Origin: Orbicella franksi
Lineage: Eukaryota
Reading direction: 5' to 3'
DNA: 64,000 nucleotides
Assembly: GCA_964199315.1 (NCBI GenBank)
Contig: OZ116698.1
Location: 30,194,001 to 30,258,000 of the forward strand
Numbering within the stretch: the stretch's first letter is position 1; each line of letters begins with the position of its first letter. Under the pieces are notes generated by a model. The model saw only the letters and a list, made by a program, of their open reading frames with translations. It had not been told where the DNA came from and did not search any database. Positions 1 through 64,000 of the stretch are shown here, in pieces. A program made the translations under genes and the position numbers.

Positions 1-889
1 CGCATTGAACTGATTAAGGATTTTCTCTCTCTTATAATATTCTAAAGCTTCAAAATTCGGGCATGACAACACGTTTGTGTTTATGCTGATGATAAGCTAT
101 CGTCTGTAAATAATCATTTTTTTACAGTTAATCTCAATGTATATTTCGTTGACAAAAATATAAATGCTTCATAGTTAGGTAACCACAAATTTGAATCCAT
201 TCAAAATTAACCCTTTAGTTTGACCAGTTTTAGTTAAGACATTGATCCATATTAGAACAGATTGCAGCGTAGAGATCGGCTAGATGAAGCTTTTACTGAC
301 CCAGTCACACTCTTTGTCTGACGCAGCTGTTTAATATTTATAATACTGGCTTTCTGGTTCTGATGGTTCTCAAAGGGATTGAAAAGTAGTACTTTTTGTT
401 TTATACCTTAACTAGGCTCTTTCGTGGAACTTGGAAGGTCGCAAATTATCTTACTTTCCATTCGCGAAAACATCGTGTGACAGACTTGTCTCCAACTCCT
501 CGTCAATAATGCATAAGTATGACCACAATACGAAGGAAGATCCAGTTTCAACTTCAATACACATATAACTCAATCATATTCATCAAACTAGTTCGTTCTC
601 TCGGCGGCATTCGTCCAACAATCATACGTGAGTCAGCTGATTCTCTTTCAACCATCTACCATCTCTTTTGACGAAAAAAAATCTCTTTTGTCCATCTATG
701 CTTCAAATCTAGGGTCACACTTAACTGTTAACACGTGCACAACGTTTGCCTGCGCCAAATAATCGACATTCTCCATGATCGGATAAAAGTTCAACAAAAT
801 GGTTTTTTCTCCAAACTCCGATATTAGTCTTATGAATTATAATGAGCAGTAATAGCCTTTTCGATTCATTGTGTTTTTCTTCGTTACAG

Positions 890-3800
890 AAATGTTACCA
901 GGCCCCTGTGACGACGAAGCAACATGCTGTCGAGGCGAGAGCGGAACAGTGTAGCAAGTTTGACAACACGTCTTTCAATGGCTACTTCTTTACTTGGGTC
1001 CCTTACTTGGGCGGTGAGACTAAAACCTTAACAGTTTTTTTTTTTTTTAATCTTAAGCTTAAAAACGCATCTTAAAAGAGGAAAATAAATGTCAAACAAT
1101 CGCTAGAGAGGTTCTGCTTCTTAAGTAATTATACAAGGACAAAAAAAGATCGATGGCAATGGAAAAAGATCTAGGGATTAATTATAAACAACTGTACAAT
1201 CCGGCAGAAAAGAATGGAGAAGTTTGTCGTGGGAACCTTGTACCAAGCTCACAACTCCGGCGACAAACCTAGATTATAGAGACATTTCAACTGACTGCTA
1301 AGTCCGAGGAACAGTAGAATTTCGAAATACGTGTACTCTTCAGAAATTTCTGCATCCAAATATTTGCAACTCATCTCTAATAATTTCGACCGTTCAGAAA
1401 TAGCAGGTTGTTTCATTCAGTAAAAATTTTGTGATCGTTTCGCGAGGTTAAAAAATTATTTTTAACATTTTCATGACTATGTTTATTAAAGTTTGCAAGA
1501 GAACAAAATACTGAAACTAAGGTTTTGTTTATACTGCAGTGAAGAATAGCGATGAATGTGAGCTTTACTGTGTGGCTAAAGGATTCAGGTTCTTTCGTCG
1601 TCTCTCACCAAGAGTGAAAGACGGAACACCTTGCCTCAGTGATTTAAAAAAAGTCTGCATTAGTGGAACATGCAAGGTATGTACTATACTCATTGGGAAA
1701 AATCAAATGAGAGATGACTGAGGCTCCGTCCACCAGGCTACGCCGGACAAATATGAAAACGCAGCTTTATTTCAAAGTTAGGCCCACCGTCCACACTAAT
1801 CCGTCACGAAAACGGAGCTTTTTTCGGTAAATTATCTGTTCGAAAGGCCTTTAATCCCCTCTGATTTTCTTAAGAGAATTGTCACCGCGAACTTTCGTGA
1901 TATGAGAAATTTAATGTCTGTTGTCTTCGGATTGTTAAAAATGTCGTTTTGGGTACCGAAAAAAGGTCAGCTATCATTTTCTGAAAGGCGATAAGATCTT
2001 AGGTTTTCGGGGAAATGGACAAAAATGCCCTAATAAATTCGAGAATACTCAAGTTCCCTTAGAATAACCGAACAGATAATTCTTTTTAAGCGCAACCTAA
2101 AATTAACCTACAGAACTTTAAAAGTACCCCAGATAGCCTAAAACAGCGCTTAAAAGCATTCGAGAGAAAACGGTGGTTGGGTGCCCCTGTTGTCAAACCG
2201 GAGGAATTTGAAAACGCCGGCTTTTCGTTTTTGTGTGGACAGACACATTTTAAAAACGGAGCTTTTAGTAAACGATGAAGTCACGATAATGTGATTTCCC
2301 TGTCCGAGTTTTACACAAACACAAATCCAAAATGACCGGTGATTGTTGCGTTTTTAAATTCCTCCGGCGTAGTGTTGATGAGGCCTGAAGCACATTTTGA
2401 GAGGTACTTCATTCTACTCCGGTAACCATCAACTGTCACCGGCCAGCCATATCCGGCCAATAGAACTGAAGAATACCTTAACTACAGAGTTTGCGTCTCA
2501 TGTACCTTGCCGTTTTATTTTCTAGGAGCTCCCCTCAAGGTGTAAAGATGGCGGATGTTTTGGTCAGAAGCGTGTGACACCAAAGCAAAGGCGATCTGGT
2601 GTTTTTACGTCAAGAGACGTTTCTCGAGGACATCTGAGTATGTTTGATTTCAAGTGATATCAAATGATATCTTCCTGGCTAGTGCACAAATGCACCCTTG
2701 TGTTTCAAGCTCGCTTAACATGTCTATGTACGTTCTTTTGTCAGTCTTAGGGTATAATCCTGTGATCACAATTCCTGCTGGTGCCACTAACATTAATGTC
2801 ACAGAGATCCGCAGAAGCAAGAATTATCTGGGTGAGCTTTTCGGCTGGTCTAGGCAGAACTGATATCGATGTTAACATTAAATTCCTGAGCCATTAGTGA
2901 AATCAATGAATAGGCCGCACTTGTTAAGCTCCGGCTCTTTTGTTCATTTGTCGATTTCAGTTTTATTTGTGAGCAACGGTTCTTAAAGTTATAGATGAAT
3001 CAGGGAACAGTCTGTAATTAGTGCACTGTCGCTCTTATAAGATCAGTTATGTTCTCTGCTACCCACTATTGTACCTTTAACATTGTGAAATGGCAGAGGA
3101 AAACCAAGAACAGAGCCAGGGGAACTCGGGCGCAAATCTGTAATGGAAAACTAATGATTTGGTGACTAACTTTTTCAGGGTTAAATTTAACATTGGTTTC
3201 GTCCTACAAATTCCAGTTGTAATAGATTCGATGATAGATTCAATTTTCACACTATAGAATAATGACTTTGTGTTCCAAATTTCATAATTGTTTTCAGCTC
3301 TCAAGTCACATGATTCAAGCAAGTACTACATTAATGGAAACTGGGTTATCGATTTGCCTAAGGGTTATGACGTAGCTGATACAACTGTGTATTACACAAG
3401 ACCCCGTAGAGACAAGGGCGAGAATGAGGCGTTTATTGCCGCTGGGCCAACGTCTGAAGGTCTTGACGTTATGGTAAGGAGAAATAAACAAATTACTTTG
3501 AACGCAAAAATTGTAACGGTACACTTCTCGTCACTATTGACAGACAAAACAGGGCACTAACATTCTATCAGATTTAGTTTCGAACTCTCTGCTGTTCGCA
3601 GATGGACTTTTAGGTTTAACTTCGGAAAAGATGTCACACTGCGTTGCGTTAGTAGATGGTAGAATTGTTAGAGTTTTTACAAAAATCGAAAGAGTTGGTA
3701 CGGTTAAATCAGACTTGAGCCGTGTAACCTGGCTAGCACCAAGAAATCGAGACGTCTTAATTGTCTCAATGGAGTTCTAAAAATGTAATTTAATGCAGTT

Positions 3801-6800
3801 GACTCAGGCTCAGTTTTCTCCTCTGTCAACTATCCCACAAAAAAAATCCTGGTGGTCGCAGTTTGATAATTAAATATGTCATGTGCTTTCTTGTCTTGAC
3901 AGTTGCTTTATCAAGCTGACGAGCCTAGGATCATGTATTCGTACCTTCTTCCTAAGGACTACCCTAAAAAACGCGATAAAGAACAGCAACAACCCGCAGA
4001 GCCCAGCAATTTTGGTCAGAGAGGGTTCAAGTCCCAGGCTACCCAACCACCACCCAACGGAAATACTTATGCTTGGAGACTAACAGGGTTTACACAGTGC
4101 ACCCACTCATGTGCAGGAGGTACATTTAATAATACACAAACCTAGCCAAGACCATTTCACCTTTTTTTTTAAAAAAGTGGATATCACACTTGTGACTTTC
4201 CTAGTTTATTGTTATCAAGTATATCACTTGTTAAATAAGCGAAGTTTTGCTGTAAACCGTTGCGTCTCTCCTGAATTCGGGTTAATAGACTGTTTAGCCA
4301 ACAATAATAGATCGAGAATATTTTTACTTTTTGGAGCGTGTCAAGACTGTCTTAGGAATGATGTTTTTCAATATAGTTTTGTAAGTAGTATATGACACTG
4401 TGTTATAATAGTTGCAAATTAGACCGACAGAAGTGTTGAATACGACGCCCAGCGGAGTATTTAGGACGAACTCTTTATCGTTTGGAAATGTGATGAACGT
4501 GTTTGTTTTTTTTTGTTTGTTTGTTTGTTTTTTTAATGTTATTGCCTCACAGGACACAGAATAAATGATTACAGTACTAGATACTACTTGGGAATAACTA
4601 CTTACAGAGCTGACATTAACTATTGTACTAGACGAAACTTATTATTCTTACAGTACTATACTTACAATGTTCACACTAATAGTGTATACAGCACCTTTTA
4701 ATCCACAAAAATAAATCTAACACATTACAATAAAAAGAAAAAAACAACAACAACAATGAAGATGGTACAAAAGGGAAGAAAACGAAACAGGTGTTTCAAG
4801 TGTATTGTTAGGTTGATTACTTATAGCATTACTAGTATGTGCGAGTGAAGATAAAGAGCAGATTGCTGTGAAAAGCTCGTAGGTGACAGCGTATGTACGA
4901 GATGGTTGGCAAAGTTGATAGCTGCAAACACTTCAGAGGAAGTGATGCTATCTATCAGTAGGTATATATTCTGCAAGAGGTTCCCATTTTTCCATATCGC
5001 CGCTTTTTGTCTCCAACTCGAGCCTTGATTTCAGAAAGCGTAGATAATGGTCAAAGTTAGGGGACATTTCTTTAGATTTGGCTAGCCAGATATGACGTCG
5101 AGCTAAAAGAAGGCAATAGTTAATTTGAAGTGCAAATTTTGACGTTTCCGGTTTCAGACCAAACGTGTTTGTGATACGTTCTTGATCGAGAAATGGTAAA
5201 AATGTAGGACCATTCGTAAACATGATTTATTTTCAATTATTACTTGTTTGTAACTGTCAGAACAACTTATTCCAACGTTTGAGTTCTCACTTCAAACAAC
5301 ATCAAACCGAAGGATACTGACTCTCTAACTGACGAAATTCGTATTTCCCAATAGGCATTCAAACAACGGTGTACCAGTGTGTTACATCAGCTGATAACTC
5401 AGTTGTTGAACAGTCCCTGTGTCAATGGAACTTAAAACCAGCTCAACGACAGAGAGTCTGTAACCTACAGCCTTGTTCACCAAGGTAAACTAACATCAAT
5501 TGTATATTTTCCGTTTGCCGGCTGGGCTTCTCCTGCTATACTCATTGCAAATGGCTTTAACCAAGAAGTATCAGTAGTTTGCCTTCTGAAACTGTTCGTG
5601 AGTGACGTTTCTAAAATTTGAGAGATAGACATGTTCTGTGTTAAGTGATTCTGCCTGACAGGAAGAACGAAAAAGTACCATGTAAAAATATGCCGCATCA
5701 CCGAAAATAAAAATAGTCATCGAACGATTTTCTTCTTTTTGGACTGTTTGTTTGCCTGCGTGCACAAGTCTACTATTTCCTTTCACACGGATATTTGGTT
5801 TTTCACCGGAGAGGTCAATCTTGGTGTGGTTTGGGCTGACACAAATTTACGTCTGAAAAAAACTAAAACAATTCACCTCAGTGAAGGCTTTTGGTTTCTA
5901 GCACTGCCAGGGATGTCATTAAAGTCCGAAATTAGAGCCAAATTGAAGAATCCGAGAGCCTGTTTGTGAGGCTGTTCTAACCACAGCGCTGTCTGTCTGG
6001 ACTAATAAGTTCCCATTTTCAATGCAGGTGGGAACCAGGAGAGTGGGGTCAGTGTTCTAAGACATGTGGAGCCGGTATGCAGATCAGAAGTCTTCTGTGT
6101 AAACAGCTTGTTGATAATAATGGTGTCAGGAAACAGCAGATGCTACCGATCAGCTACTGTCGCCAGTGGGAGAGACCTGCACCCAGCCGCAACTGTAACT
6201 TACAGCCCTGCCCTCCTCCGGCAAACTGGACAGTCGGGGAGTGGAGCAAGGCACGTCACTTTCAGTTTTTCTTCAAAAGCAAATTCTGGCGTTGAACATT
6301 TAGATATAGCGAAAAACTCTTCGGAGTTGTCCCATGGGCAACACAATTAAGCGCCGCAATAGGTAGCTGGCTGACGTTTCGAGTGTTAAACCTTCGCCGA
6401 CGCGAATCCGATTGCATTTTTTCTCTCAACTACTTCCTGATCCATCTAATTCCGCTAACTTTTTTTTGACTTTGTTCTACAGTGTTCCGTGACATGTGAA
6501 AAAGGAGTCAAACAGAGAGTCGTGTCTTGTGTGGATATCAAAAATACCACAGTCAAGGAAAGGTTCTGTAAACACAATCCAAAGCCACCGACAACAGAAT
6601 CGTGTTTTGCTGGTTCCTGTAAAACTGACTGGGTTGTAAGCCACAAGTGGTCTCAAGTGAGTGCTCAGTATACATGCCCAATTGCAGAACAAAGCATACC
6701 GTGATCACTATCATAATAAACCGACGGCATATCGACTACCCAGAAGTCTGCATGCAGTCTTGCCAATTTTCCAGGTCTAACACCGTTTGAATCTGTTATA

Positions 6801-8913
6801 AGTGGACACCCTTAGGACGTTAAAGTGCCTACGGGCCGAGTCCACCCGTCTGGTTCCACTGTCCATGCTGTTTCACTGTTTACATCTCCTTCTTGCAGAA
6901 TCCCTAGGTCTAGTGTATATTAACAAAAAACATTACCCCACATTTAGAGTCTCCGATTCCGCAAGCGCGTCTAAACCTTCCACCAGGCGTTCTCTAAATG
7001 TCTAACACATGCTGCAGTTCACATTAGGACACACGTTACCAGGACATCAACTGAAGCACACCACATTTTATAAAACACTTTAACGTAATGTCAGTTACTC
7101 AGACAGACGGTGCTCAAAAGCTGTAACGACACCAATGTAAAGAAAATAAATAGAGTTGCCATGAAATGCTACTAATCCAGTCTCCTCGTCGTTTGTGACC
7201 ATCCTATACACGTTTATCTCGTTCGGTGCATTCACAATTCGAAAATTCATCTATCTTCTCATTAACTCCAACGGTCAGTCAATTCTATTTTGTCTCACTC
7301 GGTTTCCTTTTGCACATTCAGTCCGTTCTGTCATGCAATTCAATCATTTATAGATTCATGATTTACTGGGGTCTCATTCGTTCAATTTTGTATACCTCTC
7401 CTTTTGTCTCAGGAACTCCTTCAGTCCATTCATTCTCCCTAATCCAACCTGCTTACTCTAACTCATATCTCTGTTCACACAGTGTTCAGTGCCTTGTGGT
7501 AGAGGACAACAAAGCCGACTTGTATTCTGTGGAAGAAAAGGTGGTGATGCCCTTCCGTCAGACAAATGTTCTCATGCCAAGAAACCAAGTTCGACCAGAC
7601 CATGCAACAATGGCAAATGTCAGGCAGTCTGGGTGGCATCAGAATGGAGTAAGGTAAAACAGCACCGAAACACTTCTCTACAGTTATGAGCATATAGCTT
7701 TGGATTTTCTTATTCTTCTGCTTTTGCTTTACGTAAGTTGTTAGTATGGAAAGTCATTTACGTCATTTTGACGTGAAATGCAAAGGAAACTGCCTTATCA
7801 ACGAGGCATTACCGTATTCAAGTCCCTCTACGAGGTTTAGTGATTTATTAGCAAGGAAAATGAGATCCTCACTTCTGTAGTTGAACATGGCGAACGGACA
7901 ATAATAAGGGCTTTTTAGGCAAGACGGTAAAACAAATATTGAAAAACCAACAGCCGTGCATATCTTGACACTGATGCGTTACGTTCACTTGACAGTGTTC
8001 AGTTGAGTGTGGAACAGGCACTCAGTTCAGATCAGTGTTCTGTGCAGGGATGGTTGGAGGTATGTACCAAGAGTTTCCTGACGAAGCTTGTCCACGGAAC
8101 TCCAAACCTATTACAGTGAAATCATGCGGAAATGACTCATGTACACCACAATGGTTCACCACAGCGTGGGGCAAGGTACGATTTCAGCTGTTAAACCACT
8201 GTGATTTCCTACCATAAAGGTAGTGTCGTCTAGTTTAGACTACTGAACTACGCGAGTACCTACGTGTATAAACTAAGATTGCAAAGAATCTATCAAGGAA
8301 TGCCTAAACATCAAATTAAAATGCTGTTTTTCTGAATGACAAGTAAGTGCCCTTTTGATATATGTATCGTGGATGGAAAGACAATTCGAGACCTCAGACG
8401 CGGAAGAGGGTTTATGATGGCAGAGCATCAACGTCGCGAAACTCGACATAATTTAGAAACGAACAGATGTTCCAGGTATATACAACTCAGGGAACGTTCA
8501 GCTTGTTTTTTACTTTGTAGTCTACTTTAGTTCAGTTATTTTTCCTTGACTGTCCCTAGCATAAATTCATGTTGTGGGCGTAAAGGCAACGCGCTATAGT
8601 AGCACGCAAATAAAAAAGTGTATCCACTACTTTTCAGTGTTCCAGGTCATGTGGCGGTGGTAACCAGTTCCGAGACGTCACGTGCCTCAATGACAAAGGA
8701 CAAGTATCTAAAGAGTGCCATTCCAAGAACAAGCCATATTACTATCAACGTTGCAGTAACACTCCTTGTCCAACAACAGCTGGAAAAGCAGCGAGAAAAC
8801 AGAACTGCAGAGACTCTTACACCGGCAACGTGTGCATGTATGTTGTACAAGCAAACTTCTGCCAGTTTTCAAGTTACCGCAGGATGTGTTGTAACAGTTG
8901 TGCAAGGCACTGA
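890..8913 (+). CDS. THSD4: ADAMTS-like protein, THSD4(ADAMTSL6)/ADAMTSL4 clade; 5'-partial (Cys-rich, spacer, 6 TSP1 repeats, PLAC)
   Basis: Phase-consistent exons: 890-1013, 1540-1676, 2526-2637, 2745-2831, 3298-3473, 3903-4119, 5355-5484, 6028-6250 (GC donor), 6483-6656, 7483-7653, 7996-8175, 8638-8913; 2007 nt in total. Motifs: RAEQCSKFD, CELYC...DGTPC...CISGTCK, spacer LGYNPVITIPAGATNINVTE...NYLALKS...INGNWVID, six WxxxxWxxCSxxCG repeats, PLAC CRDSY...CMYVVQANFC...YRRMCCNSC*. The N-terminus lies upstream of the window. THSD4 versus ADAMTSL4 orthology is not resolved. Confidence 0.88.
1722..2385. mobile_element. PIF/Harbinger-type (Tourist-like) MITE with a nested fragment of a second MITE
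   Basis: Imperfect TIRs GGCTCCGTCCAC...TACGCCGGA and TCCGGCGTAGTGTTGATGAGGCC; 3-bp TSD TGA at 1719-1721 and 2386-2388. An unrelated insert at about 1826-2189 ends in TTGGGTGCCCCTG. Confidence 0.8.
4948..5230 (-). mobile_element. LINE (L1/Tx1-like) ORF2 C-terminal fragment in an intron
   Basis: The translation INYCLLLARRHIWLAKSKEMSPNFDHYLRFLKSRLELE...EKWEPL matches the typical L1/Tx1 ORF2 C-terminus. It is 5'-truncated, and simple-repeat sequence follows downstream on the minus strand (about 4560-4770). Confidence 0.65.
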
Positions 8914-10781
8914 AATGAAGATTGACTCGTATCTGTAAACCAGCTACTTGTCCGTCAAATGATTGGTCATCGACACATCTCTGAAATAGATTTAGTGCTG
9001 GCAGCGGAAGAGATTACATTTACAGAACGATGATGATAATACAAAGAAGCTTTCAAAAGACAAAGGATTCTCTATGTACATGTGCTAGCTCATTTGAACT
9101 TTGTCAATTCAAAGCACTGAACAAAGCTGTCGTTACAGCCGAGGCTTCAGGCCATGGTACCCACAAACAGCCTCATATACTCCAATATCTGCCTTCGTAC
9201 AGAAGGAAACAATCTACTATATATCCCTATAAAACAAACAGGTCAAAGTGGAAGACTCTTTGGCTAAGGTCATGAATACGGAATTAACAAGTGAGAGACA
9301 CTGCCCTATATCCCAATCAAGCTTGTTTAAAAATACATTAATTTGACATTTGTATAATATAGCCCAAAAGGGTTTCAAATCTAGAGTTGAAGACACACAG
9401 CCAAACTCTTGCTAACATTATTTTCAGAAATAATGAAGCTGGTTTTGTTTGCACATTTCCTTCCATGGACTAGATGTTCTATTAACTTCTTCGGTCTGGT
9501 TGTTTTTCTCATTCAAAATCATTGTACTGCATCCGCAAAAATTTGTGGTTGATTTTGTTTGTTTGTTCGTGTTTCAATACTATATACACATGTACAAGCC
9601 TAGAAAGCGACTCATCAAAAAGTATCTAAATGTAGAATAAAAGTTACCCATATTGTTTTGTGCTACAACAATTCAGCAATAAATAATTGAAACTAGTTGT
9701 GATGAGAACTAAATATGGTTTAACCAATCAAATTAACGTTTTCAGTAGAATGCAGACCCCGCAAATCTTTGCCGTGTAATACATAAATTGTGTACATGTA
9801 TAAGTTACAACCTGATAACCAGGAGATCACAATGTAAAGGTTTAAGTCTGTCCACATTGACAACTAATGACAATGTCGAATGTTTGCACTGATTTTAAAG
9901 TGCATTATACACAGTAATTATACATGTTTGATGAAATGTACCTTGGTACGTACTTCAGAAGAGCTGATGTTAAAAAAGGTTTTCTGAAATCGCTTGAAGG
10001 CATTTATAAAACTCTACATGGAAGAGAACAGCTGTACAATTTAGATGTACAATTTAGTGGATGTTTCTTATGATCTGGAGAACCTCCAAATGCAATATTT
10101 AAATACATATAGTAACAAGGATGAGAGAGAACTACATAAAATAGAGCAAGAGATACTGTTTATGAACTGTAATTTATGTTGATAATTTAAGAAACGGTAC
10201 ACCTCTGGTCAGAATGATGTAGACAAATTTAAGACAATAAATAAATATTAAAACACATACACGTGTACTAAGTAGGTTGTTTTCACTGTTCTTTTAAACA
10301 GTGTTTTAAAAACCATTACATGTACGATGATATTATTCAATTACAGGAAACTATTTGTGGGACACTGTTCAGTTTGTATTACCAATGTCTTCTTATGCAT
10401 AATAAATGCAATAAATTATTATCCCTAATGCATAAATTACAAGTGCAGTTTATCAGAATTATTAATTTTAGTATACAGTGTGGTACATGTACATGTACTA
10501 GAGATATCAAATATCTGTGAGTTGAACATAAATTTGTCATTATCCTCTTTGTAGTTAAATGAACTGCTCATGCCACTGCCACTTTCTCTTTGCAAAGCAA
10601 AGCGTCTTGTTCCTCCAACTCTTGACTGTCCTATGTTCAGGATTTTATCAAAAGTCTTCATGATCCTTGTTTTGCAAAGATTTCTCAGATCGACTTGACC
10701 AGTTCATGAATACTGCAAGTTCCTATTCAGACTTGTCATGGCCATCTACAGCAACCTCTTTAGCAGGTAAAACACCTGCTT

Positions 10782-13613
10782 TTAGATCACCATTGGGTAC
10801 ATCTTGTAGTTCCTAAGTAAAAGAACAAGACTTGTGAACAAATAAAGGCATGTTTTATGCATTTCACGTTATTGATCTCAGCAGCATGAGAGATGTGTCA
10901 CACATATGAGCCTGATAACTGACCTACAGACATTCATCTGTACAAGTCTCCTGTAGCTCAACTGTTGGGTTTGATTGCTGCAGGACCTGCAGGGAAGTCA
11001 AACTTTTTCATCCCACGCTTGTGACAAAATGAATTCAGTTGCACTTGTACATGTACACTCAGTCCCAGAAAAATGAGAATTCACCCTGTACAGTCTCTAC
11101 TTCCATTATACTGACACTCAGCTCTGCCCTTCAATGTCCCTTCTGAAGAGATCTGACTGTATTACAATGAAACATAAAGCCACACTAAAACTACTAAAAT
11201 GCAATTGGTAGAGGGTAATTTACAAATCATGGTAAGAAGCCACTAACACCTCTGCTATTACAATCACTTTGTGGATGAAACTGCTCAGCAGATGTTCGTT
11301 ATGTTTAAATGGTTAACTGTTAAATGGTTAATGGTTATGGTTAACATGAATTGTTTACATTTAACCACAACCACAAGTTTGGAAACAAGGAATTTATTGT
11401 CATATTGTCACAAAGCTGATACAAAGCTGGATTGACAATAACACTCCAACGCCATAAGGGTGGGAGGGAATAAGGGTAAAAAAATTTAGCTGGACCATGA
11501 TATGAACGAGCTAATGACTGACTAATGCGTGACAGCTGCAAGACTTACATTACTGCGATTGTGTCATTGCAACAATTACCCATCCTCACAGAGACACTAC
11601 TGTACACTGACACCTGGGTACAGACCAGACAGTGGGCAATTTGTGTGCTGACACCAGGGTTACAATAATCCACTGTATAAAAAAGATATTGTGATATTTC
11701 ATTCTAAATGTATTAGATCTTACAACAAATCTTGTCCATTTGGCAATCTACCACTCATGTAAAGTATCAGTTTACCTCAATTTCTCTCAGAAATAAGAAT
11801 TTTCCTTGTTTTAATCATTAGCTAGGAAATTCTGTGGTCTTTCTTTCTCAAAAAAATTGCAATGAAAAGCTTTTTTGGTTTCCAAGAAACAGAAATAAAG
11901 ACTGAATTTGTAATTACAGCTGACAGAGCATTGACAAATTCCTGACAGTGCCAATGAATTCTCAGTACATTCATAGTTACGACCTTTCACACAATTGCAG
12001 TTTGATTCTACGGTTATCTACAGTTTTCCATAATTTCTTCATTTAAATCTTTTATTCACCCTTTTTTATTTTGATGTCTTCACAAATTATCATCCACGTT
12101 TGCTTTGGGAACAAGCCAAAACAGTACAAGATCCAGTGGCTGCTTCACACTTCAAATGCTGCCAATTTGGCGGTGAGAGATCATGGTGACTTAATTTTTC
12201 TAAGCATCTGCTCCCGTGGATTTTGCATCGGACTATGCCATTTAGCTTGCTACAAATTCATCTTCTTTCTATCATTTTGATGTCTGCTAAATGCAGGTTG
12301 ACATCAACACCAAAGTTATGCTAAGCAAATCCTCCGAGTCATCTGTCAGTGCATCATTAAATCCAACACTTTGTGTGTCATCAGCTACTTAAAACAAACA
12401 AAAGTAGATCTGTATATTGAAACAAAAAACTGCTGTACAGGAAAAAGCGTTTACAGCCACTTCTTTACAGATTTAGCCGAAATTTGGCTGAGAATGTTCC
12501 GAGACAGATGTCCTTCAAAAGTGTTATTCCAATCTTTTAATTTCTATCTGGTTTGAAAGTTAGGACTTTGTCAAAGGATACCCCAAGTATTCAAATATCA
12601 AACATTAGAATGGTATAAAAAGAAAACAAAGTGATCTTTGACAGAGACATGCTTTCGAAGGACAACATGTGATGAATCATTTCCAATATTAATCACATTA
12701 CCATGATAGTCGAGGAATGTAACAAATTTGATAAAGGGGAAGGTGTCAATATTGCTTCATTACACGTATGAAAAATTTCTTAACCTTTTGTTCTTTTTTT
12801 TTTTTTTTTTTAAAAAAAAGCATATTTGAATTCTTCATTTATTAAGCTTTCAGGAAATGCATACTTTAAAGGGGTTTATTTTCAAAGCCTCAACATGAAA
12901 ATGCACTAACTTGAGGCAGTCAATAATTGACTGAAGTACAGTGTACACTGATATGTCCTTAAGTGATATTTGGCTTCTTCTGTAAAAAGTATGCATTTAA
13001 TCAGTGGTGCCAACAAATATTCAAAGTAGGAAGCTTCGTTTATGTAATCACGTAATGATACAAATTGAGAACAAGTGCAATAATTACACAAAGTACATGA
13101 ACATGTACAGGTTGTAATATGCCTTTTTAATTTCATAAGATTTATGGGCAATATATAGGCCAAAGGGCCTTTTGAAAACGACATTAACATGTTGACTTTT
13201 GAAATCAATTGATTCTAAAGCATTCAAGATGATTAAAAAAGCCAATATAAATAATGCCTTTCATATCTTTGCCAAGATTAATCACGTATGATGAAATTTA
13301 TTATAATTGTCCCTACATGTAGTGCATCCATGCACGATTTGTAAGCATTTGGTAAAAGACAGTAAGAAATAAATGTAAATTCGAATGACAAGCTGATGTC
13401 TAATTCTCCCATTAGCCAAGATCAAAGTTTTTCAAGGCCAATATACATGTATCTGGAGTCGACTAGAGTAGTCTCACCTTTTCGTCGGAATTCAGTTTCC
13501 CATCTGCTGTGCCACTTTCGAGTTTCGGTTTCCCATACCATCTGTCGACCAGCGGCTGAATGAACTTGTGCCAGATAAACAGAAATACTGGCACAAGGAT
13601 GCACGATATTCAT
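10782..13613 (-). CDS. Uncharacterised Cys-rich protein, 141 aa, 5 exons
   Basis: Exons 13613-13478, 11672-11549, 11156-11085, 10986-10924, 10812-10782 (426 nt), all GT-AG. Each of the three internal exons has only one open frame, and the phases chain 1-2-2-2. Product: MNIVHPCASISVYLAQVHSAAGRQMVWETETRKWHSRWETEFRRKVDYCNPGVSTQIAHCLVCTQ...RNYKMYPMVI*. No family recognised. Confidence 0.6.
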
Positions 13614-13772
13614 ACCATTCTAACGAAAAAAAGCGCTTTTGTTCGCCACTAAAACAAAATTTTCACAGAGCGTTCTCACACTGGTCTTGTCTGCGCTCGT
13701 TCTTTCTTCTTGTGGGTTAAGAGGTAAAACGCATGCTCTTTACCAGACACCGCAGTCAACGCGGGCTCAGTA
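13614..13772. promoter_or_regulatory. Putative bidirectional promoter
   Basis: 159 bp between two divergent ATGs (13613 on -, 13773 on +). This CpG-retaining patch is flanked by CpG-poor gene bodies. Confidence 0.55.
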
Positions 13773-16700
13773 ATGGAGGCTGCTTTGGTACGTTTACCTC
13801 CTTCACGGTGTGAGGAAAACTCAGGGCTTCGATGAATATTATAATTATTGTTAAAGTTTTTATGTTTTTGTTACTTTATAGGAGGCCCTTAGATCGGTCT
13901 CCGATACAGATCAAGCCAAAAGTGCTCTTTCTTTGATACAAGTCTATGTGAACAACATAGTGAAAGATCCAGTGAATCCCAAATACAGAAAAATTCGAAT
14001 AAGTAAGTTTGTTAAAACGTTTGATATTTGTAAGTTAAATTGCTATCTAAGCGTTTTTAGAAAGCCTCTATTAAAGAACGTTCTCCTTATAACCCCATTT
14101 ATACTGGCATAGCAGTAATATCTTGTTCTCAGTGTTATTGATGTATACGCACATGTACGGACACAGGTACCCCAAGCTCGACACACGAGCTTCAGTCTGT
14201 TCTGTGTATGTCAAATGCAGCTGTAAAAATCATGTGTAAGTCCCACGCATCATAAATATAGCTGATTTCAAAAGAATTGGCGAGCCTTTAATATCTGCGA
14301 TGAGCTCCATCGGCTCTGATGAATCAGTGATCCAGTGAGGACTTACACTTTTGTGTGGCTACACATAAGCCAAGGTGCTCAAAATAAGTGTAGGGATGGT
14401 CCACACAGAAGATGCCAAAAAAAAAAGAGTGTCCAGTGCAGTTGGGGCTTTTTTTGAAAAACTGGAAAAGGAGAATTAATGAGTTTTCATCTTTTTTGCA
14501 TATATATTTTTTTAAAAAAAGGGGGCCTGGATACCGGGATAGTTCCCAAAATTTACCACTAGAGATCAGATGAGCCAACTGGTAGGTCATTAGTGCTGGT
14601 ACTAATACATGTAACTCCGGTTTCTGTGGCATGAAAATGTCAGCAAAACTAAATTGGGCTTTCAGAACCATCACAGTATAATTATCCTATCACAGTGGTG
14701 CCTTGACAAATTTTTAAATGGACTCTGTACGCTCATTTAAAAATGAGTGTACACTGTACTTTTAACTATTGATTTCACTGTTCATGATTGACTCAGAATT
14801 ACATCAATTTTCCTTTTTCGTTGATGTTGAAAAAGATCTATAGCCAGTGTTCAATTACCTTTTCTCTTGTTAAAATTAAATTATAGGCAATCCAAAGTTT
14901 AACACAGTCATCTGGCAGCTGGAACAAGCAAGGACATTTTTGCTGTTTTCAGGATTTGAGCAGGTTTAATTTTCATGTATAACTTACAAAGTATTTTTCT
15001 TTCTGATGTCACAACTCTACAAATACAAAATGTTTGATTGTAGTAAAGGTGCACCAATTGCATTCATAGTTATGTATATATGTGTACTTGTGTAGTTGTT
15101 GGTTTGTATGTATATGTTTTGTTATTTTGTTGAATAGAAAAGGGAAAATAACTGCTTCTTATTAAATCATGCAAGTAGTTTGATGAAAATGCTTGAAAAA
15201 GCTTGGAACAATTTGAATCACCCAAGTCCACATAAACTTTCAGACTTTTGCAATATTAAGTAGAAAACAGTCCTAAGAAAATACGTATGCTGATTGCTTA
15301 AAAATTGTGTTTCTATAACTCAATGGAAACACAGAGCTACATGTAGCATGAGCTGTTGACATTATGATGGTGCAAGCAAAGAGAATGTACATTTTGATGA
15401 TCAAAGTAAACAAGTTGTTTTTCTTTTTTTCGTCCCGGTGTTTTCTAAAAGAAATAGTTCTCTGTGTTTCTATCGAGTTATAGAAACACTTATGAGAGTT
15501 TGGGAGAACTAAACTTCCACTCGTGTTTCTATAACTCGATAGAAACATGGTACATGTTTTCTATTTCCTAAATAAAGGTAAATCCAGCAGTTTATATAGT
15601 AGGTGTCTGTAAAGTGGGATTTGACTATATATAGATATAGTCTGACATTTACCTTTTTTACATGCAGTGTATGGATATAGTAATGTGATTATATAGTGCT
15701 GTCTGCTTTTGTTTCAGGAAGGTGACTTTTTGGTTCTTCCATCCTCTATAAAACTAGATGGAGCCAAGTTGTTGATTGATGAAGCTCTTGGTATTTTACC
15801 ATCAAATCAAACAAGTCATGCTACCAGCGCTTCTTCAAATACAAGTCAGGCTAGCAGTGTGCTCAAGCTTAATACACAAAAAGGTAAGATGTTATTCAGT
15901 ATAAGCAATTTACTGGTATTTAATACACGGTCACAATCCTCTGATTAGGGATATTTCTCTCATTTAGTGGCAACTCTTATTACCAGTGGACACTTGTTCA
16001 TGGCCCAGGCCACACTCTTGTACAAATTATGTCAATTTTACAGTGTATACACATGTGGATTTGTAACCTCTATACATGTACACTGTGCACTGTAGATTGT
16101 AACCTCTGTACATGTATACTGAAGATTGCACACCGTATATTGCTTAGTATACAACCCTCTGACAAGAAGTGTACATGTACATGTAGGTTTCCTTTCCATG
16201 ATAATTTTCCCCCAGCCCTCTTCTGTTACAAGGTACAGACTAGCATATATTTTTAATTAATATCTTTTAAGGTAAAATAGAAACATTTGTCCCTTAATCT
16301 TATGGCAGCTGCAGTTAAGCAATGAGACTACATGGTCTCTTTTTTTCTTCTTATTGATTTTGCTCTACGTGTACACGTACCTTGTACATGCACCTGTTTA
16401 TAGAGATTTTTCTATGATCTGGGAAGCAATGATTTATATCATGACATGACGTAAATCATGATGTTATGGTGTAACCTTTCTGAGTGCGGTCATAATATGT
16501 ACTGTAGTAAATAAACAATAGCCTCCATTTGGCATGAAAATTAATACCCTTGGATATTAATTTTGTCCATGAATATTATCTGTTGAGAGAACAGGCAGTA
16601 GGGAGGGTTGGTGTGTTATCGGGATTTTCCTTCCCTAGGTAGTTGCCTTGTAAGGTTGACAGGTACAGTATTAGCCCCCTAGGTTTTGGCTTGGAGATTT

Positions 16701-19700
16701 CCATCCCCTAAATGGGCTGCTTCCCATGGCTAGTGAGCACTGTTGCCCAGGGTGTGGTCATTGCAGTGCCTGCAACTTCCAGGAGCCATACATGTATGTC
16801 AGAGCTGGCTGTTGCATGTGGACCAGTGCAGTTAAGCCACTCTGGGAAGAGTGCAACCACCCCCCTGGGAAGAGTGCAACCACCCCCTGCAGAGGTACGA
16901 CCACACCCAGGCAAGCCATACTCCCCAGTTTTAGCTGGGGGCATATTCAGTCACATGACACGTTTAGACCAATCTCATGCAAGTGGAAATATTTGATGCA
17001 TTATAATTACTGATATTTCATTGATTAGACTCTAGTTTGTTTGATCAAGATGTGAAGGCAGATCTTACCTTGCTCTCCTACATGAAAGAAATGGGTATGT
17101 TCACCATTAATTTACAATATTTATTTGATTTATCTTTTTTGTTGTAGCACCTAAAACAAGGTCATTGTTTTCAGTTTTTTAGTCCTGTACGTGATGCAAT
17201 GTTTTATGCAACTTGTCTCACAGTGCTTTCTGAGACAAGACCTGCAAGAAGATTGAAAGGTGTGTCCAACGTAACAGGGGAATACTGTTTGTTTTGCTTG
17301 TAGGTTATGATATTGTTGTCGCAGAGATTGCTTTAATTGCGACTAAAAACAAGGGGATTCAGCCAGCTATTGATTGGTAAGAGTTGATTAATGCGCTACA
17401 AAGTCTTCTGGTGAATACCTATTTTGAAAGATTTACACATTTTTAATAGGTAGGACAAAAATTATGGTGATAATTTACTGATTGAACGATTGATCAATAG
17501 ATCCATTGCTAGAGTGATGAAATTTTCAGAAAGGGAACCATTGTCAAACTGCTTTTAGTTACTGGATTGATACTTTATGTATATGGTCCACACTGCTAGC
17601 GCTTATTCTAACGCTACTCCCCATAGATGAGATGCTACATGTACTCCACCACAAGGTTATCCTGCCCCAGCAGGTTTCCATTTCAACTTTAATTAGCAGT
17701 ATGCATTTTATACTCTTGGGTGGAGAGAAGAGTTAGACCACCATAAAACCCACAAATTATCATGTTTACATACAGTACCACATACATACAAAGCATCTGA
17801 TCTCTATAACTATATTGCCAAAGTACATTATTATTCACTTGAAATAGCCAATTATTACTTGTACATCTTGTGTCTTTAATTTCACCCTACAAGGATAAAC
17901 CAGAATCCTAATAAAGCAACCTCAATAAAGTTGCAGCAATCAGGGACTAAAGTGGTAGCTACAGATGTACTGCAAGGTGACGCACATGATGTCAGTCAGC
18001 ACTCACTTGCAAGTAGCTCTTCACCTGCTGTAAGTTAGGCATATACAATGTACAAGCAGTTGTTATAGATGTATATCAAACCATCCAACCCAGCAATGAT
18101 GGTTTAATTTAGTAGAAATTCATGTGCCATGTTTTAGGATGAATATCAATTGCAATGCGAATAGATTTTGTCATGGATAACAAATTTGTGAGAGAATAAA
18201 ATAGAAACACTTATCAACCTAGTTTGTCATTTCATTCTGAGGGAAGATTTGTTCAAGCAATAATGTCAATTGTACAGCTAAGTATTAATTTAAACAGGTG
18301 TGTGACCCTCTCTATAATCAAGCATGTTGTTTCAATGCAATGCAATTCAAGCGTTTCATTATTAATTTATTTTTTGTAGCCCACACCGGTGCAATCTAGA
18401 TTCCAAAAAACACTAGATGAGAGGCACAAGTTTCAGGAAAGACTCAGGCTGGAGGCAATTGAGGAGGCAAAGTATGACAACAACCCCTTCGCATGTACAT
18501 TTAACTAGTGTCATTTTCTTAGATATCGTTATAAGTTTAAGCACAAAAGACTGACTCATCCATTCCTCCTCTAACCTAGTTTGGTGACCAGTACATCCTG
18601 TATCTTTCCTCATGTTACAAGTGTATGCTATGTGTACGTTGTTGTGCTTGTTAATTCCTACTAAATTTCTCATTTCCCAAACATGTGCGGTAACAATAAA
18701 CAAGAGGGGAGAGTGGTAAGGGTCAGATCACTACCAGGTTTTGACTTACCAAGTTGACTTAAGGTCATTCCCCAGTATAGGAGAATCTTTGCTTACAATA
18801 TTTGCCTCATTACCATAAGTGATACAGTTTCTGATGGAGCTACAAAGAGATTAATACTGAATATTGAAAGGGCACAGCACGATTAACTGTCCCAAGGAAT
18901 TTGAGTGCAATGTATCAAATACTTTTTGTGTGACGAGGGTTTAAAAGCTCAAAATTTTACAAAGAATGTATGAGCTCATTAGCGCTTTTGCCACACAGAA
19001 ATTTTGATGTTTTTGAAAGCCAATTTCTCCTCGAATATTACACCCAAAGAGCCAAAAATTTCACCACTTACTAAGTTTCACAAGCTCTTTAAGTTTTTCT
19101 AGCAAAATTGTGTCTAGCGTGATGCCTTCTATGCACAAAGTCGTATGTTTATGAGGAAAAACGTAAACAATGACGTCAGCAAAGATTCGCCTATTGCATT
19201 GCGCATCCTTACTGCACATAATTTATGGCGTCATTAGCATGCATTTGTGCACACACACATTGAAAACATGGCGGATTTGCCTTGATATTGAGTTCTGTCA
19301 GTTGAAAAATGACTATAGCTCACTAATGAGCTCGGGCACCCCAAATTTTTTTCCAGTCGTTTTAATCAACTAATCATTAGCTTTGCATGAGAAAAGACTG
19401 ATCTGATTTCTTTGTTGAAAATTGAATATTAAGTAAGGAAAATAGAAGCTGCACTGTAGTCTTTTCTATTTTGCAGTTTGATAGCTGTGGCGAGCAATTT
19501 GGTTCCAATATTTTAACAAGGATTCAGCTGTCTGTCAAAATCAAACTTAAAAAGTTTATTTGTGTCCAACGCAAGTATTGACTGTAGTTTGAGGCGTGTT
19601 TTCATGAGTCTGGGCTCACAAAGAGTTTACAATAACTTGGAATGTGTTCTTGTAATAAGCATTACATAATGCTAAAATGGGACATTTTCAATGCCTCGCT

Positions 19701-22700
19701 GCTCCTTAACGAGCATGGGCACCCCCCTTTTTTATTTTATAATTAAAGTTCTCATTTGGTAAATATTCATTGGACAAAGTTTGAACAAAAATCTATGTGC
19801 AGTTTAATTTCAGGGGAACTACCTTAAACCCTGCCATAACTGAATTCAGTCATATTATAAAGTTATTTTCATGTAATAATGTAATTGTTTTGTGGATGTT
19901 TCATAAAGTTGTGCATTGTTCTCACATGTTGACCTCATGAAGAATCAAGTCAGAAAATAATAAAATGGAATAATGACCTCAAACATACAATATGTGTAAA
20001 ACATCCAGTCATTGACAGCCATCAGGGTTATTGAAGTAATATATCAAACACAAAAGACCATGTTTGACCACATTTCCAAACACTGAGAAGAGAGCTGAAA
20101 ATATGATGTGTAGCAGGGTATTTTTGACGAACTTTGAGGTGTTTGGAAATTTGGTCAAACACTGTCTTGAGTGTTTGATATATCTTCTCAATCAAAACTT
20201 AAATTAAGGAGAAGATGGAGAAAGAAAATCGTAAAAACCTATGCTAATTTTAAAAGATCAGATATCCAAACATGGTCACAGTCATGATCTCCTTTGTTCA
20301 AACGTGATGAATTATTAATGAGTTCGAGAAGTGTTGATAAACCTGTATCTATTTTTTGCAGGCTGGAAAAGCAACGGAAAAAACTTCATAAGGAAAATTT
20401 GTTGAAAGATATGAAGGATGAAAAAGATGAAAAGTTAGAAAAGGTATGATCAAGACTTACTAGTGATAGAAAATATTCTAATTTTCTGTACAGTTAATGA
20501 CCACTGATAGAGTGCCTTTTTTGAAAGAAACACAAGAGAAATATAAAGTACACCGAGGTCAGGACTGGGGCTGTATACTTTATATGGTATACATGTTGTA
20601 ATCATGTACAATGTAACCCCGTTAATCAGGTCACCAACTGGCCGCAAAAATCTGGCCATATTAGCAGGGTGGCCATATTAAAGGAGTCCTTTAAATAAGA
20701 AAATGACTGACTGAGCTTTTGTTTGGGCCAAAATATAGTGGCCGTAATAACGAGGTGGCCATATATACAGGGTGGCCATAAGGCAGGGTTCCATGGTATA
20801 ATTAACTGACCACAGTTAGGCAACAGTTGGCCAACAATCAGTTGACAAGAGGTCAACAGATGGTCAACAGTCAGCTATTGGCTTTTGGCTGCTGTTTTTA
20901 TCTTTTCCCTTATGTTATTGAACTAGTGCAAGATCTTTAATACTTTGGTCCAGTTGTCCTTCTTGCAAGATTTAAGGACTAATACAAAGGACCACTGGTC
21001 AGATAAGATCTGCTAGTTTTGCCTTATAGAGACAGTAAACTACAGTATATGTTGTGCCACTCATACTTGACTGACAAACAAAAACTATATCCACTTAATA
21101 TTTTAATGCATCAGATGACATGCACTACCCACATGCCAGCTAAAACAATATCAGCTCACAAACCACTGATACATTAATTGGTAGGGCAGGCATTTTTTTT
21201 TAACCACTCACTACTAATGGTTTAGTCATGCAGGTCATACACTACCAACATAACAGCTCTTAACCTGCATGTCATCCCACACCCTTCCAATATACATTGC
21301 CTGGCACACCATCAGTGTATTGTTAAATATTTACTCAGGAAAAAATGTCTCAAATTATTAGTATTAAAAGCAAACTGGAGAGAGCTGGTTTCCTGAAGTA
21401 AATGTATGCACAAAGTAATGCTCTTATATAACTTACTACCAGGCAAAACATGCAAAACTTACAGAGAACACAGGTGAAGCATCAAACAAGGACATTATTG
21501 GTCAACAGAGTGGTAATAGTGATTTGCCAATGGTGGAATTGAGAATAAGAATTCCCGATGGTCAGGTATGACACATGTCAATATCCTGTCACACAGTTTC
21601 ATTGTTAAAGATTTATATGTGGCATGGCTCCTGAAGGAGAGACAAGCAAAACGTTGATGCCCTGATGATGGAATGATATTTACTTATTTAAGCAACATTT
21701 TATGAGAAATGCTGCACCAGCACATGTACACTGTACCTGTTAGTGTGTAGTAATTAAAAGAAAATATCACATAACTCAGACCTACATGTAGAATTGATAG
21801 ATTACCAGATCAAATGAAGTGTGAAGGCACATAATTTTCTTTTAAACATTCTTGTTAGTGGAGAACCAAGAATACAACAATGAACATTGTTATAATTTTG
21901 TCAAATCTAAAACTATAATGATTATGATTACATGTTCTTGAAGAGTTTGGTTTTTCTTCTCTTAAACAAGACCCAGAGATCAATTGACAATATACAAACA
22001 GTCAACATTGTAGTCTGGGTGAGTGATTGGCTGACAAATTTTTGTTTCCCTTTTTACCTTAGTTTGTTTTTTTTTCAGGTCTTATTGCTTAGTCTTCCTA
22101 ACAACACAACAATTCAAACATTATATCAGTGAGTAACTAGCACCTTTAATCAGCTAATGTCATTATTGTCCACTGGAATTTTCACACAAACTTTACATGA
22201 AATGAAAACTATTTTTGACAAAATAATCTATAGAGCGCTGTGAAATTCCCCCCCCCCCCCCCAATTTCTGTTATAAACAATACCTGCGACCTACAGGAAG
22301 TTCAAAGCAGGTGCACTGTTCAAGGATGATTTTTCTCTTTTGTATTACTCATTATTACCATGTATGTACCGGGGGTAGGGGCATTTGATCACCTAGTATG
22401 ACCGTAAGGTAGGGCATCTGGACACCATTTTTGGCCTGTGGGAGGGGAATTTGACCTAACTGAAAGTTCAAAATATCTGCTGCCCAGAAATGAGCCCTGG
22501 GGAAGGTTGATGTTGAAGTTTCGAATTCACTAATACTTTATGAAAATTCACCACTGAAGGAGAGAGACATAAAAATCAATATTTGATTTATTAACTTTAA
22601 TTGGCTTTTTTTTGTTTGTTTGATTATTGTTTTGTTTTCTTAGGGAAGTAAAAAATCACTTGCCATCAAATGACAGCCTAAGCCAAGATGACTTTGTTCT

Positions 22701-25700
22701 CATGACGTTGTTTCCGCAAAGAAGAATCTCTGACATGGAGAGTACCTTAGAATCAGCAGGTGAAACAGTAGTAAGATTACATTCAAACTCTCCTGACCGA
22801 TATTCATGTGTTTTATATAATTCACCTTGTAAGAATATGAATTTTAATAGACCCTTTCCTGTGATGTTCACGTTTACAGTTTTCCCCCCGCACATGTTTT
22901 ACACTTACGCTTATATGGTTACTTGAAACTTCGGGACGATTATAACATAATTATTTGCAAGGAAGATGATCATTATCCATTTATTTTTTACAGTCTTTTA
23001 CTTTCTTATCTTTCACTTGGATAGGTGTATTTCCTTTGTTTCGTCACCTGCCATCCGTTACTCAATAATGACAAAATTTACCGATCCATTTTAAAAAGAT
23101 TAAGTCCTAAGTTAAGCTTACGCTTAATTTTGGTCAGAAGCTTACCTTTGTTTCATGGCGGATAATTTGCTTCTTTAAACGCCCGATTGCATAAACTTCC
23201 GTTGTTGACAATTCTAGGGAAAGACAAAGGTGTTATCCTCTTAATAGGGAGCTTAAGCAAACCACGACGACGACGGGATCGAGACGCCACCAAACAAAAG
23301 ATTTGATGAGTAGAACAATGGCTGTGCACGTGCGTTATAAATCTTTGTACATTTCTTTATTGTCCTCTGCAAAACAACAACGTAAATGATCACGTTCTGA
23401 GTAGTCTGAGGAAAGGGGGACGACTAATTTTTCGTATTTCCATTTGGAATTTAGCTTGAGCACATTTTTAGAGCCAATGGTAAAATATAAATTCATTTTT
23501 GATTAGGCGTCGTCCTCGGCGTCGCCGTTGTCGTTGCTCAAGCTCCCTAGTGCTTGTTCAGGGTACTAACGGTAACTCGTTTAAGCCGTTCAGCTATTTT
23601 TTAGTCCACGTAGATTTGCTTCTTCGAAGTATTACTCTTGTTTGCATTGTAGAGCAAGGAGATAGGTTGACAAACGAATTAAGACTAGGCTAGGTAATTG
23701 CTTATTTGCCTAACATTTCCAACCGGTTCGTAGAAAAACGGGTGGTTTATCCGATTTCAACATTTGTACGTGGTAAAAAATAACATTCAAGGCAATAAAA
23801 CTTGAGGTAAATGACTTACGTAAAAACCTACCTCTCGACGTTCAAAACGCGAGTCGAAAACCTCAAAAGTGACGTGACCTCTAGCCGTTTGCCGTGGATC
23901 TCTAATTTCTGCTTTTGACCACTGTGAACTTAGCACGTGCAAATTCCATGAGGATTTCTTTACGTTTTGCATAAATTTGAACCACAAATGCTCAAAAATG
24001 GCTTGGAAACCCACTAAAATTACAGTGGCGACGACACCACGATAGGAACGCTGACGAAAACGTCTCAACTGAAACGAAGAATAATGTGCAGAACAAGGGC
24101 TGTACACATGCGTTATACACCTTGGTACAGCTCATAGCCGTCCTCTAAAGACCTTAAGAGATGGTGACGAAAATTTTCAACTAAATGTGAAGGAAAGATA
24201 TAAACTGTTTTGTAACCTTTCTTCAAGTCTTTGCGAAGAACATACTGACTTGGTTGGCTTGGATGAAGACAGTTTTGCAACTTGTTACTTCGCAAAAGTG
24301 GACGTTAATACAGAGGCTGGCGGGAGGGGGCAGTGTATAAATATAAAATTTACTGTATTTATATAAATTTTTGATTTATTAATTTAAAGGTTTGGCCCCT
24401 CGTGCGGCACTTGTGGTACAGAGGACCGATCAGCAAGGTGTGCTTACCCAGGGGGAGGGCGCAGGTAAAGTTTTTGTACTTTGTTATGTCATTGTTAGCA
24501 CACGGTTCAGCAGTTTTATAGGGTTCTAAGTTGAGCACGTGTTTAGCGAGCTAGAGACACCATCCCCTCCCGCTTACTTCGAGCTCGAACGAAAACCTCG
24601 TTGTAACCGTCAGGAGCTTTTGAGGACTGGGCAAACCTTGCACCATTGGGTGCAATAAATGACCGCAATACTGTGAGCAGCGGTAGCCTCCATAATCACT
24701 TTGTGAGATATTATTATTCGTCGTTTCGTGCCTTAAAATTCGGTAAGCCTAATCCCTAACCTAAACACAACGATCTTTTTTCGATATTTCCCCTGAGACC
24801 AAAGGAACTACTGTAAGAATTCGATTGAGTGCTCGGGGTAGCCCAAGTGTGAGCACCTATTGGAGAAGAGACGCTAATTAGGCACGAGGCGCTGATTTCT
24901 TTGTGAACATGTACATCGAAATGTGGTACAGTACTTTCATGAAAACCAACACAGATACTTTAATTCAAGAACTGTAACAATAGGAGCTCTGATGGTCACA
25001 CTGATGTTCAATTTTACCTTCAGAGATGAGAAATCAGACCTCATAATTTATTTGTCTTATGAGTCTATTCTATGTCAATTAATGTCTTGGATGTCACTCT
25101 CGCTATGGGTGTGCTTATTAAAAAGGGGGCTCTTATTGGAAGGAAAGGCACGAATTTGACAGCATGGAAACAGAAAATACTAATCTCTGAACTTGACCTC
25201 GATTGTTTCGTGCGTCACAAGACGTGACTTAATATATCGTAAAGTTACCCCTTTATACCTAAACATACACACATGACGCTGGTGAATCACTTTATACGTG
25301 CCCAACAGCACTCGTAGATGTCCCTCGGACTGCATGGCTGCCATGTGCAGTTGACGTCCGTAACAGAACATTTCATTGAAGTTTCTATCGCTATACCTTA
25401 TCAAACTATTGTTTTGTCTAACTATTCAATAACGTTAGGAAACATCTTGGAGTATTGATTGAATTGAAAGGCGGTAATTTTGGCAAGTATTTCGAGAAGT
25501 GAATTTCACCTGAATGCATATTCTGCGTCATTTAAAACTAGTGTTACGACAGAAAAAATCTGCTCGCGTGTTCTCTGTCTGCAAAACGATTTGATTGGTT
25601 CACAAACTCGCCAAATCACATGGCGGGAAAATGCTGACAGAACACATACGCAACGCTTCAACTAAGGACACGTGATTACAAGTCTTTAATCGAGAGGCTT

Positions 25701-28700
25701 CGTAACATCCATCGACAACTTTGTGAACGTTAAAAAATGTGCATTTGGTGTGACAAGGATTCGTTTTTGTTTCACTGCAAATTGATTAAAACGCAAAGAG
25801 ATCATCACGAAGTCTCGTTTTACATCATCCATTTAAGATTACCAACTGACTGAAGGCATGCTTGGTATATTTTGTTTCTCTTGTAGTTTTTTTTTATTTG
25901 TTTTTCTTTTTTTTATATATTTTTTTTTTAGTGTGAAATTTAAATCCACTGTTTTTGTTTTGTTTGTTGTTGTTTCTTCATTTTTTTCTCCTGGCTTGGG
26001 TTCTGTAAAATAACCAAGATAAAAAACACATTAGCAAGTTGCCGTAATTTCACCGTTTTGGAGCGAATTCCATCATGTGCCTTTGACAAACAACTTTACG
26101 CAGAGCTTGTGTAATGCGACCTTTTAATGATCTTTTACACTACATTTATACCCCAGGGTATTGCGCCAAATATTAGTACCGGCCCTCTAGAAATCTACGA
26201 CCATAACGACCCCCCCCCCCACCCCCCTGTCCAAGTTAGTAGAAACATACAACATTTACACCACATTCATTAGACGGAAATACCCCGCATGGATTGCCAA
26301 ACACCTATTTCTTGCAAAGGTATTCTGATTTTTCACTGAGCTGGTTATCAACTTCACTAGGACTTAATAAAGGTAATACAACCGCCGTAGCCAATTTTCG
26401 AAGCTGAAGTTTCAAGCATTAGCTCTGCCCAGACGAAGCCGGGTTGACGCTCGACGTCGACGTCATTTTCCTTCATCAACTTCATGTTAATATACAGATT
26501 TGTGTTAAACTTGCCCCTCGTCGACGCAGCCAAGCAGTTTCTCTGGGAACTAAACCCTATCACTCTCTTTTCTTCCCGTTGTAAGTGACACCACTCCAAT
26601 CAACTCCTTTCTTGAGAAGGAATTTTACTTTAGTTATAACTTGTAACTGAGACGGGTCTTTGTCAACTACATTATCTAAACTGATGTGTGATGTGTTTTC
26701 TATTTTAGTATATAGCGTAAGAAATGTCGCAAAAATGGACGATTGGCAGGAATTATTGAGTGAGCAAGGCAAACTTATTGTTGTCAAGTTTTACGCTTCT
26801 TGGTAAGTTCAACTTTCATTATGGCAAACACAAAAAGCTTCAATCACTGTCATAAGTCGTTGGGAACACCCAACCCCTTACTCATTTCCTCGATGCAATG
26901 TTAGATAGCGCAAGACACCAGAACTCTCTTTTCAGGGCGTCTTAGTTTCTAAGCAACACGTAAAGGTGAGAAAGGTAGAGACAATATACCAACAATGTGT
27001 AAACCTTTGTCGTTTTCAGGTGTTCCTTGTGCAGATCCGTTTCAGACGCATATGATTCTCTGAATGCTAGTTATGGAATGAACGGAAAAGTGTTGTTTGC
27101 ACGGATCAACGTCGACGAGTTAAAGGTTTGTCACTCTCATTAGCGTTCATATTGCCTTAGTTTGAGAAGAAAAATTTCGTCTGCGTTCATTAGGGGATAA
27201 TACAGAAACTCCTTTTGCCGGATCTCGCTTTCCGTCGTTCAAGAACGTCTCTAACACGCCTGTTCTTCGGGCTATAAATGAGTACAGATTTCTGTCTAAG
27301 TTTTCATTAAATCATTCAAAGTTTGTGATATATGGGGATGTGGATGCATATTGTAAACGTTTGATTCACATCACAAAAATTGAAGATGGGGTTAATTAAA
27401 ATAAACGAAATAAAATAAGGTGATTAAAGTTGTGCTGAGACACTTTGAATTTTCTGGTAAGTAAGTAAGTAAGTAAGTACTTTATGTAGACACATTTCAC
27501 CAGTGAGCCTGGGGCTGGTTAAACGAAACTCCTTCTCTTACTTCGAAATCAAGGAGGCGTGAAGTCTATATTTGCCTTGTGGCAAGTACGTGGTCCTTGA
27601 GTCACTTATAAGGTCCCAGCTGGTGATTAACCTGGCCGAAGCGACTGAACGTAAAGAAACGTATACCGTCCCGTCCTTCTCTCTCACCCTCTAAAATCAG
27701 TGTTCATATTTTATTTACAAGGTGTTGAAGTTCCAACAAAGAGTCACGTCGCTGCCCACATTTAAACTGTTTTGGAACGAAAAGGTACATAGTTTGTGTT
27801 TGTTATAATTTCTCTGTGTATTGCATTCCTGTTCGACGAAGTTTCACCTCTCCTTTGAACAACCACTCAAGCCGCTGTTGAATGGTGGAGCTGGTGTTCG
27901 ACATATGAACAATGTACCCTTGTTGAAAGCTCTTTGTAGAAAAGTTTTGACATGTATAGAAAATGCGTCTGGATCGACGCGCAGTCAGACGGAAAAGCGG
28001 ACTGTACTGTATAGGATTTTGTATGGAGTTTGAATGGGTTTTCTATAGACCTGGTATGGGGTTTTGTATGGCGTTTGTGTGGTTTTAGTATGGGTTTTGT
28101 ATGAAGTTGGTATGTAAAGTTTGTATGGACTTGGTATGGAGTTTGTATGGAATTGGTATGGACTTGGTATGGACTTGGTATGGACTTGGTATGGAGTTTG
28201 TATGGACTTGGTATGGACTTGGTATGGACTTGGTATGGAGTCTGTATGGAGTTTGTATGGACTTGGTATGGAGTCTGTATGGACTTGGTATGGAGTCTGT
28301 ATGGACTTGGTATGGAGTTTGTATGAACTTGGTATGGAGTTTGTATGGACTTGGTATGGACTTGGTATGGAGTTTGTATGGACTTGGTATGGACTTGGTA
28401 TGGGTTTTGTGTGTGTTTTTGTGATTTTGTATGTTGGGCTTTGTATGGAGTTGCTAGGTTTTATATGGAGTTTATATGGGTTTTGTATGGGTTTGGTATG
28501 GGTTTGGTTATTGAGGTTGCATGGGGTTTGGTATGGGTTTGCATGGGTTTGGTATGGATTTGGAATGTAGGTTGTATGGGTTTGGTATGGGATTGTGGTG
28601 GGTTTGGAATGGAGGTTGTATGGGTTTGCCATGGGTTTGCTATGGGGTTTGGTATGGGTTTGTATATGTTTAGTATGGGTTGGTATGGACTTTGTATTGA

Positions 28701-29181
28701 GATTGGCATGTGTCTTGTCTGAGTTTGGTACGGGTTTAGTACGGGTTTGGTTGGTGTGGGTTGGTATGGGTTGGTATGGGTTTGCTATGGGTTTGGTACG
28801 GGTTTGTTATGGGTTTGCCATGGGTTTGCTATGGAGTTTGATATGGGTTTGTATATGTTTAGTATGGGTTGGTATGGACTTTGTATTGAGATTGGCATGT
28901 GTCTTGTCTGAGTTTGGTACGGGTTTAGTACGGGTTTGGTTGGTGTGGGTTGGTATGGGTTGGTATGGGTTTGGTCTGGGTTTTGTATGAGGTTTGTATG
29001 GGGTTTTAATTACTAAAAGGGTGATCTTTTTTTGGGTGTTACTAAGGCGATAGCTCATGTAGAAGGAACTGGCATGGAGGAATTGAAGCAACAAATTGAG
29101 ACAAACATAGATGGACCAAGGAACACAAACACGCAGGAAGAGTCGTCAACGGATGATCAGTTGGACCATGACCCTAGATAA
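13773..29181 (+). CDS. PUB-UBA-coiled coil-UBX-thioredoxin multidomain protein (p97/VCP cofactor-like), 529 aa
   Basis: 17 GT-AG exons with continuous phase: 13773-13787, 13882-14002, 14887-14963, 15718-15883, 17029-17094, 17304-17376, 17894-18029, 18380-18471, 20362-20443, 21443-21565, 22079-22128, 22644-22759, 24390-24464, 26709-26802, 27020-27125, 27722-27784, 29047-29181 (1590 nt). PUB: YVNNIVKDPVNPKYRKIRISNPKF...LLFSGF. UBA: MKEMGYD...ALIATKNKGIQPAIDWI. Charged coil: ERLRLEAIEEAKLEKQRKKLHKE. UBX: ELRIRIPDG...TIQTLY...LMTLFPQRRI...TLESAGLAPRAALVV. Trx: LIVVKFYASWCSLC...FARINVDE...VTSLPTFKLF. Confidence 0.88.
15301..15570. mobile_element. Foldback/MITE-like repeat fragment
   Basis: Repeated, mutually inverted motifs GTGTTTCTATCGAGTTATAGAAACAC / GTGTTTCTATAACTCGATAGAAACA; ends in CATGTTTTCTATTTCCTA. 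Confidence 0.6.
17610..17730 (-). mobile_element. Decayed SINE fragment (same family as 60301-60600)
   Basis: The reverse complement resembles the CTCTCCACCCAGG...ATAAATG...CCTGCGATGGACTAGCATC core of the full copy. Confidence 0.45.
18763..19823. mobile_element. Kolobok-like non-autonomous DNA transposon
   Basis: TTAA on both flanks (18759-18762, 19824-19827). Termini GGTCATTCCCC...GGGGAACTACC form an imperfect TIR starting with GG. TTAA TSD with RR...YY ends is the Kolobok pattern. No transposase ORF. Confidence 0.7.
20036..20340. mobile_element. Interspersed MITE-like repeat, copy 1
   Basis: Clearly similar to 46549-46835 (AAGTAATATATCAAACAC...CACATTTCCAAACAC...TGACGAACTTTGAG...CAGATATCCAAAC). 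A partial third copy lies at about 4435-4500. Confidence 0.8.
20609..20796. mobile_element. Tc1/mariner-type MITE (TA-flanked, GGTGGCC subrepeats)
   Basis: TA|CAATGTAACCCCG...CAGGGTTCCATGG|TA degenerate termini and repeated GGTGGCCATA motifs. Confidence 0.55.
23247..23547. mobile_element. MITE with GGGAGCTT(A/G)AGCAA TIRs
   Basis: 5' GGGAGCTTAAGCAAACCACGACGACGACGG and 3' CGTCGCCGTTGTCGTTGCTCAAGCTCCC; TA on both flanks. Confidence 0.85.
28000..29010. repeat. G/T-rich satellite (10-11 bp TTGGTATGGAC / TTTGTATGGAG units) with a 189-bp higher-order duplication
   Basis: A homogeneous 11-mer array at about 28105-28400. A block starting at 28621 recurs at 28810. It lies in the last intron of the PUB-UBX-Trx gene. 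Confidence 0.95.
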
Positions 29182-30927
29182 TGCGGGACCTGTACATCAA
29201 ACAGTGACTGCATTTGTAAAGACGATGTAAAGTGAATCTTGAGCATGTTACCTTAGCTCGGTTATGCGTTAGGAGCTTTACTCCGTGCTGTAAGTCAGAG
29301 GTTGCGGTGAATGACAACGAACCTGTGGAGAGTAACACAATATATGCCTGGAATCTGTAAAAACGCTATCGACTGTTGGAAGAAATGAGGATAGAACCAA
29401 ACAGTAGAAATTGCAGAAAACCGACTCCATGATAGGAACGGATGCTGATCATCGTCATAATACGTGTAGTACTGTAAATACATTACGGCTGTCTAGGAAA
29501 GGCAGCCGTTGTTTCTTCGTCCTCTAGAATTGGCCATTTTGCTCTTACCTAGAGCTTCTATTTTAAAATGAGTCTTGGTACAAACCATTGATACCAGTTA
29601 GAGTTAATTGAAATTGTAATTCTTTCATATCAGAGGTTTTTCGACAGGACGAATCTTTCAGTCACAATCAGAGGCAGAAGGCAACTCGACCGCACACAAC
29701 CAGCCGACTGTCACTGAGCCAGTAGTTTACCATCAGAGACGTTGCTAAGCAACCTGACGTTATCTATGACGTCATGATGACGTAAACAATTAGCAACTGC
29801 TGGCGGGAGTTTTGTATCGCTAAATGTTTTCCAAAAACACGATGTTTTTAGACGTTTCTGCCAGAGAATGTATCATGCTGCTCTATATTGGTGTGTTGAT
29901 GTTACACATTCCCGTTTTGTTTCCGCGTTACGTTGAAAAGGGCTGCATCGTTTCTGATAAACACCTTTCTGATGATTTTCCAGTCTTCTTGCCCAGTCAA
30001 TAGTTTATAATCTTCATCGGGTCGCCTCCACTTTGCTAGTTATATACCTCCCCCACTAACTTGGAGTTTGATTGTACGGACATTGGATAGCCAACATAGA
30101 GGTGACTCTTTGTTAATACACAGATGATTTAAATAATGTGGCATAAAAGGTATTTATTCATGATTTTCGCCATCTTTGTTTTCGCATCATGACGTAAATT
30201 GAGTACTTGATTTTTGAGGTGGGCAAACGAGTTAAGAGGCGACAAATTTAAATAGATTATTTCGGCGCGTCTATGAAAAAAAAAACGATCTGTAGACGGA
30301 TTCGGCTAACGTGTTTAGATCCTTGTTGCCACTCAATTCAGATCATGTGATGATTCATTTGGGAGGCTACAACTGTTCTGTTTGTACTTGCTCCCATGCA
30401 ATCAGTTGCGTCTGGCAAATTGCGCGATTGTAACCTAAATGAATCATCACGGGGTCTGAATCGGGTAGCAACAACGATGTAGCACGTTACCCGACTCCCT
30501 CTATTTATCATCAATAAGGGTACAGCTGCATAAAGAAACGTTAATTTTTAAGCGAACGGAGTATTTCCACCATTGTAACTTATTTTAAGTCGACTGGGTT
30601 TTTTTTTGTATTCAGCATGGTTTCAATCGGCGAAAAATCACACAAAATCTCTCAGCGTACTAGATATTTTTGATAACGTAAATCTAAGAGTAAGTCCACG
30701 TGTTTCAACGTGTACTGGCGTCTATTTTTTTAACGAGAAGACGTCTTTCATGAAACAAAAGGCAGAAAGCAATTGTAATACTATCCTTGCCTGTTTTAAC
30801 GCTTAAATTTTAAGATTCTATTAAATAAAGCTGTTCTTGATATCTAAAGCAAATCAACATGATTTTGAAATTGTCGAGGATGGGATGAAAATCATCCACA
30901 GAAAGGAACAGAAAAGATTTTCTTTCT

Positions 30928-31140
30928 CTGTTGAAGGTTCGGTGGCCAAGTGGTTGGTGCTTTGGACTCGTAATAGAGCGACCCAAACTGGAATCCCGGC
31001 CGAGGTCATTGTCTTGTGTTCTTGGGCCAGAAGGCATTTCACCAAAATAGTGCCTCTCTCCGTCGAATACTGACCCACTGTTAGAAAAAACCTGGCAAAA
31101 GGTTAGGGTTAACCTGCGATGTAGCATTCCAACAAGGAGA
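30928..31140 (+). mobile_element. Decayed tRNA-derived SINE
   Basis: GGTGGCCAAGTGGTT...TTGTGTTCTTGGGC...GTGCCTCTCTCC...AACCTGCGATG aligns by eye with the copy at 60301. Confidence 0.65.
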
Positions 31141-32453
31141 GAATTACCAAAATACGTAGAATTTAACTTTATTACCATCAGACAAGAGCACTGTAAATGC
31201 ACGAGGTGCATTTACATGGACTGCGCTGCTTAAAAACGATAGCCGTGTAAGGTAATCTTCATAGAATCGCATACTCAAAGCTGAATCGCACGGTGAAAAA
31301 GCACTCTGATTGGCTGGAGTTGAGGGGTGGTTTCACGCGGAATCGCTTGTTTGGCTTTGAAATGGCTTTGAAAACAGCACGCAGTTTTAGTTTGGCTTTA
31401 AGTTTTTTTATCGTTTTTTTCTCGAGCAATTTCCAGTGGAATCAACCTCGGCATCATATTTTAGGATAACTGAATGGCAGATCATTTCATGAAAGTTTTC
31501 TTTAAAAAGGCCGCGATCAAAGGGCACGATATGGTATGCTAACTGAAAATGTATTTTTTCATATTATGACCGATACTCGGACTGTATTTGTGTTTTTGGT
31601 ACATTTTGAAAGCTGTGGAAGCTAAAAGTTATCACAGGGGAGGGTTACAATTTTTTGGGCTCACATGTTAGGGGGGGTAAGATTTTTGGGCTGTTAACCT
31701 GAGAGGGGCTTGCCTTTGAAATAATACCGGCCCTCCCCCCCCCCCCCCCCCAAATAGTTAATGACCGCTCCCTTATGGGATTCTTTGTCTTTAAATCGGT
31801 TATCGACTGGTTCATGGCCTAACCTCCTGGTGACTCCGTCAGTCTCTGGCATTCTATGGATTGTCTTCAAGGTAATGGTGTTCCTCCTGTTCAAGTCGAT
31901 TAGTTACTGATCCATGACGCAGCCTCTTGATGCCTTCTACTGAGCCTCTCTGTAGAATGTCTTCCACGTAATGGCTTTCCTCCCCTTAAGATCGGTCCAT
32001 TACTCCTGTATGGCCTTGTTGCTTGCTGACTCCTTCTGTGCCTTCAACGTTACATTACTTTAAAATTGGTGAAATACTGTAGTCCATCAATCCGCTTCTT
32101 GTTCATACCATATGTATTCAACCTCCTGACAATGGAGTACCTTCCATAGTATTTGCTATACTGCACTGGCTAAGATATCCCAAGCGTTTTTATCAGTCTT
32201 GACCCCCAAAAGATCGAAATCTGAGCAAATAGCCGTCAATTAGTCCGCAATCCTCACTCAGTTGTCTCATGTTCAAGTGCGAATATTCCAAACTAAACAG
32301 TAAGTTTATGATACGATCGAAACTGTATATTTGCAGCTGTTTCTCTACGTCCTCCCCTGGATCGCCCTGATAACAACGACATAAAAACAACCTCAGCTAA
32401 TTGCTAGATATACAATGCGACACGCTAAAGTTCGTTAAAGGCAACAATACGAA

Positions 32454-33014
32454 ATGACGCAAAATGGTAACCTGCAGAACAGAATTGGCAATCTTACAGG
32501 GGATAAAAACGGATTATCAGCATTTAGACCCGTCAGATCAAGAAAACAGACGTGCCCTCAGCTTTTACCTGTCCTTTTAGGACGCCAAAACAGCCAACAT
32601 GAGTATAATATTCACGACAATCCTCTTGCCGCTTTAGAGGGCTTTGTAACCAACTACTTCTGTAGAGAGTCTGCTTTAGAGCCTAATGAAGTACTCTTAT
32701 CGAAGCAGCGACGTTCATTGACTCATAAACCTCGTCAAGAATCATTGCCGAAAAAGAGTGTATTCACCGACATACAAATTCAAACACTGGAGGAAAGTTT
32801 CCAGTTTAAACAACATTTGTCACCAAAATCTAGAGAATGGCTAGCGAAACTTGTTGGTCTAACGAAGCGTCAGGTCATCACATGGTTCCAAAACAGACGC
32901 GCCAGAGAACGGAAAAAAGCGGGTGTTAAAATGGCTAAACACGGCAAAAAGTGCGTCGCAAAGGGCTTCAAAATTCCAGAAGTACATTATCAAGTATACA
33001 GAGCATTTCGCTGA
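32454..33014 (+). CDS. Intronless, divergent Lbx-like (ANTP/NKL class) homeobox protein, 186 aa
   Basis: Homeodomain at about 32742-32921: FTDIQIQTLEESFQFKQHLSPKSREWLAKLVGLTKRQVITWFQNRRAR. QVITWFQNRRA is the Lbx helix-3 signature. The upstream motif NPLAALEGFVTNYF resembles the Lbx SPLCALEELASKTF motif. Confidence 0.88.
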   Translation: MTQNGNLQNRIGNLTGDKNGLSAFRPVRSRKQTCPQLLPVLLGRQNSQHEYNIHDNPLAALEGFVTNYFCRESALEPNEVLLSKQRRSLTHKPRQESLPKKSVFTDIQIQTLEESFQFKQHLSPKSREWLAKLVGLTKRQVITWFQNRRARERKKAGVKMAKHGKKCVAKGFKIPEVHYQVYRAFR

Positions 33015-34455
33015 GAGAAACAACAGAAATTTTTCGACAAATGCACAAACAGTGTACAAAGTGTTCTATCTATCCTTTGGCGGAACGCCTTCAGTTTCGT
33101 TGCTGTTTGACCATGTTTGAGAACAAGAGGACTGGCATGGCCAGCGACATCAATTTTAGAGTAATAAGCATATATACTGTTTTCTTAACAAACACTTTAA
33201 TTGTTCATATAGAGTATATGTATAGTGAATTTCAATTAGGTTCTGAAACGTTGTTTTCATTCACTTGTTTTCATTCACTTTAGGCGAGGATAGAGTTCAT
33301 TTTTTCTAACGTGACCCCTTGTCTACGTCACATCTGATTTGCCAAGTCAGACAAAATACACGCGAGAAATGCAATACCTAGTTGAACGTTGATGAGTCCA
33401 AAAGTACAGTTTGACGAATACGCAGATGGCAAAAAAACATTAGCAACAAGAATTGTAACTATTTACATCACATGTTCTTGACTTTGAGGACCACGCACGG
33501 TTACTATCGTTGATTAGAATTGCTTGCTTTCATCGGCTCGCATGGCTGGCGTTCCATTTTTGTTTGTTATTCTTTGATCGCGCTAGTCTCCACCTAATCC
33601 GCAAAATACCTCTTGAGATTACAGTAAATTATCGGTACATGTACCAGCGGTTATTGGGTATCGAAGGAGTAGCTTTCAGATTATTTTTAAAGCAAATCAG
33701 AGTTGAAAAATGGCTGTTATAAACATGTTTCGGTTTATGTTACAGGCTCATAACTGTTTTAAAACCTTGAGCAAAAATTAAACGTGTGTGACCGTTACCC
33801 TTCCAAGGTAGTTGGTTCTGGCTCAAAGGTGAAATTTCATGGCTTCTCACGCAAAGCTCAAGTGTGATACAAAGTTTATTTAAGAAACCACAGCACTAGT
33901 GAAGCTCGTGGCTGATTACTCTACCATTTTATCATCTTACAGCAAACTACAAGAGAAATCTGTTGGCAAACAACGCGACACAAGGCTTGTACAATAAGGA
34001 CTTTTGTTTTTTCAAATATTGTTATATTGAATGGCAACAATCTTCTGTTTGACAGAACCGTAGAACGGCTTATGGACTTTATTATTGCTTTTTTTATCGG
34101 CTACTCTCATCGACCTTTTTTTTGGTTCCTTTTCACTGCAAAAGACAACAACAAAATTGGCTTTGTTTTGTCGAGTCACAGCTTCCTTATTGTCTTTGGC
34201 AAAAGGCTCATTCAGCCTTACTGATCGACTAGTGTTCGTTGGGTACAAATGAGATGTGCCTTTATTTTGGAAAACGTGCCATGATTTTTCAGTTTTAATG
34301 ATAGTATACTGTGCTTCAAAACAGTTCAAACTAATAATACGGTGTAGTTTATTCACCAGCCCATCTAAGCGGTTTCATGGGCACATCTGGCTCGCAGCCA
34401 AGATATTGCCCCTGCGACTGATGTCACGGTCAACAGAGACTGTATCTTTTGCTTG

Positions 34456-37400
34456 TCAATTCAAGACAAAATTTCCTTTTGGGGCCTTGAGAATGACATA
34501 CAAAGCGTTGCTCGCGATCGCGAACACCACGATCCACATAAAGAACTTATTCACCACTCGCGAGGCGAATCTCCATTCCTCACGAAGGATATCCGCTTTG
34601 TCCTCCTCATGGTATCTTTGACTTAATAGGTAATCATTCTCGGTTTCGCTGGACTGGTCATCTGGGTTTTGGCCTGGAATAAGTTCCGAGATTGCCACAT
34701 GAGAAGGCAGGGATGGAGCTGGCATCCAGTTCACCACAACTCCATTGGTAACCATCTCGTTTGACGTGGATTTTTCCCTCATTTCCATCTGTTTCTTCTG
34801 TTCTTTAATTGCGGACCACTCCTGTTGCATTCGCATCGCTTTTGCGCTCCATTCGCACAGAACAGCTCTCAACCAGTGAGGCAGGGAGTGCGCAGAGTGG
34901 TGGTACAAAGTAAGAACAATGCATGAGAAAACCAACGACATGAAAATGTTCAACATTGTAAGCCCGTAGTAGACTACTATCAGCGGCACTTCTGATGTGG
35001 GTGGAAGGGAATCGGAGAGAATCAGCTGAATGATACTCAAAGACAACAGCACCGTTATACCGACACCCATTCGCTCTCCTGTCTCCGAAGGCAGGTAGAA
35101 TGAGAGGATTGTCAAAGCCATCATAATGAGACAGGGCATAAAACAGTTGAGTACATAATATAACGACCTTCGTTTAATGTGAATGTCGTATGTCAGATAC
35201 ACATACGGATGCGGACAACAGCGAAATGTAGTCTCGTGTCTTTGCGAGGGCATGCTTTGAAGCGTCCATTCACCGTTTCCTATAAACGAGCTGATGTCAC
35301 CATCTCCTTGAGTGAAGAGATTCATTTCATAAATGTTGTACGACCAGGAACCCAGTTTGAGCTGGCAAACCTATCAAACAATTCAAAACAGCAATAAAGT
35401 TATCCATGAAGTCAGCTCATGTTCTTTGGCGTTATTGTCACGCTAGTTAGGCTACATGTTTGGGGGGGTCTGTCACGCAGGGTATGTTGGACGTTTTTAT
35501 TGTTAGGTGATTCTGTCACTCCAGGTAAGCCTAGTTTACAAGATTCTGGGAGACGCTGTAGCCTGCTGAATGGTAAGCGCGCTGGACTCGCATAGTCCGG
35601 TTTTAAGCCCTTGTCGGAGTCACTATATTGTAGTATATAGGACAAGACACGTCAACAACAATTTCTCTCCCCGCACAGGAGTATAAATGGGTGACAGAAA
35701 ACTGTTAGGGCAACCTGACGGAATGCAGCTGGAGAGTAGCCTACGATTGACTAGCATCTCCTCCTGGGGGAATAGCAATACTCCTACCCGCTTATGTTCA
35801 TACCACAGAACCGGAGTCAATTTAAGCGCCGAGAGTTATGGACCGGTTGGGGTTATAACGTTGTGCGTTCTTGCAAACCTAAGGAAACAGAAATCCCTAG
35901 GTCTCAGACGTGTTTCTGAGAGGTGGATTGTGACAAGAAGACAAGAGGAGTTAAAGAAAGGAGCATCTGTTCTTTACGTACCCCCTCGCTTTAGGTGTTG
36001 TAATCTCTGAAACCGATAAATGGCAGTTCAATAATAGTTCAAGGCTGTTACCTGGTCATCGAAGGGAAAGTTCCTGACGTCCAGTTTACAGGAGGATTTG
36101 TAGATAGTCGGGAAGTACCTGGATATGCTTCCATCAGAGGATATCGTAAGGCTGTGATACGACTCCTTGTCGATGTTATAATCATCTTTAGCACTGCAAG
36201 GAATCATATAATTCCAGTTGAAGAACGATTGGTAGGTGGGTAACATTAACAAAAAAAAGAATGAGTAAAACCAGAAAAAAGCTTTCGGAATCACTCAGTA
36301 ACGGGTGGGACGGCCTTGACTTGTTTGGAGGAAAAGTCGCTAAAGTAAACAGCCACTCTTCATGGGAGGGATAGGGTAGGTCAAGTTTCTAATTTGACTT
36401 TGTTAGTTACAAAGAAGCTGTCGACTTTCAAATTCTGAGCAGAGGAATCCAGAAGTTTAAGAAATTCAATTTTTGTTGCTGTCAGCTACAGTTTAGTGTT
36501 ATGGTGCCTTGAAGACAAGTGTTATGGTGCCTTGATAGCTTATTATACAGCTGACTTTGAAGTTGGCGATAAACGTACCTCAGGTTAGCTGGACCATGGA
36601 GATACAGTGCATGCAATGGCTTAATTGCATCGTGTGCAAGAATTAACTACAACGCGAGCGCACTATCCGTAACACTGCGTGCAATGGTCTAACACAACTA
36701 TCGGCCTTTTTATGTCTTCTTGATATCCAATCTCTCACCCAAAAGCGACGAACTGTGACGTGTATGTTTTCTTTCCGGAGAGAAAAGTCACTGAACAGCT
36801 GCAGTTTATTTTACTTGCCAACTTGAGCTGAACACAATAGCCATTTTTAACGAGATTGTTAAAACCAGAACTTACTTGCTGCGTCAGCAATGTTAAGCAA
36901 AAAGTTGCAGCGCGTGATCGCGTCATTGTGAAAAACGTTGCGGGTAATGTTGTGTGCAGCATTAAAACGTTTGTTTGAGTCTTTTGAAAATCCTGCTTCT
37001 TAACAACTGGAAATACGTACTTGTTATACAGTGTGATGTCAGGAAGCCAAAGATAACTGGCTTGAGTCACAATGAAGTTCACACCGTCAAACTGGGAGGA
37101 ATTCCAGCGAAGTCTGTGATCATTCCAATACTAATGAGAGGGAAAAATCATCGTTCAAATTCAAGTTTTTCAAGTTTTTCTAGGCTCTAAGGAAGACGAA
37201 ATTATCCAGGCAAGGGTGAATTGCAGTTACTCTCTTATATGGGCTATATAGGTATGTGCGGCCTTAAAAGGTATAGTTTTTTAGGCGTTTTTTCCATAAA
37301 TAAGGTATCGATTTTGGCCATTTTGGTCTCAAATAATTTATGGTTTTTGCACTTTAGTCTTTAATTCGGAATGTTTGTTTAGAAGAAGCTACGTTTTCAT

Positions 37401-39755
37401 CATTACCGATAGGAGCATCAAGAAAAAGCTCTTCACGATACTTCTGAACTAAGTAAATAATTATAAGGCCAGTCTGAATCAGGGTATTGATTTAAGGGTC
37501 AGGTCTTAAATGGGGTATCAATTTTTTGGTCGGGTCATAAATAGGGCAGAGAAAATCACAGATTTTAGTCATAAATAGGATAAGGGTTTTAGTGGGCGGG
37601 CCGCACAACCCAACCCGATTTTTCTGGTCGTACCACCCTCCACCCCCCACCCCCTCCGGGACTATGACCTACAGAAAGATTCTGAACCAATTCAGTCTTT
37701 CTTTTACTTGACTTTATTGTTCGATGAGCCCGGAATCGAGCTGAGTAACCACACACAGAAGGATCTATGTTATTCAATAGAACCTGTGAAAAATGGGAAA
37801 AGAAATGATCCCTTAGATTGAATTTGAAGTAATCTGGGTATTTTTCCGGACCACGGACAATCACAATCTGTGTCTGGTAAATGCGCTAGAGTAGCAATTA
37901 TCATTAGGCGTGGCATCATCATCATTATCATTATCATCATCATCATCATCATCACCATCATCATTCAATTCCTTCAACTCGACTACTAAATCAGATCATT
38001 ACCATATTATCTGTCAGTTGTTGCAGCAGACCAAAACACCGACCCTATATACTAACCTGTCGCACCCAAATGACAGCAGTCATAGTCTGCGATCGCTTGT
38101 TCTGCGAAAGGAAAATCATGAAACTTTTCAGTAACGAACACAATCAGATAACATCCATGCTTCTGAAATCTCCATTCCAATGACCTTTACTTCGTTCCAA
38201 AGTGCATGTTGGCCGCTCTGAAAAGGCGGAGACCTGGGCACGGGTGAGGCGAGTCGTAGTCGAAAGACTTCTGGGTAAATAATCAGTTTCACAGAAATAA
38301 CAAACAATTTTACAACCCGCTGCTGCTACCTTTGTTTTTTAAATTCTACTCACCACATCGATAATTTGGTTTAATGCCAAGTCCAGCGTGACATTCACTC
38401 CCACATCCAGTACTCTTTTGGGGATGACGCTCTTGTCATAAGAGTTTAGCAATCTGTGTTCAAGCTTTTGAACAATCTCAGAACTCGGCGAGCCTGTAAA
38501 ATGCACCTTTTACAATTTAGTCAAGCTATTTTACAACGACAAGGTTCAAGTTTTATTTTTATTGCGTTTCCCAGTAAAAACAAAGTGAATCCAAAATAAT
38601 TTTTCTTGAAGTTTCAAGTCAAAGAAAATTCATGAAAGTGTCGAAAATGGATTTTATTTGTAATTTGAGGATTTTCGCTTTTGCATGGTTGGCAGGAGAT
38701 TCCTAGACCGCTGATTGGCCAGCGTGTACTGCCCTAGTTTCGCAGAAACTAATCACCGAGGTCGAAAGAATCAAAAGCGCCAAAATTGTCGTCGTATTTT
38801 CTACGGATAATAAAAACACAGTCGTCATATACTTTAATACGATATGTTTATATAGCTTTGCTCTGTTTTTTGTTATCTATGGGCACCTTGTTTAGGCTAT
38901 CACATCGGTCAACATCTATTTTACCGCTTGGGCTAATGATCGTTTCTCTACAGCGACTAATTTGTAGCTTATTTCTCTGAAATGCTTAGCTGGTATTACA
39001 AAACGATACCAGGAAACTCGCAAAACACAGGGTTAATCCTTTAAAAGTCTTATTCTACCTTCTACATTATATTTATTTTAGCATTAAGTGTCCCTACTGC
39101 GAAAAAATCATGAAATATGGTGAACACCCTGATCGAGTTTTTTTCATCAAGAAATATCGAGTAATAACTTCAAATACACCGCTATTTTTTTACTGCCGGG
39201 GCTTAATGAACAAATTAACGTTTTGTGTTTTCCATTTTAACTTTCTAAACGATCATTTGAAGAGGTGAAGATTGAGTTTTGTGGCTGTTTTAGCGACCTT
39301 GCTCGAGGGCAATAAATTAAAGACACTTCGCATTTATCACAAGACATCCATGAGCTATCTCTTCAAACTGATAATCAGGTGACCGGCAGACTGGAGTTTT
39401 TTTATAATATCTGAGAGACAAGATTATTTCTCTAAGCTCATTTTACTTTATTTTTAAATCTGGTTAACACATACGTAAATACGAGTTTTTATGTTAATTG
39501 AAAAAATCTGAATGCATTTCTAGATATTCAGTTATTAAAAACTAACGATTTAAGTACAATGCGTCCAGGAGAATTGTTACAAAATTATTTTAACTTGTTC
39601 GGTAGATTTTGAAATAAGGTATTATGTTTAAGACATATTTTTAACGCCAGAAGTAAACACTTACCTACACTTGAATTCAAAATGTTGACGAAATACAATA
39701 GAAACACGTTAATTAAAAGCGAACGTCTGGACTGTGAGTAAAGCTGCAGAGCCAT
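34456..39755 (-). CDS. Nicotinic acetylcholine receptor alpha-type subunit (alpha7/9/10-like), paralog A, 480 aa
   Basis: Exons 39755-39665 (signal peptide), 38493-38354, 38101-38057, 37130-37021, 36193-36052, 35370-34456 (1443 nt). Motifs: WLPDITLYN, Cys-loop [15 protein letters not shown], loop B GSWSY, loop C FRCCPHPY, M2 GERMGVGITVLL, four TM segments. Confidence 0.95.
35548..35850 (+). mobile_element. tRNA-derived SINE in the last intron of nAChR A
   Basis: Same family as 60301: GGGAGACGCTGTAGCC...GGACAAGACAC...GTATAAATGGGT...GACTAGCATC...AATACTCCTA. Confidence 0.75.
37212..37660. mobile_element. MITE-like interspersed repeat
   Basis: Starts near CCAGGCAAGGG...TACTCTCTTATATGGGCTATATAGGTATGTGCGGCC and ends GTACCACCC...CCCCTCCGGG, consistent with a degenerate CCCGGGGGG-GTAC terminal inverted repeat. 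Confidence 0.5.
37914..37964. repeat. (CAT)n microsatellite
   Basis: An imperfect CATCATCAT run of about 50 bp. Confidence 0.95.
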
Positions 39756-42499
39756 TTTTCTCAGCAAAGATTCGCCAACATATTCTTGACAAACTGCCTT
39801 AGTTCAAAAAAGGCAGCCCAGCTAAGTTCGACGTAGATCTTTAAGATATACTCGTGGAAATTCTCGGCAATGTTGGCTGTCTGTTTACAATGCAGTATTT
39901 ACAACTGAGCCACATGTAATTGGCTGGCTCGGTGAAACAGATGTCTTGCAAATTTTATTTACCTTAGCGGAATTGCTATTGGTTCTTTCATTAGCTACAC
40001 TGCTTTTCTTGGAGAATGAAAGACTGCGGGAAAACAGAAAAAAAGAATTAGTCACATGAGGGTTGATCTCAGCATTAGTATTTTTAATTATTTTCCCTAG
40101 AAAATCAAGGAAAATTATTGGCTAAATTTGAGCCGTTTCTCGTGTTTAATTTATTTCTGAACACACACGACTGCATACGATTTTCGTAACTGGCCCTGTA
40201 TTTGTTCTCACCATTTTATCAAGTCCATGAAAGTGTTTCCACATTGTCCTCGGCTTTCTCAAGAGCTTCGTTTGTAGGAATTTTCCGAACGTTTATATAG
40301 GAGAAGCCATGCAAAATACACAAGGCGGCGGTGAAATATCCGAACAGGTGACGACAACCTAAAACAATCAACAACATGCTGAGAAACTCACCAAAACAAG
40401 AAGGCGTTTTTCACAGCACCAGAAAATATGTAGTTCGCCTAATTCCAGTAAATAAAATTGTTTCAAATTAAATAATTTTTTCATATCTCTGCAACTTCAG
40501 CAGTGTATATGTAGTTACCCTTTCTAGTTGTGAACAGTTTCTGAGGTATCAAGATAGGTATAAAACGGCTTATAAAATTAGTTTACTCTTCACGTTGGTC
40601 GAAGCAGTTTCCTCAACGCCTGAAAAGTTCTCTAACAGACTGTTCGAAAGGTTCCATGAAACATCGAATTTAGTAGCAATATCGAATTTAGCAAACATCG
40701 AATTTAGCGGCAATAACAACTACAATGTTATTTAGAGAGAACGATAATAATTTAAAACAATCTCCCGCTGGTTGGAGATATCTGCCAGTATTCGTATGAA
40801 AAAAAGTAAAACGAATTGCAACAGAACTCATTACTGAACAGAGAAATAACTTCGATAACCATAAATTTAAAAGAGGAGCTTTCTCTTGGATCACATGAGG
40901 TTTTTGTCGTATCCACGATATTATCAACAATAATTTGCCACTTTTTGACCAAATTTATAACACTATTTCATTATAACTTGAAATGCAAAGGAGCTTGATT
41001 TTTGAAACGTTTCGCAAAGCAAGATTTTGAACTTTCCAATTTAAAGCCGGTGAAATTTGGAGCGGGTTTTTTAACCCTTTGAAACTGAAATACCGTTTTT
41101 AAGCGTTTAGTAAGGTTTTTTAGCTGCCATGACGCTAAATAAGCCTAAGTTTTGCTAAAAAGGCTTTTTTTTTACTAAGAGTAGAGATTTTTCGAGGACT
41201 AGGTACAAAATTGAGCAAACCTTCAAGTCCAGGCATGCGCATAATCCAATTTTTTTTTTTTGCTATTAACCGTTCTCAATTTCATTTGTTGGCCCTTTCC
41301 TTTCTGTTTTTCTCGTCCCTTTTTCACTGGCTACTTTTTGCATAGTATGTTCTTTCTGGTTGCAGTGAAAAGTTGGATGTTAATTACGGGCGAAGTCTAG
41401 AAATGGACCTTGAGCAATCATAGGCGTTGTGGACCATTTTACCACCGTTTTTGCACCAAAACTGATAACGTTGTTTTTCGATTTGCGACGTCGGAATGTC
41501 GTCGATATTTAAACCTGACCATTGTGCGGAAAGGGCTAGCCTAGCACTACTATCTGCTTATCAAGAATATCTGATGACATTTAAATTGATGACGTTACAA
41601 GTGGTACAAAGAGCACGACCATTAATTAGCATATATGCGTAGTTGGTATTCAAAGGGTCAACCAAAAATGTATGAAATCCTTCATCGAGCCAAATTTTGC
41701 TCGTTAGAGACTGAAAATGGTCAATTGGACCGATCCATGGCGAAAAAGAAAGTTTTGGAGAAAATTTGTGCTTTTCTTTAATTAAGCTTCCTCGATTCAT
41801 TTTGTCTTGCTCTTCTTTTTTATTATTATGCTTTAACCCACCGTGGTTTTAATAACTTGTTTGCGTCATTAGAACGTGTTCTTGTGAGGTTCCTCTTGGA
41901 ATGGAGTAAAATATTTATAGCCGGAAACACTCATGAGTTTTGCTTCGAAACCTTGATGTAGAAACCTTCTTGGCTTCGTACGCGAGTACGTCTGCAATTT
42001 CTAGCAAAGCACTAGGTGGGAGGGGAGGGCGGGGGTCGGCACACAAGAAGGGAAAAGTCCCCGAGAGTATTCTCTGCGACAAGTCCCTTGAAGAGTTTAC
42101 ACGAGGGAACTGGTTGTGGGACTCCTCCCTCGTAGCGATCACGCGCGGGGACTAACTGCACAGGAATATAGTAAAAACTAGGGGGAAATGGCAGCATTCT
42201 TTCATTCTGCGGCTTTCCCAATTTGAAATCGATATTATTAAACTTAAATTAACAAATTTAGCATTTAAATAAATCAGCGCAATACAATAAAATAAAGATT
42301 GTTCAGCCAAATTATCCAGAGCTTCTTTTATGTGATTTCCAGGTAACAGAGTTGTCAATGTTGTTTTCGTAAAATTCTATCAGAATTCTCGAGGTAGTAA
42401 CTCTCTAAGCTGTTTCTTCGACATCAATGCTGTCATCCCCAGCCGAGTGGCTAGGCACCATCTCGAAATAGAAAGCGCACGGAATTATGGGGGCTTATC

Positions 42500-42722
42500 A
42501 TGCAGGTCTGTGATTGGTTTATTTCAATTTGGTCGCAGGGACTTGTCCCACGAGCACTTTACAAGATGGGTTTTGAGGGACAAGTCACAGGGACCGAATT
42601 TGGTCCCCGGGGCTAGACTGATTTTTTGACAAAAACGGGTAGTTCACACGATGAGATCTCTCCCGGGGCCTTGTAGCAGGGATTAGTCTTAGGGACTAGT
42701 CCCCTCGTGTGTACGAACCTTA
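42500..42722. mobile_element. Truncated Harbinger-type MITE
   Basis: GGGACT/AGTCCC subrepeats; ends GGGACTAGTCCCCTCGTGTGTACGAACC|TTA. Only one terminus is visible. Confidence 0.5.
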
Positions 42723-43552
42723 GCCCAAATCAAAACAACTCGAAGCTACCCGACAGTACTCGGAGTGTGTGCACTGTTTTAACTGTTTTACTAATAAAAA
42801 TCCGCAAGAATTATTATGGGCTTATCGTCTAAATGGAAGGGGTACACGGGAAAATATTTGACTCTGGGTCATGGCTTAGGGACCGAGTAAAGTGGGGTTT
42901 GTGCAATTTCCAGTCCGACTTGACGTAACGCGGCAGAAAGGATCTTTTTTACCTTGATTTTGTAAATTAGGAAGTTGTAAAGATACCTCGATAAAGGTTA
43001 TAAATTGCGCGTGCTAATCACACTACTGATGTACGTGGTCTTCTCGACAGGCTAACGTCAGCCAGAACGCCAGTGTTACTACTTTCTCTCAGGATTAGAA
43101 AAGTTAAGGACGTCATTGTCACTTCATCTTGACGAGAATGTATACCCAAATTGGGGCCTTTTCGTTTCAAAGATGAAAATTTCTGCCCCACCCCCTTTTT
43201 GCAGCAGGTTTTGTCTTCTTGGTAAGCGTTTATTAAAGTAGCTTTGATAATATTATCAAATGCGCAAGATTTCGACCCTCAAAAACGGTCATCGCATATT
43301 GAGAGAGAAACAAAAAATGCGTGGCTAAACAATGTTGAATGGAGAGAAATGAAAGGGTAAAAAACTTGAACAGATTAAGACCCGTCGAACAAAACCAACT
43401 CGTGTTTATCTTTATTGATGTTCTTCATGATGATTATTGTTCTGAACATCGCTGTATACCTATAATACACATTTAAACACTATTCACACCACACCTTCTT
43501 TTCTGAACCACACTTATTCAGCTCTGTTTGATTTGGTTTAGTTTTGTTTTTG

Positions 43553-43690
43553 TCAGGTTGTTGTGGCAACCTGAAGAACATTGGGGGGAGGGAGGGTGGG
43601 GGAATCCTGCGATGGACCAGCATCCCACCTTAGGAGGGGGGGAGTTGAAGTAGAAATACTACTAAGAGTAAATTCATCAGCTTCCGCAGG
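43553..43690 (+). mobile_element. SINE 3' fragment
   Basis: CCTGCGATGGACCAGCATCCCAC...GTAGAAATACTACTA matches the 3' half of the copy at 60301. Confidence 0.6.
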
Positions 43691-44542
43691 GAGCAGAATA
43701 AGTAGGTTTCCATAGACAGGAATATACAAGTTGTAATCTTCATACAATCTAGTTACCAGTCCTATCGCTTCGAGCAAAGATGTACTCAAGGGATGCAAAG
43801 ACTGATGGCCGTTGCTTCTTGACAGTTCATTAGCCCTCTGGAGAGAACAAGCAAAGACAGATAATAGAATAAATGGTCTTTGTCCATTCCTAATCCGCAC
43901 CGTTAAATCAACCAAGCTAAGGAATCTGAAAGTCCATCTCATCCCTTCTATTAAAGTTTCTTTTTCTTGAATTCCTGTTTTGTCTTCGAGTTTTGATCTC
44001 TTTAGTTGAGCTGGCTGCACACTTCCTTGTCAATGAAGAATTTCTACATTAATATTGCATCTCTGTCTACGTTTCACATCAGTTGTACTTTTAACTAGTT
44101 TACTGGGGTTTTTTTTATGAAGCAGCACATTTGGTAGCTTGTCCATAAAACTGGCAGAGATGAATTAATATATGACTTACACCGCATGTCATTGGTTGAG
44201 ATCTTTAAAAGGTCATCTTGAACAATTAACGTCTTTGCACGGCCCCATAGTGTCGTGCGACTCTTCATAAGTTAAGGAAGCGATTGAGTACAAGCGCACG
44301 AGTTAAGGACCAGGTGTGACTGTCCACCTCAAGGAGGTGTCATCTCAGGGAGGTGTCCGACTAAGATAGGTGTCCACCTTAAGAGAATTTTCTCAGAAAA
44401 GAGTTGTCCGCCTTAAGGTAGATGAAGAGAGTCAGTGGCTGCAACAACGAGGACCTACCGGCTTTTTGCGACTTCGCTTTAGAGAGCCGTCCCGGCGTAG
44501 AATGAGACAGCAGTATCGAAATTCCCACATTCATAGTTTGAT

Positions 44543-47500
44543 CTAGTTAAGGTTCTCACTTGGAGCTGAAAATAAAACGCTGAGACAGTTGAACACAACA
44601 AGAAACAGAACAATCCACATGAACAATCGATTAAGCACCTGAGCGGCAAAACGCCATTCCTCCTTGTGCCGCTCTTTCTCGTCGTCTTTCTTAGTTCTTT
44701 CTGCAAGAATGTCTAAAGCTTCGGATTGCTTCAAACCCTGATTAAATCTTTTTCGTACAGTCGGATTTCGATCGTCTAACTTCTTCAACTGGATCGACAC
44801 CGTAGATGCCGACCCAGGCGGATGTGCATGATTCGCGTTTACAAACGGGTTTGTAGCAACAGGCTCTGCGCTTTCCTCGCTGTAGAGCCTCTCTCCCAGC
44901 GAATGTCTCCTCATGTTCCGGTTTTTAAGGAAGCGCTTCGCGGGGAGGCATGATTCGTTTTTGCTTCCGTTGCGCTTCACGCGTAACGCGTTTGCGCACC
45001 ACTGGCAAATAAAAAGTCGCACCCAGGCCGGCAGGGGCGTGGGCGCGTGATGGTGAAACGTGAGTACAATGCACGTGAAAACGATTGAGATGAAAACGTT
45101 TATCATTGTAAGCGTGTAGTAGCGTGAAATGAGTGGCACCACTTCCGAAGTGGCCGGAAGCTCTTCGGCTAATAACAGCAGTATCACAGTTAACGACAGT
45201 AGCACAGTCACACCCACGTTCATCCTCTCCCCGGACTCCACAGGTAGAAAAAATCCCAGGATTGTCAAAGCGGACATTAGGACACAGGGAGTCAAGAAGT
45301 TTAGAATGTAATACATGGTCCGACGGCGGATTATAATATTGTAGGTGATGAATGGATAAGGCTCCGGACAGCAACGATACTTGGTGATAAACTTGGTCAC
45401 AGGCATCCCGACTAGAACCCATTCTCCGTTATCGGTGAAAGCGTCAGTGTCGCCTGGTCCACTGTGGTATATGTCCAGACTCAGACCGTGATATGACCAC
45501 GAGCCAAACTTTAGGATACATTTCTGGAAAAAAAAGTGGGCGGTAAGAAAGAAATAGCATTTAAATATAAAAAAGTCGACTTCGTTTTTGAGCATGCATT
45601 CACGAACGTGGTTTCTAACCAGAAATATCTCTGAACCTTGTTTTCTTACTGTTGTTCTTGCTGTTGTTTTAGGACTAGGGGAATTGTTTTTATTGTTTGT
45701 TCTATTGTCCTCTCAAAGCCATTCATGTGAGACCTTACAAGAGCTGCTATATGACCCTCTGAACCTTGCTCTTCTGATACTTACAGAGCTAGGCTGCCAG
45801 AAAATCTCGGTTCGAAATCAAAATTTTAATTCGAATGGTTCTTTCTCCATTCGTGCGGAACACCAACAACTGACCATAAGTAGCATTAGTGCTAACTTCC
45901 GATCAGATTATTTTGGAGAAAACTTTACCACCATTCAGTGGTAACTCCAGCCTCATTTTTCTAGCAAATGGTAAGCCATCCAGGCCTTAAAAACGATTCT
46001 GAGTCACAGTGGATGTCGCCATATTTATAATGTCTTCACATACCTGATCGTCGAATGGAAAATACGTCACATCAATCGTACATGAACTTTTGAATATCGT
46101 TGGGTAGAACCAGCCTACATTTCCATTGGAGTTAATAGTGAGCCCATAATATTCCTCTTTCTCTTTGTCATAGTTGTCGTTAGCACTTTGAAAAGGAAAA
46201 AAAATATAAGAGTCAGCATTTTGATTTATCGACTAAATCTTCGATGGAATGGATGTAACAGAGAACTTAAATCAGATCACGGGATTCTTGGGCACTACAA
46301 GTAAACTATATAGTGCCCGTAGTCACATATTTAACAAAGAAATCATTGATATTATGAATATAAAAATGTAATAATGAATTGCGGCTGGGAAATAGAGTTC
46401 CCCAGTTTTACAGAACCCTAATAAGGCGCAAAAAAAGTCGAGCTTTAACGAAATTCCAACCTTTAACTTTAACTTATGTTATGCTAATTCAAAAGCTCTA
46501 CTATAAGCCAAAGAGCAACTACACGTTACGACTCAATTGCGAATTTTTAAAGTAATATATCAAACACGAGAAACCGATTTTTATCACATTTCCAAACACC
46601 GTGAGGAGAGTTGAAAAGACGACGCGCAGCGCGGAGTATTTTTGACTGACGAACTTTGAGAAGTTTGGAATGTGGTTAAAAACAGTCTTGAGTGTTTGAT
46701 TTATCTTCTCAATCGAGACTAGAACTAAAAAAAACGGAGAAATAAAATCGTGAAAATCTGCACTAGGGACCAGATATCCAAACACCGTGACTGAGTTATG
46801 ACAACTTGATGAATTATTTTAGAGTTTGAGAATGTAATATACCGACATGTAGTTCCTAAATATTCATTCACCCATTCTATATTCATTCAACGTACTAAGT
46901 GTTTAGCATCTCTTTTAATTCTAGTTCTGAGTGTTGAGACTGGTCAGCGCGTGAGTATGGCAAAGTAAGTGAAAATATGTGAAAATACAATGATTTGTTT
47001 CACGCTCACTTGTTATACAAAGTGATATCTGGAAGCCACACTTTCTTCGATGACGTCACAAACGACCGTATTGCTCCGTAATGGGAAATGTTCCATTTCA
47101 GTCTGAAGTCGTTCCAGTACTGAAACAAAGAAGACCAATCGTTATTATAGAGATTTATAGGATTGATCGTGACTGAGTGGAAACATACGCTCGTAGAAAT
47201 ACATCGTCGCATCTGGAAACTATCGAGTGTAAACCCAGAGAAACTATGCGCGTTGCAGCTCTTTGAAAAGTCTTTTCAAGTTCTCCCCAAAATTCTGCCT
47301 CCTCAGTTTTCCAAGGAACCCGTATAACTATTCAGTCTATTACTTAAATTAACTAACTAATGATTATTTACAGGGAACCGTGACGGGATACGGGGCTGTA
47401 GAGTGAGAGGGAGGCACCCCTCTCACCTTGTAGTACCTTAGGGAGTTTTGCGCTCTGCTCAACTGAAGATAGGATTCCAGGATTAATCATGGCTTTGCAA

Positions 47501-50500
47501 TGCCAGAAAAAGGAGAGGAATTGTTCCAGGTATGTAGGGCAACAGTTTTCATTTCTCAGTACATTAATACCCGAGGTGGTCGTTACTTAAAATCCAATGT
47601 ATTTGTTTTAAGAACTGCGGATCATCATTTCAACGTTGTACACACGCTTCCAGGAATATTGAGGAATTCTTTTCAGCTTAGCGGCTATGTGGTCGCCATG
47701 GTTACTTACCAGCCTCACCCACACAATGGTCGTCATAGTTTGCAGTCTCTCGTCCTGCAAAATACCAGCATAGTAAAGGACATCATGAGTGCCAAAGGAA
47801 GATAAGCTTGGTCTTCTCCGTGAGCATTTATTTTCACATTTGCTCAGAAAAACGTACAACATTGGTAAATGGAAAAACAGTTTGTTTACTACAATCCAGA
47901 GGATTTGGCCGAGTTTTCATGACCACCATGGTCGTAAAAGCACAGTTAATACGAGGACACCACTTTTGAAAGGCGCTATTCTACGAAAAGCTCTTAATAT
48001 GCAAGGAAGGAACATTTGTTGTGAAAAGTGTACTTTTGAAAACATTTTTATAAGTATACCCTAATTTTATTTCTTAACGATTTACATTACTCTTGGTTTT
48101 TTTTTTTTTCCAATTTTGCAATCTGTGTATATCTATCTAGTATATATCTATCTATTTCAGTTTTCTAGCTTTAGGAAGGCCTTCATGTAGACTACAGGGT
48201 CAATAATAATTGATGTTTTACCCTTGTTGACCTTGTGAAATAAATTCTTATTATTTTTATACAAACAGAGCTCTTCAAAAGGAACACGATGTTTCAAATG
48301 GTGCAAAAACAACATTTATTTGCATCACAAAAAAACGAGAAGACATAAAAAAAAGAATATTTGCATCGGACTACATATGGTTATGATTACGTATACATTA
48401 GTAATGTAAAGAGAAGTTGGAAAACTAAAACGTTTCAGTCAAACTTTGGCTCATTACCCACTTGGGCTGACGGATCGTTCTTGGAAAGCGCTGCTTAGTT
48501 TAACACGTTTCTACTAGGGCCTACTAGGTGGTTAATTAACACCCGAATCGTTTAAACAGTCAGTCACAAATTCCGCACTCTGTCTACTATAAGAGTCCAA
48601 GGAAACGCCATAGTAAAGTACAGGATGGACCAGGTAGCGGGTCAACCCCACCCACCCCCCTTCCCCGACCCCCGTGTGCGGCGTGAAAAGTAACTTCAAT
48701 CTATGTCGAAAAGATAAGCTACTTGCTTAAAGTTATGTAAAACATATCACATAGATGTCTTTTAAATAGCACTAAACTCTCTTTCACGGATAGTACCCCA
48801 TCGACGTCAGACTGCAAAAATGCCCAGCATCTGTTTGGGGGTCGGGACGACTTATTGCCTGTGAGTGGTCTTAAGACATTTTTAAGTCAGGAACACCATG
48901 ATAGTTTCAATGATAATGTAATGTTCTTAAACATGCGGCCCGTTTATGACTTGCTATTGTAATTTTTACTTTATAATTCCTGACAGAGAATGGCCGGCCT
49001 AGGTTTTTTCTACATATCCTACTGGGCTTCTATGCACTTCTATCCGATGTTTTTCAGATCGGTTCACACGGGAGGCGGGGGGCATCCTGAAACGACTACG
49101 TTAAGTTAAAAAGTTTGCAACATTTGTAAAACTGTAAAATATACTTTGCGAGAATTCCCAATTGTGTGTAATTTACCAGAGAATCTGAGAACTGGGTTTG
49201 GCTTACGTGTAGAACATGATCCGTATTGGGTGTTATATATCGTAAAATTTTGATACAAGGCATTCATTGTAAAGCAGAGGCTTCTGTTGTAAAGTGATTT
49301 TCTTTAACAAGAATAGCCCTGCAAGTCGATTTAGTAGGTTGATAATTAACCCGAAGCTGAGCTTCGTGACGTTGAAATTCTCAGACATTTAAAATTCAAG
49401 ATTGGCAGTCCCACGACACAGCAGGGTTAATGATAGTGATTACCATAAAGATACTCTTCCAGCACCTACAGGAAATATGAAAACTATCTATTATTTATAC
49501 ACACTCACGCCACCGAAAAACAAAATACTGATGAAACCCAAGCAATACTCTACTTTTTTTTTTTCCTTTCCGTTTTGCCTTACGGAATTATTTCGTGACA
49601 GCCAATCACCAGTTTTTCTTCCGGGGGTATATTCCAGCTTCCATGGCTTTGATTTAGATTTAAAATTTTTATGAGGAGAAACTTCTTTACTATGTTTTGA
49701 GTAAGCAAAGTAATTTAATTAAAGTCTTACAGCAGCAAACATGAAATGAATACCATATGCTTTTTCAGAGAAATACAAGAGAATCATATTTGAAACAAGG
49801 CTCATTTGCTCCGACGCAAAAAGGATCGCAAAGGCACTTGACGTCTATCTAAGCCAAAAACGTGAGACAACCTTCAGGATCGAACCAAACCGTAACAAGC
49901 AAAGGTGTGTAACTTAACAGGATTAAGAAGAACTGTGGAACTCACCAAATCAATAATTTGGTTGAGAGCTAAATCAAATGTGACATTGACTGCAGCAGTT
50001 TTTTCTTCCTGTGGAATGATGTTTGTACTGTAGTTGGAGAATAAATCTTTTTGGAGTCTTTCCAAGTCACTGTAGTGCTGTTTACTTGCAGCTGCAAAAA
50101 AAGAATAAGTATTTTTGGTCAACAATCTGTAAACTCGGGAGTATTAGTATTAAAGAACACCAGTCGCATGTTATAAAAAATTAAAACTGCATAATTTTCG
50201 TGAAGTCGAGTTAGGTCACTCTAAAAAAGAACGTTTTTTTTTTTTTCACTTACTCAAAAGTATTTTGCTTGTACAATGATATGAAAAGGTTTCATTCAAT
50301 GGCAAAATGACAAAGCGATAAATTCTGCCGGAACTCATAAACAGTGATTATTGCAATCTTTCAGTTCTTGTAAGGCAATTAAACCCGAGTTTGAATGCCT
50401 TCATTCTTGCTGTCTTTTACCTGAAAAACGTTTTCAATTAGAAAACGGAGGTGGAGACATAGAGGTTTCATTTTGAAGAAATTCTGCAACAAAATGACCG

Positions 50501-50694
50501 ATGTATTTGGGTTATCAAGCTTCAAAACACTCGAGCTTAATATGTAAATTCACCAGAATTTCAACTTTATACTGCAACAGAACATCGCCTTAACGTTTTT
50601 TAACCAAAAGTTCAAAAAACTAAATTTCTAGCTTACCTATTAAATTAAGGCAAAACAGCAGGCACGGAACGAGTTTTTCCAACGACCGGTACAT
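44543..50694 (-). CDS. Nicotinic acetylcholine receptor alpha-type subunit (alpha7/9/10-like), paralog B, 493 aa
   Basis: Exons 50694-50637 (signal peptide), 50091-49946, 47754-47710, 47119-47010, 46185-46044, 45523-44543 (1482 nt). Motifs: [24 protein letters not shown], Cys-loop [15 protein letters not shown], loop [11 protein letters not shown]2 [17 protein letters not shown] possible 5'UTR exon has a donor near 50906. Confidence 0.95.
46549..46835. mobile_element. Interspersed MITE-like repeat, copy 2
   Basis: Similar to 20036-20340. Confidence 0.8.
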
Positions 50695-53600
50695 TCTTGT
50701 GAAACCGAGCTCTCAACACAGATGATAAACACACAACAAGCGGTGAAAACCCAATATTTTATCAGCGGCAGGAAATGTCAATAAAAGCAAAGCTGATATC
50801 GTTTGCTAAATCCTTCCCGAGCAGTGCTTCGTCGTTGCCCCGGCGAGAATCAACCAGAGCATTGTCAAAACCGTCCGAGGCAACAACGACATCAAATGTT
50901 ACTTACGTTGATTTTTGAGAACACAATTTCCTCGCGAGAAACTACGTGTATTGTGGTCGTGTGCACAGACGGCCTAACAATTAATTAATAATTGCATGGA
51001 AATTAACGAGCTCACCTAGCTTTCTGATTTAGTGAATTTGGTAAACAACTTTTCACGCTCTCTATAAACAAGGAAACCCCCGAGATTTAGAGATATCGTT
51101 TGACATATTTCGGCTGATCCAGACCGTGGAACTGATCATCTGCAGTAAGCAACAACGGAAAAAGAAGTATCTAATCCCGACAAAGAAAATGACTCTCTAC
51201 TTAAAAAAATTACTTTTATGCGTTCATCGGTTGTTCCCAGGAAATGCATTTATTCCAGTGTAATATAAAGAACTCGTGTGAGGCTATTTTAGAGGTTTTC
51301 TGATTTACATTTTTATTACTAGAAATTTGCCTTGTGGGTGAGCTGATACTGAAACCATTAGTTCGAAAGTTGGAACATCCAATTTTGTCCTTCGTCTTTG
51401 CCATGCATCCAAGAAAGTATGGAGTTGTAGAACAAACGTTTCAGTTTTTCTCGTTTTTTTTTTCATTTCCTAGTCGTTAATTAAACGGTAGACAACAACA
51501 ATGCCGCTGATAGACGAGTTTATATGTGTCATATTATCTCCCAGTTAATAAGCTTAAGTCATTAGTCCTGTAGGAATTAATAGCGGACTTGTTCTCTCAC
51601 CTTTGGCTTAATTGTTAAGCCTGCTTAACCAGTGCCGCGAGTCCGTTTCAAATACAGACACAACAGCTTCGATATGCATCACGTGGTTGGTACATTTACC
51701 CGTATCACATGGCAAACAGGCCTATGATTGATTCCTGGACGGTCCGAACTTGACTCTCTACGGATGGCCTTTTTTTGCAAAGATCACGCCGAAAAAAAAC
51801 GATTTCCTCCTACAGGATAATGCTTTCTTCTTAAGAGGCCTTTTCTTCCGTTGTGTATTGGGGACGAAACTTCATATCTTTTACGAAAGTAGCTTTAAAA
51901 GATTTATATGTTTGACTTTATCATGTGCGTTTTTAAAGCCGGAATGATTTTTTTATTCATTGTAAAGAAAGCTTTAGTACATACTGAAGAACACAACAAC
52001 ATACTAGAGAAGACAAAATTTTGTTTTTGCTTTTGGGGGAGTGGAGGTTCTCGCTTTTGTCTAATTGACTTACATCTATATGAATCAAATCACGTTTAAC
52101 CGTTGACCCTGTAGTGCTGGAAAACGTTAAGTCCACCATCGAAACTCGGCCTTGTAGCCTTACAACTACGCTTAACGCCAACCTTCACTTCAACTTCACT
52201 TAATTTTGCACTTAAATTTTGAAATTACAATATTAGCATAAAAAAAAAAAGAAAAACCCTGATCTTGAGACGACAAGCCCCATGAAAGGAATAAAAGCGC
52301 AATCTCTATGCCTCGCTACTATGGTGCGAAGAAGGCCTTTATGCTCTAAGGATGCGGAAAGAACAGCCATGTAATGACTATAGTATTAACAAAGTGACAA
52401 AAATCCGGGGATAAAAAAAACTTTCATTATTTGCCTTATATGTAGTATTGCCTTTTCTTTTGTATGATGTACGTTCGACCGTGTTTGTGGCCGACTCGCT
52501 AGAGTTTAACCCCTCTACATTAAGCTATATTTGTTAGGAAGTTGGAGAAGTTCTCAATTCTTTGTCAAGATAGATTGCCTTGAAAATTTCTTCTTCTAAA
52601 ATCTCGCCTTCTCCTCGAGTTTACACAAATCTTCGACCTTTAATTAAATTCACTCGCGTTATGTTATGGTTAATTTTTGCAGTATAAATTGACAGCAAAA
52701 AGAAAAAAAGAGAGTTTTTATGTTAAATTTCTAACATTTGTCTAAGGCTCCCTTTCAAACTATTAAAATGCAGACTTAAACCCTAAATACAAATTATCCA
52801 GAAACATCCAAAGCAAAACATCCTGAGGCTTAGCATTACATCACTTAATACAGATAACTCAATTTTTCTTTAAACTTTTTTCCTTTTTGTCTAGGTATTT
52901 AAACGAGTACCCTTGAGCTTTCATAAAGAGAAAAGACCTCGTGCGATTAACAATAATCTGATTGCGCGATAATGCATTTGTTTGTGATATTGGGTGGATC
53001 ATAAAAAAAGACCAGATCTGCGGCTTCACAAAGCATTTCCTCGTATCTACAGAAATCCAGTCACAAGGAGGAAAACTTGTATTTTGAATTTTGAATCCGG
53101 GCTGAACTTGAATTTGGTCAGTTTCATGGGTTCCCTGGCGTGCGCGTCAATGGGGTGTGCCAACAAAATTTGATAAGATTAGTACTATCACGGCAAAATC
53201 TGATTAACCTTTGCGGTTCACGGAAATTTACTGCCAGACTCAACAGACTGGGGCGTTTCCCTTGAAAAACTTTTATCTTGAATCCAACATGAAAGATCGA
53301 GAACATTTTCTTTCATTTAGGATGCTTCCAGTACCCACGTTTTATTTGATTAATTTTATTTTTTAGTTTCGACTATCGTAAAAAAGTACCGCCAACTAAT
53401 CGGTTTTTTTTTTTGCAAGTCAGGTGATTTCAAAACTAATCATTCTTTCCCATGCTTTTCGCAGCGACATCCCGTCTCTGAGTTACTGAGCTTAATTTGC
53501 AAAACGTTTTCCACGCTAATAGCAGCCAAAGTAGGCCTCGGAGTTTTGTTACGCACTTTATGTAAAGCTAGAGGAATAGTATAAGGTTGTCTTTTTCCCC

Positions 53601-54031
53601 AACCAAAAATGAATTACAATTACTTACATGTACTTGGTAAGAAATAATATCCGTGACGATAAGTTAGTTAAAAGCTTTTACCTAAATCAACGAAGAAATA
53701 AAAACATAGTTCCTCAGTGACCCAATGATCAGCTGCCATCTTCAATTTCATGACGTCGCATAGTTATTTCCCGGCCAGGCGGCAAAGTGCGACAAAGAGC
53801 CGTATTATCTTCCTCGCGTCTTAGTCCAACTTAATCTTAAGCATCATCAGGTTAGCGTTTCATATCTTGTTTCTCTTTGCAGCGATGATATTTTTTCTTT
53901 GTTTTGGTCTCTACATCACAAATCCCTGACGTAGCAAACTGATATTGTGAAATGTTTACCGGGTAGATCACACGCGAGGGTATTGCCACGCAATGATGTC
54001 ATCATCCTACGACAGAGTATGGAAGAGAAAG

Positions 54032-54195
54032 CAATGGCCGCTGAATCCAGGATTTTTCTTAGGGGGGTGTACACCACTAAGGAATGGCGTAACTGACTGG
54101 TGAGGTAAACAAATTTTAAAAGCGAAGGCTTCATCTCGGGGGGCGGGGGGGGTTGGGAGTGCGCACCCCCTGCACCCTCCCCTTAGATCCCTGGG
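54032..54195. mobile_element. Short MITE (hAT-like), degraded termini
   Basis: ATCCAGGATTTTTCTTAGGGGGGTG...GTGCGCACCCCCTGCACCCTCCCCTTAGATCC, with GGATCC/GATCC inverted ends. Confidence 0.5.
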
Positions 54196-56328
54196 GTCAA
54201 AGATCTCCGTTGATGATTTCACTGTCTTTTAAGATCGACGATGCGGTAATTTTTGTTCGTATAACTAGCAAGACTGTCATTGGATCACACAAGGGATGTT
54301 ACCTCATTAGATAAACTGTTTTCAACAACATCAACAGTTATAAGATAAAAAACTACTTCGTTTAACATTACGGCCACTTCTTTGGCCCGAAGAAACCCGT
54401 TACTCGGTTGTTTTTTTACAAGCTTACTTTAAGAACGCCTTTAATAGCACAATTGTGTAGTCCAATGGTGATCGTATTAACGGGATTCTTCTGTAATTTT
54501 AGACTGTGTATTGTTTTGCAGTGTCTTTGTGGTATATTTTGAACCCTCTTGACACTAAGGGCGGTGCCCACTTTTGTTTGTGCGCATTTGTTCTGCGCAT
54601 CACGCAAGGCAAAAGACCTTTGTATTTAGCAGGCACTATCCTTACGAGTCATGTACTATCACATGGGTTGTATGGGAATTAAAAGAGAAAATACCACTAA
54701 AAGCAACAGCTCAACAGGCCATCTGTCGTGTTGTCTTCCAATTTGTACTATCAAATTTTCCCATGATCATTTGTCAGAATGAGGCCTATGTTATCATTTT
54801 TAACACCTCATTAATTTAGTACCAATGAACTATAATTAGAATTGTTCTTTTTATTCACATTACAACTAAAATACATGACATGTTATTTCATGTCATGTCG
54901 TACCATTTAATGTCACACTACGCCTTGTCATACTATTGTAAATATAATTCTTTAAATAAAAACACTTGTTATAGTGTTTGGGGGTCGGGGAGTGGGGAGC
55001 AAATAATAGATGACTAATAAAAGCTCATAAAACTGCATTTTATAATAGCTTTTTTTGTCTTGTTGGTCTGCAATGTTTATTAAATCTAACATTATTTTCA
55101 CAATTATTAAGCACCAGATACTGCCTGGTCTATGAACAAAATAAGATAAAAACGTTTTATCCTGTTATCAAATAATTCAGCTAGCAACAAATCTATTTAC
55201 TCTTTTCATCTACTAATAAAACATTTGGGATAAAAACTAGCTTTGTAAACTGGCAATACAAGTGAACTCATTCGTACTTGCACAAAATGGTAAGGCCACC
55301 GTAGGAAACCAAATGATTTCTACTGTATTAAATGCAGTCTTGTTGAAAGGAAGTGTACAGAAGCTTTTAAAAGGCTTGGGCAAGTACAAACGAGTACGAA
55401 AATCATGTCACCTTTGAATACTCAAGAGGAAAGCAATCCAGTTGTAGTTTTTGGTCGGTTCACTAGAGGTGAGAAGTATTTCCTGCTTGAAGCAGGGTTA
55501 ACGACTCCCTTTAGTTCAAAGATAAATAATTATTGAAACTTTGTCCCTAATATTCGAACAGGTTTAAACCAACAGGATAATTCCAGGAACAAATTGAACA
55601 AACAAGCGATTTTCCCGTCAAGCGAAAAATGTGACCCTGCAGAGACATGACAATACACAACAGTCATAACAGGAGTGAATTACATTAGTCCCTGTGACAA
55701 GTTCCCTCATAAACACAGAGTAACTGAATAATGACCCTTCAGTACATTCCCTTATGGCCTGCAGCGTCTGCTTCAAACCCCTTAGAAGTGTTCCCTTATG
55801 TGCATCAATCTCATTGCTGCTAGGTCCCTATTAGTTGTTTCCTACACTCACTCATATATGCTGAATGCACATAATAGATTTTAAGGAATATATGCTGATG
55901 ATCTTGTGCATGCTATGCAAGCCAAAAGACTGATTTGTCCACACATTTCACTGTGCTCTGCATATAATTGGGCATTATTGCTTTTCACCGGGAAATATTA
56001 TCACTATGCAACATGCCACTGTTTAGTCATGTGCAGTTGTTATTACAGTTTTTACACAAGTAATATCCGTATATTTCTATGACATTCTTAAATACAAAGC
56101 TAACCAATCATTTTCATTTAGATTACTATAATAACAAATTCTTTTAGAGTTAATGATAAGAATCACAGAACTAATCCTAATATTCAAGTTTTAAGCCACC
56201 AAGCAGCCAAGGTTCCTCTTTGAACACAGGCAGTTTCTAAACATATGCAGAGAAGAACTGAACCTAAAGAAAAGTGATACATAGTTATAACCGATTAGTC
56301 TGAATGTGAAATTCATCCATCAACCATT

Positions 56329-56655
56329 TAACAACTCTTGTAGAATTTCTCACGCTCTCATTGGCTAATTTTCATTGCGAGTAAGCGGACAGACACAAGA
56401 ATTTATAATTTATGTGATGCGTCAATGAGCGAGAGCAGACAATTTGACAATTTGTTATTGTAATAAACAAATTGATGTCAGTTTTTTAATGCATCTGTCC
56501 TGTTATTGACGATGAATTTTATCATAACACTGTCAAAGTAGTCTGCGGATCCACAAGGTGATAGTCGAGTGGATCCCCAGTTATCTGACAATATTATGAC
56601 AAAACTCATGATCAATAACAGGACAGATGTACGAAAAACTGAGATCAATTTGTTA
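56329..56655. mobile_element. Interspersed repeat with an internal inverted duplication
   Basis: TTAA-bounded. ...GCATCTGTCCTGTTATTGA... is mirrored by ...TCAATAACAGGACAGATGTA..., around a GGATCC hairpin. Confidence 0.55.
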
Positions 56656-56916
56656 AACTGATTGAGTGAGGGATTGATTGAGGAAACAAACAAGCATTTG
56701 AGTAAGTAGTAGGTAGGAAACAAGAGACAACAACATGACAGAGTATGGTAAAAAAAAAAATGAAGTAAACAAACATAAAGGGACTCAATGTTAAAAGAAA
56801 TGAGCTTCACTTGAGCTTGATAATTTAGAGGAACCAAACAGCCCTAGGGAACACACTACTTATTGCTTGAATATTCCTACAGAAAGAAAGTGCTCCTTTA
56901 TGGAAACTACAAGTTT

Positions 56917-57601
56917 GGCAGGTATATTTTGCAGGTTGCAGGTTGCAGGTTGAAATTTAATTATAACTGGAAAACCGCTGGCACTTAAAATAATAATAAC
57001 CTATATACTCGTCAGGGGTTCTTACATAAAGTAGTTTGCCACTTTCACATAATGAAAACACAATCAATCCGCTATAAATACTTATCGATTGACACGCTGA
57101 GACCAGTGAAATCTCTTAAAGGCCATCTGGATGGCTGCTCCACAGATGTTTCCATCAATTCCAGATTTGGCTCGGGTCTTCCCTCAACAACAGAGGATTG
57201 TCATCACAAATGAAGCAAATAAATAAAGAAATGAAATAATATAAGATTTTAACTGACGGAATATACTAGCACAAACTCAGTGTGCTTTCATTTTGGTACT
57301 CACAGGGAAGAAACCAAATTCAGCAGATATTTCAGATGATATTTCACATGTTTCTATAAAAACAATAATTCATTGCAGGCTTAAAATCATAGGAATATAC
57401 TCTCCTCCCATCGCTTCGGCCAGTTTGGCACTAAGGTGGAGGCCACCTTTTTTTTGCAATTGTAAACAGCGTCATGTAACAGTCACGGTAAGTCTACCAC
57501 CTGTACGTTTCTTTTAAGTGCCAGCAGTTTTCCAGTTATAATTAAATTTCTACCTGCAACCTGCAACCTGTAACCTGTAACCTGCAAAATATACCTGCTG
57601 T
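56917..57601. mobile_element. Mutator (MULE)-like MITE
   Basis: About 80-bp TIRs GCAGGTATATTTTGCAGGTTGCAGG...ATAACTGGAAAACCGCTGGCACTTAAAA and its inverse at about 57513-57598. A 9-bp direct repeat TACAAGTTT flanks it at 56908-56916 and 57602-57610. Confidence 0.75.
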
Positions 57602-57689
57602 TACAAGTTTCAATATTTCTATGGAACCTCAATCACTTTATGGGTACAAAAAGATCTCCAAACTGCTAGTACTAAAGCTCCCAGTGGTG

Positions 57690-57830
57690 ATACAGCTTGA
57701 CCGTAGAGTGTTTGCACTGTTTTTGTAATGGATAAGAGTTCAAATCCCTGGCATTGAAGCCTGAATTTCTTCAGCCTTTCTTTTCAGTAGTTTCCACTTA
57801 TTAGTTGAATATGACAGCAAAGATCTAATT
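57690..57830 (+). mobile_element. Decayed tRNA-derived SINE, second family
   Basis: CAGCTTGACCGTAGAG...GAGTTCAAATCCC...AAGCCTGAATTTCTTCAGCCTTTCTTTTC: A/B-box remnants plus a GCCTGAATTT...CAGGC hairpin. Confidence 0.5.
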
Positions 57831-58030
57831 CTCTCTGTACATTCTTTCTTTCCACAGCAGTTCACCGACATGATATCTATTTCATATCTATTTCAACTTT
57901 GACACCTATCACCTTCCTTGCTGATTGACCAAACACTGTCATAAAAGGTCTCCTTCAATCATTGAGGGAAAATGTACACGTCAGATGTACTTACATTCAT
58001 TTGATAGTCTCTCTTAACTCTAAACAGTTG

Positions 58031-58724
58031 TTATGTAGATGAAAGAGTCATAAGATATTCCAGAGCCTTGTCACCATCATTATTAGCAGCCTGGAGACAA
58101 TCCAGTATATTATTCTCCTTGAAGCCATATTCCTTAAATTTTTTCACCAGTTCAAGAAATTCTACTGCCTGTAAATAGAAAACAGTTTAATTGAGGTCAT
58201 CCATGCAGTGTGTATAAGTCTTGTTTCCAACTCCTACAAGCTAAGGGAGACAGTGTCCTAATAGTGAGTGTGTTGGGGACTTCAGATTGAGTTGTCTGTG
58301 ATTCAGCCTTCACTGGGGTAAGAGACTTCAATCTTAATCTCTCTCCACCCAGGATTTGAAATGGGCACTGTAAAATGTCGGGTGCAGTTCTGTTATGGAC
58401 TAAGTTTCAATCTTAGTCAACACTTCATGCCACTGTAAATGGAAATACAGTTAAACCCCGCTATTTTGAACTTTCGGCAGAATCAAAAAATAGCTTGAAA
58501 TAGTGGGGTCTGCCTATACTTTAAGAGCTGGCCCAATGACTGTACACCCCTAGGCTCAAAAGCAAGAAACCTGGACAAGGGTTTGTACACAATCAAGAAT
58601 ACATGTACAAACATACCCATACCTTAGCTTTCTCAGTGTTAGTGTAAACAAGGGCAACTTCTACAGTGTCTGCTGGATAGTTCATTTCACACAACTCTTG
58701 GGTAGCAAGAAGAAATTCCATAAC
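58031..58724 (-). CDS. UBAP1: UBAP1-like ESCRT-I subunit, last two exons (SOUBA repeats); 5'-partial
   Basis: Exons 58724-58623 (VMEFLLATQELCEMNYPADTVEVALVYTNTEKAK) and 58168-58031 (AVEFLELVKKFKEYGFKENNILDCLQAANNDGDKALEYLMTLSST*), phase 0, canonical splice sites. They match the overlapping-UBA C-terminus of UBAP1 (...SKFKEMGF...NNDQDNALEDLM). Confidence 0.8.
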
Positions 58725-60300
58725 CTGTAAAGATTTGTGAAAAGATTAACAGCTAAATGCAATGATTTAGACTACATCCTGACCCTGGTCTTCTTTACAA
58801 ATTAACTGCTGTTTGTATATGAGGTGGTCACATTTTCCAAAGTTCTTTTAATAACCCAAGTGTTGGACTGGCCACTAGGATTGTAAATCTGACCACCTGC
58901 TCAAGAAAGGTAACCTATTTACACACAAAACCATGCTATGCCCAGTTGTTCAAAGTTGGATTCAATTCATGGTTGTGACTTCTAAATTCTCATGGGTTTA
59001 AGAAGTTTACTAGAGTACTGTTTCGATGAGTTTGTAGAAGTGATGCATCAAAGCAATAATGGGAGCTACTATGGAGAAGGTGGGGAGCCAGTGGTATGTC
59101 ACATCCTCATGACCATATTTCCATATTACTTATTTATGGAGGGGTTACTGTTCTTGTTGATTCATTTTAATACATGAAAGAGCAAATACACTCATTAAAG
59201 CAAATAATGTTGGAGGGGGAGAATTGTTTGGGTTTTTTGCTGCTTTTACCCTGGAGGGCTTGAGTGAGAGTCAGGACAAGACCAAATAAGTTAAAAAATG
59301 CATTGGTACTACAATGAGTACATTAATCAGATCTAGCAGAACATTCTTGACTCTGATCGGTTTTACTGGGGCCTACTTGTCACATTGTTGGTGTTGACAT
59401 CCAGTTACTGGTACATATCCAATTACAATTACCAGTGCACACCCACATAATTCGCATGTCAACTTCTGTTCAGGAAATACAATGGATTAATGTTCATTAC
59501 CGTTTGTAAATCTTACAGAAAACACCACTGACTATTCCCTCAATGAAGTTCTCAAAAACTTCTTTAATCTTGAAATTTGTTACTGATACATTCAGTTAGT
59601 ATTTGGACCTCATGTCATACAATTGAGAGAAACATTATTGTACTTGAAGGTGAAATACAAGAGATCCAAGACATTTCAAATAGGCCTAGTGCTACATGCT
59701 CATCCAATTTTGCAATATTACTTGCCTCATGGCTGCTTACATTGTACTCCACTCACTCCAATTACTACTGATGATACTTATGTATTATAACCAGTTGACA
59801 GTCTACTGCTAAAGGTACAATTTAGGTCAATATTTGGGTTGACACTATGTTTTAATGTGACTCAAAATGATTGCAAAGTTTTACGTTTTTGCCTGAAAGT
59901 GCAAACTTCAAGTCCTTCTAATACAGGTTAATAAGATATCATTAATTTTAATTTTCATGAACCTTTTCTGATCTAACTCTACAAAATATGCAAAATATTG
60001 TTACAGATTATTCAAATGCTTCAGCTGTGAAACACCCTACCAAGAGTAAAGTCATGAAACCAAAATCGTCCTTAAGCTTAGAACAACTGCTCTAGACCTT
60101 TGTTTTTCTGCAGACAAGCAAACCATAAACAAAGGCCCATGACACAATGGTATGCACTCAATTCCTAATCTCTGTAATAACTTTACATTTGCTATCCCAA
60201 AAAAAGGACACTGTTATGCAACATCTTTGGCAGCACCAAGTACAGACAGTGCTTGGCCTGGCTGAAATAAAATTTAGAGTCTGGTTGCCCACAGGGAAGT

Positions 60301-60600
60301 GGGAGGCGTGGTGGCCTCATGGTTAGTGTGCTCATCTCCTGATCAAGCGGTCCGGGTTTGAGCCCTGGCCAGGGACATTGTATTGTCTACTTGGGCAAGA
60401 CACTTTAGTCTCACAGCGCCTCTCTCTACCCAGGGGTGTAAATGGGTACCGGCGAACTTAACGCTGGGGGTAACCCTGCGGTGGACTAGCATCCCGTCCA
60501 GGGGGGAGTAGAAATACTCCTAGTTGCTTCATGCTACGGAAACCGGGATAAGCTCCAGCCTGATGGGCCACTTGGCTCGTATACAGACTTTACCTACCTT
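60301..60600 (+). mobile_element. Near full-length tRNA-derived SINE
   Basis: A box TGGCCTCATGG, B box GGGTTTGAGCCC, conserved body, and a TACC-type tail (ACTTTACCTACCTT). Confidence 0.9.
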
Positions 60601-61234
60601 GCCCACAGGGAAAGAGCAACAGACAAACTTGCCAAAAATTAAAACAAATTTATGACAAATGGCATCCAACTTCTCGTTGCATGCGCAGCCAGAGTGTAGA
60701 TTGAAACAATTTGCCTCACTTTTAAAGTTTTTTCTGTTGTTTAGAAATCTGTAAATTTTACATATGGCAGTAAGCAACAAAAAAACATTGAAGGTCTACA
60801 GAGTATACTCCAAAAGGCTACAACCTACAACTTACAATATTATTATTCTTACTCTGCAGAGTGTTCTACAGTGCTTGACCATGACTGCATGGTTACATTT
60901 AGAATTCTGCAAGTCAGAATTAAAACACCTGCTTGCTATGGAGCTGTGTAAGCTTCATGGAAGTCTGAAGTGAAAGGAGAGACAAAGGAAGCAAACAAAC
61001 AAGGCTCCCCTGAAGGAACAGGTGGTCTGAGACAAAATACTTCAAACTGTTTTCAATTGTTTGGTTATTCTCTTTTTCTAGAAAACCTGACTACCTAGAA
61101 GTTATTGCCCAAGTATTAGACCTTAAATATTGCATTCTTTACATGGCCACTCTTTGCTGATAGCCAAGTCTGTCAAGTTTATACATTGTTTTGATTGAGA
61201 GTAAGTATGATTGTGCTTCAACAGTCATAAGCAA

Positions 61235-63325
61235 CTAGCACATCAATGATGTCAGATATAGATTTAGTGCCACATCACCACCTGCTTCATTGGCATTGAA
61301 AGTTCCACAGCATGAAGGACATTTTGTTTTAAGAAGATGGCCAGAGTAATTCACCACTTTTGATTCAACAGTACACAAGGGACACTTGTATTTGGCTGCC
61401 TGAATTCCCTGCAGTGATCTCATCAATTTGCCAGCAATTTCAGCACCATGTTGATCGTAAGCTCTCTTTTCTTTCTGACTCAAGTTGTCCAAAGTCCAGA
61501 ACACATCAAAAAACTTTAGGCCAAGGACATCTGCATTCTGCACCCTGAAAAACCCATTGTCTGCCCAGTCATCCCCCCATGAATTCATCAGACGTAAGCT
61601 CTCGGCATCATAACTTGTCAGAACTACTGCATGGCCACCAGGGTTGCTTGTTGAGTGATGCTTTGAATCAAGGTAGGATCTTGTAAGGATTCCTTTGGGA
61701 TTTTGCTCATAGAACTGGTAGAACCGATCCCACTGGGCTCCACTCAGATAAAATCTGGCAACCACCGGTTGTTTTGCAGAAATGGCCTTCATAGCACCAG
61801 TAGCATCTACCTCTTTGCACTCCAGGCGATACTTTGGACAAACTTCTTCAAGAACTCTTTTGGTTGGGGCTCCGTGCTCTCCATATTTAGCAATTAATTC
61901 ATGTCTCAATTCAAAGAAATCTGGATAACCACCATCTCGTCCTATGATGCGCTTCATAGCAAGGTGTAAAACAGCAGCAGATGCATTTGCATAACAGGTT
62001 CCTCCATGTTGTCTCTTTGCTCCAAAGTCGTCACTTGACTTGTTGATATAGATATCCAGATCAACTGTAGAGAGCATATCCGAAAGAGCATCTTGGCTCA
62101 GGGCACCCTTCTTGGCCATGTCACAGACATCTTTGATAACATCTGGATGGTTCACTTGAAAAAAGAGTCTGGTTTCATTGTTGTCAATATGTATCTTCCA
62201 TCCTCTCTTGACAAACAGAGTGCGTGGTATCTTCTGAGTTGTAATGGTGGAGCTCATTCTGAACATGAACTTTGCCGGATCTTGCCAATGTTCATCTTGA
62301 ATGCTGTACAAATGACGAGGATCAGAAAGCTTTTGGTTTGTTATGAAACAACTGACCATGGTGACTCCAAGATTTGACAAAGTTTGAAGTGGTGGGTCAT
62401 TTCCATCAGTAGGCATACCATCAGAGAGAATGAATAGCAGTTTCTGATGATTGGCAAACTCTTTGTACGAAAACAGATCCACAGAATGATGCATAGCTTT
62501 CATGAGTGGAGTGTCTCCATAAATGCAGGGCTCAATTGTTTCCAGCAACTCATCAACCCGTTCATTAGTTAGTTCTTGAACACCAACACTAGCATGCAGT
62601 ATTTCTGATGCATCATGAACACTCATAATTGCAATTTTGCTGACATCCACCAATTGGAATTCTGCAGCTTTGCTCTGTCTGGTTGCAGCCATGAGTCGTT
62701 CACCCTTCTTAATTGCTTCTTTAACTGACCCTTCTGTGCCATGTGATTGCAGAGTGGAACCAAAAATTGGAACATACCCTGCTGCAAAAAATGCACCTTC
62801 AGTGGCAACATTACGAATTACTTTACCTCCATGAAATAAGTTTAATTCACGACACTCTCTAGGAAGACACTCATAAACAAACTTTTTTGTAAAATCACAG
62901 CTTCTTTGTAAATAGTGCAGCATTGCAGCAGCAGTAGTATCATCAACAACTTTGAGCAAGACATCCATCTTTCCCCAATGGCGAACTCTTGGCGCTCCAT
63001 TTCTTTCAAGAATAGTCAGTGCTTCATCTAACATGTCTCTTTTGTTTGCTCTTGATCTTATATCTCCAATCTGAGCCTGTTCCTTAATTACTTCCTGCTT
63101 TGCTTTCCTAACAGTACTTAACAAATCAAAGACTTCAGGATGAGAAGGACTACCAACAGCTAAAGCAAAGGTCTGGTTTGAAGATGAGACATCATGCTTG
63201 ATCAATTCATCCACCACTTTGAAGATTGACTTTGCCCATTCTCCACCTTCCTCCTCCACCCTGCCACCAACACTATTTCTCATGGAGTTTGAGACATCCA
63301 CTAGAATGCCTATCAGGGTAGACAT
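61235..63325 (-). CDS. vWA domain + papain-like (clan CA, C1-type) cysteine peptidase + C-terminal Zn-ribbon protein, 696 aa, single coding exon
   Basis: Uninterrupted ORF. MIDAS residues DVSNS (aa 10-14), GDTPL (T272) and ILSDG (D302). Peptidase motifs RQHGGTCY (Q439, C444), GGHAVVLTSY (H565) and LMNSWGDDWADNGFFRV (N581). CPLC...CPSC at aa 648-672. ATG chosen at 63325, just after an acceptor-like TTTTTTGTTCAAG. Confidence 0.92.
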   Translation of the reverse strand: MSTLIGILVDVSNSMRNSVGGRVEEEGGEWAKSIFKVVDELIKHDVSSSNQTFALAVGSPSHPEVFDLLSTVRKAKQEVIKEQAQIGDIRSRANKRDMLDEALTILERNGAPRVRHWGKMDVLLKVVDDTTAAAMLHYLQRSCDFTKKFVYECLPRECRELNLFHGGKVIRNVATEGAFFAAGYVPIFGSTLQSHGTEGSVKEAIKKGERLMAATRQSKAAEFQLVDVSKIAIMSVHDASEILHASVGVQELTNERVDELLETIEPCIYGDTPLMKAMHHSVDLFSYKEFANHQKLLFILSDGMPTDGNDPPLQTLSNLGVTMVSCFITNQKLSDPRHLYSIQDEHWQDPAKFMFRMSSTITTQKIPRTLFVKRGWKIHIDNNETRLFFQVNHPDVIKDVCDMAKKGALSQDALSDMLSTVDLDIYINKSSDDFGAKRQHGGTCYANASAAVLHLAMKRIIGRDGGYPDFFELRHELIAKYGEHGAPTKRVLEEVCPKYRLECKEVDATGAMKAISAKQPVVARFYLSGAQWDRFYQFYEQNPKGILTRSYLDSKHHSTSNPGGHAVVLTSYDAESLRLMNSWGDDWADNGFFRVQNADVLGLKFFDVFWTLDNLSQKEKRAYDQHGAEIAGKLMRSLQGIQAAKYKCPLCTVESKVVNYSGHLLKTKCPSCCGTFNANEAGGDVALNLYLTSLMC

Positions 63326-64000
63326 TGTTCTGAATCTTGAACAAAAAATCAACATGTAAGATTATTATGGGCAAAATGTTATCAAGGCTTTAATCCTAAA
63401 TTTACAGTGAAACTAGTTTTTGCAAGCAAGGAATATTAAACTCTGATGTTAAGGATAAACGATATTTAATAATAATATTTACGGATAACTCAGGAACAGA
63501 AAAGTGAAGAAAACAAAAAAACACATATATATGCAAGCAAAACAAAATATTGTGAAAACAAAATAAACCTTGAAAAACCTCAAAACTACACCAGACAATG
63601 AGATGACCAAGAAAACAGCAAAAAATGAATGTAAAAATCACCAAAATGAAAAGGACATCAACTTCAAGATATGTACAAGTGCTAAATAATTTACAGAGAA
63701 ATAGCAAAACAATAATATTGCCTATGACCCTGTTGATCCTAATTTCCATTTTAATTCCACGAAAGACAGAAAGGATAATGAAAATTACTGATTTCTGAAC
63801 ATCTTTATGCCTTTTACAAAGAAAACACAAACATAAATAAAACTGTTTTCAAAAGAAAATGGATGAAGCCAAATGTATCAAAAGAGTGTGGAGCAACATA
63901 TATGCAAAAATAGTGCTGAAAATCTGAAACACAGAGTGCGAAAAGTTTTCCAACTCTTGAAAAAAGGATGTTTAAAGTTCCAACTATACTCTGGGCAGGT

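Follow-up and report, generated by a model that had tools for sequence, protein, structure and literature searches.

A 64,000-nucleotide window of the Orbicella franksi genome carries, on its + strand, a gene of 17 GT-AG exons at 13773-29181, with a coding sequence of 1590 nt that encodes 529 amino acids. Our reconstruction relied on open frames, on splice signals and on what is conserved in L012, a divergent coral locus; it did not draw on the exon list of an earlier sequence-only reading of the same DNA, and arrived at the same exon count and protein length. The encoded domains follow each other in the order PUB, UBA, coil, UBX and thioredoxin (WCSLC, LPTF). The same 17-exon frame in L012 gives a 525-aa ORF with all splice sites at the projected base. 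Because L012 keeps the frame and every splice site at saturated synonymous sites (dS 0.97), the 17-exon frame is far beyond chance. The predicted protein (~525-529 aa) is soluble, with no obvious signal or membrane segment. The features of the locus are as follows.

13473..13641, + strand: conserved non-coding block, ~130-300 nt upstream of the start codon
13773..13787, + strand: exon 1, ATG and four codons (MEAAL), GT donor
13882..14002, + strand: exon 2, PUB part 1 (Pfam PF09409), 70% identity in L012
14887..14963, + strand: exon 3, PUB part 2 (NPKF...SGFEQ), placed by conservation with L012:5043-5119
15718..15883, + strand: exon 4, PUB end and Ser/Thr-rich linker, 72% identity in L012, AG/GT sites kept
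17029..17094, + strand: exon 5, UBA part 1, peptide 100% identical in L012, 90-95% in L014 and L016
17304..17376, + strand: exon 6, UBA part 2 (Pfam UBA_7, E = 0.022)
17894..18029, + strand: exon 7, variable linker, splice sites kept, sequence poorly so (dN/dS 0.75)
18380..18471, + strand: exon 8, charged coil part 1, 89% identity in L012
20362..20443, + strand: exon 9, charged coil part 2, 85% identity in L012
21443..21565, + strand: exon 10, linker and first UBX strand (VELRIRIPDGQ), kept in L012, L014 and L016
22079..22128, + strand: exon 11, UBX part 2, placed by conservation with L012:9841-9890, GTGAGT donor
22644..22759, + strand: exon 12, UBX part 3 with the FPQR loop (22711-22722), Pfam UBX positions 32-68
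24390..24464, + strand: exon 13, UBX end (GLAPRAALVVQR) and conserved linker (TDQQGVLTQGEGA), no stop, phase-1 donor
24465..26708, + strand: intron 13 between UBX and thioredoxin, 2244 nt, in-frame stop at 24527-24529 if retained
26709..26802, + strand: exon 14, first thioredoxin exon (strand VRNVAK ... FYASW), acceptor kept in all lineages
27020..27125, + strand: exon 15, thioredoxin active site (CSLC, 27021-27032), both Cys invariant, Pfam Thioredoxin positions 30-61
27722..27784, + strand: exon 16, cis-Pro strand (SLPTF; Pro at 27755-27757), LPTFKL invariant
29047..29181, + strand: exon 17, last thioredoxin strand and helix, acidic tail with invariant C-terminal DPR, stop codon at 29179-29181

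The upstream block is 85% identical over 173 nt to L012:4357-4529 despite the saturation of synonymous sites, and probably serves the whole gene as promoter or 5' UTR; Rfam and tRNA scans found no Rfam family and no tRNA in this block or in the gene region. The context of the exon 1 ATG is kept in L012 (MEASL). Another candidate for the third exon, 15143-15225, offered no in-frame join, and the conservation with L012 pointed to 14887-14963 instead. Exon 6 is kept in all lineages whose sequence extends that far, exons 8 and 15 are single copy in this genome, and exon 17 is conserved with its stop at the same place in L003, L012, L013, L014 and L017. The thioredoxin is followed by 24 acidic residues ending in DPR, and then by the stop.

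Pfam scans were run on single exons, and at that scale UBX, UBA and thioredoxin each fall below the curated cut-off. PUB (PF09409) is matched by exon 2 with 33.0 bits (E = 5.6e-8, profile positions 2-32) and, colinearly, by exon 3 with 16.2 bits (positions 34-58); simply added, the two scores pass the 34.3-bit cut-off, and a genome-wide six-frame search also recovers exon 2. The UBA match is to PF22562 (15.1 bits on a 23-aa exon), and the sequence ...MKEMGYD...GIQPAIDW is 78-100% conserved. UBX is split over four exons, the largest of which scores 14.8 bits against PF00789 (E = 0.034; cut-off 21 bits). Its p97-contact signature is present as LRIRIPDG and (T/S)FPQRR, with FPQ[R/I]R conserved in five lineages; the middle residue of the loop is Gln, which shifts the R by one, and p47 has FPN at the corresponding place. 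For thioredoxin (PF00085), exons 14 and 15 score 12.4 bits (positions 5-28) and 13.3 bits, and their counterparts in L016 score 15.9 and 14.8 bits; each exon falls below the 23.5-bit cut-off by itself, but the simple sums pass it. The ten best named atlas clusters for the protein-language-model features of exon 15 are all thioredoxin-family, while a profile search of the PDB with the 35-aa active-site exon gave no significant match (thioredoxins at E = 0.2-0.6). The Pfam matches and direct motif reads support the reading that one protein has the hallmarks of a PUB-UBA-UBX p97 cofactor and of a CxxC thioredoxin. A canonical SHP box was considered in the conserved linker (QGEGAV) and dropped, as the aromatic residue of the motif (FxGxGxxh) is missing. 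Judged by coding divergence, every domain is under purifying selection (dN/dS 0.12 for PUB, 0.08 for UBA, 0.05 for the coil, 0.20 for UBX and 0.15 for thioredoxin).

Across five lineages the active site reads WC[S/N/A][L/S]C and the cis-Pro motif (S/T)LPTF, with Cys, Trp and Pro invariant; both active-site cysteines are invariant in six loci. The intron previously placed at the W|C boundary in fact interrupts the Trp codon (TG|G, phase 2). The two residues between the cysteines vary (CSLC, CNLC, CSSC, CALC), which weakens the suggestion that the CSLC dipeptide tunes the redox potential. Classical thioredoxins have a buried acidic residue, Asp26, before the active site, which is not a feature of the whole fold family. 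At this place (VV-x-F(Y/H)A-x-WC) the window has Lys, L003 has Glu, and L012, L013, L014 and L017 have Gln. In a rival reading the fusion is real, but its thioredoxin is not a general client reductase: it would be a redox switch or sensor, in which reversible CxxC oxidation alters the adaptor's conformation or its p97 binding, or a binding module holding long-lived mixed disulfides. The loss of the Asp, which speeds the resolution of mixed disulfides in classical thioredoxins, and the drift of the dipeptide agree with such a role. Non-catalytic thioredoxin-fold modules are known in UBX proteins, namely UAS domains without CxxC (PMC8181520), and TXNL1 also has a redox-independent chaperone role (PMC10570131). 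However, at saturated synonymous divergence neither the two cysteines nor the Trp before them nor the cis-Pro motif varies, and with the low dN/dS of the domain this is what an active oxidoreductase would be expected to show. We consider a switch, sensor or binding role unlikely.

RNA read mapping covered at most 6 kb of the gene. In the raw polyA run X24, exons 12-13, 14-15 and 15-16 are spliced, read depth is similar on the UBX and thioredoxin exons, and depth is zero over 24536-26647, a 2.1-kb stretch of the junction intron. The corresponding RNA joints are 22759>24390 (three raw reads and one contig), 26802>27020 (five raw reads) and 27125>27722 (six raw reads). The joint that the sequence-only reading had singled out for checking, 24464>26709, is not among the joints listed at a threshold of three reads and a depth of ~3-4x. 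A second polyA run, X3, covers the junction intron at 8-42x in contigs. One X3 contig carries the spliced exon 12-13 joint and then continues through the donor to at least 24781, a path on which translation would stop at 24527, before the thioredoxin; another, 26225-26804, crosses the acceptor at higher depth. Because X3 contigs cross both the donor and the acceptor, an intron-retaining or overlapping transcript exists. Neither AATAAA nor ATTAAA occurs between the donor (24464) and 24654.

These contigs raise the prospect that the form with the thioredoxin is made only as a minor isoform or under regulation: intron 13 would normally be detained, yielding a thioredoxin-less or non-productive transcript, and its removal in certain conditions would turn the thioredoxin on. 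The small intron 26803-27019 is likewise covered at 15x in X3, while neighbouring introns have 0-6.6x (0-2.4x in the unique parts of intron 12, 0-6.6x in intron 15); an assembled path leads from exon 13 into the intron in this run, and the same intron is at zero depth in X24. However, the contigs reveal no strand, level or single molecule, and X3 is a small metatranscriptomic library in which an overlapping or antisense transcript would look identical. The retained form would also have a premature stop with three exon junctions downstream, and the strong purifying selection on the thioredoxin favours the fused protein being made. A normally detained junction intron is, in our judgement, improbable.

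The junction between UBX and thioredoxin was compared across five deep coral lineages (59-72% amino-acid identity, dS about 1). In the window, exon 13 leaves one spare base (G) before GTAAAG, and exon 14, preceded by a pyrimidine tract and AG, opens with the two bases TA, which complete a Val codon with that G. The stop-free UBX-ending exon with its phase-1 donor fitting the first thioredoxin exon, as originally described, can be read directly and is kept in five lineages: in seven loci it is exactly 75 nt long, its AG and GT are identically placed, and the split codon is always Val, spelled GTA, GTG or GTT. The first thioredoxin exon has an AG acceptor and a pyrimidine tract in all five lineages. 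The orthologous junction intron spans 199-2858 nt, with L016/L017 at the lower end and L012 at 518 nt, and no conserved block was found in it before the thioredoxin exons, unlike the region upstream of exon 1. An in-frame ATG in the first thioredoxin exon or an upstream open frame is found in none of L012, L013, L014 and L016/L017; in the window itself there is one at 26735, from which a thioredoxin without its first strand could be translated, and at this place the other four lineages encode Leu, Val or Ile instead of Met. The read-through frame beyond the exon 13 donor is not conserved in the ORFs of nine species. Exon 13 differs from L003 at six positions, all synonymous, and the junction segment has pS of 0.44-0.77 versus pN of 0.18-0.26 in all deep pairs.

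A rival reading sees two neighbours whose in-frame join is an artefact of gene prediction: a PUB-UBA-UBX gene that stops soon after 24464, and a small thioredoxin gene whose own promoter lies before 26709. This would agree with the X3 contigs crossing the donor and acceptor (word depth 42 on the thioredoxin side versus 9.6), the good context of the ATG at 26735, a CRE-like GACGTCA repeat at ~26450 and the unlisted junction read, but is very improbable given the four of five lineages without such an ATG, introns as short as those of L016/L017 and L012, the kept donor, acceptor and phase around a Val codon with a varying third base, the unconserved read-through tail and putative promoter motifs, and the lack of X24 reads in the interval and of a poly(A) signal near the read-through stop. 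On comparative genomic grounds, which settle the matter, the UBX-thioredoxin fusion is one real, conserved gene, because the five deep lineages share the junction structure and the Val codon, four of them lack a separate ATG, and synonymous change outweighs non-synonymous change across the junction.

Database searches with the junction exons recovered genomic sequences. In an exhaustive profile search with the 38-aa UBX exon, covering 1.84 billion representatives, every match was a single-exon ORF on a coral genomic contig; no full-length spliced protein turned up, and the search is thus uninformative on architecture elsewhere. Word-index searches yielded genomic single-exon ORFs only, with no RNA-derived fragment across the junction, and a JGI metagenome scan found close relatives only (86-100% identical).

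Taken together, one gene conserved in stony corals probably encodes a UBXN1/SAKS1-like cofactor of p97/VCP, an AAA+ unfoldase, with an added N-terminal PUB and C-terminal thioredoxin. Its domains suggest that it would function as a p97 adaptor carrying a disulfide reductase or redox sensor. UBX, through its R...FPQR surface, would dock on the p97 N domain, PUB would hold the C-terminal tail of p97, and UBA and the charged coil would hold ubiquitylated clients. The thioredoxin, on its conserved 14-residue linker, would be positioned at the unfoldase, where it could reduce disulfides in clients awaiting threading or on p97 itself, for example at a glutathionylated D2 Cys522; alternatively, it could report the redox state to the complex. 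PUB is known to bind the p97 C-terminus, and Cys522 of p97 is glutathionylated under oxidative stress (PMC5389986). More tentatively, and with considerable doubt, we propose a dedicated disulfide reductase that stony corals station on p97: PUB and UBX would clamp one or two neighbouring protomers, the thioredoxin would hold the oxidation-sensitive D2 cysteine in its reduced form, open disulfide-locked ubiquitylated clients for threading, or both, and the thioredoxin form would be gated by a detained intron at the UBX-thioredoxin junction. The two-site binding of p97, client disulfide reduction, redox sensing and the link to heat and oxidative stress are all predictions.

Several known systems come close to this architecture. 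UBXN1/SAKS1 has UBA, charged coil and a C-terminal-type UBX in the same order, and UBA-UBX proteins bind p97 together with ubiquitin conjugates (PMC5389986). UBXN1, however, lacks PUB and ends directly after UBX, whereas the coral UBX exon continues into the linker and thioredoxin. UBXN6/UBXD1 (VIM-PUB-UBX) likewise combines PUB and UBX in one cofactor and binds both the C-terminus and the N domain of p97 (PMC5389986). It uses VIM for the N domain, which the coral protein is predicted to contact via its FP(Q)R-type UBX loop, and has no UBA, coil or thioredoxin. The doubly p97-anchored adaptor proposed earlier has the PUB and UBX hallmarks, and its double anchoring would have a precedent in UBXD1.

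Thioredoxin-like modules also occur on related machinery. TXNL1/TRP32 is a redox-active cytosolic thioredoxin docked on a machine for the unfolding and degradation of ubiquitylated proteins, the 26S proteasome (PMC12700798, PMC10570131). TXNL1 docks through PITH on the 19S particle, not p97, and has a classical active site and no ubiquitin-binding domain; its PITH follows the thioredoxin, a place occupied in the coral protein only by the acidic DPR tail. In C. elegans PNG-1 a thioredoxin, reductase-active in vitro, is joined to an ERAD/p97-pathway protein and occupies the place that PUB takes in other PNGases (PMC8997433). PNG-1 is a deglycosylase and not a UBX adaptor, and its thioredoxin replaces PUB, whereas the coral protein has both. 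The UAS of FAF1, FAF2/UBXD8 and UBXD7 is a thioredoxin-fold module in UBA-UBX p97 cofactors (PMC8181520). UAS domains, however, lack CxxC, precede UBX and sense fatty acids, whereas the coral CxxC is invariant and its domain follows UBX. Literature searches found no paper on a PUB-UBA-UBX-thioredoxin architecture and no described protein with all four domains; the earlier statement to that effect holds within those literature searches.

To our knowledge, the p97/VCP cofactors described so far are assembled from a few kinds of binding module, and none of them comes with a redox enzyme of its own. The conserved fusion suggests that protein quality control and redox chemistry are connected in a way not yet described. 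One adaptor uniting p97 N-domain and C-terminal-tail docking with a ubiquitin receptor and a CxxC thioredoxin would resemble the proteasome-bound TXNL1, and would give the p97 field a natural, testable connection between unfolding and disulfide/thiol chemistry. Moreover, where reads are too sparse, a fusion can be settled by comparing metagenome contigs for exon phase and for start codons. For coral biology, the gene is a candidate component of the oxidative and heat stress response. If the proposed reductase on p97 is real, these animals, exposed to a high oxidative load from their symbionts, would have a branch of protein quality control with redox protection.

The window is part of a stony-coral chromosome, and we rebuilt the gene in it without the earlier exon list. 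The reconstruction draws on stop-free stretches of the plus strand (13.5–29.4 kb), on scores for AG and GT sites and on a comparison with a divergent coral locus. The resulting model has 17 exons, all bounded by AG and GT, and a coding sequence of 1590 nt that begins with the ATG at 13773 and ends with the stop codon at 29179–29181. This independent model exactly reproduces the exon count and the length of 529 aa given by the sequence-only reading. Pfam scans of single exons recovered colinear partial matches to PUB (33.0 bits at profile positions 2–32 and 16.2 bits at 34–58), UBA_7 (E = 0.022), UBX (positions 32–68, E = 0.034) and thioredoxin (positions 5–28 and 30–61), and the motifs WCSLC, SLPTF, LRIRIPDG and FPQRR are seen directly in the sequence. 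An intron does lie at the active-site Trp of the thioredoxin, as proposed, but inside the Trp codon (TG|G) and not between Trp and Cys; the codon divided by the disputed UBX-thioredoxin junction encodes Val (G|TA). The exon with the active site and the coil exon each occur once in the 497 Mb genome. Beside this gene the genome has four further PUB loci and at least nine further UBX loci, so it comes on top of the usual set.

The disputed junction joins exon 13 (24390–24464), which completes UBX, to exon 14 (26709–26802), the first thioredoxin exon. Single-exon searches of protein collections led to ORFs on genomic contigs of other corals, and these contigs were fetched as orthologous loci. They include a close relative (L003), whose introns are about 73% identical to those of the window, and four deep lineages (L012, L013, L014 and L016/L017). 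From exon 12 to the stop codon the five lineages are 59–72% identical in protein and roughly equidistant, and dS between the window and L012 is saturated (0.97). In L012, AG and GT occur at the projected base for 17 of 17 exons, and the spliced ORF encodes 525 aa. Exon 13 is exactly 75 nt long and terminates in ...G|GT in all seven loci, exon 14 is preceded by a pyrimidine tract and AG in all seven, and the split codon is always Val, spelled GTA, GTG or GTT. The orthologues of intron 13 measure 2244, 2858, 518, 1521, 799 and 199 nt, share no conserved block, and continue past the donor with a peptide that is different in each species. The 13 residues preceding the donor, TDQQGVLTQGEGA, rank with the best-conserved stretches of the protein. 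Exon 13 differs between the window and L003 at six nucleotides, each time synonymously, and in L004 and L005, from the same clade, both sites that vary within the 26 nt ahead of the ATG at 26735 are synonymous third positions. Across the 23 codons spanning the junction, every deep pair shows pS of 0.44–0.77 against pN of 0.18–0.26. Downstream of the gene, the window, L003 and L012 agree in gene order and orientation: next comes a homeobox gene, then, on the opposite strand, a gene for a ligand-gated channel. Microsynteny is therefore conserved.

Genes downstream in the window
32502–32957, plus strand: homeobox gene, same placement and direction in L003 and L012
35325–34459, minus strand: ligand-gated ion channel gene, same placement and direction in L003 and L012
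45478–44552, minus strand: second, more distant channel paralogue, further downstream

The junction phase, the size of exon 13, the Val codon and the selection kept across five lineages bear out the proposed fusion of UBX and thioredoxin in a single gene. We conclude from these comparisons that the thioredoxin exons have very probably been translated as the C-terminal part of a PUB-UBA-UBX protein since before the lineages split.

RNA reads and contigs were examined over positions 22600–27850, with joints listed from three reads up; the runs are labelled as coral metagenome or as coded coral organisms. In the polyA run X24, the raw joints are 22759>24390 (3 reads), 26802>27020 (5 reads) and 27125>27722 (6 reads), depth is alike and low on the UBX and thioredoxin exons (about 3.5–6.7x), and no reads fall within 24536–26647. 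The joint 24464>26709 is absent from the X24 joints at this three-read threshold, exon 13 being just 75 nt long. Neither AATAAA nor ATTAAA is present ahead of 24654, which rules out the read-through stop as the end of the X24 transcripts. In X3, another polyA run, a Logan contig carries the spliced joint of exons 12 and 13 and then extends past the donor into intron 13 to at least 24781, which would end translation at 24527–24529; a second contig (26225–26804) crosses the acceptor of exon 14. X3 covers the introns at 24465–26708 and 26803–27019 at 8–42x, where X24 has no coverage, and the neighbouring introns at 0–6.6x (unique parts of intron 12, 0–2.4x; intron 15, 0–6.6x). Thus X24 favours the onward splicing expected for the 24464–26709 junction, whereas X3 contains an intron-retaining or overlapping transcript, and RNA alone does not decide the junction. 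The intron coverage in X3 could come from a detained intron (regulated retention), from a transcript overlapping the gene, or from an internal start that is specific to the lineage and uses the ATG at 26735.

Were PUB-UBA-UBX and thioredoxin two separate genes, which we regard as very improbable, the sole candidate start for the free-standing thioredoxin would be the Met of MDDW (ATG 26735). The context of this ATG is good for initiation. The Met is confined to the window's clade (the window, L003, L004 and L005) and is replaced elsewhere by Leu, Val or Ile; the other lineages have no ATG in exon 14 or in the open frame upstream of it. Within a fused gene, the ATG could permit a lineage-specific thioredoxin-only product that lacks the first strand and arises from intron-retaining transcripts.

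Selection was compared by region between the window and L012.

dN/dS, window versus L012
PUB: 0.12
UBA: 0.08
Coil: 0.05
UBX: 0.20
Thioredoxin: 0.15
Two internal linkers: 0.4–1.0

Across lineages, WCxxC keeps its Trp and its two Cys, and the LPTFKL segment including the cis-Pro, the FPQ of the UBX loop and the core DQ-GV--QG-G of the UBX-thioredoxin linker are likewise invariant. The pair between the cysteines drifts among SL, NL, SS and AL, so that the special redox potential once ascribed to the SL dipeptide is unsupported. Lys, Glu or Gln stands at the position of the buried Asp of classical thioredoxins. Such residues would slow the resolution of mixed disulfides, and replacement of the Asp allows for a role as a sensor or in trapping.

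The linker itself, TDQQGVLTQGEGAVYS, is encoded by 24425–24463 plus 26709–26716. It reads DQ(Q/H)GV(L/V)(T/V)QG(E/Q)G in the five lineages, with conservation above that of much of the UBX domain, and loosely resembles the core GxG of the SHP box that binds p97, but the aromatic residue is absent. Positions 29110–29178 encode an acidic tail followed by a C-terminal Asp-Pro-Arg (DPR) that is invariant in five of five lineages. It may be a conserved C-terminal motif serving as a putative binding site or C-terminal degron.

Upstream of the start codon in exon 1, a 173-nt non-coding block is 85% identical between the window (13473–13641) and L012 (4357–4529), lineages with saturated synonymous sites. 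It contains a 7-bp inverted repeat (GTGCCAG...CTGGCAC) and, on the minus strand, GAAACCGAAACT, which resembles the consensus of an interferon-regulatory-factor (ISRE) site; Rfam and tRNA scans of the block gave no match. Within intron 12, positions 23128–23655 are a high-copy interspersed repeat (2932 first-look candidates in the genome search; scored copies about 80–87% identical), on which RNA depth in X3 reaches about 3500 and loose ends of reads from other loci are numerous. The last intron holds a G/T-rich minisatellite (28052–29002) of about 86 copies of the 11-nt period TGGTATGGGTT, with a 189-nt higher-order unit and strong GC skew, and it gives rise to spurious long ORFs on either strand; the L003 orthologue of this intron also aligns to it. 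In one divergent coral, intron-less ORFs lie upstream of the UBX exons (L013:234–4267). They match DNA polymerase B type 2, Endonuclease_7 (weakly) and Rho_N (faintly), and the region resembles an insertion of a Polinton/Maverick-like element or a virus.

PUB binds the C-terminal tail of p97, UBA-UBX proteins bind its N domain together with ubiquitin conjugates, and UBXD1 holds both p97 sites as one cofactor (PMC5389986). Because of this known behaviour, we infer that the coral protein would be an adaptor that is anchored to p97 at two sites and also holds ubiquitylated clients. The thioredoxin, tethered through a linker of 14 residues, might reduce client disulfides ahead of threading, reverse oxidative modification of p97, whose D2 ATPase is inactivated by glutathionylation of Cys522 (PMC5389986), or act as a redox switch. 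Functionally, the closest parallels are TXNL1, a thioredoxin that docks on the proteasome (PMC12700798, PMC10570131), and worm PNG-1, in which an active thioredoxin takes the place that PUB has in other PNGases (PMC8997433). The UAS domain of FAF1/FAF2 also brings a thioredoxin fold into UBX proteins, but ahead of UBX and without CxxC (PMC8181520). In agreement with the view that the four-domain combination is undescribed, full-text literature searches found no paper with PUB, UBX and thioredoxin domains in one protein; co-occurrences of these terms concerned only the UAS domain or unrelated text. Coral proteomes may well hold automatic annotations of the PUB-UBA-UBX-thioredoxin architecture. 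Judged by its domains, the protein would belong with the UBX-family p97 cofactors, as a variant.

Follow-up and report, generated by a model that had tools for sequence, protein, structure and literature searches.

Within a window of 64,000 nucleotides from the coral Orbicella franksi, we identified a gene for a three-module protein, in which a vWA domain precedes a papain-type (C1) peptidase and a C4 zinc ribbon, and in which both the catalytic triad and the MIDAS residues are intact. The gene belongs to a widespread eukaryotic family that has never been studied experimentally and that has undergone tandem expansion in stony corals. We would put at about even the chance that the protein, a stand-alone member of the family, acts as predicted here, namely as an intracellular protease that is gated by a ligand and serves an immune or cell-death-type pathway.

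A transcribed gene with a single coding exon, nested in a host intron

The coding sequence is complete and occupies a single exon on the minus strand (61235..63325), where it runs uninterrupted through 696 codons to a stop codon at 61235-61237. In a list of open reading frames (ORFs), a longer version starts at the first ATG (61235..63355, minus strand, 706 aa). We took the second ATG, at 63325, as the start, since it is common to the homologs and since the upstream ATG is out of frame at a related locus (L044). An earlier sequence-only reading of the window had proposed an intronless ORF of 696 aa, and both the ORF and every residue named in that reading were found where it had placed them.

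Transcription of the gene is evident from poly-A RNA contigs (run X1), which span 61235-63400 at a depth of 25-90 and show no joints inside the ORF; depth falls to 0-1 just upstream and to 0 in the neighboring intron. The contig L042 is 97% identical to the ORF and colinear with it. A candidate upstream exon on this contig was rejected, as the first bases of L042 match genomic sequence of locus L044. Raw reads of a 2026 run (X24) yielded 0 hits on the ORF, a result that is uninformative given that 12% of the run was read and that its organism code is B, whereas the best-matching RNA runs carry code A. The 5' boundary of the transcript lies within 63326..63400 (minus strand), with an upstream RNA depth of about zero. 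Directly before the start codon, a pyrimidine tract followed by AG may represent a splice acceptor. Beyond the stop codon, the RNA contigs continue into a probable 3' untranslated region (59750..61234, minus strand), which contains a repeat at about 60200-60600.

The protease gene is nested, on the same strand, in an intron of a UBAP1-like host gene, upstream of two host exons (58622-58726 and 58002-58167; span 58002..58726, minus strand). These exons are joined by a GT..AG intron, and their joint (58167/58622) was read from RNA contigs. Locus L044 has a UBA2_UBAP-1 exon. In two coral genomes, the protease gene lies at the same place inside the UBAP1-like intron, and the two copies share 82% protein identity. 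Within 10 kb of the protease gene, we found no other long ORF, only short and unannotated ones, and Rfam gave no match in 59500-64000.

Architecture of the vWA-papain-zinc ribbon protein

The N-terminal part of the protein adopts a vWA (Rossmann-like) fold. Alignment of the whole predicted model with VIA-align returned 4fx5 with a Z-score of 17.7 and an rmsd of 2.4 Å over ~176 residues, followed by integrin I domains, TRAP and ANTXR (Z 15-17). As the ~176 aligned residues are scattered across residues 1-412 of the model, we conclude that ~200 residues (68-265) are inserted in the vWA domain, which bears out an insertion estimated from sequence at ~190 residues. The insert is helical in the predicted secondary structure. 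The N-terminal predicted model has a pLDDT of 87, and Foldseek retrieved weak PDB matches only when this model was used alone (best E 1.6e-3), because the insert interrupts the alignment. The domain is split by the large insert. The window protein scores 18.3 bits against Pfam VWA (PF00092), below the gathering cut-off of 23.8, whereas paralogs reach 25-32 bits.

Strands β1-β3 and the DxSxS motif are encoded by 63125..63325 (minus strand, residues 1-67), the helical insert by 62531..63124 (residues 68-265) and the C-terminal part of the vWA domain by 62111..62530 (residues 266-405). The insert sits between strand β3 and the MIDAS threonine loop and contains a disordered loop at about residues 160-195, with a pLDDT under 50 for residues 162-193. 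The MIDAS set is complete, consisting of D10, S12 and S14 of DxSxS, T272 of GDTPL and D302 of LSDG, and forms a putative metal site; each ligand is retained in at least 90% of relatives. The last vWA helix (394-409) leads into the protease domain.

The papain fold covers residues 407-615, as judged from a VIA-align superposition of the predicted model on cathepsin B (Z 15.4, rmsd 2.7 Å, 177 residues). Foldseek also returned papain-fold matches over residues 410-611 (E 1e-5, TM-score by target 0.5-0.62). Alignment of the family profile with PDB sequences places C444, H565 and N581 on Cys25, His159 and Asn175 of mexicain and papain, so that the earlier call of a papain fold with an intact triad is substantiated. 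Pfam Peptidase_C1 (PF00112) scores 23.3 bits against a gathering cut-off of 20.7, although the match covers the His/Asn half only (507-597). The domain, preceded by a low-confidence linker (419-439), is encoded by 61481..62110 (minus strand, residues 406-615), with the catalytic codons at 61994-61996 (C444), 61631-61633 (H565) and 61583-61585 (N581). The oxyanion residue Q439 lies in QHGGTCY, with a Gln-Cys spacing of 5, and NSWG holds N581. Behind the protease domain, a long helix (616-645) extends into a C4 zinc ribbon (646-680; together 61286..61480, minus strand), whose four cysteines C648, C651, C669 and C672 form the motifs CPLC and CPSC, with 17 residues between the two CxxC. Paralog P0036 shows a weak Zn_ribbon_TFIIB match in addition.

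Features of the cathepsin-type (C1A) enzymes are lacking, as had been noted from sequence. We found neither a signal peptide nor a membrane segment (maximum KD19 over the protein 1.11), the Pfam search of the window protein returned no I29 propeptide, and the papain domain has just three cysteines, so that the conserved C1A disulfides are absent. The N terminus of the protein is instead strand β1 of the vWA domain, modeled with high confidence. As signal peptide, prodomain and disulfide cysteines are all absent, the enzyme is probably cytosolic.

Of 162 full-length relatives, 150-160 retain the catalytic, MIDAS and zinc-ribbon residues, well beyond chance expectation. Cys444 is retained in 153 of 161, His565 in 160 of 160, Asn581 in 158 of 160 and Gln439 in 155 relatives; Ser replaces the catalytic Cys in six of 162.

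Family range, selection and fusions

The family comprises at least 1,226 sequence clusters at E ≤ 0.001, including at least 261 clear relatives (E ≤ 1e-30). Besides stony corals, full-length relatives come from further cnidarians, from annelids and molluscs, from one nemertean, one echinoderm and one tardigrade, from a single fish, and from foraminifera and ascomycete fungi. Of the relatives retrieved with a name, the only vertebrate is this fish, Coilia, and no standard animal model organism is represented. The distribution is patchy and reaches fungi, foraminifera and many animal phyla; bacterial relatives, which the sequence-only reading had also considered, did not appear. Indeed, a narrow pattern scan of 185,579 prokaryotic species genomes, which leaves absence unproven, gave 23 matches, none of them related. 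Similarly, 2.9 million viral contigs of IMG/VR yielded 39 loci, in which the match is confined to the His/Asn half of generic C1 peptidases.

At least 90 coral sequences form one clade (support 0.996), a lineage-specific expansion of the kind that the sequence-only reading had proposed as a check. Copies are often arranged in tandem: P0037, for instance, has another copy 2.3 kb upstream, and one contig of 1.36 Mb carries up to eight family proteins. The architecture varies among copies: paralogs of the P0029 class carry the insert twice, and P0001 has a duplicated papain domain. The gene tree conflicts with the species tree, in that fish and annelid copies lie beside the stony-coral clade and an octocoral copy groups with a clam. 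This conflict leaves room for transfer among eukaryotes. A recent transfer into corals is, however, unlikely, as judged from the broad eukaryotic range, the lack of full-length prokaryotic or viral relatives in the searches above and the nested position conserved in two coral genomes. The suggestion of a horizontal origin is therefore not supported.

The protein as a whole is under purifying selection, with a dN/dS of 0.38-0.43 for the whole ORF and the lowest values (0.07-0.25) in the papain domain. Transcription and dN/dS had been set beforehand as tests, and the gene is transcribed and has a dN/dS of about 0.4, not near 1. As judged from dN/dS and entropy, the insert is the fastest-evolving part of the protein, with a dN/dS of 0.73-0.98 compared to 0.28-0.35 in the remainder (Fisher p 0.013 and 0.002). 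Omega is nowhere significantly above 1, and the fast evolution of the insert may reflect relaxed constraint on a partly disordered region rather than diversifying selection.

Two Acropora paralogs, each sharing 67% identity with the window protein along its entire length, carry additional domains of immune type. P0060 contains TRADD-like_N (PF20694; E 3e-7, 30.6 bits against a cut-off of 23.7), and P0067 contains GT4-conflict (E 1.5e-73). Both fusions were read from automatic gene models, in which neighboring genes could have been merged. The window protein itself is the stand-alone form, for which the Pfam search returned no TRADD-N, Death-like or other adaptor domain. The closest vWA structures outside the family are bacterial, and some of these are fused to TIR or DarT. 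An innate-immunity effector, as proposed from sequence, is consistent with the paralog fusions, the fast evolution of the insert, which lies on the MIDAS side, and the TIR- and DarT-fused vWA structures, although these links of the family to immunity are circumstantial.

Proposed function and comparison with known systems

The model of a ligand-gated protease builds on what is observed for folds, residue conservation, transcription, purifying selection, expansion and fusions. The MIDAS metal and the variable insert would together bind a target or adaptor protein by one of its acidic residues. Such binding would either deliver the substrate to the peptidase or free the active site by way of the last vWA helix, which leads into the protease domain. 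An immune or cell-death-type pathway inside the cell would then have the cleavage as its output. Cytosolic location, ligand gating, substrate and immune role are the parts of the model that we infer. The immune role is weakened by the presence of the family in fungi and protists, since an animal-type immune function is not simply transferable to these organisms. A bolder version, which we consider possible rather than probable, would see an unrecognized class of ligand-gated intracellular cysteine proteases that extends from fungi to animals, in which the MIDAS vWA domain and a hypervariable cap sense a pathogen- or danger-derived protein and turn on a papain-type protease. Corals would then have diversified a germline-encoded recognition repertoire and brought some copies into TRADD-N death signaling.

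The most serious alternative, although on balance an unlikely one, is a regulatory or housekeeping cytosolic peptidase (a processing, quality-control or ubiquitin-like-protein protease), whose vWA domain and zinc ribbon only dock it into a complex. vWA domains serve such docking in Rpn10, TFIIH p44, Ku and Sec23, and structural matches of the TFIIH p44 type, with a vWA domain plus zinc finger, span our whole model. An old family that is broad among eukaryotes, including fungi and foraminifera, strong purifying selection on the enzyme core and a window copy devoid of adaptor domains would also fit a housekeeping role. This is countered by the patchy distribution, with Coilia as the sole vertebrate among the named matches, and by the large tandem coral expansions, the TRADD-N and GT4-conflict fusions and the fast insert, which are atypical for housekeeping enzymes.

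It is improbable that the gene is carried by, or a remnant of, a mobile element or virus moving horizontally among marine animals, and that it has multiplied by selfish copying. The ORF is flanked neither by terminal, inverted or direct repeats nor by a transposase or viral gene. The shared position in the UBAP1-like intron of two coral genomes, a dN/dS well below 1 and the generic nature of the C1 matches among viral contigs also speak against cargo. The points in its favor are a coding sequence that is intronless in the coral as well as in Coilia, the conflict between gene and species trees, a flatworm relative embedded in a 3511-residue model named 'ribonuclease H' and a reverse-transcriptase ORF in the same intron at locus L044.

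Secretion or an extracellular location is the rule among animal C1A enzymes and animal vWA proteins, yet a secreted enzyme with a digestive, venom or skeletal-matrix function is very improbable here. The N terminus is strand β1 without a hydrophobic leader, the cysteines that form disulfides in secreted C1A enzymes are not there, and C4 zinc ribbons typically occur in intracellular proteins. These features outweigh the frequent occurrence of vWA proteins in coral skeletal matrix described in the literature and the mark 'SIG' on the GT4-fused Acropora digitifera form in a second table of Kaur et al. (2021; PMC8195603). It is equally improbable that the protein is a pseudo-protease without catalytic activity, serving solely as scaffold or decoy, since six Ser-for-Cys replacements and an oxyanion Gln one residue nearer to Cys than in papain stand against near-universal retention of triad and Gln and the lowest dN/dS in the papain domain.

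With the gated intracellular protease as the preferred reading, the protein can be compared to known enzymes. Animal papain-type proteases are known almost solely as secreted or lysosomal zymogens. The family would be a prodomain-less, probably cytosolic form of these enzymes, controlled by a metal-dependent binding domain. Compared to MEROPS family C1 (papain, cathepsins B, L and C, xylellain and Der p 1), the window protein shares the fold, the positions of Cys, His, Asn and oxyanion Gln and the motif NSWG..W..GFF at an identity of 15-20%. It differs by the lack of signal peptide, I29 propeptide and conserved disulfides, by a Gln-Cys spacing of 5 instead of 6, and by the vWA domain before and the zinc ribbon after the peptidase.

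The three domains have been listed before. In Kaur et al. (2021, eLife, PMC8195603), a supplementary table gives "GT4+TRADD-N+vWA+SERAprotease+ZnR" for A. digitifera LOC107356762. This is an architecture string alone, 'SERA' being absent from the main text, and the paper contains nothing on insert, MIDAS, family range or function. The earlier impression that no characterized animal protein has this architecture thus holds for experiments but not for the architecture as such. As judged from A. muricata counterparts rather than from LOC107356762 itself, the three domains and their order are common to both proteins, which belong to the same coral family, whereas the window gene lacks GT4 and TRADD-N. 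Literature searches using the locus names and accession numbers of family members returned nothing, those by domain words gave general conflict-system papers only, and the only vWA protein mentioned in an Acropora immune-challenge transcriptome paper is an unrelated calcium-channel protein. No SERA chain is among the sequence and Foldseek PDB matches listed, where falcipain-2 ranks level with plant and animal enzymes. The occasional Cys-to-Ser family members recall SERA. With the TRADD-N-linked immune-type expansions of invertebrates, the family shares lineage-specific expansion and variable architectures (duplicated insert or protease, fusions).

In conflict systems, vWA proteins carry a variable effector, frequently a peptidase, behind the vWA domain on the same polypeptide (eLife 2020, 9:e52696, PMC7159879). 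In contrast to MoxR-vWA ternary systems, where a helical module follows the vWA domain (vWA-L), the helical module of the window protein lies inside it. We found no MoxR AAA+ ATPase or third component within 10 kb of the protease gene; as eukaryotic genes are not organized in operons, a distant MoxR-type partner is conceivable. The proposed kinship to TerY-like vWA proteins is not supported: the window protein has no match in PADLOC or NCBIfam and none to TerY_C at E ≤ 1, its MIDAS motifs are generic, its neighbor is the UBAP1-like host gene rather than the PP2C phosphatase and kinase to which TerY is linked, and TerY clusters surface as weak look-alikes only (score 0.63-0.64).

Innate immunity and cell death are central to coral bleaching and disease, and the tandem expansion together with the TRADD-N and GT4 fusions makes the family a testable candidate for either process in corals. 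The lack of standard model animals among the named relatives retrieved, with one fish as the only vertebrate, may explain why the family has escaped study, and homologs in the tractable Hydractinia symbiolongicarpus and in Aspergillus nidulans (UniProt Q5ARZ0) open the way to genetic tests. The closest functional parallel may be offered by complement factor B and C2, in which a vWA domain with a MIDAS likewise immediately precedes a protease domain on the same chain; our vWA structural matches include C2a and the C4b2 proconvertase. In these proteins, the protease is positioned and activated when the partner binds to the MIDAS. Factor B and C2 are, however, secreted, carry a trypsin-type serine protease and have a vWA domain without large insert, so that we regard the likeness as a working analogy and not as homology of the whole architecture. 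By this analogy, the coral protein would follow a similar logic with a cysteine protease inside the cell and, if the model is true, would represent a cytosolic counterpart to the complement convertase principle.

Domain architecture and fold of the window protein

The gene is a single long ORF on the minus strand (61235..63355), which encodes 706 aa when counted from the first ATG, while a second ATG (63325) opens a version of 696 residues. By sequence comparison, the second ATG is the true start: homologues across many phyla share an MxxL(x)G(I/L)LVDVS start and the upstream ATG is out of frame in L044, a related coral locus encoding the family protein P0006. In a 97%-identical contig (L042, 1-60), the frame is shifted by a pattern of one-base differences near the start codon, so that the gene caller placed the protein start at Met15; either the assembly is in error here or the start of this allele is damaged. 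The window contains no N bases, and the G+C content of the ORF is 42% compared to 36-45% in 2-kb blocks of the window. A script located the MIDAS residues D10, S12, S14, T272 (GDTPL) and D302 (LSDG), the papain-domain residues Q439 and C444 (QHGGTCY), H565 and N581 (NSWG), and two zinc-ribbon cysteine pairs, CPLC at 648 and CPSC at 669, which lie 17 residues apart. Each of these positions agrees with the numbering of the earlier sequence-only reading.

Using a 32-sequence alignment as input, we modelled the full-length protein (mean pLDDT 78.8, pTM 0.68) and, separately, residues 1-405 (pLDDT 87.1, pTM 0.81), and employed the full-length model in an unbiased structural search against 48,161 PDB representatives. 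The vWA domain matched 4fx5, Mfa5, integrin I domains, TRAP, ANTXR2 and TFIIH p44 at Z 15-17.7, with ~176 residues aligning at 2.4-2.9 Å, scattered across model residues 1-412. The large insertion proposed earlier for this domain was recovered as ~200 extra residues in the structural alignment. In both models the insert (residues 68-265) is helical with a disordered loop at ~160-195; it begins past strand β3 and ends right ahead of the MIDAS threonine loop. Because of the known vWA topology, its junctions would lie on the MIDAS side of the domain.

Residues ~407-615 matched papain-family enzymes at Z 14.4-15.5 in the same search, with cathepsin B as the best clean match (15.4). Foldseek against PDB and Swiss-Prot models returned papain, Der p 1, mexicain and cathepsins (TM by target ≤0.62). 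Moreover, the family profile placed HAVVL...NSWG..W..GFF onto His159...Asn175 of PDB sequences (E 1.7e-5) and TCYANA onto CWAF of mexicain (Cys25), the latter with a score of -3.5 that is not significant alone and is consistent with the fold alignment. The Pfam Peptidase_C1 score of the window protein exceeds the curated cut-off. The papain fold suggested earlier for the C-terminal half is thus corroborated by structural search, Foldseek and profile. At both CxxC pairs of the zinc ribbon, the model shows short hairpins.

The features of animal C1A cathepsins that had been reported missing are indeed absent. The N terminus is vWA strand β1, modelled with high confidence and lacking a hydrophobic leader (the highest hydrophobicity of any 19-residue stretch is 1.11), and no I29 propeptide was detected in the window protein. 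The protease domain holds three cysteines, and therefore the three C1A disulfides are impossible. A mature-type papain fold starts at ~residue 407, straight after the final vWA helix. The natural reading is a cytosolic or nuclear enzyme; a secreted one is unlikely.

Genomic setting, transcription and selection

Downstream of the gene, two minus-strand exons (58622-58726 and 58002-58167) are separated by a GT..AG intron and connected by an RNA joint; the exon preceding 58622-58726 in that transcript is absent from the window. At L044, whose protease P0006 is 82% identical, the protease ORF has the counterpart of this preceding exon 4.6 kb upstream and a UBA2_UBAP-1 exon 7.5 kb downstream (host-gene positions 5352-5381 and 19567-19731). 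From the exon joint in the window and the flanking exons at L044, we conclude that a UBAP1-like gene harbours the protease gene within one of its introns, on the same strand, an arrangement kept in two corals. A pyrimidine tract and AG immediately upstream of the start codon form a candidate splice acceptor. No repeats bound the ORF, and a selfish element is an unlikely explanation of the gene. A 794-residue reverse-transcriptase ORF (RVT_1, zf-RVT) occupies the same host intron at the loci L044 (16397-18781) and L045 (15626-18010), on the opposite strand and downstream of the protease gene. The equivalent stretch of the window lacks this ORF.

In 14 RNA libraries, 51-86% of the sampled words of the ORF were present. 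Contigs of the poly-A RNA run X1, mapped on 58001-64000, covered the ORF at a depth of 25-90, showed 0 differences to the genome over 60571-62221 and contained no joints within the ORF. The signal is transcript-shaped and not DNA carry-over, because depth collapses to 0-1 at 63401-64000 and to 0 in the adjacent intron (58201-58600). RNA contigs extend ~1.5 kb beyond the stop codon, probably as a 3′ UTR. In three RNA runs, the part 60200-60600 of this stretch reached a word depth of 17,000-77,000, compared to tens elsewhere, with many loose ends; it resembles an element that is present in very many copies or very strongly transcribed, and it had no Rfam match.

Nei-Gojobori estimates against three close relatives yielded a whole-gene dN/dS of 0.38-0.43 for the 85% and 82% identical copies and of 0.67 for a 93% identical copy with few changes, and hence not the value near 1 that the sequence-only reading had named as evidence against its proposal. 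The papain domain (0.07-0.25), the helix with the zinc ribbon (0.27-0.29) and the C-terminal vWA part (0.32-0.39) contrast with the insert (0.73-0.98); the gene minus the insert gave 0.28-0.35 (insert vs remainder, Fisher p 0.013 and 0.002).

Family range, tree and architectural variants

Of the candidates scored in a word-indexed search, 472 were relatives. Searched exhaustively, representatives at 50% identity yielded 1,226 clusters at E ≤0.001, the weaker tail of which may contain proteins with a vWA or C1 domain alone in common, and 261 at E ≤1e-30. The complete three-domain architecture is present throughout the 32-sequence alignment, down to 25% identity, with C444, H565 and N581 invariant and the MIDAS residues, Q439 and the four zinc cysteines nearly so; 162 full-length sequences show the same architecture and conservation. 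A pseudo-enzyme is accordingly unlikely. In six of the 162, Ser replaces the catalytic Cys, as it also does in Plasmodium SERA proteases.

Members occur in cnidarians (Acropora millepora, A. muricata, A. digitifera, Montipora foliosa, M. capricornis, Dendronephthya, Hydractinia), other animals (the annelid Owenia, the nemertean Tubulanus, the echinoderm Holothuria, the bivalves Ruditapes, Mya and Saccostrea, the tardigrade Paramacrobiotus and the flatworm Macrostomum), one fish species (Coilia grayii), the foraminifer Bolivina and the fungi Aspergillus nidulans and Paecilomyces. A cluster of 322 members in the ESM Atlas consists for the most part of Ascomycota, and a more distant model named C1A papain peptidase also has an N-terminal vWA-like region. 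No prokaryotic relatives, in a narrow test, and no viral relatives were found.

All stony-coral sequences (90/90) fall into one clade (support 0.996), in which Acropora and Montipora form one subclade and the window gene belongs to the other. The sister of this coral clade is a group including the annelid and fish copies (parent support 1.0), and the octocoral copy clusters with clam; the gene tree therefore departs from the species tree, which reflects either ancient paralogy followed by many losses or gene transfer between eukaryotes. Tandem copies occur, with a second copy 2.3 kb upstream of the family protein P0037, and one 1.36-Mb contig carries up to eight family proteins. The Coilia grayii copy, the only vertebrate member found, is intronless (673 codons; L041 10001-12022, chromosome CM090580.1) and has a reelin-like gene as its neighbour. 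Its identity is 60% to an annelid protein and 55% to that of the coral; P0115 on a 2.6-kb contig is the nearest relative (66%). The copy may represent a transfer into that fish lineage. P0126 of Macrostomum lignano is a very long gene model (3511 aa) with a retroelement-type name, ribonuclease H, and contains a relative that is 50% identical over residues 75-695; it is either a merged gene model or a copy beside a retrotransposon.

Several relatives vary the architecture. In the coral paralogue P0001 (JGI contig, 885 aa; called without its first ~22 residues, including the DxSxS motif), the whole papain domain is duplicated in tandem, giving vWA-papain-papain-zinc ribbon. Within an Acropora class of 850-880 aa, alignment of P0029 revealed a tandem duplication of the helical insert (~residues 74-247) inside the vWA domain, and P0047, P0036, P0041 and P0022 resemble it in length and shifted domain positions. 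P0060 of A. muricata carries a TRADD-like_N domain scoring over the Pfam cut-off, and P0067 a complete GT4-conflict glycosyltransferase N-terminal to the module (E 1.5e-73).

Proposed mechanism and relation to known systems

The intact MIDAS and papain triad, the conserved zinc ribbon, the fast-evolving and duplicable insert between β3 and the MIDAS threonine loop, and the helix joining the vWA domain directly to the protease form the basis of a putative mechanism. The vWA domain and insert would engage a partner's acidic residue via the metal, and binding would either recruit a substrate or shift the last vWA helix and free the protease, the latter step being modelled on integrin I domains and factor B. 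An immune or death-type pathway would then have proteolysis as its output, and some paralogues might couple cleavage directly to TRADD-N. We place about even confidence in such a ligand-binding vWA domain that controls or recruits for a protease with immune or death output. The main rival, a regulatory peptidase of non-immune function, appears clearly less probable. Taken together, the sequence observations of the earlier reading stand in full, while its interpretation (a cytosolic, prodomain-less and TerY-like protease, possibly of horizontal origin and with an immune role) holds in part only.

Our literature searches found no publication on the family or its members. The module is the same as one listed in the supplement of Kaur et al. 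2021 (PMC8195603), within the architecture GT4+TRADD-N+vWA+SERAprotease+ZnR, and is mentioned nowhere in their main text; the window gene is a stand-alone member of a widespread uncharacterised family, whose architecture has been catalogued and never analysed. The supplement also contains a Nocardia toxin in which VWA+Papain domains adjoin, a possible homologue of the module. According to the same study, TRADD-N and GT4 domains are markers of invertebrate immune-type expansions, and there are cnidarian DED+TRADD-N proteins that terminate in a vWA domain.
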